DNA from: Promethearchaeota archaeon
GTDB lineage: Archaea; Asgardarchaeota; Lokiarchaeia; Sigyniarchaeales; SOKP01
Direction: 5' to 3'
Length of the DNA: 64,000 nt
Assembly (NCBI GenBank): GCA_019057795.1
Contig: JAHLWS010000049.1
Location: forward strand, 90,696 to 154,695
The translations under genes and the position numbers were made by a program. Under the pieces are notes generated by a model that made no database searches, was not told the DNA's origin, and saw only the letters and a program-made list of their open reading frames with translations. Below, piece after piece: positions 1 to 64,000 of the stretch; position 1 is the stretch's first letter, and each line of letters opens with the position of its first letter.

Positions 1-202
1 CATCACAATCGAGTTTCAATAAATTTTTGTAGTTTTTATGTGGATTACCAAGGATTCCATACCTATTCATAAGACTTTTGGCTTCATCTTCATTTATAGA
101 AGAGATTCCCACAATTTCTACATTTGGGAGCAATGAATAAGAATGACAATGATGTTCGGCAATAAAACCAGACCCAATGATTCCTACTTTAATTTTATCC
201 AT
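1..202 (-). CDS. Gfo/Idh/MocA family oxidoreductase, N-terminal part (runs off the window edge)
   Basis: Manual translation MDKIKVGIIGSGFIAEHHCHSY... gives a Rossmann GxGxxA start typical of the family. Confidence 0.8.
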   Translation of the reverse strand, partial: MDKIKVGIIGSGFIAEHHCHSYSLLPNVEIVGISSINEDEAKSLMNRYGILGNPHKNYKNLLKLDCD

Positions 203-272
203 AATTATACCATCTTGATAATTTAATCTTGATTTAATTTAACTTGTTCAAATTTAAAATTATAACTGTTTG

Positions 273-1382
273 TTATTCCCAAAATTCTAATGCTGAGTAG
301 TATTTCTTAATTCCGGAAAAAGGACATGCCGCGATGCAATTTCCGCAATCTGAAGAGTTTTCGATCCAAAATTCAAAACATTTTTCCACATTTACGTAAT
401 ATTTTTTAACACCTGAATTGTTTGAAATGTTTGGTGGTTCAAAACTAGGCCCTTTGTCCATTGTTATGGCATTGGTTTCACAAGCTTCAGCGCATTTATA
501 GCAATTTTTGCAAAATTTATCAACTTTTTTAATAAATTTTAGATTAGGTTCATCCGATATTAATGGAAGGTCTGTAAAAACTTTACAAATCCGCATTCTT
601 GGTCCATATTCGGGCGTAATTAATAATCCATTTCTACCTAAAGCTCCAAGCCCAGCATCGACTGCCAGTGGTATACTCAGTGCTGTATCATTACCACATT
701 GGATTGCTCGATAACCTAAATTTCTAATAAATTCCCCGAGACACGAAATTACAAAAGCCATTTGTGAGTAAGCTATAGCAGATGCTGCGGCTGCGGGTTG
801 AGCAGGAGAGGTAGAAACCGCGTTTTTATCCATTTCAATCCCCATGACAATAACTTTGTTTATACCTTCTGGTAAATTGATAGGGCTTTCTAATATTGAA
901 TTTTGGACATTTCCTTCTCTAATATCTTTTTTTGAGTCTGACTCGCTAGTTAATGGAGGTCGTATGAAACCTGTTTTATAAATCCATTTCTCATTAACAT
1001 TAGCAATTCCTACTAATGAAGCACCAAAAAATTTTGCAGCTTTTTTTACTTGCTGAGTAAAGTTTATAGGATTCTCTATTTTATATTTCGATTGCATCCA
1101 ATTTTCTCCGTAATCTCCTCCTTCTGCTTTTTCTCGTTCCCAAGCAAAAGCAAAAGGAAACTTTTCGTATACTGTCCATCCAGCTGCAACTAACGCAAAA
1201 TCAATCCGAGAATATCCTTCCTTCTTTGAATTAATATGATGTTGTAAATTCTCATCAAACATTTTTCCGTAGGTTGTTAGTGTTTTGTCCCAAGTACGCC
1301 GGTAAAGTATATTATATTTTTCTTCAAATCTACGGTAAATGCTTTCTTTAATTTCATAAAAATTTTCTGTTCTTTTTTCCAT
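273..1382 (-). CDS. Reductive dehalogenase-like (RdhA/QueG superfamily) cobalamin and 2x[4Fe-4S] protein, no Tat signal
   Basis: KKAAKFFGASLVGI, AVDAGLGALGRNGLLITPEYGPRMR..VFTDLPL, FCKNCYKCAEACETNAI, CFEFW..CGNCIAACPF. Confidence 0.8.
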   Translation of the reverse strand: MEKRTENFYEIKESIYRRFEEKYNILYRRTWDKTLTTYGKMFDENLQHHINSKKEGYSRIDFALVAAGWTVYEKFPFAFAWEREKAEGGDYGENWMQSKYKIENPINFTQQVKKAAKFFGASLVGIANVNEKWIYKTGFIRPPLTSESDSKKDIREGNVQNSILESPINLPEGINKVIVMGIEMDKNAVSTSPAQPAAAASAIAYSQMAFVISCLGEFIRNLGYRAIQCGNDTALSIPLAVDAGLGALGRNGLLITPEYGPRMRICKVFTDLPLISDEPNLKFIKKVDKFCKNCYKCAEACETNAITMDKGPSFEPPNISNNSGVKKYYVNVEKCFEFWIENSSDCGNCIAACPFSGIKKYYSALEFWE

Positions 1383-1530
1383 TTGAACCCTTTCTCTTCA
1401 CTTATTTTATGCCAAATTCTTTTTTCAATTATTCTCTCTTAAAAAGAAAATAGTCCTTTAAATATTAGTTTAAAGCAAGAAATAAAATTTTTAATATAAA
1501 TTTATAAGTTAAAGTATAATAATTTTCACT

Positions 1531-1824
1531 ATGCCTATATATATACTTGCTACTAAACTTCAAAATCCTGATTTAGTAGAAAAAAGGAAAAAACAGGGTG
1601 AAAAATATCTAGAACTAGTTAAAGAGAAAGTTCCTAATATTAAATGGATCGCACATTACGCGATCTTAGGTCCTTATGACTTTCTTGATATTTTCGAAGC
1701 AAAAAATGAACTAGAAGCCGCAAAGGTTTCGCTGCTTTCCCGTGCTGCTGGAGCTACTTTCGCTGAGAGTTGGACAGCCATTCCATACACAGACTTTCTT
1801 AAAATAGTTGAGGACTTGAAATAA
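1531..1824 (+). CDS. GYD domain protein
   Basis: YAILGPYDFLDIFEA motif, 97 aa. Confidence 0.75.
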   Translation: MPIYILATKLQNPDLVEKRKKQGEKYLELVKEKVPNIKWIAHYAILGPYDFLDIFEAKNELEAAKVSLLSRAAGATFAESWTAIPYTDFLKIVEDLK

Positions 1825-1842
1825 AATAAAGAGATATAAATT

Positions 1843-2214
1843 ATGAAGCGTTTTATCGTACAACTAGGGTTTGGCATAGATCAGCACGGACACGATGATG
1901 ATTGCACTAATGCTGCTATTAAAGCTGTTAAAAATGCTATTTCAAATAACTGTCTTACGGGATTATTAGAGATTTGTGGCTTAAAAAAACCAAAAGATCT
2001 GTTAAAAATGATTGTACATGTAAAGATTGGAGCACCTTATCCCGATAATGTTAAAAAAGAAAAAGTCTTAAACGCGATTCCGTTTGGTGAAAAATCGATT
2101 GAGATAGAGAAGGGAGGTTTGGTTGCTAAAGGAATAATGATTAAAGAACTAGGAGATACTTCTGACAAAATAATTGTTTGTAATGCAGCTGTAACTGTAT
2201 CAATCACAGCTTAA
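1843..2214 (+). CDS. Lin0512 family protein
   Basis: GFGIDQHGHD..TNAAIKAVKNAI and IVCNAAVTV. Confidence 0.75.
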   Translation: MKRFIVQLGFGIDQHGHDDDCTNAAIKAVKNAISNNCLTGLLEICGLKKPKDLLKMIVHVKIGAPYPDNVKKEKVLNAIPFGEKSIEIEKGGLVAKGIMIKELGDTSDKIIVCNAAVTVSITA

Positions 2215-2245
2215 AATTCATAAAATAAATAAAGTTGATACAATT

Positions 2246-2818
2246 ATGGCGAAAAGATGCGAATGGGCAGAAAATAATGCCCTAATGGAGGAATATCACG
2301 ATAAAGAATGGGGTGCCCCTGAACATGATGACAAAATTCTATTTGAACTCTTAATTTTAGAAGGTATGCAAGCCGGTTTAAGTTGGAACACTGTACTTCA
2401 AAAAAGAGATAATTTTAGGAAAGCGTTTGATAATTTTGATTATATCAGAATTTCAAATTATGCAGAACTTAAAATTGAAGAATTAATGCAAAACAAGGGA
2501 ATTATCCGAAATCGATTAAAAATCCAATCAGTAATCTCAAACGCAAAATCATTCATTAAAATACAAGAAGAATTTAGTTCTTTTGATAACTATATATGGG
2601 GTTTTGTTAATAATAAGGTATTTCATAATTCTTGGAAAGCATTAGAAGAATTACCATCCAATACAGAACTTTCTGACAGAATTAGTAAAGATTTGAAGAA
2701 AAGAGGTTTCAAATTTGTAGGGTCAACTATAATTTACTCCTTTTTACAAGCAGTCGGAATTGTAAATGACCATACAATCTATTGTTTTCGGTATAGTGAA
2801 TTAAAAAATAAAGCTTAG
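2246..2818 (+). CDS. tag: DNA-3-methyladenine glycosylase I
   Basis: RCEWA, YHDKEWG, LEGMQAGLSW, IIRNRLKI, GFKFVGST, VNDHTIYC. Confidence 0.95.
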   Translation: MAKRCEWAENNALMEEYHDKEWGAPEHDDKILFELLILEGMQAGLSWNTVLQKRDNFRKAFDNFDYIRISNYAELKIEELMQNKGIIRNRLKIQSVISNAKSFIKIQEEFSSFDNYIWGFVNNKVFHNSWKALEELPSNTELSDRISKDLKKRGFKFVGSTIIYSFLQAVGIVNDHTIYCFRYSELKNKA

Positions 2819-4122
2819 TTTATAATTAAATTCTCTAAACCTATTTCTTTTTCAGCATATTCTTTTAAACCATGCCATTGGGCCTCAGTCGTACCAAAAT
2901 ACTTAAATATCGCGATACCTAAACCAAAATCAAAACCCTTCATTTGTCTTAACATTTCATAAATATTACACTCAACGGAGTTCGTGATAGCTAGAATCGG
3001 ACTATTGAATTCGTGAATTCTCTTTTTCATATTTCTCATAAAGTACCAATAAAAAAAACCACCCACCTTGCCCCAATACCATCCGTCGTCTCGTGTTCCC
3101 ATTAAATATGGGTATTCCATTGGAGATGCCACATCCAAAATTGAAGATAATTTTGCCCAATCTTGACCTAATCTTTTTTGCGTAAACATTTTCTTAGGAC
3201 CAGGAAGGCAAAACCATCCTGAAATACAATTGCTATTAACGCTTTTTATTGCGTTCTGGAGCTTTTGTGCGTATTCTGCAATTGTATCTGATTTAAACCC
3301 ATACCATTCATGACTTGTTAGTAATTTTGCTTTAGGTCCATATTTAGTTCTAAATTTTTCTAAACACCGATGGCAAGCGCATAACTCCATGAAAGCTCCA
3401 TCGTATCTAATATAATCGGCAAAGAACCCTTTTATAGGATAGCTTTTTACGACTTCTTTTGTAAGCTCTAATAAATAATTAATATGCTCGCTATTAGGAC
3501 ACATAAAACTTGTAGAGGGTATATAACCCTTTCCTCTTGCTCCTCTTGCCTTCCCTTGCTTCTTATCTATGTTTTCTGTTAGAAAGGGAACTTTTGATTT
3601 ATATTCTTTAAATGAAACATTCTCAGGTAATTCTACTCTCATTTCTCCCTCGTCGTGTGTTGAAATATCGCCTTTTCTATATTTTATACCATGCTTTTTT
3701 CCATTTTTCCCATGAACACTAACTCGTTCAGGATGTAAATTCCCTTGGTACGCGTCGTTCATGCTTGTAAAAGAAACCATTATTTTTATATTTCTATCCT
3801 TTCCAGCATCGCAAAACTCCCCCAATATATCTCTTCCAGTGGGATTCCATCCCACATCTGTATCCCACACGCATGCTCCATCAGTATCTTTGATAACAAG
3901 CCCAAAAACATTGAAGTGACACTTATCTAATTTATTAATAACTTCAATAATATTAAGTTTTTTTTCAGCAAATTCGTAATCTAACTTCCTAAAACCTTCG
4001 ACTCCTCTAACTGGCATTAATCCCATAGCATATATTCTTCTCACGCCGAATGCTGATGTTACGGTTTCAAACTTCTTAGGGTCAAACTCAATATATTCTG
4101 ACCAATCAAATTTTCTTTTCAT
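2815..4122 (-). CDS. Putative glycoside hydrolase-like TIM-barrel protein (GH10-like/DUF187 type)
   Basis: FFADYIRY, CACHRCLEKF and LGQDW..SPMEY pattern. Confidence 0.55.
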   Translation of the reverse strand: MKRKFDWSEYIEFDPKKFETVTSAFGVRRIYAMGLMPVRGVEGFRKLDYEFAEKKLNIIEVINKLDKCHFNVFGLVIKDTDGACVWDTDVGWNPTGRDILGEFCDAGKDRNIKIMVSFTSMNDAYQGNLHPERVSVHGKNGKKHGIKYRKGDISTHDEGEMRVELPENVSFKEYKSKVPFLTENIDKKQGKARGARGKGYIPSTSFMCPNSEHINYLLELTKEVVKSYPIKGFFADYIRYDGAFMELCACHRCLEKFRTKYGPKAKLLTSHEWYGFKSDTIAEYAQKLQNAIKSVNSNCISGWFCLPGPKKMFTQKRLGQDWAKLSSILDVASPMEYPYLMGTRDDGWYWGKVGGFFYWYFMRNMKKRIHEFNSPILAITNSVECNIYEMLRQMKGFDFGLGIAIFKYFGTTEAQWHGLKEYAEKEIGLENLIIN

Positions 4123-4377
4123 GTCTTCATCTCAATACACTCAAATTTTACTTTAATAAAATTAATTTAAATTTCTTAAATTTCCAAATTAGATAGTTTT
4201 TTAACATTGTTCTTTTAATAAATTTTTAAGACTATTTGATCTTTTAATAACAGATACACTTAAAGATTTATATTTGTAAATACGATTATTTATTATAGAA
4301 ATCGAATTAAAATATTTGTATAAATAGACGAAATATTTAAGATTTGAATTTGTGCTTGGGAGGAATACTGAACAAAA

Positions 4378-4908
4378 ATGTACGATGCAACCTTTAAGAT
4401 CATTATTTTTGGAGATGCTGGCTGTGGTAAGACCACTCTAACTCAGAGATTTTTGACTAATTTGTTTGTTTCTGATTCAAAAATGACCATTGGAGTAGAT
4501 TTTGAGGTTAAGAGCTTAGAAGTTGACAAGCAGAAAGTAAAATTACAAATATGGGATTTTGGTGGAGAGGAGAGGTTTAGGTTTTTACTTCCTACATATG
4601 TTAGAGGCGCTCGGGGAGGTCTATTCTTATTTGATATAACAAATTATTCTTCCATCGCTCACATAGACGATTGGCTTAACGTTATTAGGAAAGAAATTCG
4701 AGCCGAGGATATATTTCCCATTATTGTAGTGGGCGGTAAAGCAGATTTAACAGAGAATAGGGAAGTTACAGCAGAAGACGGAATAAAAATTGCGAAATCG
4801 AGAAATGTCGACGGTTTTATTGAAACTAGCTCTAAGACGGGAGAAAATGTTGAAAAAACGTTTGAGGCATTAACAAGGTTAATGCTTAATAATTCCAGAA
4901 GATACTAA
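4378..4908 (+). CDS. Rab-like small GTPase
   Basis: GDAGCGKT, TIGVDF, WDFGGEERF, GKADL, ETSSK. Confidence 0.95.
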   Translation: MYDATFKIIIFGDAGCGKTTLTQRFLTNLFVSDSKMTIGVDFEVKSLEVDKQKVKLQIWDFGGEERFRFLLPTYVRGARGGLFLFDITNYSSIAHIDDWLNVIRKEIRAEDIFPIIVVGGKADLTENREVTAEDGIKIAKSRNVDGFIETSSKTGENVEKTFEALTRLMLNNSRRY

Positions 4909-4995
4909 GTTAAAATAAAACTCATTTTTAAAGAATACCTTAAATCTTTTATTAAAGTATAATTTGATTACTACTATTTATTGAGAAGAATTTGG

Positions 4996-5859
4996 TTATT
5001 TATTATTTACAGGAACCTTTTCAAGTATTCGTGTGTTAATTCTCCTATTTAAAACCATAGTCTGATATTCCATATCCTTCTTGTATAGGTTCGCAAACCT
5101 TAGAAGTTGTTCAATCATTTCGATTTCTTTATTTTCATCTCTGAAATAATATCCTCCAAAATTTGGGATTTCTGCGTACTTTTTCTTCAAACTTTCTTGT
5201 AATTCGCTAGGTAATACATCAGTTCTATCCTTTATTGCCAAATTTAAAGCTTCTGATAGTTCAATATATCTTTCTTGTTTACTAAACTGACACAAAATGC
5301 ATTTTGAGCTTCTATTTTTAAGAATATATAAAATAATTATTCCAGTTAAATACCTAAAGTTATCGACTAATTCGTCGTAATTTCCTTTTTTCATGTGTTT
5401 TTTAACTATTATTTCCGCAATTGAGTATAAACTCGAAAAATAAATCGCTCTAGAAAAGTATGCTGGATCAACACAAAACAATCTAGTAAACCAAAATGCG
5501 CTAACATCTTTAGGTGGATCTTCAAAAAATATGTAGTAAACTAACCTTCCTTCTCTTTCTTTATATAATGTAGATTCTTTTTTCAACATATTTAAATATG
5601 TTGATATGGTTGAACGCGCGATTTCTTTAAAGAATTTTTTATATTCTATTTCGACATCTCTCGTAGTTACCTTTTTTTTTCCCTCGAGATAGAATTTTAG
5701 GATTATACCCAATATACGATTCTCGTGAAGTCTTCCTGTTTTAACTTGTGTTTCTTCCGATTCGTCTTCTCTAATGTTATAAATATCAATTAGTTCAGGA
5801 GCGATTTCGTGAATAACTTTTTCCAAAATATAAATGTTTAATTCAGTAATTTCTAACAA
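4996..5859 (-). CDS. Hypothetical protein with N-terminal winged-helix-like region, possible regulator
   Basis: IARSTISTYLNML..YKEREGRLVYY resembles wHTH. Confidence 0.5.
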   Translation of the reverse strand: MLEITELNIYILEKVIHEIAPELIDIYNIREDESEETQVKTGRLHENRILGIILKFYLEGKKKVTTRDVEIEYKKFFKEIARSTISTYLNMLKKESTLYKEREGRLVYYIFFEDPPKDVSAFWFTRLFCVDPAYFSRAIYFSSLYSIAEIIVKKHMKKGNYDELVDNFRYLTGIIILYILKNRSSKCILCQFSKQERYIELSEALNLAIKDRTDVLPSELQESLKKKYAEIPNFGGYYFRDENKEIEMIEQLLRFANLYKKDMEYQTMVLNRRINTRILEKVPVNNK

Positions 5860-6063
5860 TCCTCAAAATTGATATTTATATTTTAATAAAAAAAATGTAT
5901 ACTTTTATTAATTGACTTTCTAATCAAATAGAAGATTTAATCTATTTAATGTAAGTATATTAAAAATACAATAAATAAATAGAAACAATTAATCCTTTAA
6001 AATTTAAAAAAGAAAATAAAAAAAAAAATTGAAGTTTGATTCTATTAATACTTTTATTAGGGT

Positions 6064-7893
6064 TTATTCCCCGTGTTTTTCTTTCCAGATAGGATCGTTG
6101 ATTTGAAGTATCCTTCGTTGAACTTTACCAAGATTATTTTTAGGAACTTCTTGTATAAACTCGATCATCCGTGGACACTTCCATTTCGTCATGTTTTCTT
6201 GAGTCCAAGCTATTAATTCCTCTTCAGTGATCTTCCCAACATATTCGGGTTTTAATTCAACCCAAGCTTTTGTTATTTCGCCAACTTTTCCAGCAGGGTC
6301 CGGTAGACCAGAAACAGCAGCTTCTGATACGGCTTCATGCTTCATTAACATCGATTCAACTTCTTTTGGGAAAACAGAATGTCCAGCTACTTTAATTAAT
6401 TGTTTTTTACGATCTCTGATTTCAATTGTGCCATCTTCGTTCATAAAACCGATGTCACCAGTTAACAACCACAGTTTACCATCGTATTTTTTGATAGTAT
6501 CGTTTGTTTCTTCAGTTTGATTGAGGTATTCGTACATAACTTGGGGTCCATGGACACAAATTTCACCCGTATTTTCTTCTCCAAAATTAGTATCTTTTGG
6601 GTTTCCTAAGCATATAGGTCCTTCGTCAAAGTTTTCAGATGGCCAAATTCCCCATTCCGTACCCGGTACAGGTAGTCCAATAGTTCCGATAGGGCTTTCA
6701 CCAAATAAATTCCCTGCGCTAACAAGTGGAGTAGTTTCTGTTAATCCATAACCTTCCACAATATTTCCTCCCGTGTTTTTCACAAAAGCATCTCGAACTG
6801 GTCCATGTAAAGGTCCAGCTCCAGACGCACATAATGTTAATTTACCCATGACTTTAGGATATTTTTCTTTTATGTTTGGAAAATCAGCTATTCGCTTAAA
6901 TAAAATCTCAGCTCCCGCATATACTAAACCTTCAGGGGCAGGTAACTCTTCAATGTGCTCTAATAATTCTTCTGTAGGTGGAGGTGTTGGAAACATCATT
7001 ATCCATCCTCCAAAAGCAATAGTAGCGTTCATAATTATTGTATGGGCAAAGCTGTGAAAGAAGGGAAGAACTCCGACATTTCCAATTCCTGGTTTCTCAC
7101 CGCCTAACCAATATTTGGCCTGTTCCGCATTAGAAACCACATTAAAATGAGATAGAACAGCCGCTTTAGGTAATCCGGTTGTTCCACCCGTCATAATATA
7201 TGTAGCAGGATGAGTTTTAACATCAATCTCAACTTTTGGAACGTTTGGTTCTGTTTTTAATAGATTCATAAAGCTAACAGCTCCTTGGACGTTCACTTTT
7301 CCCTTTGGGATAATTCCTAATGCCTTACCCAAAGTTCTTTTAAAGCCTAAACCGTGGGCTAAATCAGCAAGATTAGTGTAAATTACCTTCTCAACAGTAC
7401 TTCTACCTAGGATTTCACCGATATATGGTAAATTTTTCTTTATTCGAGATTTACTCTTTTCGTCAAAGAACGCATCATAAGCAATAAGAAATTTAGCTTG
7501 TGTTACGTCTAATTGGTGTAAAATCTCTAATGGTTTGTATGTTGGATTGATTCCAGATGGAATTGCTCCAATCCTCGTTATAGCATAATATCCTATCACG
7601 TATTGAATACAATTGCCCATGAGCATCGCAACAACGTCGCCTTTTTTTACTCCGAGCTCGTGTAAAGCAGTTGCAAATCTTAACACGTAATCGTGAAATT
7701 CACTATAAGTAACCCATGTTTCTAAAAACCAAATAAAATTTAGATCGCCATACTTTTCTACTTGCGCATCTAAAAATTGGTTTACGGTTTTTTCTTCAAA
7801 TTTAACGTTTTTTGGAACGCTATCTGGCCACCACTTTTTGAACCAGATTTTATTTTCATTTACTTGATATGTATCTTCTTTTAAAATTGGTAT
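6064..7893 (-). CDS. Long-chain fatty acid--CoA ligase; start extended to ATA at 7893
   Basis: TGGTTGLPKA, EGYGLTE, TGDIG, GKVQRR. The frame stays open 69 codons upstream of 7686 and matches the paralog N-terminus (YQVNENKIWFKKWWP). Confidence 0.9.
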   Translation of the reverse strand: MPILKEDTYQVNENKIWFKKWWPDSVPKNVKFEEKTVNQFLDAQVEKYGDLNFIWFLETWVTYSEFHDYVLRFATALHELGVKKGDVVAMLMGNCIQYVIGYYAITRIGAIPSGINPTYKPLEILHQLDVTQAKFLIAYDAFFDEKSKSRIKKNLPYIGEILGRSTVEKVIYTNLADLAHGLGFKRTLGKALGIIPKGKVNVQGAVSFMNLLKTEPNVPKVEIDVKTHPATYIMTGGTTGLPKAAVLSHFNVVSNAEQAKYWLGGEKPGIGNVGVLPFFHSFAHTIIMNATIAFGGWIMMFPTPPPTEELLEHIEELPAPEGLVYAGAEILFKRIADFPNIKEKYPKVMGKLTLCASGAGPLHGPVRDAFVKNTGGNIVEGYGLTETTPLVSAGNLFGESPIGTIGLPVPGTEWGIWPSENFDEGPICLGNPKDTNFGEENTGEICVHGPQVMYEYLNQTEETNDTIKKYDGKLWLLTGDIGFMNEDGTIEIRDRKKQLIKVAGHSVFPKEVESMLMKHEAVSEAAVSGLPDPAGKVGEITKAWVELKPEYVGKITEEELIAWTQENMTKWKCPRMIEFIQEVPKNNLGKVQRRILQINDPIWKEKHGE

Positions 7894-8107
7894 TTTTGTT
7901 CACACACTTTATTATGTAAAATTTTAATAGTCTAAATGTAACATATTATTATTATTTTCGTTATTCTAGATGAAAAAAATTCTCTATTAAAAAAAGATAC
8001 TAATTAAATTAAAATAGAAAAATAAGACATCTATGAGTAGAGATAGTTCAAAATAAAGACACCACAACAAATCAAAATGAGTTTTTATTTAAAAAAACTT
8101 AAGAAAT

Positions 8108-9928
8108 TTATTTAGTTTCACCATACTTCTCTTTCCAGATAGGATCGTTAATTTGGAGCGCTCTTCGCTGTACTTTTCCAATTACATTTTTTGGTAAGTC
8201 TCCAATTATAGCAATGTGTTGAGGGACCTTATAGTGAGCCATGTTTTCGTTAGCCCACTCTTTAATTGATCTAGGCGACAAATCAGAATCGTCCCTAATG
8301 GAAACCCAAGCTTTTATTACCTCACCGTATTCATTGTGAGGTAGACCTGAAACAGCAACTTCTAATATATCGGTGTGTTTCATTAAAAGTTCTTCGACTT
8401 CTTTTGGAAAAACAGAAAACCCTTTGTACTTGATGAGTTGTTTTTTACGGTCCCTAATCTCAACGGTGCCATCTTCGTTCATAAATCCAATATCGCCAGT
8501 TAAAAGCCAAACTTTTCCGTTATATTCAATTAGCGCATCAGCAGTTTCTTCTGGTTGATTTAAATAGCCTTTCATTAGCTGAGGTCCGTAAATACATATT
8601 TCTCCGGTATTTTCAATTCCAAAATTCGCATCTTCTGGATTTCCTAAACAGATTGGACCTTTTGAAAAATCATCTGCGTGAAAAATGCCCCATTCTGTTC
8701 CTGGAAAAGGCATTCCTATGACTCCTACGGGGCTATCCCCAAATAAGTTGCCTGCACTTACCGCGGGACTGGCTTCAGATAATCCATAAGCTTCGACAAT
8801 TCGACCCCCTGTATTTTCTATAAACGCGTCTCTAACTTGTTTATGCAATGGACCAGCGCTAGATATGCACAACCTTAATTTTCCCATTACCCCAGGATAC
8901 CTCCTCTTCAAATGTTTTAATTCAGCTAATTTTATAAATAAAATCTCGGCTGCTGCGTAGACCAATCCTTCCGAACACGGCAATTTTTCAATAAGTTCGC
9001 ACAACTCATCTTGGGATGGTGGTGTGGCAAAAAGCATCATCCAACCTCCGATTGCTACTGTAGTGTTCATAACAACAGTGTGGGCAAAACTATGAAATAA
9101 TGGAATTATCCCAATGTTTCCTATACCTGGCATTTCACCGCCTAACCACTGTTTACATTGCTCCGCATTTGATACGACATTAAAATGCGTCAAAACTGCA
9201 GCCTTGGGCAAGCCTGTCGTACCCCCCGTCATAATATAGGTGGCTGGGTCCTTTTTAACGTCTATCTTTACATTTATATCAGAATCTCTTGGTTCTGTTT
9301 TTAAAAGGTCTTTAAACTTAATAGCATCTTCAAAATCACATTTTCCCGTCGGGATTTTTTTCAAAAACTTTCCAAGCACTTTTTTAGTTCCAAACATCTG
9401 AGCCAAATCAGCTATATTTGTATAAATCACCATTTCAACGCTTGAATTTTCAATAATCGGATTTATACAAGGTTTGTATAACGCGTCTAATACAATAAGC
9501 ATTTTTGGCTTAACAATGTCAAATTGATGTAAAATTTCAATAGGTTGATAAGTTGGATTAATTCCATTTGCGATTGCCCCTATTCTTGTAATTGCGTAAT
9601 ATGCTACTACATATTGAATGCAATTTGGTAAATGAATAGCTACTACATCGCCCTTCTTTATCCCCAAATCGACTAAAGCCGTGGCAAATCTTTTTACATA
9701 ATCTTGAAATTGTCTATATGTAACCCATGTATCGAGAAACCAGATTAAATTTTGATCAGGATATTTCTCAACTTGTTCGTCTAACATTTGATTTAAAGTT
9801 TTTTCTTTGAAATCTATGTTGTGTGGAACATTCGACGGCCACCACTTTTGGAACCAGCGTTTTTTCTCATCAACTTGATATGAATCGTTTAATTTTGATT
9901 CCATTTCGTAACCTTCTTTGTTTTGCAT
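8108..9928 (-). CDS. Long-chain fatty acid--CoA ligase, tandem paralog
   Basis: TGGTTGLPKA, EAYGLSE, TGDIG, GKVQRR. Confidence 0.92.
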   Translation of the reverse strand: MQNKEGYEMESKLNDSYQVDEKKRWFQKWWPSNVPHNIDFKEKTLNQMLDEQVEKYPDQNLIWFLDTWVTYRQFQDYVKRFATALVDLGIKKGDVVAIHLPNCIQYVVAYYAITRIGAIANGINPTYQPIEILHQFDIVKPKMLIVLDALYKPCINPIIENSSVEMVIYTNIADLAQMFGTKKVLGKFLKKIPTGKCDFEDAIKFKDLLKTEPRDSDINVKIDVKKDPATYIMTGGTTGLPKAAVLTHFNVVSNAEQCKQWLGGEMPGIGNIGIIPLFHSFAHTVVMNTTVAIGGWMMLFATPPSQDELCELIEKLPCSEGLVYAAAEILFIKLAELKHLKRRYPGVMGKLRLCISSAGPLHKQVRDAFIENTGGRIVEAYGLSEASPAVSAGNLFGDSPVGVIGMPFPGTEWGIFHADDFSKGPICLGNPEDANFGIENTGEICIYGPQLMKGYLNQPEETADALIEYNGKVWLLTGDIGFMNEDGTVEIRDRKKQLIKYKGFSVFPKEVEELLMKHTDILEVAVSGLPHNEYGEVIKAWVSIRDDSDLSPRSIKEWANENMAHYKVPQHIAIIGDLPKNVIGKVQRRALQINDPIWKEKYGETK

Positions 9929-10055
9929 TATAACAATAACAATTAATTAATATCACTTTGATAACTCAGAATTTAAAATTTTCTTTAAAGTTAAAAAATT
10001 GGAAAAAAGAGAAAATAAAATAAAAAAAAAATAAAATTGTTAATTTGGTTGAGAT

Positions 10056-12152
10056 TTAAAATCTCATGTCTTTACGCCTTTTGATTAAAATGGTAGCAAC
10101 ACCAACAAAACCAACGCCGGCAATTAGTAGAATTAACGCCCAGAAGCCCTTTGCTTCGAACACCATGAACACGCTGAATGTTGGATCGTGCCAAATTCCA
10201 GTTCCGTTATTAAACATTGGAAAACATACGGCATAAACTATAACATTGAAACTCACGTTCAAACTGATATCAGCAGCAAAAGTTTCTGTTTCACCAGGTG
10301 TACCTTCGTATGTTTCATGTTTATCAACTTCTGCTTCGAATAAGGCAACTGGAAGTATATTAGATTTTGCTTTGTCTTTAGTTGTTGATTCTTCAGCTCC
10401 GTAGTAATACTCGGGTCCCGCAATATCAACAAAATCTAATTTTCCTGCAATATTTTTACCAAGATAATTTCCTATTTTCAATGAATGTGTTATATTACTA
10501 TAATCATCGGTTTTATCTAATGGATCTTCTGGATCGTCACCTAAAGTATCAACTGTTAAGTGGAAATGCAATACAGTAGAGACATAAATTATGGCTAGGT
10601 CTAAACCAGCGATTGGATTATTAGCATATGGTGCTGAAGGATCATTCCATGGAGCAAAAAATTGATCTAACTTAACTGCACCATGTAAAACAGGGATCTT
10701 TCCTCCATCCGTAGTGTCAAGTTCAATGAACTTTGGTTCGAAAGTAAATCCAAAGTGAATGTAGGCAAGAGATTCATTACGGGCTCCTAAGTACGAGTCT
10801 AAATCTACTCCAACTGGAACAGGAACAAGAGTTGCTTGATTCATAGTTAATCCCCATGAGATTTTTTTACCCTCCTTAGTAGGTAACTCAAAATCGAAAT
10901 CATCAACAGTGCCTAAAATTAATCTGTGTGTAAGTTCTGAACTATGTGGAACGTCTATTGGACTTCCATCTACTAATACTGGTATATCAGTACCAGATTG
11001 ATTTACTTGTACATAATCTGCAGAAAGCTTACCGTCTGAATTCGTATCGTTGTATAAGAAAGATCCTGCTAAATGGTGAGTGAACAAGTAAAATTCAATG
11101 TCTAATCCCTGAAAGATTTTGGCAGGGTTAACGGGACCACTTGGCTCACTCATCATGTCCATGATTGCCCCTACATCAATATGGATTTCAAAATTTTTAA
11201 CCCAAAATTGAATTAAATCAAAGGTGAACGAAGTAAAAACAGTTTCGAGAAGAGCAACATCATCAGTTTCAGTCAATAACCATTCCATGTAACTATCTTT
11301 TTTAGCTTTTGCTTTGGCATTCCATTGATCAAGTACTTCCTGTCCACCAGTTATATTTGTAATTAATCGATCGTCGTTATCAATACGCCAGTTATCTCCT
11401 GTGACTTTCCAAGTTTTATTAATACTAAAATCACTAGAAGTAGATACTTCTAACTTTTGCCAAGTTATAGGATTTAGTACAAACAATTCTTCTCCGGTAA
11501 AGATATCGTTGATGTGAATTAAGAACCAAGTAATTAATTCGACGCCTTCTCTGATAAGTTCTTCAGGGATTTCTTCTCCCGTTGACCCATCCATGTAAGG
11601 TCTTACAGTTTTGAAAAAAGCGATTATTTTTTTCACTGCGTTAACAAAAGAATTATCGTTGTCCCAAATAACCAAAGTAACTCCAGCACCATAGGTTAAA
11701 GTAAAATTGTAAGTTCCAGACTTTGTAACTTCGCAGTAGGCATAACCATGTTGACTATGATTTTCTAATCCTTCGTAATATTCGTAAGGTACCATATAAT
11801 GCTCTTGTTCGTTTGTGTTAAAAACTTTAGTATCATTATAAGTATGCTCTTGTAATGCGCTTATCACGTAGACTCCAGGTAAAACTTCCTTACCGCTGAA
11901 GTTGGTTAAGACCTGCATAAATAACATATCAAAAACAGTTGCTAGTAAATTTCCTCCGTAACCTAACCCTCTAAAAATATTTCCAAAACCGCCTGAAAAC
12001 CCAGAAACGACTTGGGATGGGTCTGTGATTCCGAATTGATCAAAAGTATTGTCGTTATCGTAATCGTATCCAGCTACCATCATTGGTGTGGCTGCAAAAG
12101 AAGCTACCATTAATGTTAAAACCATTAAGGCTTTAGTGCTTACTTTTTTCAT
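10056..12152 (-). CDS. Secreted, membrane-anchored cell-surface glycoprotein
   Basis: N-terminal signal peptide, acidic body with many N-x-S/T sequons, WHDPTF motif, C-terminal TM helix and KRRK tail. Confidence 0.7.
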   Translation of the reverse strand: MKKVSTKALMVLTLMVASFAATPMMVAGYDYDNDNTFDQFGITDPSQVVSGFSGGFGNIFRGLGYGGNLLATVFDMLFMQVLTNFSGKEVLPGVYVISALQEHTYNDTKVFNTNEQEHYMVPYEYYEGLENHSQHGYAYCEVTKSGTYNFTLTYGAGVTLVIWDNDNSFVNAVKKIIAFFKTVRPYMDGSTGEEIPEELIREGVELITWFLIHINDIFTGEELFVLNPITWQKLEVSTSSDFSINKTWKVTGDNWRIDNDDRLITNITGGQEVLDQWNAKAKAKKDSYMEWLLTETDDVALLETVFTSFTFDLIQFWVKNFEIHIDVGAIMDMMSEPSGPVNPAKIFQGLDIEFYLFTHHLAGSFLYNDTNSDGKLSADYVQVNQSGTDIPVLVDGSPIDVPHSSELTHRLILGTVDDFDFELPTKEGKKISWGLTMNQATLVPVPVGVDLDSYLGARNESLAYIHFGFTFEPKFIELDTTDGGKIPVLHGAVKLDQFFAPWNDPSAPYANNPIAGLDLAIIYVSTVLHFHLTVDTLGDDPEDPLDKTDDYSNITHSLKIGNYLGKNIAGKLDFVDIAGPEYYYGAEESTTKDKAKSNILPVALFEAEVDKHETYEGTPGETETFAADISLNVSFNVIVYAVCFPMFNNGTGIWHDPTFSVFMVFEAKGFWALILLIAGVGFVGVATILIKRRKDMRF

Positions 12153-12235
12153 TATTTATGATCACATTAATTTTTTTTTAGAATATTAATTTCTTAAAAT
12201 AATAATTAAAATCTATATTTTTAATATTTGATATT

Positions 12236-12318
12236 CTAGGCAATTAGAAACTTCAAAATCAAGAGTTTCAGTAGCAATATGTTTCACTCTTTTTATCCTA
12301 CCCATCGCTATTGTCTAG
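12236..12318 (-). promoter_or_regulatory. Candidate structured 5' leader (three-way junction) upstream of the surface protein gene
   Basis: Nested inverted repeats CTAGGCAAT/ATTGTCTAG, GAAACT/AGTTTC, TAGCAAT/ATCGCTA. Confidence 0.35.
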
Positions 12319-12468
12319 GTATTCACTTATATTGACATTAATTTTCCTTAAAAACGCATGTTATGCAAATTCAAAAAATCTTATATCTGATTTAACTTAA
12401 TTTCTTTCATAAAATAGACTAAACATAGATATATTAAGTTATCCTTAAAATTAAAAATAAAAAGAAAG

Positions 12469-13479
12469 TTAATCTTCAATAGTTAAAAATGTGTAAATTA
12501 GAACAAAAATATATAATATTGCTGAAATCAACAAGCTCCAAATTCTTAAAAATATTGAAATTTCTTCGCTAGATAATATTACATTTGAACCAATGAATAT
12601 TGCTGCGATAAGGTAACCAACAAAATAGCTTTTAAAATTTCCGTATTTGGACTTACCTCTAATTAAATTAACAAAAGAAATGAAAATTATAATTATAAGA
12701 CCAGCTGCATAGAATAAATCAATAATAGGATACTTATATAAATCTAAGAATAGAAAAAATCCAAATAAGAATAACTCTAATGCTTTCACATTCCAATAAC
12801 TCTTCTGTTTAGGAGAATCATCATATAATTGTTCATATTCGCTTATACCAGCATTAGAAAACAGAATTATTAATGAACCAATCGCTAATGCTGTAAATAA
12901 TGCATATGAAATCTTAAATAGATAATTTTCAATTAATGGAAGCCAAATTTTATCCAATAAGAATAAGGGTAGAATTAGATATTCTGGAATAATACTCACC
13001 GTACAGAAAATCGGGACTGATGATGCTAAAACCATAACAAACTTTGTTAAAAATGAGGTTTTCGAATCGTCTTCCCAACTCTCTTTTCTAAAAGTGGTTA
13101 AATGCCATGCAAAAGACGCAAAACTTAAAACAGCGATTACGGGTGTTATTAGTGGAAAGACAAAAATAAAAAGGATATAAACGGCATTAATCCCATAAAA
13201 AAACTTTAATCTAGAGGGAACTACGCTAACTTTTTCGTCGAATGAATCCATCGTATTGGCAAATCGATTTGCAAATAGAATTATAAAATATAACCAAGAG
13301 ATGCTAAACACAATCGGACTTAAAATCTTAATTATCCAAAAATTTAAATTTGGGTCGTTTGAATACCATAAATTAAAATCCACAAAAGAAAATATCAAAA
13401 AAATGCTTATTGGTACCAAAATTGCTGCAAGCAAAACAATTAAGCGCGAGAATATTATTCCCTTTACAGTTTTTGACAT
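12469..13479 (-). CDS. Multi-pass membrane protein of unknown function
   Basis: About 10 hydrophobic segments. Confidence 0.7.
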   Translation of the reverse strand: MSKTVKGIIFSRLIVLLAAILVPISIFLIFSFVDFNLWYSNDPNLNFWIIKILSPIVFSISWLYFIILFANRFANTMDSFDEKVSVVPSRLKFFYGINAVYILFIFVFPLITPVIAVLSFASFAWHLTTFRKESWEDDSKTSFLTKFVMVLASSVPIFCTVSIIPEYLILPLFLLDKIWLPLIENYLFKISYALFTALAIGSLIILFSNAGISEYEQLYDDSPKQKSYWNVKALELFLFGFFLFLDLYKYPIIDLFYAAGLIIIIFISFVNLIRGKSKYGNFKSYFVGYLIAAIFIGSNVILSSEEISIFLRIWSLLISAILYIFVLIYTFLTIED

Positions 13480-13648
13480 CTATTAATTTCACTATAGGTT
13501 TTTTTCAATTATGCATATAATGATAATAAAACATTTTAAAATCTCTGTTTTATCACAATATTTAATTAATTTTAAAATTACGATTTATTTTCGAAAGAAA
13601 GAAGATACCTAAAAATAAAAAAATAATAAAAAATGTATATAAATTTAT

Positions 13649-14395
13649 TTATTTCGCTATTATAGCTGAACCACAATTGGTGCAGAACTCGTTTCCAGGG
13701 ACCAATTTGGCTTTACAATTAGGGCATAGCTCTGAACTATCTAAAGATGGCTCTTGCTCCTCTTTTGTTTTACCTTTTGATTTTTTCACTTTAGGTTGAG
13801 CCGTACCTTCTGTTGGTTTGTATTTTAAACTTCCAATAAAACCTCCAAACACAGCCCCCACAAGACACCCTTCTAAAATCGCCGTAAAAACCGCCAGTAA
13901 GTAGGGTAAATCTGTTAGACCCAATACTGCTCCATCCACTACTCCTGCGATAATCGGACCAACCATGGGAATTACAGGTATTACTAAATATATAACCATG
14001 GCAGGAATTAAATAACCTATACCAATCGCAAGACTAGTGTGAATCCCACCTCGAGGAGAGTGCGCAGAAATTGCGCTAGTAATCGTGCAGCATAAAATCC
14101 AAGGAAGAACGACAGCAACTATAAGTAATACGTCGTCAGGTCTATAAAAGATACACCAATGAATAGGAAATAGTAAGATTAAAATTAGGCCAAGAAAGGC
14201 GCTTGCAACGAAACCGAGAATACCTGCCATAGGACCTAAAAAAGTTCCCAGAGAAGCTATAGCGTCGTCTAAATTTTTGATTAAACCACCAGTAACTCCG
14301 CCCGTTAAATCTAAAAATTGAAAACTAATCCATGCCATAGGAATCAAACACAGCATCCCAACACACCCAGACCAAATCACGCGACCCCAACCCAT
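13649..14395 (-). CDS. Membrane protein with C-terminal double zinc ribbon
   Basis: TM helices, then CPNC..CTNC; likely start is the ATG of MGWGRV after the GGGGA SD-like motif. Confidence 0.7.
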   Translation of the reverse strand: MGWGRVIWSGCVGMLCLIPMAWISFQFLDLTGGVTGGLIKNLDDAIASLGTFLGPMAGILGFVASAFLGLILILLFPIHWCIFYRPDDVLLIVAVVLPWILCCTITSAISAHSPRGGIHTSLAIGIGYLIPAMVIYLVIPVIPMVGPIIAGVVDGAVLGLTDLPYLLAVFTAILEGCLVGAVFGGFIGSLKYKPTEGTAQPKVKKSKGKTKEEQEPSLDSSELCPNCKAKLVPGNEFCTNCGSAIIAK

Positions 14396-14639
14396 ATAAT
14401 TATCCCCACATCGAATTTTCAAATAATTTTTTTCAAATTAATATTTTTATTACTAATTCAAACACGATTCGTATATTTAAAATTTTGTTTTTGTTGATAC
14501 TATCTTGTTAGAAATCCTAATAGAATAATTTGTAATTTTTCTTTAAAAACAACTTAGATTTACTGAATAATTAAGCTATCTTAGAGTTATTATGCGATAT
14601 AAAAAAAATTTAAAGAAAAAAGTTTTAAATAAAAAATTT

Positions 14640-15332
14640 TTATTTAATGCTGATAATTGCTCCTTTATCCATTTTAACGATTTTATTAGCATAAGAAGCT
14701 AAAGAACCTCTGTGGGTTACTACTATTATTGTAGTTTCCATATCTTTGTTAATTTGTTTTAAGAGGTCCATTACTTGCTTCTCAGATTCAGGATCAAGAT
14801 TACCCGTTGGTTCATCGGCTAAAATTACCCTTGGACGATGGATAATAGCCCTTGCGAGACCGCATCTCTGTTTTTCACCACCAGACAATTCTACGGGATA
14901 ATGATCTTTTCTTTCAAGTAAATTGACGTCTCTTAGCGCTGCAATTGCTCGGTTTTCGATTTCTTTCTCTCTTAAAACTGTGGGCCACAATAAAGCCGCC
15001 ACATTTTCAATAGCAGTTAAAGTAGGAATTAAGTTGAAATCTTGAAAGACAAAACCAATTTTTTGTCTTCTTAGTTTACTAAGTCTTGCTTCTTGCGCTC
15101 TAGCAATATTTTCCCCATCAAATATAATTTTTCCCGAATCTGGTAAGTCAATACCGCTTAAAACGTTAAGGAGCGTACTTTTACCGCAACCCGTTGGGCC
15201 TTGAACTAAAATAAATTCTCCTGATTTAATTGTAAGGTTAATATCAACTAAAGCGCGAATAATCGCACCAGCTCGCCGATATTCTTTATTTACATCAATA
15301 GCTTCGATCATAGTATCTTTATCTACAGGCAT
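14640..15332 (-). CDS. ABC transporter ATP-binding protein (LolD/MacB type)
   Basis: GPTGCGKST, LSGGEKQR, ILADEPTGNLD, VTH. Confidence 0.95.
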   Translation of the reverse strand: MPVDKDTMIEAIDVNKEYRRAGAIIRALVDINLTIKSGEFILVQGPTGCGKSTLLNVLSGIDLPDSGKIIFDGENIARAQEARLSKLRRQKIGFVFQDFNLIPTLTAIENVAALLWPTVLREKEIENRAIAALRDVNLLERKDHYPVELSGGEKQRCGLARAIIHRPRVILADEPTGNLDPESEKQVMDLLKQINKDMETTIIVVTHRGSLASYANKIVKMDKGAIISIK

Positions 15333-15344
15333 TTTTTTCCCTCC

Positions 15345-15908
15345 TTATACACCTACCCTCTTTAATGCGATAATTGGTCTTACTCTCAAGATTTTTCTAT
15401 TAGCTAAAAGAATCGCTAAAATTTGGAAAAATAGAAAAATTATGAAAGTTACAAAAACCGGTAAAAGGCTCACTAAAGGCAAATTCTCGATATAATACGG
15501 CGTTCCAAATACCGCTGGGTTTGTTGCGTAAATGTACCCAAAAAAAGCTGCGTAATGAAATAATACCTCAATAACGATAAAAAAGCCAATAAATGTTGTG
15601 AATAGAATAAATCCCGAAATTAACGTGTTAATATCTTTATTCGTCCATCCAATGCATTTCAAAGTAGCAATAGTTTTCGAATTACGTCTCACTATTATCC
15701 AAGAATATAGTAAGGATAAAAATATTCCTACGGCTAAAGCCATGAAGAAACTTGTGCTCGCGAGACCTAAATCTGATGTCTTTAGTACCAATTCGATTGA
15801 ATAACTTGTCCAAAATATTAAAATGGTATACATAAGACAGAAAACTGTAAATTGCTTTTTCTCCCGTAAAACCATCATAATAGATTTTTTTAATAATCTA
15901 AAAGCCAA
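15345..15908 (-). CDS. FtsX-like ABC permease (minimal, four TM segments)
   Basis: IATLKCIGWT..I motif and RVRPIIALK C-terminus; adjacent to the ATPase. Confidence 0.8.
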   Translation of the reverse strand: MAFRLLKKSIMMVLREKKQFTVFCLMYTILIFWTSYSIELVLKTSDLGLASTSFFMALAVGIFLSLLYSWIIVRRNSKTIATLKCIGWTNKDINTLISGFILFTTFIGFFIVIEVLFHYAAFFGYIYATNPAVFGTPYYIENLPLVSLLPVFVTFIIFLFFQILAILLANRKILRVRPIIALKRVGV

Positions 15909-16003
15909 TTATTTCACCGTTTAGTAAAAATTAATTTTTTATATAAATTGTTTGTATTAGTTATATAATAAAATCATAATAAAAATTTTGGGAATATTGA
16001 ATA

Positions 16004-16408
16004 ATGTCAACAGAAATTGAAAAAATTATAGATGAACTTCTAAATACAGAGCAGAATATTTTTGGAGTAGCTATTATTAATAAATCTGGATCTTTAATTA
16101 CTCAAACTCAGAATTGGGATATCTCCAGCAATTTAGACAAGGTTAATGAATTATTAAAAGCAAAAATTGAACTTGGGAAAAGGGGAATACCAAATATTTC
16201 GCTCCAAGGAATTAAATACATGATCGTTGAAAATACTGAAGAAAGAAAGATTGGTACGAATATCACGGGCAAAGGACACATTATTATTGCTCCAATTCCA
16301 ATTGGTGGAACGGGCGCGCTTATTTGCTACATTAACCCTCAAGCTGGACCTAGAGACGCCTTATTTACAGTTCAATCTTTCGCGCTAAAATTAGCGAATT
16401 TTGTATAA
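16004..16408 (+). CDS. Asgard (Loki-type) profilin
   Basis: ITQTQNWDIS, QGIKYMIVENTEERKIGTNITGKGH, PIPIGGTGALI.YINP.AGPRD, matching the Lokiarchaeal profilin-1 sequence as I recall it. Confidence 0.9.
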   Translation: MSTEIEKIIDELLNTEQNIFGVAIINKSGSLITQTQNWDISSNLDKVNELLKAKIELGKRGIPNISLQGIKYMIVENTEERKIGTNITGKGHIIIAPIPIGGTGALICYINPQAGPRDALFTVQSFALKLANFV

Positions 16409-16448
16409 AATTCTTTTTATTTATTTTAAATTTTTTTTAACGGTTTAT

Positions 16449-17783
16449 CACTTTCACAAAAGAAAACACACACCTTCAGGGTTGTGATGAATTTTGCATT
16501 AATCATTAATAATTATACCCCTATTTCTTTAAATACTAAATTCTCCACGTTACAATTAATGCAACTCGTTCAACAAGTTCAATTCAAACGATCAAATCTC
16601 TTGGATGAGATAACTTTTCTTTCAAAAAACCTGTTTAATGTGGCGACATATACCGTGCGACAACGCTTTTTCAAGGATCGTCATTGGATTCGATATAACG
16701 AGTTGTGGAAATTGCTAAAAACTCACGAATCGTATAGAAAATTACAAGGATCGTGCGGGTCTCATCCGCCACAACAAGTCCTAAAACAAGTAGATAGAAA
16801 TTTCAAGAGTTTCATTAAAGCAATCAAAGTTTGGAAAAGCGAACGGTCTAAATTTAAGGGGATGCCAAAACTTCCTCGCTACAAGCGTAAGAACGGCCAT
16901 AATTTAGTCTATTTCACTTCCCTACAATGTAGGCTAAAGGATGGACATGTACTACTCACGCAAAAGATGGAGAACTTAGGTTTTCCTAAAATAAAAACCG
17001 CGCTAAAAAGCGTGAAAGGCGTTCGCATCGTTCCATTCGGAGATCGATACAATATTGAATTAATCTACGATTACGAGCCAAAAGACTTGCACTTGAACGA
17101 GAATAACGTATTAGGAATCGATTTAGGACTTAATAACATCGTAACTGCGTCAGATAACATTGGAAACAAGCCACTGATTATCAAGGGCGGTGTTGTAAAG
17201 TCAATCAATCAATTCTACAACAAACAACTGTCGAAATACAGGTCCATGGCGAAAAAGTGCAACGGCACGGAAGTCACGGGACGCATCTTGAAGTTTCATC
17301 GAAAGCGCAACAATAAAATAAGAGATTTCTTTCACAAAACTTCCAGAAAAATAGTCAATCACTGCATCTCTAACGATATCGGGACCATCGTTATCGGATA
17401 TAACGAGGGCTGGAAGCAGAGAATCACGATAGGGAAAATAAACAACCAGAACTTTGTCTCCGCGCCGTTTTTAAAACTTGTCCAACAAATTGAATATAAA
17501 TCTGAGATGGTCGGAATTCAAGTAATTAGAACCGGCGAAGAGTACACTTCGCAAACGTGCTCTTCGTGTGGAGTCGTACGCAAGTCAAATCGCAAGTATC
17601 GTGGACTATACATTTGTAAAGATTGCGGGGTTGTCCTAAACGCTGATGTGAACGCTTCAAGAAACATTCTACAAAAAGGAGTCCCTAAATCCAAGTGGAT
17701 AGGGGATAGAGGGTGCTTGAGCCATCCAGTAGTGTTGAAAGTCTAACCTACGAATCCATAACCTTTAGGTTAAGGTTGTTCAA
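16449..17783 (+). mobile_element. Non-autonomous IS200/IS605-family element (tnpB only, IS1341-like)
   Basis: Left hairpin ~16469-16486 preceded by AAAG; right hairpin 17756-17775 preceded by GAAT and followed by TCAA; candidate TAM TTTAT at 16444-16448; left boundary inferred. Confidence 0.75.
16559..17746 (+). CDS. tnpB: TnpB RNA-guided endonuclease
   Basis: GIDLGLNN (RuvC-I), YTSQTCSSC..CKDC zinc ribbon, NADVNASRNI (RuvC-III); ATG at 16559 preferred as start. Confidence 0.92.
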   Translation: MQLVQQVQFKRSNLLDEITFLSKNLFNVATYTVRQRFFKDRHWIRYNELWKLLKTHESYRKLQGSCGSHPPQQVLKQVDRNFKSFIKAIKVWKSERSKFKGMPKLPRYKRKNGHNLVYFTSLQCRLKDGHVLLTQKMENLGFPKIKTALKSVKGVRIVPFGDRYNIELIYDYEPKDLHLNENNVLGIDLGLNNIVTASDNIGNKPLIIKGGVVKSINQFYNKQLSKYRSMAKKCNGTEVTGRILKFHRKRNNKIRDFFHKTSRKIVNHCISNDIGTIVIGYNEGWKQRITIGKINNQNFVSAPFLKLVQQIEYKSEMVGIQVIRTGEEYTSQTCSSCGVVRKSNRKYRGLYICKDCGVVLNADVNASRNILQKGVPKSKWIGDRGCLSHPVVLKV

Positions 17784-18874
17784 TGGTCCCAAAGAGTTTG
17801 CAATAAATCTGTGAGAAAAGTTTTAATTTTTTCTAATTCCTCTCTTTTAGATTCGCCCGATAATGAGAACTTTTTCTCAAATTCTGGAGGTTCGTACTTT
17901 TCATTTAATAGAGCTTTGATAACGGCGTAAACACAGTAAGGTAATCCTATTATATTGTATCCTCCTTCTAGAATAAAAGATATTTTTCCTTTACATACTT
18001 CTTCTGCAATTTTTAATAATCTTTCAGTAAATTTATTGTATGCAATACTAGTCAATAAACAGTTTCCAATAGGATCTGCGAAATACATATCAAAGCCTGC
18101 AGCAACAATGATAAGTTCTGGCTTGAATTCTTTAATTATTGGGTCGAGCAATTCAAGACAATAAAAAAAATCGTTATTTGTTATGCCTGCTGGCACGGGA
18201 AAATTAATGTTTTTACCAATTCCCTCGTCTATTCCAAGTTCGTCAACCATACCTAAATCGCCTCCGGTAAAATCAAATTCATGGATAGAAAAGTAAAGAA
18301 TTGAAGGATCATCGTAGAAAAATTGCGCAAGACCATCTCCGAAATGATTGTCAATATCGATTATTGCAATTTTCTGACTAAATTTCAATTGCTTTCGTAG
18401 ATAAAGGATAGAGTTTGCGATATTGTTGAATATGCAGAGTCCTGACGCCTTCTCTCTGAACGCGTGGTGTCCTGGAGGTCTTATTAAGGCAAATGACTGG
18501 TTAAACCTACCATTTATTACGCCTTCAATTGCTTCTATAGCTCCACCAACAGCTTTTTTAGCTAAAGCATAAGTATCATTTGATACAAAAACCTCTTCGT
18601 CAAGAAAACCCCCTCCTATGTTAGAGATGCGCTTAATTGCCTCAATATGATATTTCGAATGGGCTAGCTCTAGAATAGATTCTGTAACAATTTTAGGATC
18701 AACCTTAATTATACGATTATTTTTAAATATATTGTTCCGTTCTAAATGGTTTAGAATAGATCTTATCCTAATGGGATGTTCAAAAGAAATAAAAGACGGT
18801 TTTGGATATGGGGGAATGTGCATGGAAGCAAAATCATCGTCGACTATAATACCTATTGTATTTTCTGTCATCAT
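17780..18874 (-). CDS. Histone deacetylase family (HDAC/AcuC-like) protein
   Basis: RPPGHHA, GLCIFNN, DIDNHFGDG, AAGFD, LEGGY. Confidence 0.92.
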   Translation of the reverse strand: MMTENTIGIIVDDDFASMHIPPYPKPSFISFEHPIRIRSILNHLERNNIFKNNRIIKVDPKIVTESILELAHSKYHIEAIKRISNIGGGFLDEEVFVSNDTYALAKKAVGGAIEAIEGVINGRFNQSFALIRPPGHHAFREKASGLCIFNNIANSILYLRKQLKFSQKIAIIDIDNHFGDGLAQFFYDDPSILYFSIHEFDFTGGDLGMVDELGIDEGIGKNINFPVPAGITNNDFFYCLELLDPIIKEFKPELIIVAAGFDMYFADPIGNCLLTSIAYNKFTERLLKIAEEVCKGKISFILEGGYNIIGLPYCVYAVIKALLNEKYEPPEFEKKFSLSGESKREELEKIKTFLTDLLQTLWDH

Positions 18875-18977
18875 ATCAAAAATAAAAAATATTAGAATAA
18901 CTAAACTCTTATAATAATATTTGCATACTAATATTAAAAAATAATTTCAATTTACTCAAAAAGGTTAGAGAATAAAA

Positions 18978-21203
18978 ATGAATGTTATCGAAATAGTCGC
19001 TTTGTTCTTGCTTAACGCAATTCCAATTGTTATAATAGTGATACCATACTTTTTCATACGTAAAAAATTTGCTGGCAAAGTGTATTTTAGAGTAATGCTA
19101 GGAATCATGGTTTTCTATTTGATATATTGGGTACTTCCTATGATCTTTCAATTGGGAACAGCTCCAATCGAACTAGAATTACAACCTGGCGAGGAAGGCA
19201 ATCTAGGTTTGGGGATTGGTTATATAATAACTCATATCGGGTCTCTCATTGCTTTATTTGCTTATTACCCTCTCGTTACGCTACCGTTTATCTTTTTCGT
19301 GTCGCCATTTATTTCTTTTGTTTTTGTATGGAATCGACTAAGAAAAGATAAAGGCTCAAAAGAAGAAAAATTACAGGGATTGACGTATAACATTATCGAT
19401 AGTCCGTACAAACAAATTAGAAATGATTTATTTAAAAACGATTGGTCGAGAGAAAAAGATATTTTAAAGTTGCTTGTCGTACTTTTACCAATTTCGCTGT
19501 ATTTACTACAAGTTTTACTCAAAATTACAGGCTTGAAATCTGTGTCAATTACAACTGGAGAAACTGCTTTAGGTTGGTTCATAGAAATCTTATTTGTATA
19601 CCTTGCAGTATTTATATTTAGTTTAGAACTCCTTTTTAGCTCTAAAATTGCATTGCGAGGAAGATATTTCGGAGAGAATATCAGACAACAGACCTACAAA
19701 AGCTTATACACCGTTGGAGCGCCAATATCCATTTTATCTATTATTTTATTCATTGTTGAGGATATCAATTCTTTTGGAATAATCATATATTTTTTTGCTT
19801 ATTTCATCATGGCTTCATTTATCTTTATCTTGTTTCTTAAAATCTTCGAACCCATTTCTTTACTGATCTTCATCAAAATAATTGACTGGTGGAAAAATAG
19901 AAAGGAAAAAAGAAAGAAGATGAGCTTTACGAATTTGTACTACGGAATTGTATTTAGCTTCCTGGCGTATTTTGTATTTTTTGTCTTAAACTATCTTGTT
20001 TTTGGCTCTTTATATGCCCTTATCTTTCAAGATCCTACAAGCATAATTGACTCTGCTAATTTCGCAACAAGCGGGTCGGTCTATTTATACCAAAGTCTAG
20101 GATTTGACCTTATGAATCTTTTCAATTTCATAGCATTAGTCGCAGTTTCATTAGTTATTGCCTCAATCTTCTTAAACCTCAGCTTGAAATATATGAACAG
20201 CATGTTTCTGGGTTTTGTAACGTTTATACCTATTTTAATCGCTCTATCTGTGCTATTTATATTTCTAGGAGGTAATGGAATAATAAATTTCGCACCAGAT
20301 ATGTATTGGATAACGGGACAGTCAAGTTTTACAACTATTTTTGGCTTTAACTTCTACACTTTAAGAACTGCTGGATTTAATGCGGATTTAATTGGAATAT
20401 TATCTATACTCGCGATTCCTTACCAAACTACTCAATATATCTTCAATATTATTTTCTGGAGCCTAATAGTTTTTTACATGCAAAAAAGTTTTAGAGCAAA
20501 AAATATTAGTATTGACGAACGCCATTTAGAGAAAGTAATTTTCTCTACTATAACTGAATTCCTATCATACGACGAATATATGAAAGGGAAAGCGCGATAT
20601 TTAATTATAAAGAGAGAAGATGTTGATTTAGATATTTTGAGTGACGAACGAGAGGAAATAAAATCCATTTTGGCTTCTTTAGAGACTGGAAAAATTCTGG
20701 ATGAAATTAAACCTACAGATGAAAAAGAGATACAAAGATTTTACTTTACTCTTAAATACCTATATAACAACAACCTAATTGATGTATTAAAACAAGAATT
20801 TAGTTATATTTTTGAAAAAGTAGTAAAACAAGGACTATACATTATTTACGACGACGGCCGAGGTATTTTCGATTATAACTTCGCCGAAGAATACAATCAA
20901 GACCCAGGTATAGTTTCTGGTATGTTTTCGGCAATCACATCTTTTATTAAAGAAACCACCAAATCACAAGAACTACTAAAAACAATAGATCATGGCGACA
21001 TAACTATCCTTCTCGAATATGGTAAGCGAATATTTGGGGCGTTATTTATTAAGGGAAAGCAAGCTTCTGAAGTGCGGTCAAATCTAAGAGAATTCGTCAA
21101 TCAATTTGAAGCTAAGTACGCTGATGCTCTAGCAGACTGGAGCGGAGCCTTAATATATTTCAAAGACGATCACAAACTAGTCGAGAACATATTTAAAGAA
21201 TAG
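18978..21203 (+). CDS. Polytopic membrane protein with C-terminal longin-like domain
   Basis: Many TM segments, then GLYIIYDDGR..DPGIVSGMFSAITSFIKET..IDHGDITILLEYG. Confidence 0.65.
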   Translation: MNVIEIVALFLLNAIPIVIIVIPYFFIRKKFAGKVYFRVMLGIMVFYLIYWVLPMIFQLGTAPIELELQPGEEGNLGLGIGYIITHIGSLIALFAYYPLVTLPFIFFVSPFISFVFVWNRLRKDKGSKEEKLQGLTYNIIDSPYKQIRNDLFKNDWSREKDILKLLVVLLPISLYLLQVLLKITGLKSVSITTGETALGWFIEILFVYLAVFIFSLELLFSSKIALRGRYFGENIRQQTYKSLYTVGAPISILSIILFIVEDINSFGIIIYFFAYFIMASFIFILFLKIFEPISLLIFIKIIDWWKNRKEKRKKMSFTNLYYGIVFSFLAYFVFFVLNYLVFGSLYALIFQDPTSIIDSANFATSGSVYLYQSLGFDLMNLFNFIALVAVSLVIASIFLNLSLKYMNSMFLGFVTFIPILIALSVLFIFLGGNGIINFAPDMYWITGQSSFTTIFGFNFYTLRTAGFNADLIGILSILAIPYQTTQYIFNIIFWSLIVFYMQKSFRAKNISIDERHLEKVIFSTITEFLSYDEYMKGKARYLIIKREDVDLDILSDEREEIKSILASLETGKILDEIKPTDEKEIQRFYFTLKYLYNNNLIDVLKQEFSYIFEKVVKQGLYIIYDDGRGIFDYNFAEEYNQDPGIVSGMFSAITSFIKETTKSQELLKTIDHGDITILLEYGKRIFGALFIKGKQASEVRSNLREFVNQFEAKYADALADWSGALIYFKDDHKLVENIFKE

Positions 21204-21246
21204 TAAAATAAAATAAAAAATTAAATTTCAATTTTTTCTCATTTAT

Positions 21247-22056
21247 TTATTCCGGAATAGTAGCGACAGCCCTAACCCAACCAGCACTCGCTCTAGCTAT
21301 TTTAACTGGAAAACAATAAATTGTGGCTCCAACAGGAGGAACTTTATCTAAATTCATCATTTTTTCCATTTGAAAATAGCCTAATTCTATTCCCGCGAAA
21401 TGACCTTCCCAAATAATTGATGTATCAGGCTTTTTCTCTCTTATTGATTTTTTCCATTTTTTTGCAGTTAGAGTAAATGGAGCGTCCCAAGACCAAGCAT
21501 CGATTCCAACCACATGAACGCCTTGACGAATAATGTGTAGCGTTGCTTCCTTACCAACTCCAACGCCATGATTTATGTATTCTTTTGTACCATAGTGCTT
21601 GGGAGCATTCGTATGAACGCATAGAATATCACCTTCTTTTAAATTATGGTTTATATCTTCTAATTTTTTATCTATATTTTCGGGCATCATTATGTATCCT
21701 TCTTCGTAATCCGTACAATCTAAGACAATTAACGGGCCAATACCCCATTCTAATGGAAAATCGTCAATTGTCATAGCCTTTTTTTCCCCAATTTCTTTGT
21801 CTTGAACGGGAGCAAAATGCCAAGGAGCATCCATATGAGTCCCTGAATGCGTGCCCAATGTAATTGATTCTACAGCCCAACCCTTTCCAACAGGTAAGTG
21901 CTCTGGTTTTAATCTTGAAAAAAGAAACCCCATTTGCTCCACACCCGCATCATGGTCTGAATATACAATGCGGGGCTGTGTTAACGGCGGATCAAATAAC
22001 GCCTCTTCGGGATTAATTATTGGAATTGACAAGTCTATAAATTTCATTCTTAACAC
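21247..22056 (-). CDS. Cyclase/kynurenine formamidase family metal-dependent hydrolase
   Basis: HSGTHMDAPWH, VGIDAWSWD. Confidence 0.9.
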   Translation of the reverse strand: MLRMKFIDLSIPIINPEEALFDPPLTQPRIVYSDHDAGVEQMGFLFSRLKPEHLPVGKGWAVESITLGTHSGTHMDAPWHFAPVQDKEIGEKKAMTIDDFPLEWGIGPLIVLDCTDYEEGYIMMPENIDKKLEDINHNLKEGDILCVHTNAPKHYGTKEYINHGVGVGKEATLHIIRQGVHVVGIDAWSWDAPFTLTAKKWKKSIREKKPDTSIIWEGHFAGIELGYFQMEKMMNLDKVPPVGATIYCFPVKIARASAGWVRAVATIPE

Positions 22057-22207
22057 AATACATTTTTTAGCTTTTATTTTGATTTTATGATTTAAAATTA
22101 ATTAATTTAAAGTATTTTTAGAACTACTTTTAGTTAAAATTCTATACTATAATCTACAATCTATAAGTTTTAATAATAATAATAAAAAAAAGATTTCACT
22201 TGATTTC

Positions 22208-23095
22208 CTAATTATTTACTTTATTAGCGTTTTTAGCAATTGCATCTACAATTTGAGGCCAAGCTTCAGGCGGTAAACTATGTCCCATGCCCTTAATGAT
22301 TATCAATTCCGCTCCAGGGATATTTTCTGCTGTTTCTTTACCACCTTCAACTGGAACTAAAGGATCATCGCCTCCATGAATTACAAGTGTAGGAACTTTT
22401 ATTGATCCAAGTTTTGGTTTACGGTTTCCATTAGCTAATATTGCAACTAGTTGTCGCGCCATTCCTTGTGGATAAAATGAACGGTCATATGTGGCTGCTG
22501 CAAGTTCATGTGCTTTATCTTCATGATAGGGAAAGCCAGATCCATAAAGAATACGCCGACGTTTCACTGATTCCTCAATATAAGCTTCACGCTCTGTGGG
22601 CGCAGGTGCTAATAATACTTGCATAGCTTCTGGCTTAGGTTGAGGAAGATTTGGATTTCCTGTTGTACTCATTATTGAAGTTAGGCTCAGAACGCGGGTT
22701 GGATGGCGGAATGCAATTGTCTGAACTATCATTCCTCCCATCGATGCACCGCAAATATGAGCTTTCTCTATGTTAAGGGCATCTAAAAGACCAACTGCAT
22801 CATCAGACATATCTTCTATAGTATAAGGCGGTGATATCGTTTCTCCTCGCTGGAATGCCATAATTTCATTCATAATATTTGGTACACCAGCTTCTTCAAA
22901 TTTAGTAGATAAACCTACATCTCGATTATCGAATCTAATTACATAAAATCCCTTATCTACTAGCATCATACATAACTCCTCAAGATAAGCAATCATCTGA
23001 GCGCCTAACCCCATTACCAAAAGTAAAGGTTTTGATGATGGATCTCCAAATGTATCATACTCTATTTCAATATTGTTAGCTTTCGCTTTAGGCAT
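22208..23095 (-). CDS. Alpha/beta hydrolase
   Basis: RFDNRDVG, GASMGG, HGGDDPLV, GMGH. Confidence 0.92.
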   Translation of the reverse strand: MPKAKANNIEIEYDTFGDPSSKPLLLVMGLGAQMIAYLEELCMMLVDKGFYVIRFDNRDVGLSTKFEEAGVPNIMNEIMAFQRGETISPPYTIEDMSDDAVGLLDALNIEKAHICGASMGGMIVQTIAFRHPTRVLSLTSIMSTTGNPNLPQPKPEAMQVLLAPAPTEREAYIEESVKRRRILYGSGFPYHEDKAHELAAATYDRSFYPQGMARQLVAILANGNRKPKLGSIKVPTLVIHGGDDPLVPVEGGKETAENIPGAELIIIKGMGHSLPPEAWPQIVDAIAKNANKVNN

Positions 23096-23314
23096 TATTA
23101 AAAACTTAATTGTTTTATTTCTGTTTCTATTAAATTATTCTTAATAGATCCTTATTGCTTTTATAATTAACTACCCATTCTGTATAAAGGAACTAAGTAG
23201 CGATATGGTTTTCTGTTTAAGATACGGGAAAAATATAAATAAATAAAACTCAAAATCTTTAAAATTCTTTCTTTCGAATTCATTTTACAATCGCTTTAGT
23301 GAAGATATAATTTT

Positions 23315-23350
23315 AACTTTAAATGGGCAATCAACGGAATTGATATTGTT
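23315..23350 (+). repeat. Short copy of the dispersed direct repeat (3' part of the 29885 ORF)
   Basis: TTAAATGGGCAATCAACGGAATTGATAT (23319-23346) is identical to 25245-25272. Confidence 0.9.
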
Positions 23351-23406
23351 ACAAAGTTGTAAATGCCTCTGAAATTAAAGAAGACTAAACGAGGTTTAGT
23401 CTTTTT

Positions 23407-24270
23407 CTATTCAATATTTAACAATCTTTGAGCATTTAATCCCATAATTTTATCAATTTCATCCTTAGTTAGAAAATTAGCAGTTTTAAAATAATTTGCA
23501 GCAATTTCAATCATTTCTGGGATAAACCCATCCGATCCAAATAATATTTTATCCAATCCAATAAGTTCTTTAGCATATAGCAGAAAGTCCTTTAAACGAT
23601 TTGGCATCATATAGGTCATATTGCTAATATCTAAATATATATTGGGATATTGAACCGCTAAGGCAAGAGCATTATCAACCCAAGGATATCCCATATGCGC
23701 TATGATAATTTTAGCATCCGAAAATGAATTAATATACTCATCAATAACAATAGGATTAGAAAAAGTTAATACGCTTTTCTGAGTTCCAGGTGGAGGATAA
23801 CCCGTATGGAATAGGACAGGTAATTTATGTTCATGCGCCATTTCTAAAACAGGATATAAGATTTTGTCATTCAATTTCTTTTTCCTAAAAGATACCATTA
23901 TTTTAAATCCTTTATAATTGTCCTCTAAAATTGCCTTTTCTATAATGTCTTTTATACTTTTACTATCATCCAGCCTTTCCGGTGGATTGAAGAAAGGGAT
24001 TATGATATCAGGTGCGTTCCTTGCCCACTCCCTTACAACCACATTTTCCTTTTCACTTACTGGGAGCATAACTGCCTTATCTATTTTTACTCTTTCTAAA
24101 TGATATAATGTTTTCTCTATGATATCATCTGTGTTGATAGTATTAATCCCTTCCAGCATTTTAAGAACTCTTTTGTAGAACCCGTAGCCGCTAAACTTTT
24201 GATTATATAACTTAAATGCCTGAAATGCGTTAACATTAAGAAAAATATGACAGTGGAAATCTATCCTCAA
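23407..24270 (-). CDS. Amidohydrolase family 2 protein
   Basis: DFHCH, FHTG, AHMGYPW, LDIS, FGSD. Confidence 0.9.
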   Translation of the reverse strand: MRIDFHCHIFLNVNAFQAFKLYNQKFSGYGFYKRVLKMLEGINTINTDDIIEKTLYHLERVKIDKAVMLPVSEKENVVVREWARNAPDIIIPFFNPPERLDDSKSIKDIIEKAILEDNYKGFKIMVSFRKKKLNDKILYPVLEMAHEHKLPVLFHTGYPPPGTQKSVLTFSNPIVIDEYINSFSDAKIIIAHMGYPWVDNALALAVQYPNIYLDISNMTYMMPNRLKDFLLYAKELIGLDKILFGSDGFIPEMIEIAANYFKTANFLTKDEIDKIMGLNAQRLLNIE

Positions 24271-24627
24271 GTTAAATCAACTTTATTATACATTATTATA
24301 GAAATAATAACAATATAGATTTGAAAAATCTTAGCAATATTATCAATATTATATTTAACCGCTTAAAAAATAGTTATAGAAATAAAGGAAGGCATGTAGT
24401 AAACCCTACCATGATCTCCCCTCCAATCAGCATAATAGGCGGTAATTTGGATAAAATTGGATTTAGGGAAAGTAAGAATAATCCAAATCTATTTTACAAG
24501 CAGATAAATGATAGTGAATAAAAAAGAGTAATGTTTGCTGATTTAAGAGGTACTTATATTATATAGAAAAAATAGAATTAAAGAATAAAATGAATAAAAA
24601 GAAAAAATAAATTTAATTATTTTTGAT

Positions 24628-24954
24628 CTATAATTCAGGCATTTTAAGTCCTACAAGTGGTAATGCCTCTACTCCTGACAAGTAAAATTCCATTTCAATT
24701 TTATATCCCTCAATTTCAGAGTAAATGAGTATTTGCTTGTAAGCTAGATCCATGAATTCCTTTAATTTCCCTTCTTTTATTTCAGAAATCGTAAAGGATT
24801 TCATTCCTTCTGTTGTTGTTCTTACGCCTACGCGTACAATAACTTTTGATATACTTTTATCCGGAGGAAATTGTTTCAAGACTTCAAGATATTTTTTCCC
24901 TACTTCAGCGGCTTTACTTGTTGGAAACCAAGATGTAGATACAACCATAACCAT
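24628..24954 (-). CDS. Small hypothetical protein (DUF3303-like)
   Basis: SWFPTSKAAEVGKKYLE pattern; GGTGA SD precedes the ATG at 24954. Confidence 0.6.
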   Translation of the reverse strand: MVMVVSTSWFPTSKAAEVGKKYLEVLKQFPPDKSISKVIVRVGVRTTTEGMKSFTISEIKEGKLKEFMDLAYKQILIYSEIEGYKIEMEFYLSGVEALPLVGLKMPEL

Positions 24955-25241
24955 AATTCTCACCTTTGGGTAATTTTAATTTGATTGATAATTAGATTTT
25001 GTATTAATAATTAAACTTGATAATAATTTAAATCTTACTATTTTGTCAAATTATTCAGTTCAAAAAGAAGTAAAAAAGAATCTGAACCTCTAAAAAATTA
25101 TATAGCGCCTCTACATCCTTTACAGTTAGTTCAAAATGTACTAATCTTGGCATTCATTACACAATATAAATTGTTAAGTTATGGTTCTCCAGTTAATTTA
25201 AAAAACTTTTCATTATAAGTAATTTTAAAAAATTTTATAAC

Positions 25242-25330
25242 AACTTAAATGGGCAATCAACGGAATTGATATAGTCGGGTGTGGACTCTCTCAAAATATC
25301 AGTAAAAAATTAAAAGAAAAATAGAAAGAA
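25242..25330 (+). repeat. Long copy of the direct repeat; orphan 3' gene fragment encoding LKWAINGIDIVGCGLSQNISKKLKEK*
   Basis: 82/89 nt identical to 30027-30115; in-frame TAA at 25238-25240 just upstream. Confidence 0.92.
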
Positions 25331-25454
25331 AAACTAAACCATAGAAAAAATGCAGAATATTTATTAAAAAACTTTGAACCGAAGCGCTAACAGGACTTAA
25401 CATTGAGAGTTTTTTTCACGAGATCGCACACAATTTAATGTAATGAAAAATTGA

Positions 25455-26984
25455 TTATTTTCTCCCCAATTTTTTTGCTGATTCTGTGATCGCGATTCCT
25501 CCTAATGAAGTACAACGTAATTGAGAGGGTAACATCTTACCGCTCTCAAACGATGCTTGGATTGAATCATCAAGATTTATTGGATTATTATAACCACCTA
25601 TAATAAGATCAGCACAAATAAACGCATTTGACGCTGCCACTGCATTTCTAGTATGACAAGGGATTTCACAGAATCCCGCAACAAGATCGCATACAGATCC
25701 CATTGTGTTTTGCAATGCAATCGCTGCCGCTTCTGTGGCTGCTGTAGGACTACCATTAGCAGCTTCGATCACTGATGCCGCTGCCATTGCTCCAGCCATT
25801 CCTATCTCAACTTGACATCCCGCTATTTCAGCAGCAAAAGTTGAATTCATGCCGTTTATTAAACCAATCACTCCTGCTGCAAGTGCACATTTAATAATCT
25901 TATTCATATTAATATTACAATCGTAATGGAGTGTATAAAGAACAGAAGCAATAACACCACAAGAAGCGCCTGTAGGGGCCGCACAGATCAGCCCCCCTGA
26001 AGAAGCTGTATCCATAGCTGCCATAGCCCTATAAGCACTTCTTAAATTAATTCCAGAACTGAAAAGCAGATTCTCTTTTTTTTGGATATTACTTGCAGAA
26101 TGCTCCAATAATTTCATACGCGAATTTTTCTTTTCCAAACCCTTTTCAATAGAAGAAAACATTACTAAAATCCTTTTTTCCATTTCTTCTAAAATGGATT
26201 TTTCATCTACGTTCAATAAATCTGATTCGTACATAAGCCCAAGCTCTCCGAGAGAATACTTATTCTCAACTGCAAGCTTTAGCATCTCAAAGCTATTTTT
26301 AAACAACGGAGTCCCATGAATCGGAAAAAGTATAGGTTGAGTAGTCCAGATATTAGAAATATAATCTAGAGATTTTAATTTATTAACAAATTCATCTTTA
26401 AACTTATTTGGATTCTTTAGTTGAATAAAAGAATACCTCTCATCATCTTGGATATGTATTTTTTCTGGAGAATTAGAAAATGATTGAATTAAATTCAGTA
26501 GTTCTTCCTTGGAATTCGTAAGAAATTCGATTAATATATTATAATTACTTCCTTTAAGCTTAACTTTCCACCTATTAATCTTTTCTATCAGAATCATGCC
26601 TCCTCCTATGGATTTCGCTACTATTGTTAATTTCTTAGCAGGAATATTAATTGACATATAGTTTGGATGATCTGCTTCAGGAATATCTTTAGAATCGAAG
26701 ATACTTCTAATTCCTTCTTCACTGGCTACATTTTTAGAATTAAAAAAGTCAGGATCATCAACAGCTAAATTAAGTATCCCTGATAAGAACGCAACATCTC
26801 CATTTTGAGATTTATATGTCTTATCAAAAGAACCCTTTGAATCAAATGTAATATGAATTTCCTTTATTTCGTTCTCACATAATATACGGGTCAACCGACC
26901 AATACTATAGGAAGCAGCGGTATGAGAACTACTAGGCCCACGCAGAATTGGCCCTAATACATCGTTTAATATACTTATCTTCAT
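25455..26984 (-). CDS. Fe-S-dependent L-serine dehydratase, fused beta and alpha subunits
   Basis: GPSSSHTA, SIGGG, AAPTGASCG, GCQVEIG, CDLVAGFCEIPC, LRCTSLGG. Confidence 0.88.
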   Translation of the reverse strand: MKISILNDVLGPILRGPSSSHTAASYSIGRLTRILCENEIKEIHITFDSKGSFDKTYKSQNGDVAFLSGILNLAVDDPDFFNSKNVASEEGIRSIFDSKDIPEADHPNYMSINIPAKKLTIVAKSIGGGMILIEKINRWKVKLKGSNYNILIEFLTNSKEELLNLIQSFSNSPEKIHIQDDERYSFIQLKNPNKFKDEFVNKLKSLDYISNIWTTQPILFPIHGTPLFKNSFEMLKLAVENKYSLGELGLMYESDLLNVDEKSILEEMEKRILVMFSSIEKGLEKKNSRMKLLEHSASNIQKKENLLFSSGINLRSAYRAMAAMDTASSGGLICAAPTGASCGVIASVLYTLHYDCNINMNKIIKCALAAGVIGLINGMNSTFAAEIAGCQVEIGMAGAMAAASVIEAANGSPTAATEAAAIALQNTMGSVCDLVAGFCEIPCHTRNAVAASNAFICADLIIGGYNNPINLDDSIQASFESGKMLPSQLRCTSLGGIAITESAKKLGRK

Positions 26985-27333
26985 AAATCTTACTCCTTCC
27001 GTGTTTTATAAATAAATTGTGATCGTCTGAAAATCACAGATTAAAGAAAAAAATGGAACAACTAAAAAAAAGAGGTAGAACTTAAAAACGAATAGATTAT
27101 TAAAATTATAAAAATTTTTCAAACTGATCTTAACAGTTCTGAGGCCTTAAGAAACAACTTACAGAGTTTTATTGCAATTCACAGCCGCTTAACCAAAGAC
27201 ACATGGGGGTAAAATAATGTGAAGGATTCTCAAACGATTGCAGCAGGGCAGATAGATGAAATAGGAGGATACAACGACTTTAGCAGATTGACATCAATCG
27301 TGCTAGGGGGATATCGTGAATTGTATAGAACAA

Positions 27334-27960
27334 TCAGCGCCCAACCAGTTCCTTGATTTTTTTAACCCCTTCCACGGCATCAGATGCATAAGCGTCTGCG
27401 CCAATCTGTTCGGCAAAACGTTTAGAAACCGGTCCACCGCCAATTATCAGTTTGGTTTTCTCGCGCAATCCTTCTTCATCCATGGTTTTGATGACATCTC
27501 CCATCCCCAACATGGTGGTGGTCAGTAATGCGGACATGCCTAAGACATCAGGTTGATGTTCTTTAACTGCCTGCACAAAACTTTCGGTGTCGTTATCCCT
27601 CCCAATGTCGATGACTTCGAATCCGGCACTTTTCAGCAGAAAACCGACTAGGTTTTTACCAATATCATGCACGTCACCGGCAACTGTGCCTAAAAGTACC
27701 TTACCCGCCAGTCCTGTTGAGACATCTGCCAGATGCGGTTCCAGCACTTTCATACCTTTGGTAAAGGCCTCACCGGCCATTATCAAATCGCAGAGGAAGA
27801 ACTCCCCCTCCTCGAACCGTTCTCCACATCCTTTAAGCCCGGCGTTCATGGCGTTGAACACTTCGTGAGGATTATTGCCAGAATCTAGACTGGATTGAAC
27901 CAGTTCTGCAATATCGTATAAATTGCCATCGAGAATGGCTTCTGTAATTGAAGTATACAT
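27334..27960 (-). CDS. Methyltransferase corrinoid protein (MtbC/MttC-like)
   Basis: GDVHDIGKNLV B12-binding motif, SALLTTT, IGGG; start MYTS lies just after the upstream stop. Confidence 0.92.
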   Translation of the reverse strand: MYTSITEAILDGNLYDIAELVQSSLDSGNNPHEVFNAMNAGLKGCGERFEEGEFFLCDLIMAGEAFTKGMKVLEPHLADVSTGLAGKVLLGTVAGDVHDIGKNLVGFLLKSAGFEVIDIGRDNDTESFVQAVKEHQPDVLGMSALLTTTMLGMGDVIKTMDEEGLREKTKLIIGGGPVSKRFAEQIGADAYASDAVEGVKKIKELVGR

Positions 27961-27961
27961 C

Positions 27962-29158
27962 TTAGTATCTCCCATATTCTTGAACCATTTTAAATAGGTA
28001 GTTAATGTTCTCCAAATCCGTGCCTGGCGGTACAGCGCTAATCGCAATTAAAAGGGACGTTCGCATTTCTGTAGCCAATGTGCATACCCGCTTGACTAGG
28101 GCTTCGATTTCCTGTTTGGTGGCATCTCTCAGGAACTTGCCATGAATAATATACGCAAAATTCTTCTTGTACTCTTTGGCAAGCTCAAATGCCGGGTGGT
28201 CATACTCTGGCAAAGTAATACCTTCTGGTGTGGTCGGGAAAATATAGTTTGACCATAAAATCTGATGATTGATCCCAGCCGGTTCGGTCTCGAGGATTTT
28301 CCGCATTTCCATAGGAGAAGTGCAAGGAGCCACAATTGTTAGTTTCTTCTTGTGATGCAGCCAGACTCTTTCTATATAGGGCAACACATATTTGACATAA
28401 TCCTGGCGGCTCATAATCGGGCTGGCAGCATATTGATCCGTCAATGACGCACCGAGGAGTGACAATCCGTATTTGACTGCTAAGTCAAACATCCGGATCG
28501 CTGCCTGGGTGGTCAATTCCATAATTGCAGGGTAAATCTCTGGATCGCCGCGTTTTCTAATTTTCTCTTTCCGAATCGGATCGTCCGTTTCATAATAGTC
28601 CTTGTGAATACGCATATCTAGGGGGAGTTTGTCGTCTCCTCTCAGCAACATTGCCAGATCCCAAGGGCCATCTAGAGTTAGCGTTAGAAATAATTCGGGA
28701 TGGCGTCTTTGTATCTCCGAAATCGTATCAAAATACATTTTGAGATGACCCGTAGCTTCCTCTGGAATTTTAATCTTTTGTATGTCTTCTTTACTCTTAA
28801 TCGGATACCCAACTGGGTAAGGCACCCGTTCTTCGGAGATTTTGAATTCCGTACCCATTTCACACGCACCGACTATCATCACACCTTGCCATATCGGCAC
28901 CATAATCATATCGCAATCAAACCGTTCACAAACCAGGTCAGCCAATGCAACATTTGCTTCAGGGCTTTCTACTGTTAATTTCCAGTTATATTTCGGGTCC
29001 AACATGGATGGTTCGATATTTGTGGCCGCCAGCATTGTCGGTATTCGGTCTGGGAGACCGAATTGGGCTAGCATGAAGCGCTCCAGCCCGTTAAGCTTAC
29101 CGATATGTAATTTGCCCTTAATTAAGGCTTTCAGCATGGTCACTATTAGATTTGGCAT
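27962..29158 (-). CDS. Uroporphyrinogen decarboxylase-fold methyltransferase (MtaA/CmuA-like)
   Basis: PDRIP, GPWDLAMLLRG, VLPY, VPPGTDLENI; abuts the corrinoid protein gene. Confidence 0.75.
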   Translation of the reverse strand: MPNLIVTMLKALIKGKLHIGKLNGLERFMLAQFGLPDRIPTMLAATNIEPSMLDPKYNWKLTVESPEANVALADLVCERFDCDMIMVPIWQGVMIVGACEMGTEFKISEERVPYPVGYPIKSKEDIQKIKIPEEATGHLKMYFDTISEIQRRHPELFLTLTLDGPWDLAMLLRGDDKLPLDMRIHKDYYETDDPIRKEKIRKRGDPEIYPAIMELTTQAAIRMFDLAVKYGLSLLGASLTDQYAASPIMSRQDYVKYVLPYIERVWLHHKKKLTIVAPCTSPMEMRKILETEPAGINHQILWSNYIFPTTPEGITLPEYDHPAFELAKEYKKNFAYIIHGKFLRDATKQEIEALVKRVCTLATEMRTSLLIAISAVPPGTDLENINYLFKMVQEYGRY

Positions 29159-29344
29159 GAAACTACTCCTTTCAACGGAATTATATAATCACCCATTATA
29201 TTTAAATCTATTCAATATTATCAAGTTGAGCAAATAAAGTGGATTATACCCTTGCATACGGGAATGAATCTCTTATAGTAATATAAACAATATTTCAAAC
29301 TCCATTTCTTCCTGAGTTATAAGTTCAATCTCGTCAGATTATTT

Positions 29345-29572
29345 TTATATCTTTTTTAAAAGGGTATGATATTTTTCCAATTCGATATAACAATCACTTA
29401 CCTTTTTAAGAACCTCGACAGTTATGTTTTCATTATTTCTTTCCTTATAAAAATCATATGTTTGAAGATATGCTCTTATCGCTTTTTCGAACTTCCTTTC
29501 ATTAAATAATTTATCTCCTTTAAGTAATAACCTAACATAATTCTTTTCTACATTCGTTTCGAATTTCGCCAT
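29345..29572 (-). CDS. Small TPR-like helical protein
   Basis: KGDKLFNERKFEKAIRAY..VSDCY pattern; GGGAG-free but ATG start, 75 aa. Confidence 0.55.
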   Translation of the reverse strand: MAKFETNVEKNYVRLLLKGDKLFNERKFEKAIRAYLQTYDFYKERNNENITVEVLKKVSDCYIELEKYHTLLKKI

Positions 29573-29884
29573 GGGAGATTCTAAGGGATTATTTTATATT
29601 TAGACACAATGTTTTAATTTGAACTATATAATAAATACATTGTTAAAACTATAACTGAAATCTCATTCATAGAGGTAAACTTATAACAATTTTTTACAGT
29701 AAAAGGGGAAGAAAAGTTGTAAATCCTACTAAAAATCCTATAAAAATCCACGTAAAAAGGTTTCAATATCTTTTGAAACCTAATGATTTTAATTCTTTTA
29801 CTAAACCAAATTTCCAACTCCCTTTACTATCATATATGTACTTATAAAGATAGTAAAAACACAAAAATTTGGAGCTGAGATAAA

Positions 29885-30109
29885 ATAACCGAAAATCACA
29901 TAAAAAATGATAAAGAAGAAGTCCCAAAATATGAAACTCTCGATGAACTTATCGCGTTATTACTTGAAGTAAGAGTGGATTTAGCAGTTTTACAGGAATC
30001 TGTTAATTCGGAATATATAAAAGAAGAACTTAAATGGGCAATTAACGGAATTGATATAGTTGGCTGTGGATTATCTCAAAATATTAGCAAAAAATTAAAA
30101 GAAAAATAG
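29885..30109 (+). CDS. Unannotated 74-aa helical protein with putative ATA start, convergent with the thermosome
   Basis: Open frame (I/M)TENHIKNDKEEVPKYETLDELIALLLEVRVDLAVLQESVNSEYIKEELKWAINGIDIVGCGLSQNISKKLKEK*; GGAG upstream; synonymous-only divergence from the 25242 copy. Confidence 0.7.
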   Translation: MTENHIKNDKEEVPKYETLDELIALLLEVRVDLAVLQESVNSEYIKEELKWAINGIDIVGCGLSQNISKKLKEK

Positions 30110-30115
30110 AAAGAA
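30027..30115 (+). repeat. Direct repeat copy inside the intact small ORF
   Basis: Matches 25242-25330 and 23315-23350. Confidence 0.92.
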
Positions 30116-30148
30116 TAAAAAAATTAAAGTTAAGTAGATTTACTGAAA

Positions 30149-31834
30149 CTACATCATTGGTGGCATGCCGCCCCCCATTCCCATCCCTGGAGGCATCCCC
30201 ATCCCTGGAGGTCCGCCCATCCCCGGAGGCATCCCTGGAGGGCCGCCAGCCGATTTGGTTGCTGCGATAACATCGTCGATGCGTAAAATCATTGAGGCAG
30301 CTTCGGTAGCGCTTTTTATTGCTTGTATTTTTACTATAGTAGGTTCTACAACGCCTATAGCCATCATGTCATCGATTATATCACCAGTTTCTAAATCGTG
30401 AGCTGCAAACTTTTTACCCGCTTGATGAGCAGCTCTCAATTTCATTAACACGTCAATTTGGTCTAATCCCGCGTTTTCTGCTAGCGTTTTCGGGACAATA
30501 TCTAATGCATCGGCAAAAACTTCGACTGCTAGTTGTTCGCGCCCTCCTAGTGTTTGCGCGTATTTTCTTAATTGGATTGCGGCTTCAACTTCCGGAGCTC
30601 CACCGCCGCCAACAATCTTTTGATCTTCGACAACATCTCTTGTTACGCATAAAGCGTCGTGAATAGCCCTCTCAACTTCGTCAATAATAAGTTCAGTTCC
30701 ACCCCGTATTAAAATTACAACGGATTTAGGATCTTTACATTCTTCGATGAAAATCCAACTATCGTTCATAATTTTGCGTTCTTCCACTAAGCCAGCGAAT
30801 CCCAATTTGTCTTGAGTTATATCGTTGAGGTTAGTATAAATCATTCCACCAGTAGCTTTAGAGAGTTTTTCTAAATCAGACTTTTTAACGCGTCTTATGG
30901 CCATAATACCTGCTTTCGAGATGAAGTGTTGAGCCATATCATCGATTCCCTTCTGGCAAATTACTACATTTGCTCCTGAATTCACGATTTTCTCAACCAT
31001 GGTTCTGAGCATGCGTTCTTCTTCGTCAAGGAATTGTTGAATTTGTTCTGGGCTCGTTATTTGGAGCTTAGCATCAAATTCTGTTTTTTCAATTTCTATA
31101 GCGCTCTGTAACAAAAGTATCTTTGCATCTTTAGCGATTTTAGGCATTCCTGGGCTAACAACTTCTTTATCCAAGATAATACCTTTAATAAGGGAAGTAT
31201 CGTCAATTGACTCTCCCTCCTTTTTTTGGATTTGAACTTTGTCGATATCAGCGACCCAATCACCATTTGCGCTTTTTTCTGCTATTGATATAATTGCCTC
31301 GATACAAATTTCGGCTAGCATCTCTTTTGATTCAGAAACAAGTTTAGAAGACATACAAGTCATTGCAGAGTTCTTTAATCCTACCTTATCGTCAATTCCG
31401 CTTTTTATTGACATTTCTTCTAAGACTTCAATCGCTTTTTCAGCAGCTTTTCGGAATCCCTCAGTAATAACTGTTGGGTGAATTTTTTGTTCTATAAGTT
31501 TTTCTGCGCGCTTTAATAGTTCACCAGCAAGGATCACAGAAGTAGTTGTACCATCGCCTACTTCTGAATCTTGAGTTTTAGCAACTTCGACCATCATTTT
31601 AGCTGCAGGATGTTGTACATCGATTTCTTTTAGAATTGTTGCTCCGTCGTTTGTGATAACTACGTCACCAAACTGATCAACAAGCATTTTGTCCATTCCA
31701 CGTGGTCCTAACGAGGTTCGCACTGCTTCAGCTATAACTTTTGCTGCTGCGATGTTGTTATGCATTGCGTCTCTTCCACGAGTTCTCTCAGTACCTTCCC
31801 GCATTATAAAAATAGGTTGTCCGCTTAATCCCAT
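30149..31834 (-). CDS. ths: Thermosome (group II chaperonin) subunit
   Basis: [29 protein letters not shown]-rich tail. Confidence 0.97.
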
Positions 31835-32028
31835 ATTTAATTCACACTATATTGATTTTTTTATAATATTTTTATTTATTTATATATAATGATCTCTAAG
31901 TCATAAAATTAAAAAAGTTTACGAAAATATGATAAAATAATATTTTTTCTAATTTAAGACAAAAAACAATAATAATTTCATTAGCAAAATTGCATAAATA
32001 GATTTAAAATTTTAAAGTTATTAGAAAA

Positions 32029-32190
32029 TTATTTAGTTAACTCTCTTTTCTTTGGCCGCAAATCTTTAGACCTGCATCTGCGACACTTTTTTGCTTTGAT
32101 AGGATTCAGAGCCCCGCATTTACGGCACACGCTTTTCATTAATAAATGATATCTGGCAATCTTTCTTTTATATAGGTCATCAATGGGCAA
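32029..32190 (-). CDS. rpl40e: 50S ribosomal protein L40e (below the ORF-track size cutoff)
   Basis: MPIDDLYKRKIARYHLLMKSVCRKCGALNPIKAKKCRRCRSKDLRPKKRELTK; GAGGAG SD and TTG start. Confidence 0.93.
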   Translation of the reverse strand: MPIDDLYKRKIARYHLLMKSVCRKCGALNPIKAKKCRRCRSKDLRPKKRELTK

Positions 32191-32440
32191 ACTTTAATCT
32201 CCTCGATTTTTTACTCGTTTTAGTTAATTTACTAATTACTTTAGTACATTACTATTCAAAATTTTTTCTTTTATTGATTAATCACGTATCGATAAAAGAA
32301 CATTTTGGAAAACATTCTAAAGCTAAAAAATTTTTAGTTTTTGCTTTCGAGTTATTTTTCAAATGAAAAAATTAAAATTTTATAATTAATAATTCAAAAT
32401 ATAATAAAATATTATAAATTTCAAAGCTAGATGAATTAAG

Positions 32441-32635
32441 TTGCCAAAAGAGATATTTGACGAAGCGAGGTTTTTAGAGTTATCAGAGCGAGCTTTTCAC
32501 TGTAGGGTTAAAAGGTCGAAAGATGTGGTGAAGTTAAAGCTTAGGACAAAACGACATCTTTTCACTTTTAAAACTGATCCAGCTACTGCTGATAGACTTG
32601 TAAAAAGCATTGGTTGTGATATCATCGAGCTATAA
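32441..32635 (+). CDS. rpl38e: 50S ribosomal protein L38e
   Basis: MPKEI..FL..RVKR..VKLKLRTKRHLFT. Confidence 0.85.
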   Translation: MPKEIFDEARFLELSERAFHCRVKRSKDVVKLKLRTKRHLFTFKTDPATADRLVKSIGCDIIEL

Positions 32636-32670
32636 ATAGATGATATATTAATTTTTATGGTTCAAAGTTA

Positions 32671-33180
32671 ATGAAAAAACTTCCAGCGTGTAAAACATGT
32701 GTTAGTTCCGGATTTTATTGCACTAGTTGTCAAGATAAACTAGATGCGGGAGTACTTACTCAGTTTGAGTTAGATTTAGCGAAGGATTTACTTAAATTGG
32801 AAGAAAGCGAAAATTTTGGGTTTTTAAGCGACATTTCTTTCTATAACGCTATTGATTTTGAGGATGTAGTAATCTTAGTGGTTGGTAGGAGAGATAAGAT
32901 CAAAATTAAACAAAATTTGGTTGATTGGATAAAGGAAACTTACGAAATAGACGAATTAATCTTAATTGAGCAAACTAAAAGCCCAAGGCCCGCTTTAGAA
33001 AGTTTAATTTCTCCTTATAAATTATTTTCATTAAACGAGATTTTTTTAGCTACTGGGGATATTGAATTTAAAGGCGTTCTTAATAAAACCGATCAAGACG
33101 TAATATTATTTACCCAAGAAGAGCTTGAAGAGTTAGTTTTAGAACTTACTGGTAATGTAATTCGCATTGAATTTATATAA
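32671..33180 (+). CDS. Archaeal NusA-like KH protein with N-terminal Zn finger
   Basis: PACKTCVSSGFYCTSCQ; lies upstream of pth2 and truD. Confidence 0.6.
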   Translation: MKKLPACKTCVSSGFYCTSCQDKLDAGVLTQFELDLAKDLLKLEESENFGFLSDISFYNAIDFEDVVILVVGRRDKIKIKQNLVDWIKETYEIDELILIEQTKSPRPALESLISPYKLFSLNEIFLATGDIEFKGVLNKTDQDVILFTQEELEELVLELTGNVIRIEFI

Positions 33181-33232
33181 TTCTAAAGAATTTATTTCTT
33201 AATTTCTTAATACTAAGTAGGTTTAAATTATT

Positions 33233-33589
33233 ATGGATGAATATAAACAAGTTATCTTAATTAGGACAGATTTAAAAATGGGTACTGGTAAAAAGTGCGC
33301 TCAATCGTGTCATGCTTCAATATCGGCTTCAGATTTAGTTAGAACGAAAAATAAAGCAGTTTGGAAAAATTGGAAGAATACAGGCCAAAAGAAAGTAGTT
33401 CTAAGAGTGAGTGGCATGGAGGATTTGAGAGATATAGTTATTCAATTAGAAAAAAATAACATAATGTACTTTTTAGTGAAGGACGCTGGATTAACGCAAC
33501 TGACTCCTGGAACCACAACAGCTCTTGGTATCGGACCTACACTATCAAAATCTATAGATAAAATAACTGGAGATTTAAAGTTATTGTAA
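33233..33589 (+). CDS. pth2: Peptidyl-tRNA hydrolase Pth2
   Basis: [33 protein letters not shown]. Confidence 0.95.
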
Positions 33590-33613
33590 TTTAACACTTT
33601 CAGGCTAAATAAA

Positions 33614-34999
33614 TTGGAAAGAAGTAACAATAATAATCATATTTTTCAAAATAAAAACGAGAGAGAACTTGAAAAAGGCGTAGGAATTGAAATTTATTCC
33701 ACACCAGGTTTTAGCGGTATTAGTGCTATTTATAAAAAAAGGTATAAAGACTTTATTGTTAAAGAGATAACCCGTACAGGGCAGACTCTCGAGATCAGCG
33801 GGTATGATACCACTATTAGTTTTTCTGAAGATTCAAAAGATAAGTATACGACATTTAATTTAGTGAAAATCAACATAGATACATTTGGAGCGATAAGAAT
33901 GATTAGTAGAGCATTGAATATACATCCTAATTTAATAGAAGTAGCAGGGTTAAAAGATAAGCGTTCTATTAGCGTCCAAAAAGCTTCAATTAAAGGAAAT
34001 CATGTCGAAAAACTAAAAAAATTAAAGTTAAAAGATATTTTTTTTAGAGGCATAACGCCTACAAGGAAGCCCGTTAAATTGGGAAGTAATAGGGGTAATC
34101 ATTTTATAATTACTCTTAGAAATATCGAAAAAGAAGTAAATGAAGAAAAAAGAATTAAGGCGTTATTCAACGAGTTACACACTCGTGGTTTTCCTAATTA
34201 CTACGGACTTCAAAGATTTGGTACTTTTAGGCCAAATTCACATATAATAGGGCGATTTATAATAGAAGGCGAATATCAAAAGGCATATGAAGAGTTTGTT
34301 TTAGCAACTTATTCAACAGAATTACCTCAATCCCAACTAGTTCGTGAGAAATTAAAAAAATCTGGTGACCTTGAAAAAGCTTACAATTCATTCCCTGAAA
34401 GTTTAAATTATGAAAGGGATATGATTAAATACTTATTAGATAATCCAAGAGATTACGAGGGAGCGATTAATCATTTACCTAATTATCTTATTAAAATCTT
34501 GATTAGCTCTTTTCAGTCTTATCTGTTTAATAAAATGCTATCGTTAAGACATAAATATGGAAAATCTTTATGTAAACCAATTAAGGGCGATGTTTTTGTT
34601 ATCTTAGATGATGTTAATGGGAACATCACTCAAATAAAATATACATACGGTGGGTTGTACGATAAATTTTTGCGAGAAGCAAATAATTTAAATCGGGCAA
34701 GAATAGTAATACCACTAATAGGGTATAATACAAACTTAGACGATTTCCCCTTAATGAAATCTCTACTTTTAGAAATTCTCGATAAGGAGCAAATTACTGC
34801 AGAAATATTTAATAATAAATTACTATACACTTATGAATTTAAAGGTTCTTTTAGGCCGATAATCGTTAAACCGCTTGGTTTAAAAATATTAGAATATACT
34901 GAAGACGACATCTACCAAAATAAGAATAAATTAAAAATCGAATTTTCTCTCCAGAAAGGTTCTTACGCAACAATGTTATTACGTGAAATAATAAAATAA
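33614..34999 (+). CDS. truD: tRNA pseudouridine(13) synthase
   Basis: DFIVKE, AGLKDKRS, GNHFII, PNYYGLQRFG, GSYATMLLRE. Confidence 0.95.
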   Translation: MERSNNNNHIFQNKNERELEKGVGIEIYSTPGFSGISAIYKKRYKDFIVKEITRTGQTLEISGYDTTISFSEDSKDKYTTFNLVKINIDTFGAIRMISRALNIHPNLIEVAGLKDKRSISVQKASIKGNHVEKLKKLKLKDIFFRGITPTRKPVKLGSNRGNHFIITLRNIEKEVNEEKRIKALFNELHTRGFPNYYGLQRFGTFRPNSHIIGRFIIEGEYQKAYEEFVLATYSTELPQSQLVREKLKKSGDLEKAYNSFPESLNYERDMIKYLLDNPRDYEGAINHLPNYLIKILISSFQSYLFNKMLSLRHKYGKSLCKPIKGDVFVILDDVNGNITQIKYTYGGLYDKFLREANNLNRARIVIPLIGYNTNLDDFPLMKSLLLEILDKEQITAEIFNNKLLYTYEFKGSFRPIIVKPLGLKILEYTEDDIYQNKNKLKIEFSLQKGSYATMLLREIIK

Positions 35000-35003
35000 A
35001 GAA

Positions 35004-36551
35004 CTAATTAATGCTTATTTCATATTCTTGAGAGGTCTCATTTCCAAGAATATCAATTACCTTTACTGATATTTGATATTTACCTGATTTTTCATAGTAA
35101 TATCGATATGAGGTTAAATCTAGTTTACGGTTTTTTGGCGTTCTGTATGAAATCCACATCACATTGAAATAACTATTTTGACTATTAAAATCAATAGTCC
35201 AACTATCTATCCAATCAGAAAAAGAATTTATCTTTTTTTTAAGTTTATTCTCAATTAAATCTAAATTTGGAACAAAATAGTCTATTAATTCAATTGATAC
35301 CTTATTATTGTCTTTTAGTATCTTAATTTCAAATTTTACATCTTGAAATAGATTTTTTTTTTTTGTCTTTTGAATGTTATTCACTAAAAATTCATCATAA
35401 GCGTTAATATCTTGGAGATTTTTGTTAACACTTAAAATTTTGAATGGATAAGGATTTTTTTTATATTTTTTTTCCCAATTAATAAGATCGTTACTATTAT
35501 AAATGTCAAGGATTCTCTTGCGGCTTATGTTTATCGCGTGTTTTGCCATATCTGAACCAATCCATCGCCTCCCAAGTTTTTCTGCTACTGCTAATGTTGT
35601 GCCCGAGCCACAGAAAAAATCTGCTACTATGTCTGTTTCGTTAGAAGATGCAAGGATAATTCTTTTCAACAATCTTTCTGGCTTTTGAGTTGAAAAAGCT
35701 TGATATTCTAAAGTATTTGCTCTAATGTATGGAACATCGTTCCATAAATCTCGAGGAAAAATACCATTTTCTCGGATATATACTTTTCGCGATAATTTTT
35801 TACCATTATGACTTCCTCCTCTGTAATAATACGTCCCGATTTCGTCTTTTTTAAGAGCATTTTTAACCCGGTTTGAATATTCCATGTAAATCTTTGGATC
35901 GTCGTTAAATACGTAATCATTCGATTTTGTATAAAATAATAACACATCATAAGAACGAATAAAAAATCGTCTCGTTTTCGCCGATGCAGCTGGATAAGCC
36001 CATATTATCTCATTTTTAAAATTTTCTATACCAAAGATTTCGTCCATAATTATTTTTATGTAATGAGAAACGTGCCAATCTAAATGCACGTAAATGCTTC
36101 CGTCTTCAGCAAGTAGCTCTTTCATTAATACTAATCTTTCGTATAAAAAATCGATATATGCATCTATTCCTCCACTCCATGTGTCTGAGTAAGCCTTAGT
36201 AACCTCAAAAGCGTTATTTTCACCTATTAACGTTTTGAATTTGAAATCACCTCCAGTTGCGAAAGGAGGATCGATGTATATTATTCTTATCTTCTTTGAA
36301 AACTTTTTTATCAGCGAATTTATAACATTTCTATTATCGCCCCAAATTAAGAGATTGTCCCAATCATTGACTTTAAGTTGGTTTTTTTGGTCATTCTCAG
36401 TATTTTTTTGAATTAATTCATTATAAGATGTGAATTTATTGATTGTGGGGCTTTTTATTGATTCCAATATTTGGAAAGGATAAGATATTTGAGTTTTAAA
36501 TGTTTTAGACTTTTCAAATTTATCTTTATTTTTCCAATATAGATTTGGCAT
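35004..36551 (-). CDS. Site-specific DNA methyltransferase (N6A/N4C, beta class, Mod-like)
   Basis: IYIDPPF, TQKPERLL, DFFCGSGTT. Confidence 0.9.
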   Translation of the reverse strand: MPNLYWKNKDKFEKSKTFKTQISYPFQILESIKSPTINKFTSYNELIQKNTENDQKNQLKVNDWDNLLIWGDNRNVINSLIKKFSKKIRIIYIDPPFATGGDFKFKTLIGENNAFEVTKAYSDTWSGGIDAYIDFLYERLVLMKELLAEDGSIYVHLDWHVSHYIKIIMDEIFGIENFKNEIIWAYPAASAKTRRFFIRSYDVLLFYTKSNDYVFNDDPKIYMEYSNRVKNALKKDEIGTYYYRGGSHNGKKLSRKVYIRENGIFPRDLWNDVPYIRANTLEYQAFSTQKPERLLKRIILASSNETDIVADFFCGSGTTLAVAEKLGRRWIGSDMAKHAINISRKRILDIYNSNDLINWEKKYKKNPYPFKILSVNKNLQDINAYDEFLVNNIQKTKKKNLFQDVKFEIKILKDNNKVSIELIDYFVPNLDLIENKLKKKINSFSDWIDSWTIDFNSQNSYFNVMWISYRTPKNRKLDLTSYRYYYEKSGKYQISVKVIDILGNETSQEYEISIN

Positions 36552-36626
36552 TTTTAATTATAAGATAACAAAAAATTTATTGTTAATTTCCTTTTCAAAT
36601 TTAATTTTAATAAAACTTGAGATTTT

Positions 36627-37958
36627 ATGGTTAATATGTCTATTGATGAAATGAATGGTTGGAGAAAAACTCACTATACAAGAGATGTTACGCCTGAATT
36701 AGCCGGTCAAGAGGTAATCCTTGCTGGATGGGTAAGAAATTATCGAGATCTTGGAGGTCTGAAGTTTATAAACTTCCAAGATAAATATGGCGAACGACAG
36801 ATTACTTTAAAAAAAGGGGTCGTTTCTGATGAGTTATTTGAAAAAGCAAAAGTTGGTTATCAATACTGTCTTATGATAAAAGGAAAAGTGAAAAAATTTG
36901 AAAAAGCACCAGGTGGGATTGAAATTATTCCAACTGAAATTAAAATTTTAAATAGGACTCCCGATAAACTTCCAATTGATATGACAGGAGAAACAATTTC
37001 AGACCTTGATCTTAGACTTAATAATAGAGCGTTAGATTTGAGATCTTTAAGAAATCAAGCAATTTTTGAAATTCGTGGACAGGTGTTAATGTCAATTAGG
37101 AACTTTCTACTCAAACGAGATTTTACAGAAATAACTACCCCTAAGATAATAGGTTCCGCGACTGAAGGGGGTACAGAGTTATTTCCAATTATGTATTTCG
37201 ATAAAGAGGCGTTTTTAATACAATCTGCTCAATTATACAAAGAACAGTTAGGTGGAGTATATGAAAGGGTCTTTGAAATTAGCCCCGCCTTTAGAGCTGA
37301 GAAAAGCCATACGAAAAGACATTTATGCGAGATTTTCACGTTAGATGTTGAGATGTCTTTTGCTGATATGAATGATGTTCAAAAAATTTTAGAAGAATTG
37401 GTTTATAATGTTGTAGAAGATGTTCGAGAAAATAGAATGCCTGCTTTGAAAGTTTTAAATATGGAAGATAAAACATTAGTTCCAAAATTACCTTTTCCTC
37501 GCTACAAATACGATGAAATCATTGAATTAGTTGCTAATAAATTTGGAATAACTATTGAATGGGGAGAAGATATTTCTACAGAAGCATATCGTAAATTAGG
37601 TGAAGAATTAACGGGATATTACTATATAACTCATTGGCCAATGGAAATAAAGCCATTTTATATTTTACCGTCAAAAAATCCAAAATATAGCGAATCTTTT
37701 GATCTTCAAATGGGATGGCTTGAATTAACTTCGGGAGGAACAAGAGTTCACTATAAACAACAATTAATTGATGCTATTGAAGCTAAAGGATTAAATCCCG
37801 CATCTTTTGAATCACACATTAACGTGTTTGGTTTTGGAATGCCACCTCATGCGGGTTTTGGCTTAGGAATAGCTCGGTGGATAACCTTTATATGTGGTCT
37901 TGATGACATTCGGGAAGCGGTAATGTATCCTCGAACACCCGACCGCCTTACTCCATAA
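36627..37958 (+). CDS. aspS: Aspartyl-tRNA synthetase, archaeal type
   Basis: RLNNRALDLR, TEGGTELF, QSAQLYK, FRAE, PPHAGFGLG. Confidence 0.95.
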   Translation: MVNMSIDEMNGWRKTHYTRDVTPELAGQEVILAGWVRNYRDLGGLKFINFQDKYGERQITLKKGVVSDELFEKAKVGYQYCLMIKGKVKKFEKAPGGIEIIPTEIKILNRTPDKLPIDMTGETISDLDLRLNNRALDLRSLRNQAIFEIRGQVLMSIRNFLLKRDFTEITTPKIIGSATEGGTELFPIMYFDKEAFLIQSAQLYKEQLGGVYERVFEISPAFRAEKSHTKRHLCEIFTLDVEMSFADMNDVQKILEELVYNVVEDVRENRMPALKVLNMEDKTLVPKLPFPRYKYDEIIELVANKFGITIEWGEDISTEAYRKLGEELTGYYYITHWPMEIKPFYILPSKNPKYSESFDLQMGWLELTSGGTRVHYKQQLIDAIEAKGLNPASFESHINVFGFGMPPHAGFGLGIARWITFICGLDDIREAVMYPRTPDRLTP

Positions 37959-38008
37959 GGCTTATATTTTTGATATAAATTATTAATTTAATTAATTTTT
38001 TTGTAATT

Positions 38009-38917
38009 ATGTCGAACGATTGGATAGAATCTTACATTAGAGCTGGTAAAGCTGTTAAAGCTGCCAAAAAGGTTGCTGTAAAATTAATAAAGCCAGGAGT
38101 TCCATTCTTAGAAATTGCTAATATGTGTGAGGAAGAAATATTAAATCACGGTTGTGAGTTATCTTTTCCAATCAATATGTCTCTAGATGAGATAGCTGCT
38201 CATTATAGTCCGTCGATCGATGATAGTACTATTGTACCTAATAAGGGATTATTGAAAATCGATATAGGTTCCCACTATGACGGTTATATTGCCGATTCAG
38301 CAATAACATTTAACATAAATAACGATGAAACGCTCCAAAACATTATAGACGCCGCTCAAGAAGCCCTTGAAGCAGCAATTGAAATTTTTAAACCTGGCAC
38401 AAAATTATACGAATTGGGAGATGCAATTGTTAAAAAAATTAAAAATCGTGGATTAGAACCAATTTATAATCTTGGAGGCCACGAATTGAAACGATTCAAC
38501 TTACATGCAGGTCCTTTTATTCCAAATTATAAAGCTATAAGCCATAATCAAATCTTAAAACCTGGAGATGCTTATGCGTGTGAACCATTTGCTACTTCTG
38601 GCGAAGGTATAGTAGAAAATGGTACTAAATCTTATATTTATCGATTTAAAAAAGCAAAGAAGGGTTTACCCTTTATAGAGAAGAATTATATGGATCAAAT
38701 AAACAAATTAACTAAAAAACTACCCTTTTCGCCCCGTTTGCTCGAAAAGCATAATATCATCCCAAAAAGTAAGATTCAAAGAACAATTGATGTTTTTGTT
38801 CGCAAAAAAATTCTAGATCATTATCCACTATTAATAGAAAAAACTAAAAAACCAGTTGCTCAACAAGAACACACCATCATAATCGATATGGATGGAAAAC
38901 CTATTGTTACAACATAA
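38009..38917 (+). CDS. map: Methionine aminopeptidase type II
   Basis: AAHYSP, KIDIGSHYDGYIADSA, LGGH, EPF, QQEHT. Confidence 0.95.
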   Translation: MSNDWIESYIRAGKAVKAAKKVAVKLIKPGVPFLEIANMCEEEILNHGCELSFPINMSLDEIAAHYSPSIDDSTIVPNKGLLKIDIGSHYDGYIADSAITFNINNDETLQNIIDAAQEALEAAIEIFKPGTKLYELGDAIVKKIKNRGLEPIYNLGGHELKRFNLHAGPFIPNYKAISHNQILKPGDAYACEPFATSGEGIVENGTKSYIYRFKKAKKGLPFIEKNYMDQINKLTKKLPFSPRLLEKHNIIPKSKIQRTIDVFVRKKILDHYPLLIEKTKKPVAQQEHTIIIDMDGKPIVTT

Positions 38918-39773
38918 AGATAAAAATAAGGAAAACATCACAAGTGTTATATTATGTGCCGGTGAAGGCACTCGTGTTAGAGATATTGCGAAACACATTC
39001 CAAAGCCACTGATTAAAATCAAATCTTTAAACAATCAAACTATTCTTTCGCATTTGATTTCTAGTTTAATCAATTTAGAGATTGAACCAATTGTAGTGGT
39101 AACAGGTCATTTAGGCGAGCAAATTGAAGATTTTGTAGTTTCATACCAAATAAATAATAAATTAAAAAAAAAGAAAATATTAGTAAATCGCTCTGGAGTT
39201 CAATATAAATTAGGTCCATTACATTCCTTTCTAAGCATTACAGGAAATAACCAAATATATAAAGAGAATAAAGTTTTTATGATCTTTCCGGGAGATACTA
39301 TTTTTGATTACAATCTTTTGCAAGAAGCTTTGAACCTTTTATTAAAAAATTATAGTCTACTTGATAACTGTTCAATTATTTTTTACAGAAAGATAAAAAT
39401 TAGCTCGCTAAAAGAAAGATTTAAAACACACGATCCTAACTTGTTCAAAACAATATCCTATTTAAAAATAAATAGAAACGGATCAAAATCAATTGTCAGA
39501 GAGATCAAACAGAGAATTTTAAGCTCTTTAATAAATAAAAAAACAATCCTTCAAGTTATACCCATTTTTATTTTCAGTTTTAGGATAGTTCAAGAAATTA
39601 AAAATTTAGCAAATTGTAATAGATTAAAAACAATTAGAGAAATTGTTAATTTAATAATTAAGAAAGAAGAAATATTTTTAGCCCTTTCTATTGATCCTGA
39701 ATATAATTTTTGTGATATTGATTCTCCCATTGATTTAAGGATCTTAAATGAAAAAAAAAAAGATGGACAATAG
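38892..39773 (+). CDS. Nucleotidyltransferase (NTP_transferase family)
   Basis: ILCAGEGTRV, IPKPLI, PGD, DIDSPID. Confidence 0.8.
   Translation: MENLLLQHKDKNKENITSVILCAGEGTRVRDIAKHIPKPLIKIKSLNNQTILSHLISSLINLEIEPIVVVTGHLGEQIEDFVVSYQINNKLKKKKILVNRSGVQYKLGPLHSFLSITGNNQIYKENKVFMIFPGDTIFDYNLLQEALNLLLKNYSLLDNCSIIFYRKIKISSLKERFKTHDPNLFKTISYLKINRNGSKSIVREIKQRILSSLINKKTILQVIPIFIFSFRIVQEIKNLANCNRLKTIREIVNLIIKKEEIFLALSIDPEYNFCDIDSPIDLRILNEKKKDGQ
39751..39761 (-). terminator. U11 tract immediately downstream of the putative ncRNA
   Basis: A11 on the plus strand next to the terminal stem. Confidence 0.55.
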
Positions 39774-40276
39774 TAGCTCCGATATTCTAGTATTCTTGTT
39801 TCAAAGGAAATGCGTCTTTTACTCCATTGAATCGAATCTTAAATCAAAGCTCCTATTGTAAGACTTTATAGCTTTTATTGAAAGATATTAATGTTTGGAT
39901 GTCTCGTGTAGCATATATATCAAAAAAATTGTTTAATTCGACAAGAGATCAGGCAAGAGTGTCAACTTGCACCATAACTAATATCAATTTTAAACTGATT
40001 GCTATATCTCTATTATTACATTATTGCTCCAAAGTGCTAATTTATTAGGAATGGGATATACTTAGTCTAAATTAATTTTCCTGTGATTTAGTATAACGCA
40101 CTAAAGGAACGTGATAAAATAAATCCGCGTGGAAACCAAGTCATAAGCATTAACTCTGGGCGTACCAAAAAAAATCCAGAACTTAAGAATCTACTATCAA
40201 TTTTGCAACAACAAGCTGGTTGTTTCAATTGTAATGATGTATTCTAAACCAATGCATATATTATTACTATTGTCCA
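39764..40276 (-). ncRNA. Putative ~513-nt structured non-coding RNA (RNase P/MRP-like or novel)
   Basis: Perfect 12-bp terminal inverted repeat TGGACAATAGTA (39764-39775) / TACTATTGTCCA (40265-40276), multiple internal hairpins, no ORF in the track, flanking TATA box and U-tract. Confidence 0.65.
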
Positions 40277-40298
40277 ACAATATACATCACAATAAGAC

Positions 40299-40306
40299 TA
40301 TTTAAA
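40299..40306 (-). promoter_or_regulatory. TATA box (TTTAAATA) for the putative ncRNA
   Basis: Ends 22 nt upstream of the terminal-stem 5' end, consistent with archaeal spacing. Confidence 0.5.
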
Positions 40307-40421
40307 TGTTATTATTAAATTAATTTCTAATTTACTCTTTTAGTAATAGAAAGTTTAATAAATCCGAAAGTTAACATTCCAGATAAGATTAATTACAGTA
40401 AATACTAATTATTGAGCGTTT

Positions 40422-40811
40422 ATGTCTGATAGCGGAATAATATCCATAAAAATTGATCTCTTCGGGATTGGGAGCGTATCTGCAAATATAATTCGACATT
40501 ATGCCCCCTTCTCTGCCGACGCTATTCTAAATAAGATGCCCTTTGTTCTAAAAGGTCGATTTAGTTTTGGAGCAAAAACCTATTGGACGCTTCCAGGTTT
40601 GGAATTATATAAAGGCCATAATTCGAAATCAATTAAAGTCGTTGAAAAAGGAGATATTATATATAACCCAAAAACTGATGAATTGATAATCCTTATAGAA
40701 AGTACAGAAATGCCAAACAAAATAAATAAGATTGGAAAAGTTACGGAAAATATAGAATTTTTTCTCCAAGCTAGAAATGGCTTAGGGACTAAACTCTCCA
40801 GAGTGAAATAG
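40422..40811 (+). CDS. Cyclophilin-like fold protein (DUF369/DUF3830-like)
   Basis: AP.SADAILNKMP, VEKGDIIY, INKIGKV. Confidence 0.6.
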   Translation: MSDSGIISIKIDLFGIGSVSANIIRHYAPFSADAILNKMPFVLKGRFSFGAKTYWTLPGLELYKGHNSKSIKVVEKGDIIYNPKTDELIILIESTEMPNKINKIGKVTENIEFFLQARNGLGTKLSRVK

Positions 40812-40828
40812 AAATCAAGGAGAACTAA

Positions 40829-41629
40829 ATGGCTATCTCGAATAAATTAACTGTTGTTTTCACTTTTTTCTACTTAGGGGTTATTATCTATTTGATCTTA
40901 TTCTTAACAGTTCCAGAGATTCAACAAGCAATAATTCTGTCAAGGCACGATATTACTGGACTTACAGACGGTTCCAATTATATCATAGCACTCTTAATCT
41001 CTTTTTTTATTTGTCTTATAGGAAACGCTAGTATAGGGTTTCCTATACCATATCCCTTTATTCTTTTTTCTTTTTCTAATTCAATTTATCTTAAATATTC
41101 AATTGCAGGGTTGACCTTGAGTGAAGTACTGATAAATGGTCCTTTTTGGTTAGAAATACTAGGAATCGCTGTTGTTGGCGGGTTGGGGAGCGCACTAGGC
41201 GAACTTGTAGGCTTCTTGATAGGAATTGGCGCAAAAAAAATTGCTAATAAAACTCACTCAAAAACACTTGCAAATATACAAGGATTCGGTAAGCTGGTAT
41301 TAGATCGCCCTAAATCCATGCATTTATACATATTTATTGCCGCAGCCCTGCCAATTCCCGACGACCCTCTGTGGATCGCTTTAGGAATGTCAGATAAAAA
41401 AATAAATTTCTCTAGGTGCATTATATGGGCCTGGGCAGGAAAGAATATCACCACTCTATTCTATGTAATTTTCCCTTTATTAATTTTACTTGGATTTAGT
41501 GCTACTGGAATTGAACTTAATGATATCTCAAGCGTAATAACAGAATCTATAATGTTATTAATTACTCTAGCAATTATGCAATTCATTCTGCAATTTAATT
41601 GGGATAAATATCTTGATAAAGGAAGTTAG
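40829..41629 (+). CDS. DedA/VTT-like membrane protein
   Basis: GLGSALGELVGF.IG and AAALPIPDD. Confidence 0.7.
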   Translation: MAISNKLTVVFTFFYLGVIIYLILFLTVPEIQQAIILSRHDITGLTDGSNYIIALLISFFICLIGNASIGFPIPYPFILFSFSNSIYLKYSIAGLTLSEVLINGPFWLEILGIAVVGGLGSALGELVGFLIGIGAKKIANKTHSKTLANIQGFGKLVLDRPKSMHLYIFIAAALPIPDDPLWIALGMSDKKINFSRCIIWAWAGKNITTLFYVIFPLLILLGFSATGIELNDISSVITESIMLLITLAIMQFILQFNWDKYLDKGS

Positions 41630-41663
41630 AATAATTCAGAGCTCAAATAAATAAAATTGAACT

Positions 41664-41837
41664 TTATTTTTTCTTCTCTTCATTTCTTAAGCAGTTTTTA
41701 CAAACGAAGACTGTCTTCTCTTTATTTTTCGAATTTTCGTCTTGGTAAATTCTTTTGTAAATATAATCTCCGCATACCATACACAAAGTTGTGGTTCGCG
41801 TTTCGTTTAAGACGGGACCTAACTTGTCAAATGTCAT
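41664..41837 (-). CDS. Small 57-aa zinc-ribbon protein (below the ORF-track cutoff)
   Basis: MTFDKLGPVLNETRTTTLCMVCGDYIYKRIYQDENSKNKEKTVFVCKNCLRNEEKKK, with two CxxC motifs. Confidence 0.7.
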   Translation of the reverse strand: MTFDKLGPVLNETRTTTLCMVCGDYIYKRIYQDENSKNKEKTVFVCKNCLRNEEKKK

Positions 41838-41886
41838 AAATGGTTATCTACATCAATATAAGTTAATTTAATGTTGATTATAAAGT

Positions 41887-42225
41887 TTAGATTTTTGATT
41901 TTGAAATTGTAATTTCAATTTTACTAATTAAATCCTTTTTATTTCGATTATTTGAGTTATTTCTTCTATAATTGTTATTTCTTTTATAATTACCTTGCTG
42001 TCTTCTTTCGAAATAAGGACGACTTCCCAGTGAAACATTCTCTATTTCTACAGAAGGATACATGCGATTTCTTACAATTTCTGCTACTTCAACTGCAGTA
42101 GAAATCTCCTCGCCCTCTCCTTTTATTAATAACGATTTAGTACCCCCTGAAAAAGCAAAAATAGCTTCTTTTATTGTTTTTTCTTTATCTGCACGATTTC
42201 TTATTATTATATGTGTTGTAGGCAT
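41887..42225 (-). CDS. Alba family DNA/RNA-binding protein, divergent
   Basis: IKGEGEEISTAVEVAEIVRNR..ISKIEITI. Confidence 0.8.
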   Translation of the reverse strand: MPTTHIIIRNRADKEKTIKEAIFAFSGGTKSLLIKGEGEEISTAVEVAEIVRNRMYPSVEIENVSLGSRPYFERRQQGNYKRNNNYRRNNSNNRNKKDLISKIEITISKSKI

Positions 42226-42344
42226 GTAAGAATTTGTTAAGTTTGATTTAAAAGCAGATTAAGTATTAAATATTCTCCAAGTAATATAAAAGTTATTTAA
42301 ATTCAATACTTTGAAATCTTAAAAAATTTGTGAGAATTAGAAGT

Positions 42345-43565
42345 TCAAATATTAAATTCTGAACGAGAATTAAGATCATCTAATATCTTTTTATATTCAG
42401 AACTTCTTTCCTCAAAGTGTTCAATTATTTTCCTTTCATCTGTATCTAAATAATCAAATAGAGGAGAAATAATTTCAATACGCTTAGTAAACTCGTTCAT
42501 TAGTTTTTTATGCCATTCATTCGGCTTGGCTAGCATTGCTTTAATTTTTTTTTTAAATTTATCTTTCTTTTGTTCAACATCTTTCATTTGATTAGTTTTC
42601 TTTATCTTAATTAGACTATTTTCGCATTTTCTAAATTCTTTTTCTATTTTTTCTCTAAATTTAGGGATTCTATAAATTTTTTTGTCAATATCAGGATCCC
42701 ATTCGTATAAATAATAGTCATCCTCTTCAGCTTCTTTTTCGTCATCAGTTAATTTAATCTCTTTTTTCAAGACCATAATGAGACCAAAGTTTCTCTGGAG
42801 TTGAGCCAAATACCTTCGTCGTAAAATATCATCAATATACTTAACTTCCTTTAAAACATTTTTCATGTTTTTAAAAATTTTTTTAACTTCTTTTTCAGCG
42901 TTTTTTACCATTTTTTCTTTACTTAATTCAAATTTTAGTTCTATAGTATTAGAATAAGTAGCAAACATTCCGCGATCGGGGTTCTTTAGCCTTATTCCCG
43001 CAATTCCTAAGTAATAAGTACTAGACGCAATTTCAGTATGATCAAACACTAAAGCTATAGCAAAAGGATTTACACCTTGATAAAAAAGTTGCGTTTCAAT
43101 GTCTCTAGGCGAGAATATAAAGCCAATACCAGGGTGTGTATGCCACCACCCTACAAAGAAGTCTTCTTTATTATCTTGGATAGATCTTTCATAGACTGCC
43201 GTGTTAAATTGTGCTGTATCTACATAATGTTTGCTTTTATATTCAACATAGGCTCTATCACCAACCATCACGGGGATTGCATCTTTAATGATAACTTCTT
43301 TATTATCTTTTATCGAGCCTATTAGAATTCCATAAACTTCACGCCAAGCTTTTTGAGGTAAATCCTTATTTCCATATCGCATTGCGTAGCCAATAATTCG
43401 CCTATATGCGTTATATGAAATAAAAGTAGGAGTTTCCGCCGGATCTATACCATTTTTTTGAATATGATGTTCTTTTGTTGATAATTCAATAATATTATCT
43501 GATTTAGAAGTTAATTTTTCATCATCTTCTTTATCGATTTTGTTTTGTTCTCTTCCGCTCATCAA
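42345..43565 (-). CDS. JAB1/MPN (JAMM) metalloprotease with coiled-coil C-terminus
   Basis: EVYGILIG and VGWWHTHPGIGFIFSPRD, an intact HxH-x7-S-x2-D motif. Confidence 0.85.
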   Translation of the reverse strand: MMSGREQNKIDKEDDEKLTSKSDNIIELSTKEHHIQKNGIDPAETPTFISYNAYRRIIGYAMRYGNKDLPQKAWREVYGILIGSIKDNKEVIIKDAIPVMVGDRAYVEYKSKHYVDTAQFNTAVYERSIQDNKEDFFVGWWHTHPGIGFIFSPRDIETQLFYQGVNPFAIALVFDHTEIASSTYYLGIAGIRLKNPDRGMFATYSNTIELKFELSKEKMVKNAEKEVKKIFKNMKNVLKEVKYIDDILRRRYLAQLQRNFGLIMVLKKEIKLTDDEKEAEEDDYYLYEWDPDIDKKIYRIPKFREKIEKEFRKCENSLIKIKKTNQMKDVEQKKDKFKKKIKAMLAKPNEWHKKLMNEFTKRIEIISPLFDYLDTDERKIIEHFEERSSEYKKILDDLNSRSEFNI

Positions 43566-43667
43566 ATAATCAATTTCTAAAGTATTTTGACAAATTAATT
43601 ATAAATTAATGGCTTTTATTCTTTTATAGTCTTATTATATTAATTCGAAAAACATTCTTAAAAAGTT

Positions 43668-44210
43668 ATGAAAGTTATTGGGTTTTGCGGGCTTCCGGGT
43701 TCTGGTAAATCATCTGCTTTAATTGCGGTTGAAGATTTAGGTATAATAATAACGATGGGCGATGTGATTAGGAAAGAGGCTATAAATAAAAATATCGAGC
43801 CTAATAACGAAAATTTGGGTAAAATAGCCAAAGAATTAAGAGAACGAGGGGGTGATGCGATTGTGGCAGAAAAGTCGGTTGAGATGATTAAAAACCAAAC
43901 AAATAAAGTAGTTTTTGTGGATGGGATAAGATCTCTATCTGAAATAGAAATATTTCGTAGATATTGGAAATTTCCGGTTATTGTTATTGAAACTAGTAAT
44001 GAATTGCGACATGAAAGGATAAAAAAGCGTGCTCGTAGCGACGATTCAAAAACTCTTATAGAAATTATGAAACGGGATAAGAGAGAGTTAGGATTTGGCC
44101 TTAAAGAAGTAATTAATAAAGCCAACTACAAAATAATGAACGATTCTTCTAAAGAAAAATTAAAAAAAATAACAAGAGAAATAGTTTTAGAAATAATTCA
44201 GAATTATTAG
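43668..44210 (+). CDS. P-loop kinase (UPF0200, dephospho-CoA/adenylate kinase-like)
   Basis: GLPGSGKS, MGDVIR, VDGIRS, RDKRELGFG. Confidence 0.85.
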   Translation: MKVIGFCGLPGSGKSSALIAVEDLGIIITMGDVIRKEAINKNIEPNNENLGKIAKELRERGGDAIVAEKSVEMIKNQTNKVVFVDGIRSLSEIEIFRRYWKFPVIVIETSNELRHERIKKRARSDDSKTLIEIMKRDKRELGFGLKEVINKANYKIMNDSSKEKLKKITREIVLEIIQNY

Positions 44211-44216
44211 AAGCAG

Positions 44217-45125
44217 TTAATCGAATTTTAAATAATCTGCTATAGTTTTAGCTAAAGATACTTTAGCTACTTCGTTATCAATTGAATCAGTACCTATGAT
44301 ATAATCTGCTCCAGCTTTTAAGATGCGATACTTCGCATGCTGCAACATTAAAGCGTGTGTTGCCACAGCAAATACTTTTTTAGCTCCACTATCTTTAGAT
44401 AATCTGATTGCTGTTGCCATCGTTCCTCCTGTTGCGATAATATCATCTGCAATGACTACATCTTTATTTTTCAAACTTAAATTGCCCGTCATAGTTATTT
44501 CCCCGGTTTTAATGTTGCGAGTTTTATCAAAATAATCAACAAGTACATGTTCTCCAAAATGTTTTGCAAAAGCTTTAGATCTTTCAACTGCACCTTTGTC
44601 AGGTGAAACAACAACAATGTCTTTTTCACTTAACGACTTAATGTAATCTGCTAATATCTTCATTGAATCAATATTAATTGTTTTACACGATAAATTTTCT
44701 AAAATTTCAGGAGAATGAACATCTACAGTATAGAATTCATCTATACCTAAAGAATTAATTATACGTAAAATCACGTGAGCAAAAGGACATTCACCAGGTC
44801 TAAATACTTTATCTTGCCTAGCATAAGCAAGGTAAGGTACTACGATGGTTATTTTGCTTGCCCCCATTCGTTTAACGGAATCTACCATCATTATTAGTTC
44901 AATTAGTCTTGAATTTTGGTTGCCGCAAAAATTTGGTCCTGTTGATTGAACGATGATGACTGCTTTTCCTTCTATTATAGTTTCATCTTCAATGTTAATT
45001 CTCAGATAATTCTCTCCGTCAGGAAACGTTTTAAATTCAGTATTTATCGATTCAATACTTAATTCATTAGCAATCTTTACTCCCAGCATTTGAGAAGCTG
45101 GACCTACGATAAGAATTTTTTCCAT
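44217..45125 (-). CDS. prs: Ribose-phosphate pyrophosphokinase
   Basis: FPDGE, PYLAYARQD, SPDKGA, DDIIATGGT. Confidence 0.95.
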   Translation of the reverse strand: MEKILIVGPASQMLGVKIANELSIESINTEFKTFPDGENYLRINIEDETIIEGKAVIIVQSTGPNFCGNQNSRLIELIMMVDSVKRMGASKITIVVPYLAYARQDKVFRPGECPFAHVILRIINSLGIDEFYTVDVHSPEILENLSCKTINIDSMKILADYIKSLSEKDIVVVSPDKGAVERSKAFAKHFGEHVLVDYFDKTRNIKTGEITMTGNLSLKNKDVVIADDIIATGGTMATAIRLSKDSGAKKVFAVATHALMLQHAKYRILKAGADYIIGTDSIDNEVAKVSLAKTIADYLKFD

Positions 45126-45178
45126 AAAATACCACTTTATCTATTTGGAATTTAACATTTTAATTAATGAATTCTTTC

Positions 45179-45898
45179 TTATATTTTTTTTAAAAATTCA
45201 AGAGAAATGTTGAAAATTTCTTCTCTATGCCCCTTGAATGAATGACCCCCTGTTTCGAATTGTACTACATTTTCCTTCTTTAGTCCAAGATGGTTTTTTA
45301 TTTGGTCTAAATTCTCAAAAGGAATTCTTTGATCGTCTTTACAATGAGCAATCAGTATTCTCTCATTATTTTTCGGATCTTTATTTAAATGATATTTAGG
45401 GCTTATAAGTTTTATAATATCATCAGGGAATTTTATTCTTGTTGTTATATAATCATAACGAGTACACAGTGCTATTAACTTTTTTATCCTCTTATCAAGA
45501 AACCCGTGAGTTAAAATAATTGCTCCTCCCAAACTTCTGCCAAATAATACTATCTGACAGTCTAATAATTTTTCTGATTGCTCATTTACAACCCAACTAA
45601 TTACTTCTTTAATATCTGAAAATATTTTAGCAACCATTTTATCCCATCTTGAACCCGTTTGCTTTTTGGTCTCTCCATGTGCGCGGTAATCATACGATAA
45701 GACGTAAAATCCAGCACTCGCAAACTTTTCTGTAAACAACTTTACAAAATAACTTTCTCTATGATCTAATAATCCTGCAAGGTTTATTATAAATGGGGCT
45801 TTTGGAGGCGTATTCAAGGAGTAATAAATTGAACCTTTGAGCTTTATATTATCAGATTCTATCGGAATTTCTATGTTTTCAATTTCTACAGTAGTCAT
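45179..45898 (-). CDS. Alpha/beta hydrolase
   Basis: DYRAHGE, GRSLGG, HCKDD, GGHSF. Confidence 0.85.
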   Translation of the reverse strand: MTTVEIENIEIPIESDNIKLKGSIYYSLNTPPKAPFIINLAGLLDHRESYFVKLFTEKFASAGFYVLSYDYRAHGETKKQTGSRWDKMVAKIFSDIKEVISWVVNEQSEKLLDCQIVLFGRSLGGAIILTHGFLDKRIKKLIALCTRYDYITTRIKFPDDIIKLISPKYHLNKDPKNNERILIAHCKDDQRIPFENLDQIKNHLGLKKENVVQFETGGHSFKGHREEIFNISLEFLKKI

Positions 45899-45909
45899 GT
45901 TAAGATTAA

Positions 45910-46350
45910 TTAAACCTTATAGTTTTTATATTTTTCAATTAGACTCTTTAAAGTTCTCACAGTTAATTCTAAACAATGTTTATGATCGTCCGGTAAACCG
46001 TGTAACTCGCGATCTATATCTTCTGGTTTCAAATTCTCTGCAAATTCAATAGGTTTTCCTTCAATTAATAATGTAGTTTGACTTCCTGTTGCTACCGTAG
46101 CACCACAACCATCAGTATAAAAATTTGCGCTTTCAATTATTCCATTTTTAATTGTTAAATAAAATTCCATGGTGTCATTACATGGTCCTTTATATGAATG
46201 GGAAACTGTGAAATTAGACGGTATTCCCCAATTTTTTGGATTATGAAATAAAGCAACTACATGTTTGTTAAAAGCTTTAGTCTCTTCATCTATTATCTCT
46301 TGTTGGAGTCTCTCAACAAACTTATCAAAATCATCCTCATCTTCAGGCAT
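45910..46350 (-). CDS. IscU/NifU-like Fe-S scaffold protein
   Basis: NPKNWG, GPCNDTM, GCGATVATGS, HKHC. Confidence 0.88.
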   Translation of the reverse strand: MPEDEDDFDKFVERLQQEIIDEETKAFNKHVVALFHNPKNWGIPSNFTVSHSYKGPCNDTMEFYLTIKNGIIESANFYTDGCGATVATGSQTTLLIEGKPIEFAENLKPEDIDRELHGLPDDHKHCLELTVRTLKSLIEKYKNYKV

Positions 46351-46351
46351 G

Positions 46352-46639
46352 TTATTTGCTATCCTCTAAATGGTTCAAAATATGTTTCTCTAAACGTTCT
46401 TTTCTTATAATTTCGTTTGGAGCTTTATTATATTTATCTAAAATGCCTAAAATTTCCCGATTTAAGGCGTCGTGTTCGCGTAAACAACTACTTTTTTTCA
46501 AAAATTCCTCTCCGTGCCTTAATGCGACTAAATTTTCCGTAATTTTCATTAATTCCGTAGCAATAATACTGTTAATGTAAATTAAATCTGAATACATATT
46601 TTTCATATATATGCCTAATTTTAATTGGTCAGCAGACAT
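46352..46639 (-). CDS. Hypothetical protein
   Basis: ORF tightly packed in a minus-strand gene run. Confidence 0.65.
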   Translation of the reverse strand: MSADQLKLGIYMKNMYSDLIYINSIIATELMKITENLVALRHGEEFLKKSSCLREHDALNREILGILDKYNKAPNEIIRKERLEKHILNHLEDSK

Positions 46640-46675
46640 ATGCACTAAAACTTATTATTAGATATAAAAGTAATT

Positions 46676-48370
46676 TTAAAATGAAAAAGCAAAATAAATT
46701 GCTATATATATTAAGGCTCCAATAATGAAGGCACCTATGGCCCCCAATCTCGTGAAAAAGGTTTTCTTCATGTCGGGTTTTAGAACTTCCTTCGGGAAAG
46801 CTTTCAGATTCTTTAGATATTTATTGATAAGACGGTCTTCTTTTAAATCTAAAGTAATTGGAATTCTATAGGTTATAGATGCGGTGTTAAATTGAACAAC
46901 ATCGATTGGAAGGCATAAATAAAATATTATGAAAATAATCACCACAAACAATAACGAAGTGCTTAGGAGGTTATCAATTATTAAAGCCATTGTATCAGCA
47001 ATTACCCAACCTTCTACTTGTTGAATCGTCATAAATACCAGTAATCCGCTTATTCCAAATACATCAAAGAAATCTAATTTTCTATACCACTTTCTCACAT
47101 TGATCGACTCTACATTATTTGCGGCAACATAGTGGAATTTATAGTAAAATGATCGTTTGAACCTAAATTTCTTTAATTCTTCGTCAAACTGTAGTATATC
47201 TCCATCTTTACTACCAAAATCGTAAAACAGAGATTTTACTATTAGCATTAAACCATACATTAAGGAGATCCACCAAACTAAAGGACCAAAAAATAACATC
47301 TGCGTTAGCATAACTATTGCAAATATTATTAAAAACAATCCAAAGCCTAATTTGAATAATTGAAAATTAGTCGTACTTACATCTGAAAATAATCCACTCT
47401 TATTTAATTCCTCTCCTTCTCGTAAATTTGGATTACAATCTAAATAAGTGCTAAAATCCTCCTTGAACTGAGATTGTTGTTTTAATTTCACGGGAGAAAA
47501 CCACATTTCATAAAGCCTCTCCTTTGTAGCGATTTCAAAATAGTTTTGCTGAAACATAACCAAAATAATTAAGGCAATGACGTCTAAAATAGAAATAACG
47601 ACAAAAGTCCAAGATAGTACAAATTCTGGTCCTGCCCTTTCAGCAGCAAATAAGGGGATTGCTGTCATAAGTTGTAAAACGATAAAAGGAATCATTATTA
47701 TAATCCAAGCTAATTTCGGGCCCGCGTGATTATTTTGATATCGAAGTACTTCAATGTCCTTCTTAGGAATCTCCGTTAACCACGGAAACCCAGGTCTTAT
47801 TTCGTAAAAGAAAAGAAAATTCTTTGATCTAGAGAACACTCCCCGAAAGGGACTCAATAGAAAATATATTAGTAAACCCAGCCCAATTCCTAGCATTGGA
47901 AGACCCGTAACATAAAACCACGATGGTCCGCCAAGGAAAACAGCGCTCCCATATTTTATTTCGTGACCAATATCACCTCCGAATATAAGAAAAGAAAATA
48001 TGCCAACAATGATTAAAAGTAATGCAGCTATACCTCTTGTTAATGTAATTGAATTAAATTTAACGAATTCTTCTATTGGTTCTCTTAAATCGCGCATTCT
48101 TTTTATTGTCAAAGAATTTTCCCGGATGTAATAGGGCGTAATGAAAAATTTTGATGTTATTATCCCTCCAAAAACAATTATTAGGATATCAACAAATAAC
48201 GAGAGATTAATTCCTTCGAGGGTTATTTCAAAATCAAATCCCGTAAATAAGAATAAAAATCCTAAAAACATTATAAAAAGACCAGTAAGTAGAAAAATAA
48301 AGCGTAAGATTCGCTTTTTAGGGTGTGTTAATTTTAATTTTTCAATTTCTTCGTTGTTTAAATAACTCAT
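46676..48370 (-). CDS. Multi-pass membrane protein of unknown function
   Basis: About 12 TM segments in repeated pairs. Confidence 0.7.
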   Translation of the reverse strand: MSYLNNEEIEKLKLTHPKKRILRFIFLLTGLFIMFLGFLFLFTGFDFEITLEGINLSLFVDILIIVFGGIITSKFFITPYYIRENSLTIKRMRDLREPIEEFVKFNSITLTRGIAALLLIIVGIFSFLIFGGDIGHEIKYGSAVFLGGPSWFYVTGLPMLGIGLGLLIYFLLSPFRGVFSRSKNFLFFYEIRPGFPWLTEIPKKDIEVLRYQNNHAGPKLAWIIIMIPFIVLQLMTAIPLFAAERAGPEFVLSWTFVVISILDVIALIILVMFQQNYFEIATKERLYEMWFSPVKLKQQSQFKEDFSTYLDCNPNLREGEELNKSGLFSDVSTTNFQLFKLGFGLFLIIFAIVMLTQMLFFGPLVWWISLMYGLMLIVKSLFYDFGSKDGDILQFDEELKKFRFKRSFYYKFHYVAANNVESINVRKWYRKLDFFDVFGISGLLVFMTIQQVEGWVIADTMALIIDNLLSTSLLFVVIIFIIFYLCLPIDVVQFNTASITYRIPITLDLKEDRLINKYLKNLKAFPKEVLKPDMKKTFFTRLGAIGAFIIGALIYIAIYFAFSF

Positions 48371-48496
48371 CAGATGCACATTAATTTATCAAAACTATTA
48401 ATATATCTTTTGTTTTTATCTTTAATAAAATTGCAATTTTAAAAAATTTAAAAATGATTGATTTCAATTATTAATAAATTTAGATTTAAATAGAAA

Positions 48497-48970
48497 ATGG
48501 ATTATAAAAACTTTCACGACGGTTTATTATCAATATCGTTAATTCAATTTATTATATCGCTTACTTTTTTAATAGGTTCGATAGTTTTAAAACCCTTTAT
48601 TGCCTTGGAACCTAAAGAAAGAGATTATATCGTTTTATTAACAGTATTAAATATAAGTTTTAGCATCTACTACATAATAGAAGCGTTAAGATTAGAAAAC
48701 GTTTTTAAACTGGAAGACAAGCATGTTATTAAATTTGGAAAAAGGATTGGAATCGTATCTTTAGTCTATTTACCCTTATATTTTACATTTTTCTCACTTT
48801 TATTTCTTAATTTGCACGAGTTGCAAGTGATGATGGTTTACTTAATTCTCATTATAGAAACATTGTTACTTGGGGTTGTATTTAAAGAAGTTTACGATCT
48901 TCTCTTTATATCTGAAGCTGAAAGAAAGTTTGAATTAGAAAAAAATCGTAAATTATACTTAGAACCTTAA
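48497..48970 (+). CDS. Four-TM membrane protein
   Basis: Hydrophobic segments. Confidence 0.65.
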   Translation: MDYKNFHDGLLSISLIQFIISLTFLIGSIVLKPFIALEPKERDYIVLLTVLNISFSIYYIIEALRLENVFKLEDKHVIKFGKRIGIVSLVYLPLYFTFFSLLFLNLHELQVMMVYLILIIETLLLGVVFKEVYDLLFISEAERKFELEKNRKLYLEP

Positions 48971-49029
48971 GAAGATTATTAAATTCAGTGTAATAAAAAA
49001 TTTTAGATAAAAAGATATTTTCTCTTGAA

Positions 49030-50268
49030 TTACATTTTAGCTAATTTTTCTAATGCGGTGTCGCACATTTTAAGTTTCGTGCTATATTTTTCCATAAGTT
49101 CTGCCCATTTTTCCACTTCAATTTCCTTATTATCTTTTAGCACTTTCAATTCATTAATAGTTCTTACGATGCCAGCTTTTTTGTCTATCAATCGCTCTCG
49201 TCTACTATACGGTATTTTTTGTTCCAGTTTTCTTTTTTGGAACGATTTAAACCTCTTAATGTTTAAATCCTTAGGTACAAATTTGGTTAAATATATGGTG
49301 CTTTTTGGAACGAACGGTGCTAAATTTTCTGGGATAATAATAATTGGTTCAGGATCCTGAATTCTTTTAATCTCGTCGTAATTTAAAATATCCATTGGAT
49401 TTTCTTTCAATATATCCGTAACAATAGCCAAATTGCCGTCAATATTGCTTTTTTCTTCGCTTGATAAATCAGATAACTCTTGGAGCATTTCTTTCCAGAT
49501 TTCTTTAGATTTATCGTAATAGAAATTTGCTTTTTGTTGTAACTTTCTAACTTTGTCTTTATTAATATTTGTAATCGAAGATTCTAACGAAGCTTGAGCT
49601 TTAAGATTGCAAGCTTTACCCATATCAAAGTGAAATTGAGCTCTTAGTTGTTGTTTTTTCTTCTCTTCGTGTTTTTTCAAATAAAATAATCTTTTTGATA
49701 AAGAGCTTAATCCCGAGTATAATTTTGAAGCGAAATAGGTATTATAAGAATTTTCTTCCTTTAAAGCAGCAATGCTTTGTGCTAAGATTCGTGCCTCCTC
49801 TGAATTCAATTCGAGATTTTCAGATGAAAGAGTTACTCCTAATTCAGTCTGATTAATAGATGCAGCACTAAAATACGCGGCAGTTTTGTACATTTTGCTG
49901 CATTCTACCATCGCTATTATCGCATCTTCCCAATCTTCCCCATCTTCAAATTTTTCTGATATATGAGAATAGCCTCTTGCCATCACCCATAAAGTACGTG
50001 CACACTCAAACATCAAATCTCTTATTTTAATTTCCTTGTTGTTGTCTAAAGGTTCTAAAAAATTCGGTGTGATGTCTAAATCTTTTAAAATTTTAATATG
50101 CTCTTCACTTTGATAGTTAATGTTTAAAATTTTAGTGTAATCTAAAACAAGGTTTAAATCGTCTAAACTAAAACTTTCTTCTTCTTTTTCTAAAGCTTCT
50201 TCAATTTTCTTTATTTTATAATGCAGATATCTAATACGCTGCATTATCTCGTTTGTAAAAAAAGTCAT
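49030..50268 (-). CDS. Hypothetical alpha-helical protein
   Basis: Long ORF with helical-repeat-like composition. Confidence 0.7.
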   Translation of the reverse strand: MTFFTNEIMQRIRYLHYKIKKIEEALEKEEESFSLDDLNLVLDYTKILNINYQSEEHIKILKDLDITPNFLEPLDNNKEIKIRDLMFECARTLWVMARGYSHISEKFEDGEDWEDAIIAMVECSKMYKTAAYFSAASINQTELGVTLSSENLELNSEEARILAQSIAALKEENSYNTYFASKLYSGLSSLSKRLFYLKKHEEKKKQQLRAQFHFDMGKACNLKAQASLESSITNINKDKVRKLQQKANFYYDKSKEIWKEMLQELSDLSSEEKSNIDGNLAIVTDILKENPMDILNYDEIKRIQDPEPIIIIPENLAPFVPKSTIYLTKFVPKDLNIKRFKSFQKRKLEQKIPYSRRERLIDKKAGIVRTINELKVLKDNKEIEVEKWAELMEKYSTKLKMCDTALEKLAKM

Positions 50269-50370
50269 ATTCCACACTTATAGTTTTTTGTTTAAATTTC
50301 AGTTAATTAAAATAATTTAATCATCATTTTAAAACCATTTTAAAAATATGAAAATTAATATAAATTAAAA

Positions 50371-51690
50371 ATGATTAATCAAAAAATATTTATTTTTGAA
50401 TTTGTGAGTGGAGGAGGATACAATCAAGTTGATATTCCTTCGTCTTTATTTTGCGAAGGTTATGCAATGTTAAGAACCATTATAGAAGATTTTAAAAAAT
50501 TAGGTTTTCAAATTACTACATTATTAGATATTAGGATTGATTTTTTATCTCAATATTTAAAAGTAGATAAAATAAAACTAGTTAGAAAGAATGATGACTA
50601 TATAAAAGTTTATACAGATTGCTTAAATGAATGTATTTATTGTTTTATTATTGCCCCAGAATTTTCAAAACACCTCTATAAACTTACTCAAATAGCAAAA
50701 GATCTTAAAAAGAAAATCCTAAGTATAGATTTAAACGGTGTTTGGTTGGGAACATCTAAGCTAGAGACTTACAAATATTTTATAGCTAATAAAGTCAACA
50801 CTCCAAAAACCTATAAAATCCCTTTAAAAGGAGGAGAGATGGATGTAGATTTCATACTTCAAAAATTTGATCAGCTCGGTAGTTCCATAATAATGAAACC
50901 CGAAGATGGTGCAGGATCGGAATTACTATTTCACTTTACAACTAAAGATCAGATTTTACAGTTATTTGAAAGGCCTAAAGCAAAACTTGATACAGCTAGA
51001 AGCTATATAGTTCAAGAATATATTGATGGCGATGATTTAAGTATTTCTATAATTAACAGAACTAATCCTGAAAAGACTGACGCCATGGATCAGATAATTC
51101 TGAGTTTAAATACTCAAAATGTACAAAATCTAGATCCTAATAAAGATTCTCTCTACTTGGGAGGCTATACTCCAGTAGAAAATTATAAAGTTTTAAGAAA
51201 TAAATTCGAAAAGATTTTAAAATCCATGGACTTAAAAAGTTTCCAGGGATATTTTGGAATAGATTTCATAAAAAAAGCAGATAATTCTATCTATTTTATA
51301 GAGATTAACCCAAGATTAACTACATCATATATCGGTATTAGGAACATATTGGATTATAATCCTATAGAATTCCTATTTAATCAATATAAATCTAAATTTG
51401 AATTAACAAAATTAGAGCCAAATAAGTTTTCACATTTCACTCGATTAGAATTGAAATACTCTGGAAATAAATCGTTCAAAAATATATTGAATTCCATTAT
51501 CCCAAAATTAATGGGCGTGATTCCAGAAATAGTAACACCTCCAATTGCTTTAAGTAAAAAGGTTGTGGATCAAGACTTATCGTATTATTGTTTTATAGCA
51601 ACGAAAACAAAGGATTTAGATTCTTCAGAGAAAAGAATTTCTAAAATTATTAAGATTTTTGAAGACTTTAATTTTAAAAAAATTAAATAG
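50371..51690 (+). CDS. ATP-grasp ligase (MfnD/tyramine--glutamate ligase-like)
   Basis: FEFVSGGG, EGYAML, IIAPE, KPEDGAGS, GYFGIDF, EINPRLTTSY. Confidence 0.75.
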   Translation: MINQKIFIFEFVSGGGYNQVDIPSSLFCEGYAMLRTIIEDFKKLGFQITTLLDIRIDFLSQYLKVDKIKLVRKNDDYIKVYTDCLNECIYCFIIAPEFSKHLYKLTQIAKDLKKKILSIDLNGVWLGTSKLETYKYFIANKVNTPKTYKIPLKGGEMDVDFILQKFDQLGSSIIMKPEDGAGSELLFHFTTKDQILQLFERPKAKLDTARSYIVQEYIDGDDLSISIINRTNPEKTDAMDQIILSLNTQNVQNLDPNKDSLYLGGYTPVENYKVLRNKFEKILKSMDLKSFQGYFGIDFIKKADNSIYFIEINPRLTTSYIGIRNILDYNPIEFLFNQYKSKFELTKLEPNKFSHFTRLELKYSGNKSFKNILNSIIPKLMGVIPEIVTPPIALSKKVVDQDLSYYCFIATKTKDLDSSEKRISKIIKIFEDFNFKKIK

Positions 51691-52579
51691 ATAATAGAAG
51701 GATAATAGAAAAACCTCCGTAGTGGATCAACAGCGAAATAATTAACGATTTTTCAATTTTTAACTTTTTATTCACACTTAAATTATATGTTAACAACCAT
51801 AAAGACAATACTTGGAATAAAATTACGAGCACATTATCTAATATTCTAATTGCTGGTAAATTTAAAGAACCTGTAGAGAATAAGATAAAATGCAATACTA
51901 AGTAAATATCTATAGGAAATAAAATAATGGGAAAAGAAATTAAAAATTTCAAGGTATTATCTTTTTTTTTATAAATTATCCGACATATACCTTCGTTAAT
52001 TAGAAAAAAGAAAACAATATTGCCTATAAATATAATTGCAAGTATTATTTGAAGAATTGGTTCAATAAATTCAAATTCTATTATAGATTGCCCAAAAAAG
52101 AGAAATAAAGGAAATAAACCGTTCAAACCGCAAAATATTGCCCCTATTAAAGCAATCGTAATTGAAATTATTATCGTATAAATCATTTGGTTGCTTTCGT
52201 AATCAATATATTTTTTTGGAGTCAAACGCATTAATCCTTTCAAAATTGGCGAACTAAATTCTTTTTTACTAAAATCAGGAGTAATGATTGTATTTATGTT
52301 ATCCTTTAACGAATTGTAAGCATGGGTCCCCAATTCAGTTAAGTAATACTTCTTATCATCACGTTGTTCAATTAAATGAGATAGAGTGTCTAAATGGTGG
52401 TAAATCGTGCCCGTACTTACCTTTAATTCTTTTTTAAGGTATGTAAACGAAGTAAATTTATTCTCTCCAATAATGTTTATGATCTTTCTCCTAAGCCCAT
52501 GACCCAACGCGTAGTAAAAATTGGCCTCAGCATCGTAAATTTTAGCTTTTTTCGTATGCGTTTCTTCTTTTTCACTAAT
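51683..52579 (-). CDS. ArsR-like wHTH fused to a membrane domain; start extended to ATT at 52579
   Basis: ALGHGLRRKII..STGTIYHHL..YYLTELG followed by about 5 TM segments; upstream frame reads (M)SEKEETH after AGGGGA. Confidence 0.7.
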   Translation of the reverse strand: MSEKEETHTKKAKIYDAEANFYYALGHGLRRKIINIIGENKFTSFTYLKKELKVSTGTIYHHLDTLSHLIEQRDDKKYYLTELGTHAYNSLKDNINTIITPDFSKKEFSSPILKGLMRLTPKKYIDYESNQMIYTIIISITIALIGAIFCGLNGLFPLFLFFGQSIIEFEFIEPILQIILAIIFIGNIVFFFLINEGICRIIYKKKDNTLKFLISFPIILFPIDIYLVLHFILFSTGSLNLPAIRILDNVLVILFQVLSLWLLTYNLSVNKKLKIEKSLIISLLIHYGGFSIILLLSI

Positions 52580-52598
52580 TGTTTGATCCCCTTCTCAC

Positions 52599-53006
52599 TT
52601 AGCTTTCCTTAATTATAAGGACGTTTAAAATATCGAAGAATATTAATATTGAGCCCATAATTGAAAAGTAAAAACCTATTTGGGCGGTAGGAAGATAAAT
52701 GAATTCTTTTGTGACGATTTCAAAAATGAATATCAAAAAAAATCCCAACCCAACGAGATTAATTATAACAGAATTAATTCTATAATCTATTTTATAAACG
52801 ATTAAACCCGTTCCAACTAAACAGATTATTCCGCTAATTAGAGGGAATAGATATAAAAAAGAATCTTCAATTGCTACACTCGTTGTAATAATATATATGT
52901 ATAATAAAGATTGGTTGGAGAACCAAGATAAAAATTCTGATATTATCAATAAAATCGAACCAGTTAATCCCAACAAACGAAAATCTAAATATTTTTTGAT
53001 ATTCAT
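52599..53006 (-). CDS. Small membrane protein
   Basis: Four hydrophobic segments. Confidence 0.65.
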   Translation of the reverse strand: MNIKKYLDFRLLGLTGSILLIISEFLSWFSNQSLLYIYIITTSVAIEDSFLYLFPLISGIICLVGTGLIVYKIDYRINSVIINLVGLGFFLIFIFEIVTKEFIYLPTAQIGFYFSIMGSILIFFDILNVLIIKES

Positions 53007-53133
53007 AATTTTTTATGTTTTATACGATTTTTATATTAAAAAAACATTCAATAATTTTTATAAACTAAAATAGTAATATTAATTTAATCTTAAAATAGAA
53101 CTACAAAAAATCTTTAATTATAGTTGAACAGAA

Positions 53134-54507
53134 ATGTCATCGGAAAAAGAAAAAGAAATTGATCTGGACTCGATACCCCTTCTCGATTATTTGAAGCAAG
53201 CGATCCCCGTCGAGGAACTTAGGGATTTCTCGTCTGTAAGGCGTATTGGGAGCATAGATTTCGTAAAGGGCGTAGCAATTGTTTTTATAATAATGGCGCA
53301 TGCAGGAGGTGCGTGGCTCGATTCTACTTGGGTGTTTCTCTATGCTATAATGTTTACTTTTATGGACCTTCTTGGTCCATCTTTATTTGTTTTTTTATCC
53401 GCATTAAGCGTCGTATTTAGTATTCGGCGAAAAAAGGGAAAGTTACCGGAAAAGGTCATAAGAAATAGAATTTTCTCTCGAGGAATAATGATTATTGTAA
53501 TTGCAATTATATTCAATATAATTTCTATCGAGTTCACAATCGAAGGTTACTCTTTTCCCGCCACACTTTGGGGTTGGAACATCCTAATGTTTATAGGCGC
53601 TTCACAGATCTTCTCTTATTACGCTTTAAAACTTAGTAAAATTTCTCGAGCTGTAATAGGAATGTTTATTATATTTACATCTGACACAATTAGATTTTGG
53701 CTTTTTCAAGGAAAAGAAGCGGGAGATGTAATAATCTCTATTTTACATTATATTATAGTCTCACCTTCTCCTATGACCCCGTTGTTACCCTGGCTCTCAA
53801 TCTGTTTTCTTTCTTCGATTTTTGGAGAATTCCTGTATGAAGCCATGATTGGAGGAACGAAAAAAGATTATAAAAAGTTATTTCGAACCTTTTTATATTG
53901 GGGGATTTTCCTTGTTCTTGCTGGCATTTTTTTAGGTAGCAATGGTTACGTTTCCGGAGGTTTTACAACCAGTGAACTTCCAATAAATGAATATCCTTTT
54001 ATAGACCTCTTAAATGTAATACGAACACAAAGTATCATCCCCGGGGTTACATATCCTGGGATGTGGGAATTCTTAATTCGAGGACGAGCGCCTAACATGA
54101 TATACAATTTAGGAGCCGCGCTTTTACTCATTGCCATTAGTTTTTATTTTATCGATATAAAAAGGAAAATGAATGTTTTTATATCCATGATGAATTACTA
54201 TGGTAAAGTGTCGTTGAGTCTGTTTTTGCTACATTTTATATTTATTACGCTCTTTTTACATTCTCTCAATTTGGTTGTTTTTGTATTCGTTGTTCTTAGT
54301 TATATAGGATTTTGGGGGTTTTTAATGTATGTATGGAACGAATTTTATGGCGGCGCGGGTTCGCCGGAATGGATCATGGTCCAAGTCGGTAGAATTGGAC
54401 AGAAGACAGGGGAGACTGTTAAGAAAGAAATACGCATAATAGAAGAAGAAATAAAAGAGACGGTTCATAAAATAAAACGCGAACGCGATGAAGGTACAGA
54501 GGGATAA
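53134..54507 (+). CDS. Membrane acyltransferase (HGSNAT/DUF1624-like)
   Basis: RIGSIDFVKGVAIVFIIMAH, LFVFLS, PLLPW, GKVSLSLFLLH. Confidence 0.75.
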   Translation: MSSEKEKEIDLDSIPLLDYLKQAIPVEELRDFSSVRRIGSIDFVKGVAIVFIIMAHAGGAWLDSTWVFLYAIMFTFMDLLGPSLFVFLSALSVVFSIRRKKGKLPEKVIRNRIFSRGIMIIVIAIIFNIISIEFTIEGYSFPATLWGWNILMFIGASQIFSYYALKLSKISRAVIGMFIIFTSDTIRFWLFQGKEAGDVIISILHYIIVSPSPMTPLLPWLSICFLSSIFGEFLYEAMIGGTKKDYKKLFRTFLYWGIFLVLAGIFLGSNGYVSGGFTTSELPINEYPFIDLLNVIRTQSIIPGVTYPGMWEFLIRGRAPNMIYNLGAALLLIAISFYFIDIKRKMNVFISMMNYYGKVSLSLFLLHFIFITLFLHSLNLVVFVFVVLSYIGFWGFLMYVWNEFYGGAGSPEWIMVQVGRIGQKTGETVKKEIRIIEEEIKETVHKIKRERDEGTEG

Positions 54508-54650
54508 GTCGATACAAATAATTTCTAATAAAATTTTCAATAATTTTTAATTTCTTATCTCAATTTTTCTTTTTTGTGATAAAGTTTAAATTTTCACAAG
54601 ATAAGAATATTCTATAATAATTTTCAAGTAATAATTTTAATTGGTGAAAA

Positions 54651-55779
54651 ATGTCGATTGAAAATGAATTAAGAACGGCAACTGAATCTCCTCCACTGTT
54701 CAATTACTTACAAGAATTAATCCCATTAGAAGATATTAGGGATTTTGCCTCGCCAAAACGAATTGGAAGCATTGATTTTGTAAAAGGTTTCGCAATTGTT
54801 TTTATTATATTAGCGCATTCGGGTAGCGCTTGGTTAAACAGTGAAAACCAATATGTTTACGGGATATTATTTTCATTAATGGATTTCATGGCCCATCGCT
54901 ATTTGTTTTTCTTTCGGCTCTAAGCGTAATTTTCAGCATAAAAAACAAGCAAAATATACTCCCTATTAAAGTCATTCGCATGCGAATTTTCTCGAGAGGC
55001 GCGATGATTATCCTAATAGCGATGATTTATAATGTTGTATCCCTAACTTTGGATGGATTTGGCGTACCATTCCCTTTAAACCTTTGGGGTTGGAACATCT
55101 TGATGTTTATAGGCGCTTCACAGATCTTTTCATATTACGCTCTAAAATTAACTAAGTTTTATCGTGGCATTATTGCTATTTTAATCGTAATATTTTCAAA
55201 TGTGATTAGAGACCTAATTTTTGTTCCAGGATTAGAAGGGAATAATTTAATCGTAATCGTAATTCATTTTATAGTAATCGGATCAAATCCCATGGTACCC
55301 CTCCTTCCGGGTCTTGCTATCTGTTTTATTTCTACTATATTTGGAGAATATCTCCACGAAGCTATGAATAAGGGGACTGACGATGCGTATGTTGGTTTAT
55401 TTCGCATTTTTATGGTTTGGGGTATTATCTTGGTGGCGGTAGGTATTGGTTTAGGTACTAAATTGTACACTGAATCTTCAATGCCGGATGGACTCTTAGA
55501 ATATCCTCACATGATCTTATTAAGTGTAGCAAATGGACCAAGTCCATTTCAAAGCTATTTTGTAATTCCCGGAATGCCTGAGTTTTTGATCAGAGGTAGA
55601 GGTCCAAACATGTTTTATAATTTAGGTGCTGCGCTTTTAATAATAGCCATCTGCTTTTATTTTATTGATATCAAGAAGAAATATGGTAATTTCGTTAAAA
55701 TGCTAGTATATTACGGTAAAGTCCAGAGTGGCTAATGGCAGCGATGGGAAGACTTGGGAAGAAGAAACGAAAAAAATAG
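54651..55779 (+). pseudogene. Degraded paralog of the upstream acyltransferase
   Basis: 1-nt deletion near 54890 (GPSLFVFLSALS continues in another frame); internal deletion near 55720 joins YYGKV to out-of-frame SPEWLMAAMGRLG. Confidence 0.85.
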
Positions 55780-55921
55780 ATAAAAAAATACGCAAACTCA
55801 AAAATATTTTTTCCTTATTACTTTTTTCTTTCGAAATACCAACCAGTACAATCCTAAAAATATAAATACCTTTAAGATAATATTGAATATAGTAAAATTA
55901 ATAAAATAAAAATAGTAAATG

Positions 55922-55968
55922 TTCTCCTTAATAAGGATGAACTTTTGAACATCCTTAACCTAAGAGAA
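55922..55968 (+). promoter_or_regulatory. Hairpin/inverted repeat in the leader of the Rab-like gene
   Basis: TAAGGATG/CATCCTTA perfect 8 bp, enclosed by TTCTC/GAGAA. Confidence 0.35.
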
Positions 55969-55982
55969 ATAATCGCATTCCG

Positions 55983-56525
55983 TTGGTGATATCATTGGAT
56001 AATTCGTCAAATAAATCGTCGTTTAAGTTTAAAGTTTGTTTGTTTGGGCCTGGGAATGTAGGTAAAACCTCCTTACTCGTCAGATATATAAAAGATTACT
56101 TTTCCTCCGATTTAAAGCAAACCATTGGTTCGAATTTCTTGATAAAGGATGTTGAAATTGACCAAAAAAATGTTAGACTTCTATTATGGGACATTGGTGG
56201 ACAAGATCAGTTTGCAAAACTACGTACGATATATTTTAAAGGGAGCAATGCAGCACTTGGAGTATTCGATTTAACTTCGCCTCAATCCCTTTTAAAACTC
56301 CCTGGATGGATTAGTAGTATAAAGAAAACAGTTAAAAAGTCAATACCTATACTTATAGTGGGAAATAAGAAAGATTTAGAACGCCAAATTGAGAGGAGTG
56401 AGGCAGAAGACTTGGCAAAGCGATTAAATTGCGAGTATTTAGAAACTTCTGCTAAAACTGGCGAGAATGTTGAAATAGCTTTTGATAAATTAGCTCGAGC
56501 TTTGATCTCAAGCATCGAAAGATAA
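55983..56525 (+). CDS. Rab-like small GTPase
   Basis: GPGNVGKT, TIG, WDIGGQ, NKKD, ETSAK. Confidence 0.95.
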   Translation: MVISLDNSSNKSSFKFKVCLFGPGNVGKTSLLVRYIKDYFSSDLKQTIGSNFLIKDVEIDQKNVRLLLWDIGGQDQFAKLRTIYFKGSNAALGVFDLTSPQSLLKLPGWISSIKKTVKKSIPILIVGNKKDLERQIERSEAEDLAKRLNCEYLETSAKTGENVEIAFDKLARALISSIER

Positions 56526-56557
56526 ATTTCAATGCCCTATTTAATCGTTCAACCCTT

Positions 56558-57187
56558 CTAGCCTACCTTTATGTCAAATTTTTGTATCTCTTCAACCAAA
56601 TTATCCAATCCAATAAATCTTATTGAATTTATTCCCAATACCCGAGCTGATCGAACATTATTAAAACCATCGTCAATAAATATAATTTCTTCTGGTTTAC
56701 ACCCTGCTATTTTTAAAGCATACTCGAAAACTTTCGGGTCCGGTTTTGTCATGTGTATTTCATGCGAGAGAATAAAATCGTCAAAAAGCTCCCAAATATC
56801 CCATTTTTGTTTCTTTAAATAAGTCCAATGACTAGAATTAATATTTGACATGCATATTATCTTTAGATTATTTAAAGTTTTGATTTTTCTAATTAACTCA
56901 ACCATATCTAGATTGAGGTCTGCAATAATACTATTAAACGCGTTATAAAACTCAGTTTGATTAAGAGCACATACTTCAAGCAATTCGCAAGCTTGTTGGT
57001 AGAACTCTTTATCTGTTATTCTACCTTGATGATAAGTATCTGATTGACGAAAAAATTCTAACATTATTGGAGTTTTAGGTTTATTCAAAGGAGATGGAGT
57101 TATTACTTCATTAAAGAACCTGCTAAAATCTAAATCGATAAGTACATCTCCTAAATCGATTATAATACACTTTATTTTTGTAATCAT
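56558..57187 (-). CDS. HAD-superfamily phosphatase
   Basis: DLGDVL, SN, KPDP, FIDD. Confidence 0.9.
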   Translation of the reverse strand: MITKIKCIIIDLGDVLIDLDFSRFFNEVITPSPLNKPKTPIMLEFFRQSDTYHQGRITDKEFYQQACELLEVCALNQTEFYNAFNSIIADLNLDMVELIRKIKTLNNLKIICMSNINSSHWTYLKKQKWDIWELFDDFILSHEIHMTKPDPKVFEYALKIAGCKPEEIIFIDDGFNNVRSARVLGINSIRFIGLDNLVEEIQKFDIKVG

Positions 57188-57212
57188 ACATCACCTATAT
57201 ATAATTCATGCG

Positions 57213-59273
57213 TTACTTTCTAAAATACACTTTGGTTGAAAATCGTCTAAAAGGTTTTGGTAATTTGTGTTTAGGGAAACCTTTCGTGTCGTTGTCGAGC
57301 ATTTCCAGTAGTTCGCTTAATTTTATATTGTTTATGTTTTTTGAAGTGCCTTTTTTTGGGCCAATTGGTTGACCGATTAATCTTTTTCGTACCGAAATGG
57401 TTTGATCTTCTTGCTCTTTTTTACCTAATATTATTGTATATGGTATCCATTCTATTTCTGATTGTCGAATTTTTTTCCCTAATTTCTCATCTCTATCGTC
57501 AAAATCTACTCTGTAGGATTCTTTACTGAGAATCTCCAAAACTTTTTCAGCGTATTCTTTCTGATCTTCACTAACCGTGATAATTCTAACTTGTATAGGG
57601 GATATCCACGTCTTAAATCCGGGAACAATTTTGTTCTTATCCCTAATAGCTGTTTCAATCAACCCCCATAAAATTCTTTCTAGCCCCCCCGTTGGAGAAT
57701 TGTGAAGAATTACAGGATACTTCTTTATACCATCAATATCTGTAAAATGAATGTTATATTTTTGTCTCTTTTTTCCTTTGTTATCGACCATATATTCAAG
57801 CGAACTTTCTACGTCAATTTGGTTAGTTGAGAGCGTAGCGCTTCTATTTTGAGCTGAGAGGACTGGTCTTTCGAACTTTAAAACAAAGTAAAAGTACCTT
57901 TCTTCCCATAATTCTAATAAAGCTGGTTGTCCTTCTTTCTTTATCAATTCTTTAATCCATTCTTTATTTTCTCTATAAAAATCTTGAGTTGCTCTGAAAA
58001 TAATGTAAGATTTTATTCCCAGGTCGTCTAAAAGATTTTTTATTAAGAAATATTGACTTTTAAATTCTTCTACGGAGGACTTTACATCTTTGCATAATGT
58101 GTGCATATCAGGCATTACAAAAGTTCTTAACCTTCTCAAGCCTGTAAGTTCTCCTTTCATTTCCCGTCTAAAGGAATACTGTTCCCATTCATATATTCTT
58201 AATGGGAAATAATGAGGTTTTAAATTCATAGAGCTTAATAAATCAAAAAGTAAGAAATCAGAAGCATATCTTAATATATACCTATCATTTCCCGATTCAA
58301 CCCAATAACTCCTCGCTGGAAAACGTGCAGTTTGTGCCGTTAACTTTTTGTTTTTAGTCGTATACATAAGAGGAGTGTCAATAAGAATAGCGCCATAGTC
58401 AATTATCCTATCTTCCACAAAACTTTTAATCAAGTTTTTCATGATCACTCCTTTACTATACCAACGGAGATTCCCCGCATCTGTATTTGGGTCGAAATCT
58501 ACAAGCTCAAATTCTTTCATTACTTTGATATGAGCTGGTTCGACACCTTCATCTATTCTTTTTGTTCCTAATTCAGATTTTAAGAAAAGTTGGAAATCTT
58601 CGTCTTTAATCTCTTTTAATGGCAATACATTTTTATATTCATCAAATTCTAAATTTAATTCAGTTCCTTGGGGAGTAATTACTTTAAATACAGCATTTTC
58701 TATGTGTTCTCCGGGTTGAATATATAACTTTACATCTCGGTACATCTCAGCTACTTCGTGACCAATACAGTTTATTTTAAAAGATTTGTACCAACCAAAT
58801 GGAGAAAATTTTGCTTTTATACCCTTATCTTTTAAGAATTCTGCTATTTTAGGGCAAACATCCATAGCGTTTGATTCATTACTAAGAAATTTACTTAAAT
58901 GCGCCCAAGGGTAAACTAATACTTGATCAACCCTATATGTGCCCCTTTCCTTTATTAACTCAAGAATCTTTCTTGGTTTCCCTTTAGTTTGGCCACTTTC
59001 AATCTTTTTATTATATTCTCTTATTTCTTCGTTTTTGATTCTAATCTTTTCCGGAAAATTCGTTATTTGAATTATTGCGTCTTCTATCACTTGAGCACCT
59101 TGTTTGGAAATCAAATCCGTATCGTATGTATCTTGATCTTCTACAGATACATAAGCTACTAAAATTAACCCCTCCATTTTAATTACATCTTCGGGAAAAT
59201 CTTGTGGATTGCTTGTGGCTACTTTATTTTTAGTAACTTGAACGCCATCAGAATGAATTAGCAAAATCTTCAT
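57213..59273 (-). CDS. thrS: Threonyl-tRNA synthetase, archaeal type
   Basis: MKILLIHSD, YPWAHLS, PFGWYKSF editing domain; FRRE, MPDMH. Confidence 0.95.
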   Translation of the reverse strand: MKILLIHSDGVQVTKNKVATSNPQDFPEDVIKMEGLILVAYVSVEDQDTYDTDLISKQGAQVIEDAIIQITNFPEKIRIKNEEIREYNKKIESGQTKGKPRKILELIKERGTYRVDQVLVYPWAHLSKFLSNESNAMDVCPKIAEFLKDKGIKAKFSPFGWYKSFKINCIGHEVAEMYRDVKLYIQPGEHIENAVFKVITPQGTELNLEFDEYKNVLPLKEIKDEDFQLFLKSELGTKRIDEGVEPAHIKVMKEFELVDFDPNTDAGNLRWYSKGVIMKNLIKSFVEDRIIDYGAILIDTPLMYTTKNKKLTAQTARFPARSYWVESGNDRYILRYASDFLLFDLLSSMNLKPHYFPLRIYEWEQYSFRREMKGELTGLRRLRTFVMPDMHTLCKDVKSSVEEFKSQYFLIKNLLDDLGIKSYIIFRATQDFYRENKEWIKELIKKEGQPALLELWEERYFYFVLKFERPVLSAQNRSATLSTNQIDVESSLEYMVDNKGKKRQKYNIHFTDIDGIKKYPVILHNSPTGGLERILWGLIETAIRDKNKIVPGFKTWISPIQVRIITVSEDQKEYAEKVLEILSKESYRVDFDDRDEKLGKKIRQSEIEWIPYTIILGKKEQEDQTISVRKRLIGQPIGPKKGTSKNINNIKLSELLEMLDNDTKGFPKHKLPKPFRRFSTKVYFRK

Positions 59274-59409
59274 ATAATCACTTAGAATTGGGAGTTTATT
59301 ATATTTACAAAAATTAAATAATAATTTATTATTTTAAAGAATCCTTTTGATAATTAACTATATTTAAAATTGAAATTATAATTAAAATTAAATTTATTTA
59401 TTTATAAGA

Positions 59410-60030
59410 ATGAAGCTTAATAAGATTTTCTCAGAATTAACCGAAGTTCTGGATAAATTAGATCAAGATAGAGAAGAAATACTCAAAATGTCCAGAAGGA
59501 TAATTCGGGAATGTAGTATTGCAATAAAACATATACATCGAAAAGAATTTAATCAATATCGCGAAAAAGTTTCAAATATAAAACAAAACCATAAAGAACT
59601 ATTATTATTGGTAAAAAATAATCCAGGCGTTTTAGCCAAGTATTTAAAAACTGCAGAACAAGAATACGCAGAAGCTGTTTCTTTTTATTCTATTATTTCA
59701 AAAGAGGCTCTTCCATTGCCTAGCGAATTAAACATTACCCCTTTAAATTATGCTTTAGGGCTTGCTGATGTAATCGGAGAATTGCGAAGATACGCGTTAG
59801 ATAATATTAGAAATTCTAATATAGACGATCTAAACTATATTTTAGAAAGTATGGATGATATCTACACGCAATTATTTTCGCTTGATTACCCCTCTGGATT
59901 AACTCAAGATTTAAGGCATAAAATAGATGTAGCGAGAAGTATAATAGAGAAAACTAGAGGAGATATTTCAATCTCTCTTCAAATGACCGATTTAAAAAGA
60001 TGTGTGGAAAGAAGTCTTAAATCTTCATAA
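59410..60030 (+). CDS. Translin/TRAX family protein (archaeal C3PO-like)
   Basis: REEILK.SR, QEYAEA, GLADVIGELRR, LRHKID. Confidence 0.85.
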   Translation: MKLNKIFSELTEVLDKLDQDREEILKMSRRIIRECSIAIKHIHRKEFNQYREKVSNIKQNHKELLLLVKNNPGVLAKYLKTAEQEYAEAVSFYSIISKEALPLPSELNITPLNYALGLADVIGELRRYALDNIRNSNIDDLNYILESMDDIYTQLFSLDYPSGLTQDLRHKIDVARSIIEKTRGDISISLQMTDLKRCVERSLKSS

Positions 60031-60074
60031 TTTTTAATATTTTAATTGAATACATTAAAACGAGATGAAAAAAA

Positions 60075-60512
60075 ATCGTTAAAAAAGTACTTATTGCTGG
60101 AACTTTTGATCTGCTCCATCCCGGACATTTATACTTAATCCAAGAAGCTGCTAAAATGGGTGATGTCTACGTCATAGTATCTACAGATAAAAACGCAGAG
60201 AAATTTAAAAATTATCAAATAATAGTACCTGAGGATCAGAGATTAGAAGTAATAAAAAATATAAAAAATGTAAAAGAAGCTAGATTAGGAAGATCTGATA
60301 ACGATACGCTTAAGACTGTTGAAGAAATAAATCCGGACATCATTCTCTTGGGGCCAGATCAAAAATACGATCTAGAAATACTAAAGCGAGAATTAATAAA
60401 AAAAGGACTGACCCACATAACAGTTAAAAGGTTAGATACTTATTATGATAAATGTAAATTACACTCTTCTAGTCTTATTAAAAAGAAAATTGTAGAACAA
60501 TTTAAAAAATAA
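60075..60512 (+). CDS. ribL: FAD synthase (cytidylyltransferase family); start extended to ATC at 60075
   Basis: The required AGTFDLLHPGH motif lies upstream of the track's ATG; also LGPDQ, HSSS; adjacent to ribK. Confidence 0.85.
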   Translation: MVKKVLIAGTFDLLHPGHLYLIQEAAKMGDVYVIVSTDKNAEKFKNYQIIVPEDQRLEVIKNIKNVKEARLGRSDNDTLKTVEEINPDIILLGPDQKYDLEILKRELIKKGLTHITVKRLDTYYDKCKLHSSSLIKKKIVEQFKK

Positions 60513-60528
60513 ACTTATTGGTGGACTA

Positions 60529-61233
60529 TTGGCTGAAAAAGAAATCTCACAGGAAAATTATGCTGATTGGTTTGCTCTTTATCAACTTTGTCGATTAACA
60601 AAGAGTAAGCGTAATATTACTATAAGCACTATTAAATTTGGTGAAATATTAGGATTAAGTCAACAATCAGGGAGTCGGAGAATTAACGAGTTAATTGAAT
60701 TAAAATGGATCAAAAGAAAAACTGATGGTAAATCACAAACGATATCAATAACCAAAGAAGGAACTAATGTTATGCTTACAGTTTATAAAAATTTGAAATC
60801 TCTCCTTGAGTCAATTTTGATCGTTGGCGAAGTAGTAGAGGGTATGCACGAAGGTGGATATTATGTTGCCATTAAAGGCTATTACGATCAATTTAAAACA
60901 AAATTAGGCTTCGAACCTTATATAGGTACATTAAATTTAATATTAACTGATGCTACAAACACAATTTTACGTGAAAAACTACAAAATATATCACCAGTTA
61001 TAATTGAGGGGTTTAAAGATCAAAGTAGAGAGTACGGGGCTGTTAAATGCTATGATGTGTACATCTCCCGAATGGATGATAAAAATAATCGCCGAAAAGC
61101 TGCTATATTAGATATTAAAAGAACTCATCACGAAAAAAACATAATAGAGATCTTAGCGAAGCCTTATTTAAGAGACTACTATAACCTGAAAGACGGAGAC
61201 AAGTTAATAATTGAATTAATTAAAAATAGATAG
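60529..61233 (+). CDS. ribK: CTP-dependent riboflavin kinase with N-terminal HTH
   Basis: SQQSGSRR, GMHEGGYY, GFEPYIGTLN, RTHH, LKDGD. Confidence 0.92.
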   Translation: MAEKEISQENYADWFALYQLCRLTKSKRNITISTIKFGEILGLSQQSGSRRINELIELKWIKRKTDGKSQTISITKEGTNVMLTVYKNLKSLLESILIVGEVVEGMHEGGYYVAIKGYYDQFKTKLGFEPYIGTLNLILTDATNTILREKLQNISPVIIEGFKDQSREYGAVKCYDVYISRMDDKNNRRKAAILDIKRTHHEKNIIEILAKPYLRDYYNLKDGDKLIIELIKNR

Positions 61234-61276
61234 AAATGCGATAGAATCTATTTAAATTGTAAAATAAGGTTTAATT

Positions 61277-61900
61277 TTAATTTCCTTTTTCGAAATTTCT
61301 TATGAGTTTCTCAATTTTAAAATATCTAAAGTAAGCCGTAGCTATTACTAAGATCATAAAAAGAAATAAAAACTCGTTAACGAATCCATAAAAATTCGCG
61401 ATTAACATAGTAATAAACAAATAAAATAGCCGTTCTGATCTAGCCATTAGCCCGTAATCAAAATCTCCTTTGTAAAAGGTCTCAGCTCTCGCTCTCAAAT
61501 AACTTATCATTATCGAACTTAAAAAAGAAATTAAAATTATTATTTTCATATCTAAAAATCCCCATAATATAGAATTCCAGCAATAAAGCAAAAGAGCAAA
61601 AAAAATAACAAATTCGCTCGTTCTATCCATAACTGAGTCAAAAAAGCCTCCAAAAGTTGTTGCTCTATTCTTTATCCTAGCGATTGCCCCATCAACGCCA
61701 TCAAAAATACCCACTAAAAATACGAATATTGAGAAAAAAAATAAATTAAAAAAAAAAACAAGAGCAAAAAAACTAAAAATAGAAAAACAAAGCATTATGA
61801 TCGTTGCTAAATTAGGATTCACGCCAATTTTGCCTAAACCCTTCGCTAGTAATTTGATAAAGGGTCGAAATATTCTACGAAGCCGAAATTTTGAACCCAT
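61277..61900 (-). CDS. CDP-alcohol phosphatidyltransferase
   Basis: DGVDGAIAR..GGFFDSVMDR, SYLRARAE. Confidence 0.92.
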   Translation of the reverse strand: MGSKFRLRRIFRPFIKLLAKGLGKIGVNPNLATIIMLCFSIFSFFALVFFFNLFFFSIFVFLVGIFDGVDGAIARIKNRATTFGGFFDSVMDRTSEFVIFFALLLYCWNSILWGFLDMKIIILISFLSSIMISYLRARAETFYKGDFDYGLMARSERLFYLFITMLIANFYGFVNEFLFLFMILVIATAYFRYFKIEKLIRNFEKGN

Positions 61901-61933
61901 AACTCTTAAACCCACTTTATTTTTTCGATAAAA

Positions 61934-62071
61934 TTAATTGTTCTTCTCATATAAACTTGCAACACTTTTAACATCGTATAATTCTTTTAGAACGTCTAAT
62001 TTTACTAAAATCTCGTCTGCTTGATACCACTGCCACTTTAGATATTTGTAAGGAAAAAGATTAGTAGAAAT
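61934..62071 (-). CDS. Possible 45-aa protein with ATT (or ATA) start
   Basis: GAGGT SD followed by open frame STNLFPYKYLKWQWYQADEILVKLDVLKELYDVKSVASLYEKNN. Confidence 0.4.
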   Translation of the reverse strand: MSTNLFPYKYLKWQWYQADEILVKLDVLKELYDVKSVASLYEKNN

Positions 62072-62204
62072 TATAACCTCTTGAAATTCTTTTTATTTAT
62101 ATATAATACTTAATTTTAATATTTATAATTTTTTTAATCTAATAATTTTAAAGAATTTAAAACAATTATACAATTATACAATAAAAAAAATCATGTGACC
62201 TTAA

Positions 62205-62510
62205 TTGAAATTAAAATTAGTTCTTAAGCTTACAACAAACAAAGACAAAGAAGTGTCCATTAAATTCGCTATACCTCCAAGCAAACATTACGGATTTATA
62301 AACTTCATTAATTTAGCGTTAAATCAAGATAAACCAGTTATAATTACATTCGAAAAAATAAGTAAGAAGGGAGATAAAGAAGAAAGTAAAATAGTTGGAA
62401 CATTCAAATTTGAAGGGAAGGATGAACCTGGATTAAAACAACTTGAAGAAGAAATCGACGATAAAGAAAAAAAAAGAAAAAAGCAACACCAGAAAAGGGT
62501 TCAAAAATAA
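62205..62510 (+). CDS. Hypothetical protein
   Basis: GTGA SD-like motif, TTG start, basic tail. Confidence 0.65.
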   Translation: MKLKLVLKLTTNKDKEVSIKFAIPPSKHYGFINFINLALNQDKPVIITFEKISKKGDKEESKIVGTFKFEGKDEPGLKQLEEEIDDKEKKRKKQHQKRVQK

Positions 62511-62600
62511 TTCTTTTATTTGGTTATTATTATAGTATTTAATTTACCATCTTTTTGTTAAAATTTATTTATACTAAATGAATATAAGTTTATTTTAAAA

Positions 62601-63557
62601 ATGGAAGACATAAAAAGTCTACAAATCCCAATTCCAGGAAGAATTTGCTTGATGGGTGATAAGGTTGATCTATTGGGAAAACCTGTTATAGCTATGGCAA
62701 TAAACTTAATGATGAGGTTCAATTACATAGATAGGTCTGACGACATAATTGAATTTTATAGCCATGATACGAAAGAAAGAATTAAGTTTAATTTGGGTGA
62801 ATCACCTCCAAGAAATATTGATTTAAGTTATTGGAGTGTTTTGTATGAACGGTTGAAAGAAAAAATTACCCATGGATTTGTTTTAGAAGTTAAATCTGAT
62901 ATTCCTATAGGCGTAGGATTATCTACATCGGCAGCAATTTCCGTAGGATTTTTACGAACAATGAGCGAAGCTTTTTCTTTTAACCTTTCTAGCAATGAAA
63001 TCGCCGAACTTGCATATTTGGGAGAGAATCACGATTTAGGCATTCAATGTGGAAGAATGGATCAATATAGCATAGCTCATGGTGGTATAACTTTTATTCA
63101 TACCAATGAAAATCCTAGAGTTGAACAGCTAGATATTAGTTATCTACCAATCGTTGTAGGGGATTCAATTGAAGAAAGAAAAGCTGGAACAATATTAAAT
63201 AGAATTAAAAGACAAATCAGAGAAAAAGATTCCCTAACATTAAATGCCTTTAAGGTAATTGAGGATTGTGTAAATCAAGGCAAACAAGCATTATTGAAAA
63301 GCGATTTTAAAAAGTTTGGAATGTACATGGATATTCAGCAAGAACAAGAAATTATCCTAGACACAGCAACAGAAAAGATATTGAAATTATGTAAAGCAGC
63401 TAAAAATGCTGGTGCTTTTGGAGCAAAACAAATGGGTGCTGGGGGAGGCGGTTGTATGCTCGCAATTGCTCCTGGAAAGCAAGAGGAAGTTTCTCGAGCT
63501 ATAGAAAAAGCAGGCGGGAGAGCATGGATTTTTGACATATTTAATTATAAATCTTAA
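62601..63557 (+). CDS. GHMP kinase (mevalonate kinase/galactokinase-like)
   Basis: PGRICLMGD, PIGVGLSTSAA, CGRMDQ, GAGGGG. Confidence 0.88.
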   Translation: MEDIKSLQIPIPGRICLMGDKVDLLGKPVIAMAINLMMRFNYIDRSDDIIEFYSHDTKERIKFNLGESPPRNIDLSYWSVLYERLKEKITHGFVLEVKSDIPIGVGLSTSAAISVGFLRTMSEAFSFNLSSNEIAELAYLGENHDLGIQCGRMDQYSIAHGGITFIHTNENPRVEQLDISYLPIVVGDSIEERKAGTILNRIKRQIREKDSLTLNAFKVIEDCVNQGKQALLKSDFKKFGMYMDIQQEQEIILDTATEKILKLCKAAKNAGAFGAKQMGAGGGGCMLAIAPGKQEEVSRAIEKAGGRAWIFDIFNYKS

Positions 63558-63714
63558 GAAAATAAAAGAAAATTTTTTAACTGGTTCAAAAACTCATATT
63601 CCTCATCTCGTATTTTTTTATATAAGGTTTCTTATAAGGAAGCTTGTAAGACTTATTTCAAATAGAAATATTTAAAGTTCTATAAAATATAAAATAAAAC
63701 ATTTAAAGCAATTA

Positions 63715-63906
63715 ATGATCGTTAATATTATGGAAAAAGAGAAGAAGGTTTTTACTTTAGAACAACATAAAATAGCGAAAATGGGTCCTGAATTCATTGT
63801 AGTAATCCCTAGAAAAATTATTCAGTATAAAATTATTGATCCTGGGAAACTTTATAACATTCATTTTGAAGAGGTTGTTGAAGAAAAGAAAGAAAATGAA
63901 AGTTAA
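63715..63906 (+). CDS. Small AbrB-like protein
   Basis: KIAKMGPEFIVVIPR..IDPGK. Confidence 0.5.
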   Translation: MIVNIMEKEKKVFTLEQHKIAKMGPEFIVVIPRKIIQYKIIDPGKLYNIHFEEVVEEKKENES

Positions 63907-64000
63907 ACTTCTTCTCGATATGAAAGATTATCAATTATAGTAAAGCCTATATTATTCTCCTTTAAGAGTTTTATTATCTGGAGATTATAATCTAATCGCA
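63903..64000 (-). CDS. 3' end of a gene entering from the right edge
   Basis: Open frame RLDYNLQIIKLLKENNIGFTIIDNLSYREEV*. Confidence 0.5.
   Translation of the reverse strand, partial: RLDYNLQIIKLLKENNIGFTIIDNLSYREEV

Follow-up and report, generated by a model that had tools for sequence, protein, structure and literature searches.

A probable new family of large non-coding RNA in Lokiarchaeia, distinct from RNase P and MRP RNA

Large, conserved and highly expressed non-coding RNAs (ncRNAs) of unknown function, such as OLE, GOLLD, ROOL and the raiA-motif RNA, have been discovered in particular lineages by comparative genomics. To our knowledge, large conserved orphan RNAs (OLE, GOLLD, ROOL) are rare even in bacteria and none is known for Asgard archaea. 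No known lineage is closer to the eukaryotes than these archaea, and as far as we know their RNAs other than rRNA, tRNA, RNase P RNA and SRP RNA have hardly been explored. Y RNA (with Ro60), vault RNA, 6S and 7SK combine a terminal stem conserved in sequence as well as in pairing, a variable interior, a U-rich 3′ tail and abundance; this combination usually marks an RNA that binds proteins through its closed end. Archaeal RNase P RNA (RF00373) and MRP RNA are stand-alone, abundant genes of several hundred nucleotides (nt) with paired ends, a TATA promoter and a U-run, and the small RNAs (sRNAs) of Methanosarcina, Haloferax and Sulfolobus are independent intergenic units with a TATA box, an oligo-U terminator and possibly a single-stranded seed.

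Here we describe an RNA gene of Lokiarchaeia that resembles each of these groups in part. Unlike OLE, GOLLD, ROOL and raiA RNA, it is archaeal rather than bacterial, has no Rfam similarity and no link to phages, tRNAs or dedicated partner genes, and its covariation and G+C content are much weaker. It is four to five times longer than Y RNAs and comes from a genome in which no TROVE/Ro60 gene was found; it has no Rfam match to Y, vault, 6S or 7SK RNA, and no 6S-like rod with a central bubble. Archaeal trans-acting sRNAs are several-fold shorter, whereas this RNA has a multi-domain conserved core, locked ends and no detectable target signature. Our analysis defines the sequence of this RNA, models its structure and gives the range of species that carry it, and corrects a tempting RNase P/MRP reading of the locus.

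A minus-strand RNA gene with its own signals

The gene lies on the minus strand of an ORF-free gap (longest ORF at most 56 amino acids) at positions 39751–40306 of the window, the whole 64,000-nt stretch of DNA that was analysed. A sequence-only reading had proposed an unannotated RNA gene here, with a promoter and terminator of its own. This is supported: the promoter is a canonical archaeal BRE/TATA element and the terminator an oligo-U run. The signals that it named are all found at the positions it gave, and they are conserved in homologues: the 5′ arm UGGACAAUAGUA and its perfect complement (a 12-bp inverted repeat), the TATA box TTTAAATA, which ends 22 nt before the 5′ arm, and UC followed by U11 (Table 1). 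The predicted primary transcript is about 514–520 nt here and about 350–580 nt in relatives.

The repeat alone is not beyond chance, as the window holds 47 pairs of 12-bp inverted repeats within 700 nt. Single-sequence folding gave weak minimum-free-energy z-scores of −0.48 (minus strand) and −1.24 (plus strand), and because neither is significant, folding energy alone cannot support an RNA. At 31%, the G+C content of the RNA is genome-like, against 43–45% for the RNase P and SRP RNAs of the same genome; together with the ordinary z-score of −0.48, this suggests that large parts of the molecule may have little fixed structure. The single sequence does not make the features of the locus significant; only conservation, covariation and expression do. 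It is the comparison with relatives that makes the RNA gene real, not the inverted repeat by itself.

Homologues share one locus in one family

Syntenic intervals from other Lokiarchaeia, a comparison suggested by the sequence-only reading, yielded homologues in the same neighbourhood with compensatory changes in the terminal helix. We extracted 53 of them, all single-copy, from at least 10 genera of one GTDB family of Lokiarchaeia (g1, g14–g17 and g19–g23), and a profile match suggests that genus g12 also carries the RNA. In every one, the BRE/TATA box precedes the predicted start by about 22 nt, and a terminal helix of 10–17 bp with compensatory changes and a U-run are present. The family signature, present in the syntenic slot in all 53, runs from the TATA box over about 22 nt to GGAYAAUAG, CAUUGG, CUAUURUCC and the U-run. 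TTTAWATA with a purine-rich upstream element stands 22–23 nt before the GGAYA arm in 53 of 53 homologues (28 nt in the GAAAA-extended forms). Promoter, arms and terminator occupy invariant positions in 24 genomes of the genus. Length ranges from 353 to 576 nt among homologues and varies by the gain or loss of whole hairpins.

The RNA lies between a convergent sugar-nucleotidyltransferase gene and a divergent cyclophilin-like gene, an order fixed across the 39 loci compared, with the exception of genus g15, in which it is about 9 kb away. The neighbouring genes (sugar-1-phosphate nucleotidyltransferase, cyclophilin-like protein and VTT/DedA-like membrane protein) give no clue to the RNA. With a profile of the 5′ region (R1), the RNA was detected in 21 of the 25 genomes sampled from the family; 126 genomes of other families in the phylum gave nothing beyond marginal matches (E 0.002–0.007). 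A syntenic search showed that cyclophilin-like genes of other families have no intergenic gap upstream of them. To the limit of sequence detection, the RNA is restricted to one GTDB family of Lokiarchaeia.

There is no second copy in the 4.95-Mb genome; where other genomes match the 3′ pattern a second time, the match is coding sequence (a GATIVH peptide motif) and not a paralogue. Nine pattern matches in viral contigs include no copy, all being without a U-run or a 5′ arm. Neither a conserved ORF nor a tRNA or tmRNA was found in the region, and reading frames are broken even between 90%-identical relatives. Scanning the whole window with all 4227 families of Rfam 15 gave no match at the gathering score, and region 39600–40500 gave only noise up to E 10; our literature search found no description of the RNA. 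The family is absent from Rfam 15, previously undescribed and not an RNase P/MRP relative. Of the two identities that the sequence-only reading had offered, a divergent RNase P-like RNA or an undescribed large Asgard ncRNA, the second fits these searches.

A closed terminal helix and a conserved core

Table 1 Features of the RNA gene, in 5′ to 3′ order of the transcript (window positions)
Feature	Position	Strand	Basis or remark
BRE/TATA promoter AAUAACA-TTTAAATA	40299–40313 (TATA box 40299–40306)	−	Conserved in 53/53 homologues
Predicted transcription start	40275–40277	−	Inferred from fixed TATA spacing and RNA depth step
P1 5′ strand UGGACAAUAGUA	40265–40276	−	Pairs with 39764–39775
Motif GCAUUGGUUU, probably single-stranded	40246–40255	−	CAUUGG-like, 51/53 homologues; starts at about RNA nt 15–25
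P2, long interrupted hairpin	40186–40245	−	Predicted independently in subgroups differing in sequence
P3, hairpin UCUGG/CCAGA, U8 loop 40167–40174	40155–40180	−	Compensatory change, 4/5 pairs within genus
P4, long-range helix GUUCC..GUGC (40098–40110) with GCAC..GGAGC (40026–40037)	40026–40110	−	Encloses variable insert
P5, hairpin GCAAG/CUUGC	39953–39970	−	Alifold of subgroup A
Blocks UGAUCUCUUGUCGA (39938–39951) and UACACGAGACA (39900–39910), can pair, flank U7 run 39922–39928	39900–39951	−	
3′ hairpin domain: ACAAUAG + AGCUUUGAU (39843–39851) with AUCGGAGCU (39775–39783), then UUCA/UGAA, GGAG/UUCC	39775–39859	−	
P1 3′ strand UACUAUUGUCCA	39764–39775	−	Same evidence as 5′ strand
Oligo-U terminator UC + U11	39751–39763	−	U-rich run after 3′ arm in every homologue

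The ten core positions of the terminal helix P1 are 93% paired in the 53 homologues, compared with 33–42% when the strands are slid. P1 carries compensatory changes at several positions and covaries across genera: position 3 is C-G in 43 homologues, U-G in 4, G-C in 2 and U-A in 1, and position 9 is U-A in 30, A-U in 9 and G-C in 9. Where the AUAG pairing is lost, a GAAAA/UUUUC extension appears as an alternative. The helix has no conserved bulge, and only a minus-strand RNA is compatible with the U-G wobbles that P1 and the 3′ hairpin contain. A conformational switch in which the 3′ arm pairs with an internal ACAAUAG look-alike was considered and rejected; its partners are no better than those in shuffled interiors (z within about ±1), and P1 (−13 to −18 kcal/mol) is far more stable than the alternatives (−6 to −10 kcal/mol).

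Just inside P1, the GCAUUGGUUU motif has no consistent internal partner (mean z −0.05 against shuffles). The long interrupted hairpin P2, already noted in the sequence-only reading, is kept in relatives with altered sequence, its stems being CAAUU/AAUUG, GGUC/GACC and AGUC/GACU by subgroup and CGGU/ACCG in g22; the g22 equivalent of P3 is UGUGA/UCACA with a U-rich loop. Both strands of the long-range helix P4 are conserved in g1 and g22, and AGUGC/GCACU becomes AAUGC/GCAUU in locus L027. A small hairpin that had been proposed at 40087–40105 clashes with this helix and is specific to this genome. The one proposed at 39953–39970 (P5) recurs in the prediction for subgroup A and, in the genus alignment, has changes on both sides in four of its five pairs. 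The UGAUCUCUUGUCGA and UACACGAGACA blocks are near-invariant in g1, g19, g21 and g22 and 92% of their cells are paired, in an ambiguous register; the U7 run between them is not conserved outside g1. Overall, 69% of cells in the interior helices are paired, against 35–47% when slid, and their covariation score exceeds that of all 500 shuffles, with double changes similarly many in the slid controls. When the 92 nt at the 5′ end were folded with alifold across the family, no consensus pairs emerged, as the positions of the hairpins differ.

The architecture of the 3′ domain is the same in subgroups A–D, each predicted independently. Its closing helix is 93% paired in g1, and its tandem U-G pairs are kept in 38 of 40 and 33 of 40 sequences; covariation here is weak because the sequence hardly varies.

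Expression in a metatranscriptome

The RNA is present at a very high level in a metatranscriptome (X19). RNA contigs over 39913–40265 have a word depth of 10,045–44,272, compared with 35 for the adjacent gene, and depth falls from 10,045 in the bin 40144–40277 to 1.65 in the bin 40278–40411, immediately before the predicted start. Several strains are represented, as the 41 contigs vary in likeness. Because the contigs carry no strand, the strand and ends of the RNA are read from the signals. The contigs leave 39742–39875 (the 3′ domain) and the 12-nt 5′ arm uncovered; since dataset X18, probably DNA, is likewise uncovered over 39608–39875, the 3′ hole is most likely technical and not evidence for a shorter RNA. 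One RNA contig (39950–40222) spans the first U-run. As a loose end, one contig runs past 39913 into the apparent reverse complement of its own upstream sequence.

Relation to known RNA classes

The sequence-only reading had drawn a P1–P3–P4 pseudoknot of the RNase P/MRP kind, in which AGUUCUGG (40183–40176) pairs with UCGGAGCU (39782–39775). These two segments are indeed complementary in this genome, and within the genus 76% of cells pair, against 23–46% when slid; the ends are also closed by a P1-like helix. The pseudoknot is nevertheless not supported: the proposed RNase-P-type P4 shows 0 compensatory changes, and 500 of 500 shuffles do as well. Each of its strands has a better partner nearby. 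On the 5′ side, UCUGG pairs locally with CCAGA in the U-loop hairpin, with compensatory changes; on the 3′ side, AUCGGAGCU pairs with AGCUUUGAU (93% paired, better score than the proposed P4), and this helix is kept in g22, in which the proposed 5′ strand is absent. The genome also has a canonical archaeal RNase P RNA elsewhere, at G000:C56:30912–31235 (123.5 bits, full model length, positions 1–288), which settles the question that had been raised of whether a regular rnpB exists. The RNase P (RF00373) and MRP (RF00030) models gave no match in 39600–40500 even at E up to 10, and no other Rfam model gave more than noise. The RNA differs further from RNase P and MRP RNAs in the absence of the CR-I and CR-V motifs, in G+C content (31% against 43.5%) and in its range of one family, and a highly divergent RNase P/MRP-like RNA is hardly tenable as an identity for it.

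The archaeal SRP RNA model (RF01857) has no match in the window and a full-length SRP RNA lies elsewhere (G000:C38:38134–38446), and OLE, GOLLD, ROOL and HEARO models do not match at E up to 10. Rfam Y RNA models gave no match, and at 350–580 nt the RNA contrasts with the Y RNA of about 100 nt with its bulged lower stem. The Ro60 partner (TROVE, PF05731) was not found in this genome, which is 100% complete, whereas control genomes matched; a search for a La partner protein is uninformative, as it gave no match in the genome or in the controls. No snoRNA model rose above noise (SNORD105, at 15 bits, lies on the other strand), and inspection of the alignments by eye found no conserved C (RUGAUGA)/D (CUGA) box pair or H/ACA pocket.

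Discussion

That the locus is a real new ncRNA gene is very likely. Our preferred reading, to which we give a probability of roughly 0.55, is a stand-alone gene for a stable, abundant ncRNA of a new family, probably the scaffold of a lineage-specific ribonucleoprotein (RNP); the scaffold mechanism taken by itself we propose only tentatively. The RNA would act in trans. The terminal helix, the GCAUUGGUUU motif and a 3′ hairpin that hardly varies would make up a locked-end core, to which variable hairpins are added as expansions. The recognition platform would comprise P1 (GGACAAUAG/CUAUUGUCC), the unpaired GCAUUGGUUU, the UCUUGU/GAGACA blocks and the 3′ hairpin with its tandem U-G pairs, and the middle hairpins, which differ in number and size between species, may be dispensable. 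This RNA of about 0.5 kb has a single gene copy, exceeds neighbouring mRNAs by two to three orders of magnitude and has stayed at one locus in some 130 species-level genomes with its core nearly unchanged; such an RNA is likely to have a central role in the cell. A more specific version, with the RNA as core subunit of an Asgard RNP machine particular to this lineage (a 7SK/Y/vault-like regulatory scaffold or a new ribozyme), seems quite unlikely; in it, the active or binding core would consist of the terminal helix, GCAUUGGUUU and the tandem-U-G 3′ hairpin.

It is well established that archaeal sRNAs can have a TATA box and a U-run terminator of their own, and a trans-acting antisense regulator, using GCAUUGGUUU or the UCUUGU/GAGACA blocks as a seed on mRNAs or other RNAs while the rest stabilises it, would account for a motif kept in 51 of 53 homologues without a consistent internal partner and for the high abundance. 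We consider it unlikely: the seed complement AACCAATG is not enriched in the genome (200 observed, 182 expected) and shows no excess at gene starts, blocks distant from the motif are equally invariant, and 350–580 nt with a conserved multi-helix core is far above typical archaeal sRNA size. If the RNA were only a lineage-specific regulatory sRNA, its interest would be moderate. Shorter isoforms may exist, as the two internal U-runs could terminate archaeal transcription; oligo-U runs serve as termination signals in archaea (PMC7515710, PMC8716108). Taken further, the transcript would be a precursor or come in two isoforms, cut short at 40167–40174 or 39922–39928 or by endonucleases to yield shorter mature RNAs, with P1 and the 3′ domain mainly a processing or termination-control module. 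A U-rich stretch near nt 100–115 is kept across genera, and the contig that passes 39913 seems to turn back on its own upstream sequence; on the other hand, the first U-run is spanned by an RNA contig, the second lacks conservation outside g1 and the covariation of P1 requires the full-length molecule, which makes this an unlikely account.

Tandem U-G pairs are a common metal-binding motif, and their conservation here, internal blocks near-invariant beyond the needs of pairing and a size comparable to bacterial orphan RNAs would suit a large RNA of a new type that acts as a ribozyme or binds a ligand, the invariant blocks forming its catalytic or sensing core. Against that stand the low G+C content, weak predicted stability, few covarying tertiary-type pairs, the lack of a supported pseudoknot and the narrow phyletic range, and we regard it as very improbable. 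We give almost no credence to a DNA-level element (MITE/IS remnant, replication origin or looped operator) or to an overlooked gene for a small protein. Terminal inverted repeats do flank 0.5 kb of AT-rich, ORF-poor DNA, and inverted repeats of this length are common by chance, but the G-U wobbles and compensatory changes are strand-specific, RNA depth is massive and no viral contig holds a copy. A MITE/IS remnant, rejected as a candidate, would be expected in multiple copies, whereas there is one, at one syntenic position in every genus compared except g15; the region has no conserved ORF, its frames breaking even between close relatives.

The preferred reading, a stable RNA of a new family acting in trans, can be set beside a last property of these molecules. 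Each RNA repeats the words CAUUG, AAUAG and GGAGC far more often than shuffles do; two or more copies of GGAGC, for example, are present in 11 of 24 RNAs, where 0.1 would be expected. Such recurrence fits putative repeated binding sites.

A conserved RNA gene confined to one archaeal family

Here we show that the minus-strand element at 39751-40306 is a new single-copy, vertically inherited and very abundant non-coding RNA gene with locked ends, carried by one family of Lokiarchaeia only. No description of this RNA was found in Rfam 15 or in the literature searched and, given its conserved locus and very high RNA depth, the sequence-only reading of an undescribed large Asgard non-coding RNA holds. 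The promoter box, 12-bp inverted repeat and U11 tract of that reading all lie on the minus strand where it had placed them, ORFs in the gap do not exceed 56 aa, and the exact 12-mer occurs at two sites in the whole window, namely the two arms. Taken alone, these signals are unremarkable, because inverted repeats of 12 nt or more within 700 nt occur 47 times in this AT-rich window, folding energy is ordinary (z = -0.48 for the minus strand and -1.24 for the plus strand) and the G+C content of 31% equals the genome average (RNase P RNA and SRP RNA of the same genome have 43.5% and 45%). A second perfect inverted repeat, of 13 bp (TTAATTTAATAAT/ATTATTAAATTAA, 39646-39658 and 40311-40323), flanks the whole RNA gene and its promoter; it contains no G or C and probably arose by chance.

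Among 24 other genomes from the window's genus, BLAST detected the element in 23; identity is 66-93%, and conservation is strongest at the ends. All 23 extracted same-genus copies have a ATTTAAATA box 22-23 nt upstream of an invariant UUGGACAAUAGU, and an invariant UCGGRGCURCUAUUGUCCA precedes the U-run. The family was extended by a filtered scan for the 3' pattern, by a TATA-plus-arm pattern and, for genera that the patterns had missed, by inspection of the DNA preceding the cyclophilin-like gene. Homologues were thereby found in g14-g17 and g19-g23, genera of the same GTDB family, which brings the extracted sequences, those of the window's genus included, to 53, with lengths of 352-576 nt. 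A profile of the 5' 92 nt matches 21 of 25 sampled genomes of this family and suggests that genus g12 also carries the RNA, whereas 126 genomes from the phylum's other families gave marginal scores only (E 0.002-0.007). Nothing convincing emerged outside the family: no gap precedes the cyclophilin-like genes there, and nine pattern matches in viral contigs were all unrelated sequences.

Gene order is constant in 39 of 39 compared loci (Asp/Asn-tRNA synthetase, methionine aminopeptidase, sugar nucleotidyltransferase, the RNA on the opposite strand, cyclophilin-like gene, 266-aa ORF), apart from g15, in which the RNA is displaced by about 9 kb. The convergent nucleotidyltransferase gene has its final codons (...EKKKDGQ*) on the complement of the U-run and the P1 3' arm (39751-39773). 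In many compared loci the 3' ends of these two genes overlap by about 14-23 nt, so that one stretch of bases functions at once as protein C-terminus, RNA helix and terminator. One relative's assembly, G014, has two full-length loci on different contigs (C57:2856-3394 and C117:483-1019; 72-73% identity to the window); as its contamination is about 9%, these may represent two strains rather than a duplication.

Features of the RNA gene in window coordinates
Feature	Position	Strand	Sequence or pairing	Basis
TATA box	40306-40299	minus	TTTAAATA	sequence reading, coordinates re-checked
P1 5' arm	40276-40265	minus	UGGACAAUAGUA	sequence reading
P2 long hairpin	40186-40245	minus	CAAUU/AAUUG, GGUC/GACC or AGUC/GACU by subgroup; CGGU/ACCG in g22	alifold
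P3 hairpin	40155-40180	minus	U-rich loop	alifold
P4 long-range helix	40098-40110 with 40026-40037	minus		alifold
P5 small hairpin	39953-39970	minus		alifold
Two near-invariant blocks	39938-39951 and 39900-39910	minus	able to pair	alifold
3' hairpin domain	39775-39859	minus	closing helix AGCUUUGAU/AUCGGAGCU adjoins P1 on the 3' strand	
P1 3' arm	39775-39764	minus	UACUAUUGUCCA, perfect complement of UGGACAAUAGUA	sequence reading
Oligo-U tract	39763-39751	minus	UC+U11, directly after the 3' arm	sequence reading

Structure of the RNA

The terminal helix P1 is present in 53 of 53 homologues, with 10-17 bp, and in anchored counts its positions 0-9 are 93% paired versus 33-42% in a slid register. Pair types change at position 3 (C-G 43, U-G 4, G-C 2, U-A 1), at position 9 (U-A 30, A-U 9, G-C 9) and at position 0, where one genus replaces G-C by A-U. 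At loci L051 and L060-L064 (genus g22 for L051, L060-L062 and L064), the 5' arm lacks its AUAG part and the RNA has GAAAA at its start, paired to the first U residues past the 3' arm (UGUCCUUUUC); in these species the terminal helix is shifted outward into the terminator. The U-G wobbles of P1 are compatible with a minus-strand RNA alone. Together, the pair-type changes, the replacement pairing and the strand-specific wobbles establish, at the level of sequence comparison, that P1 is real and which strand it belongs to; we regard this helix as proven by this evidence.

Alifold, run independently on five subgroups, recovered the same interior modules, from P2 to the 3' hairpin domain. Pairing in the interior helices, projected onto the genus alignment, is 69% versus 35-47% when slid, and their covariation score exceeds 500 of 500 shuffles, but slid controls give similar double-change counts; we thus rate P2-P4 as moderately supported. 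The 3' domain is 80% paired versus 36-52% slid and shows little covariation because its sequence barely varies, and the tandem U-G pairs of its closing helix are present in 38 of 40 and 33 of 40 sequences. Conserved pairing potential supports this predicted hairpin. GCAUUGGUUU has no consistent partner within the RNA and is therefore probably exposed. The words CAUUG, AAUAG and GGAGC recur inside each RNA far above the shuffled level, which could reflect a series of putative binding sites or an ancient duplication within the RNA. A metatranscriptome contig with a depth of 4,680 omits 31 nt at 40037-40069, within the variable middle; this may be a natural deletion variant from a related strain, in keeping with hairpin gain and loss between species.

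Expression

In one metatranscriptome (X19, Logan contigs), 41 contigs map to the 4-kb stretch. Summed word depth is 10,045-44,272 over 39876-40277. It falls to 1.65 in the bin immediately upstream of the predicted start and is 35 over the adjacent cyclophilin-like gene and ORF; these contigs carry no strand or end information. The 3' 150 nt of the RNA have no cover; we read nothing into this gap, since a run that is probably DNA also lacks cover over a region including that stretch.

Identity and possible function

The sequence-only reading had proposed a P1-P3-P4 pseudoknot of the RNase P/MRP type, pairing AGUUCUGG with UCGGAGCU. This pairing, distinct from the P4 helix, is 76% paired within the genus, has no compensatory changes and is equalled by 500 of 500 shuffles. 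The local alternative (UCUGG/CCAGA plus AGCUUUGAU/AUCGGAGCU) fares better, with 86% pairing, compensatory change in four pairs and a covariation score reached by 4 of 500 shuffles; g22 keeps the AGCUUUGAU/AUCGGAGCU helix without an equivalent of AGUUCUGG. Across the whole window Rfam 15 gave nothing at gathering score and, at E up to 10, just two noise matches in 39600-40500. A canonical archaeal RNase P RNA lies elsewhere in the same genome (4.95 Mb, 100% complete; C56:30912-31235, 123.5 bits, full model). We therefore reject an RNase P/MRP-like RNA. ARAGORN found no tRNA or tmRNA. The genome also has a full-length SRP RNA match (C38:38134-38446, locus L034) that scores 54 bits on the archaeal Rfam model against a gathering score of 96.5, and could be a divergent SRP RNA of Lokiarchaeia, one that would be overlooked in standard annotation.

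We infer a stable trans-acting RNA, most likely a ribonucleoprotein scaffold, in which the invariant ends, the exposed motif and the 3' hairpin would form a platform for recognition, with the variable hairpins as expansions. Reading frames diverge even between 90%-identical relatives, which rejects a protein-coding gene, and the single copy in the genome rejects a MITE. An antisense regulator is unlikely, and an obvious one is rejected, because the complement of the conserved seed shows no enrichment in the genome. We give still less credence to a processed precursor, since one metatranscriptome contig bridges the first internal U-run, and a ribozyme seems very improbable. A Ro/Y-type ribonucleoprotein was dismissed because a TROVE gene was not found, and a conformational switch because the internal look-alike is no better than chance as a partner of the 3' arm.

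Neighbouring genes

The neighbours of the RNA offer no RNA-related clue. Pfam, NCBIfam and PDB gave no sequence match for the 266-aa ORF (40829-41629) that follows the cyclophilin-like gene; judged by language-model features, it is similar to membrane proteins of the VTT/DedA type ('SNARE-associated Golgi protein'; scores 0.90-0.92). The 406-aa protein encoded farther along, on the minus strand (42345-43565), combines a JAB1/MPN deubiquitinase-type domain at its N-terminus with a C-terminal region that faintly matches CREPT, a eukaryotic coiled-coil family, and may be a eukaryote-like component of a ubiquitin system.
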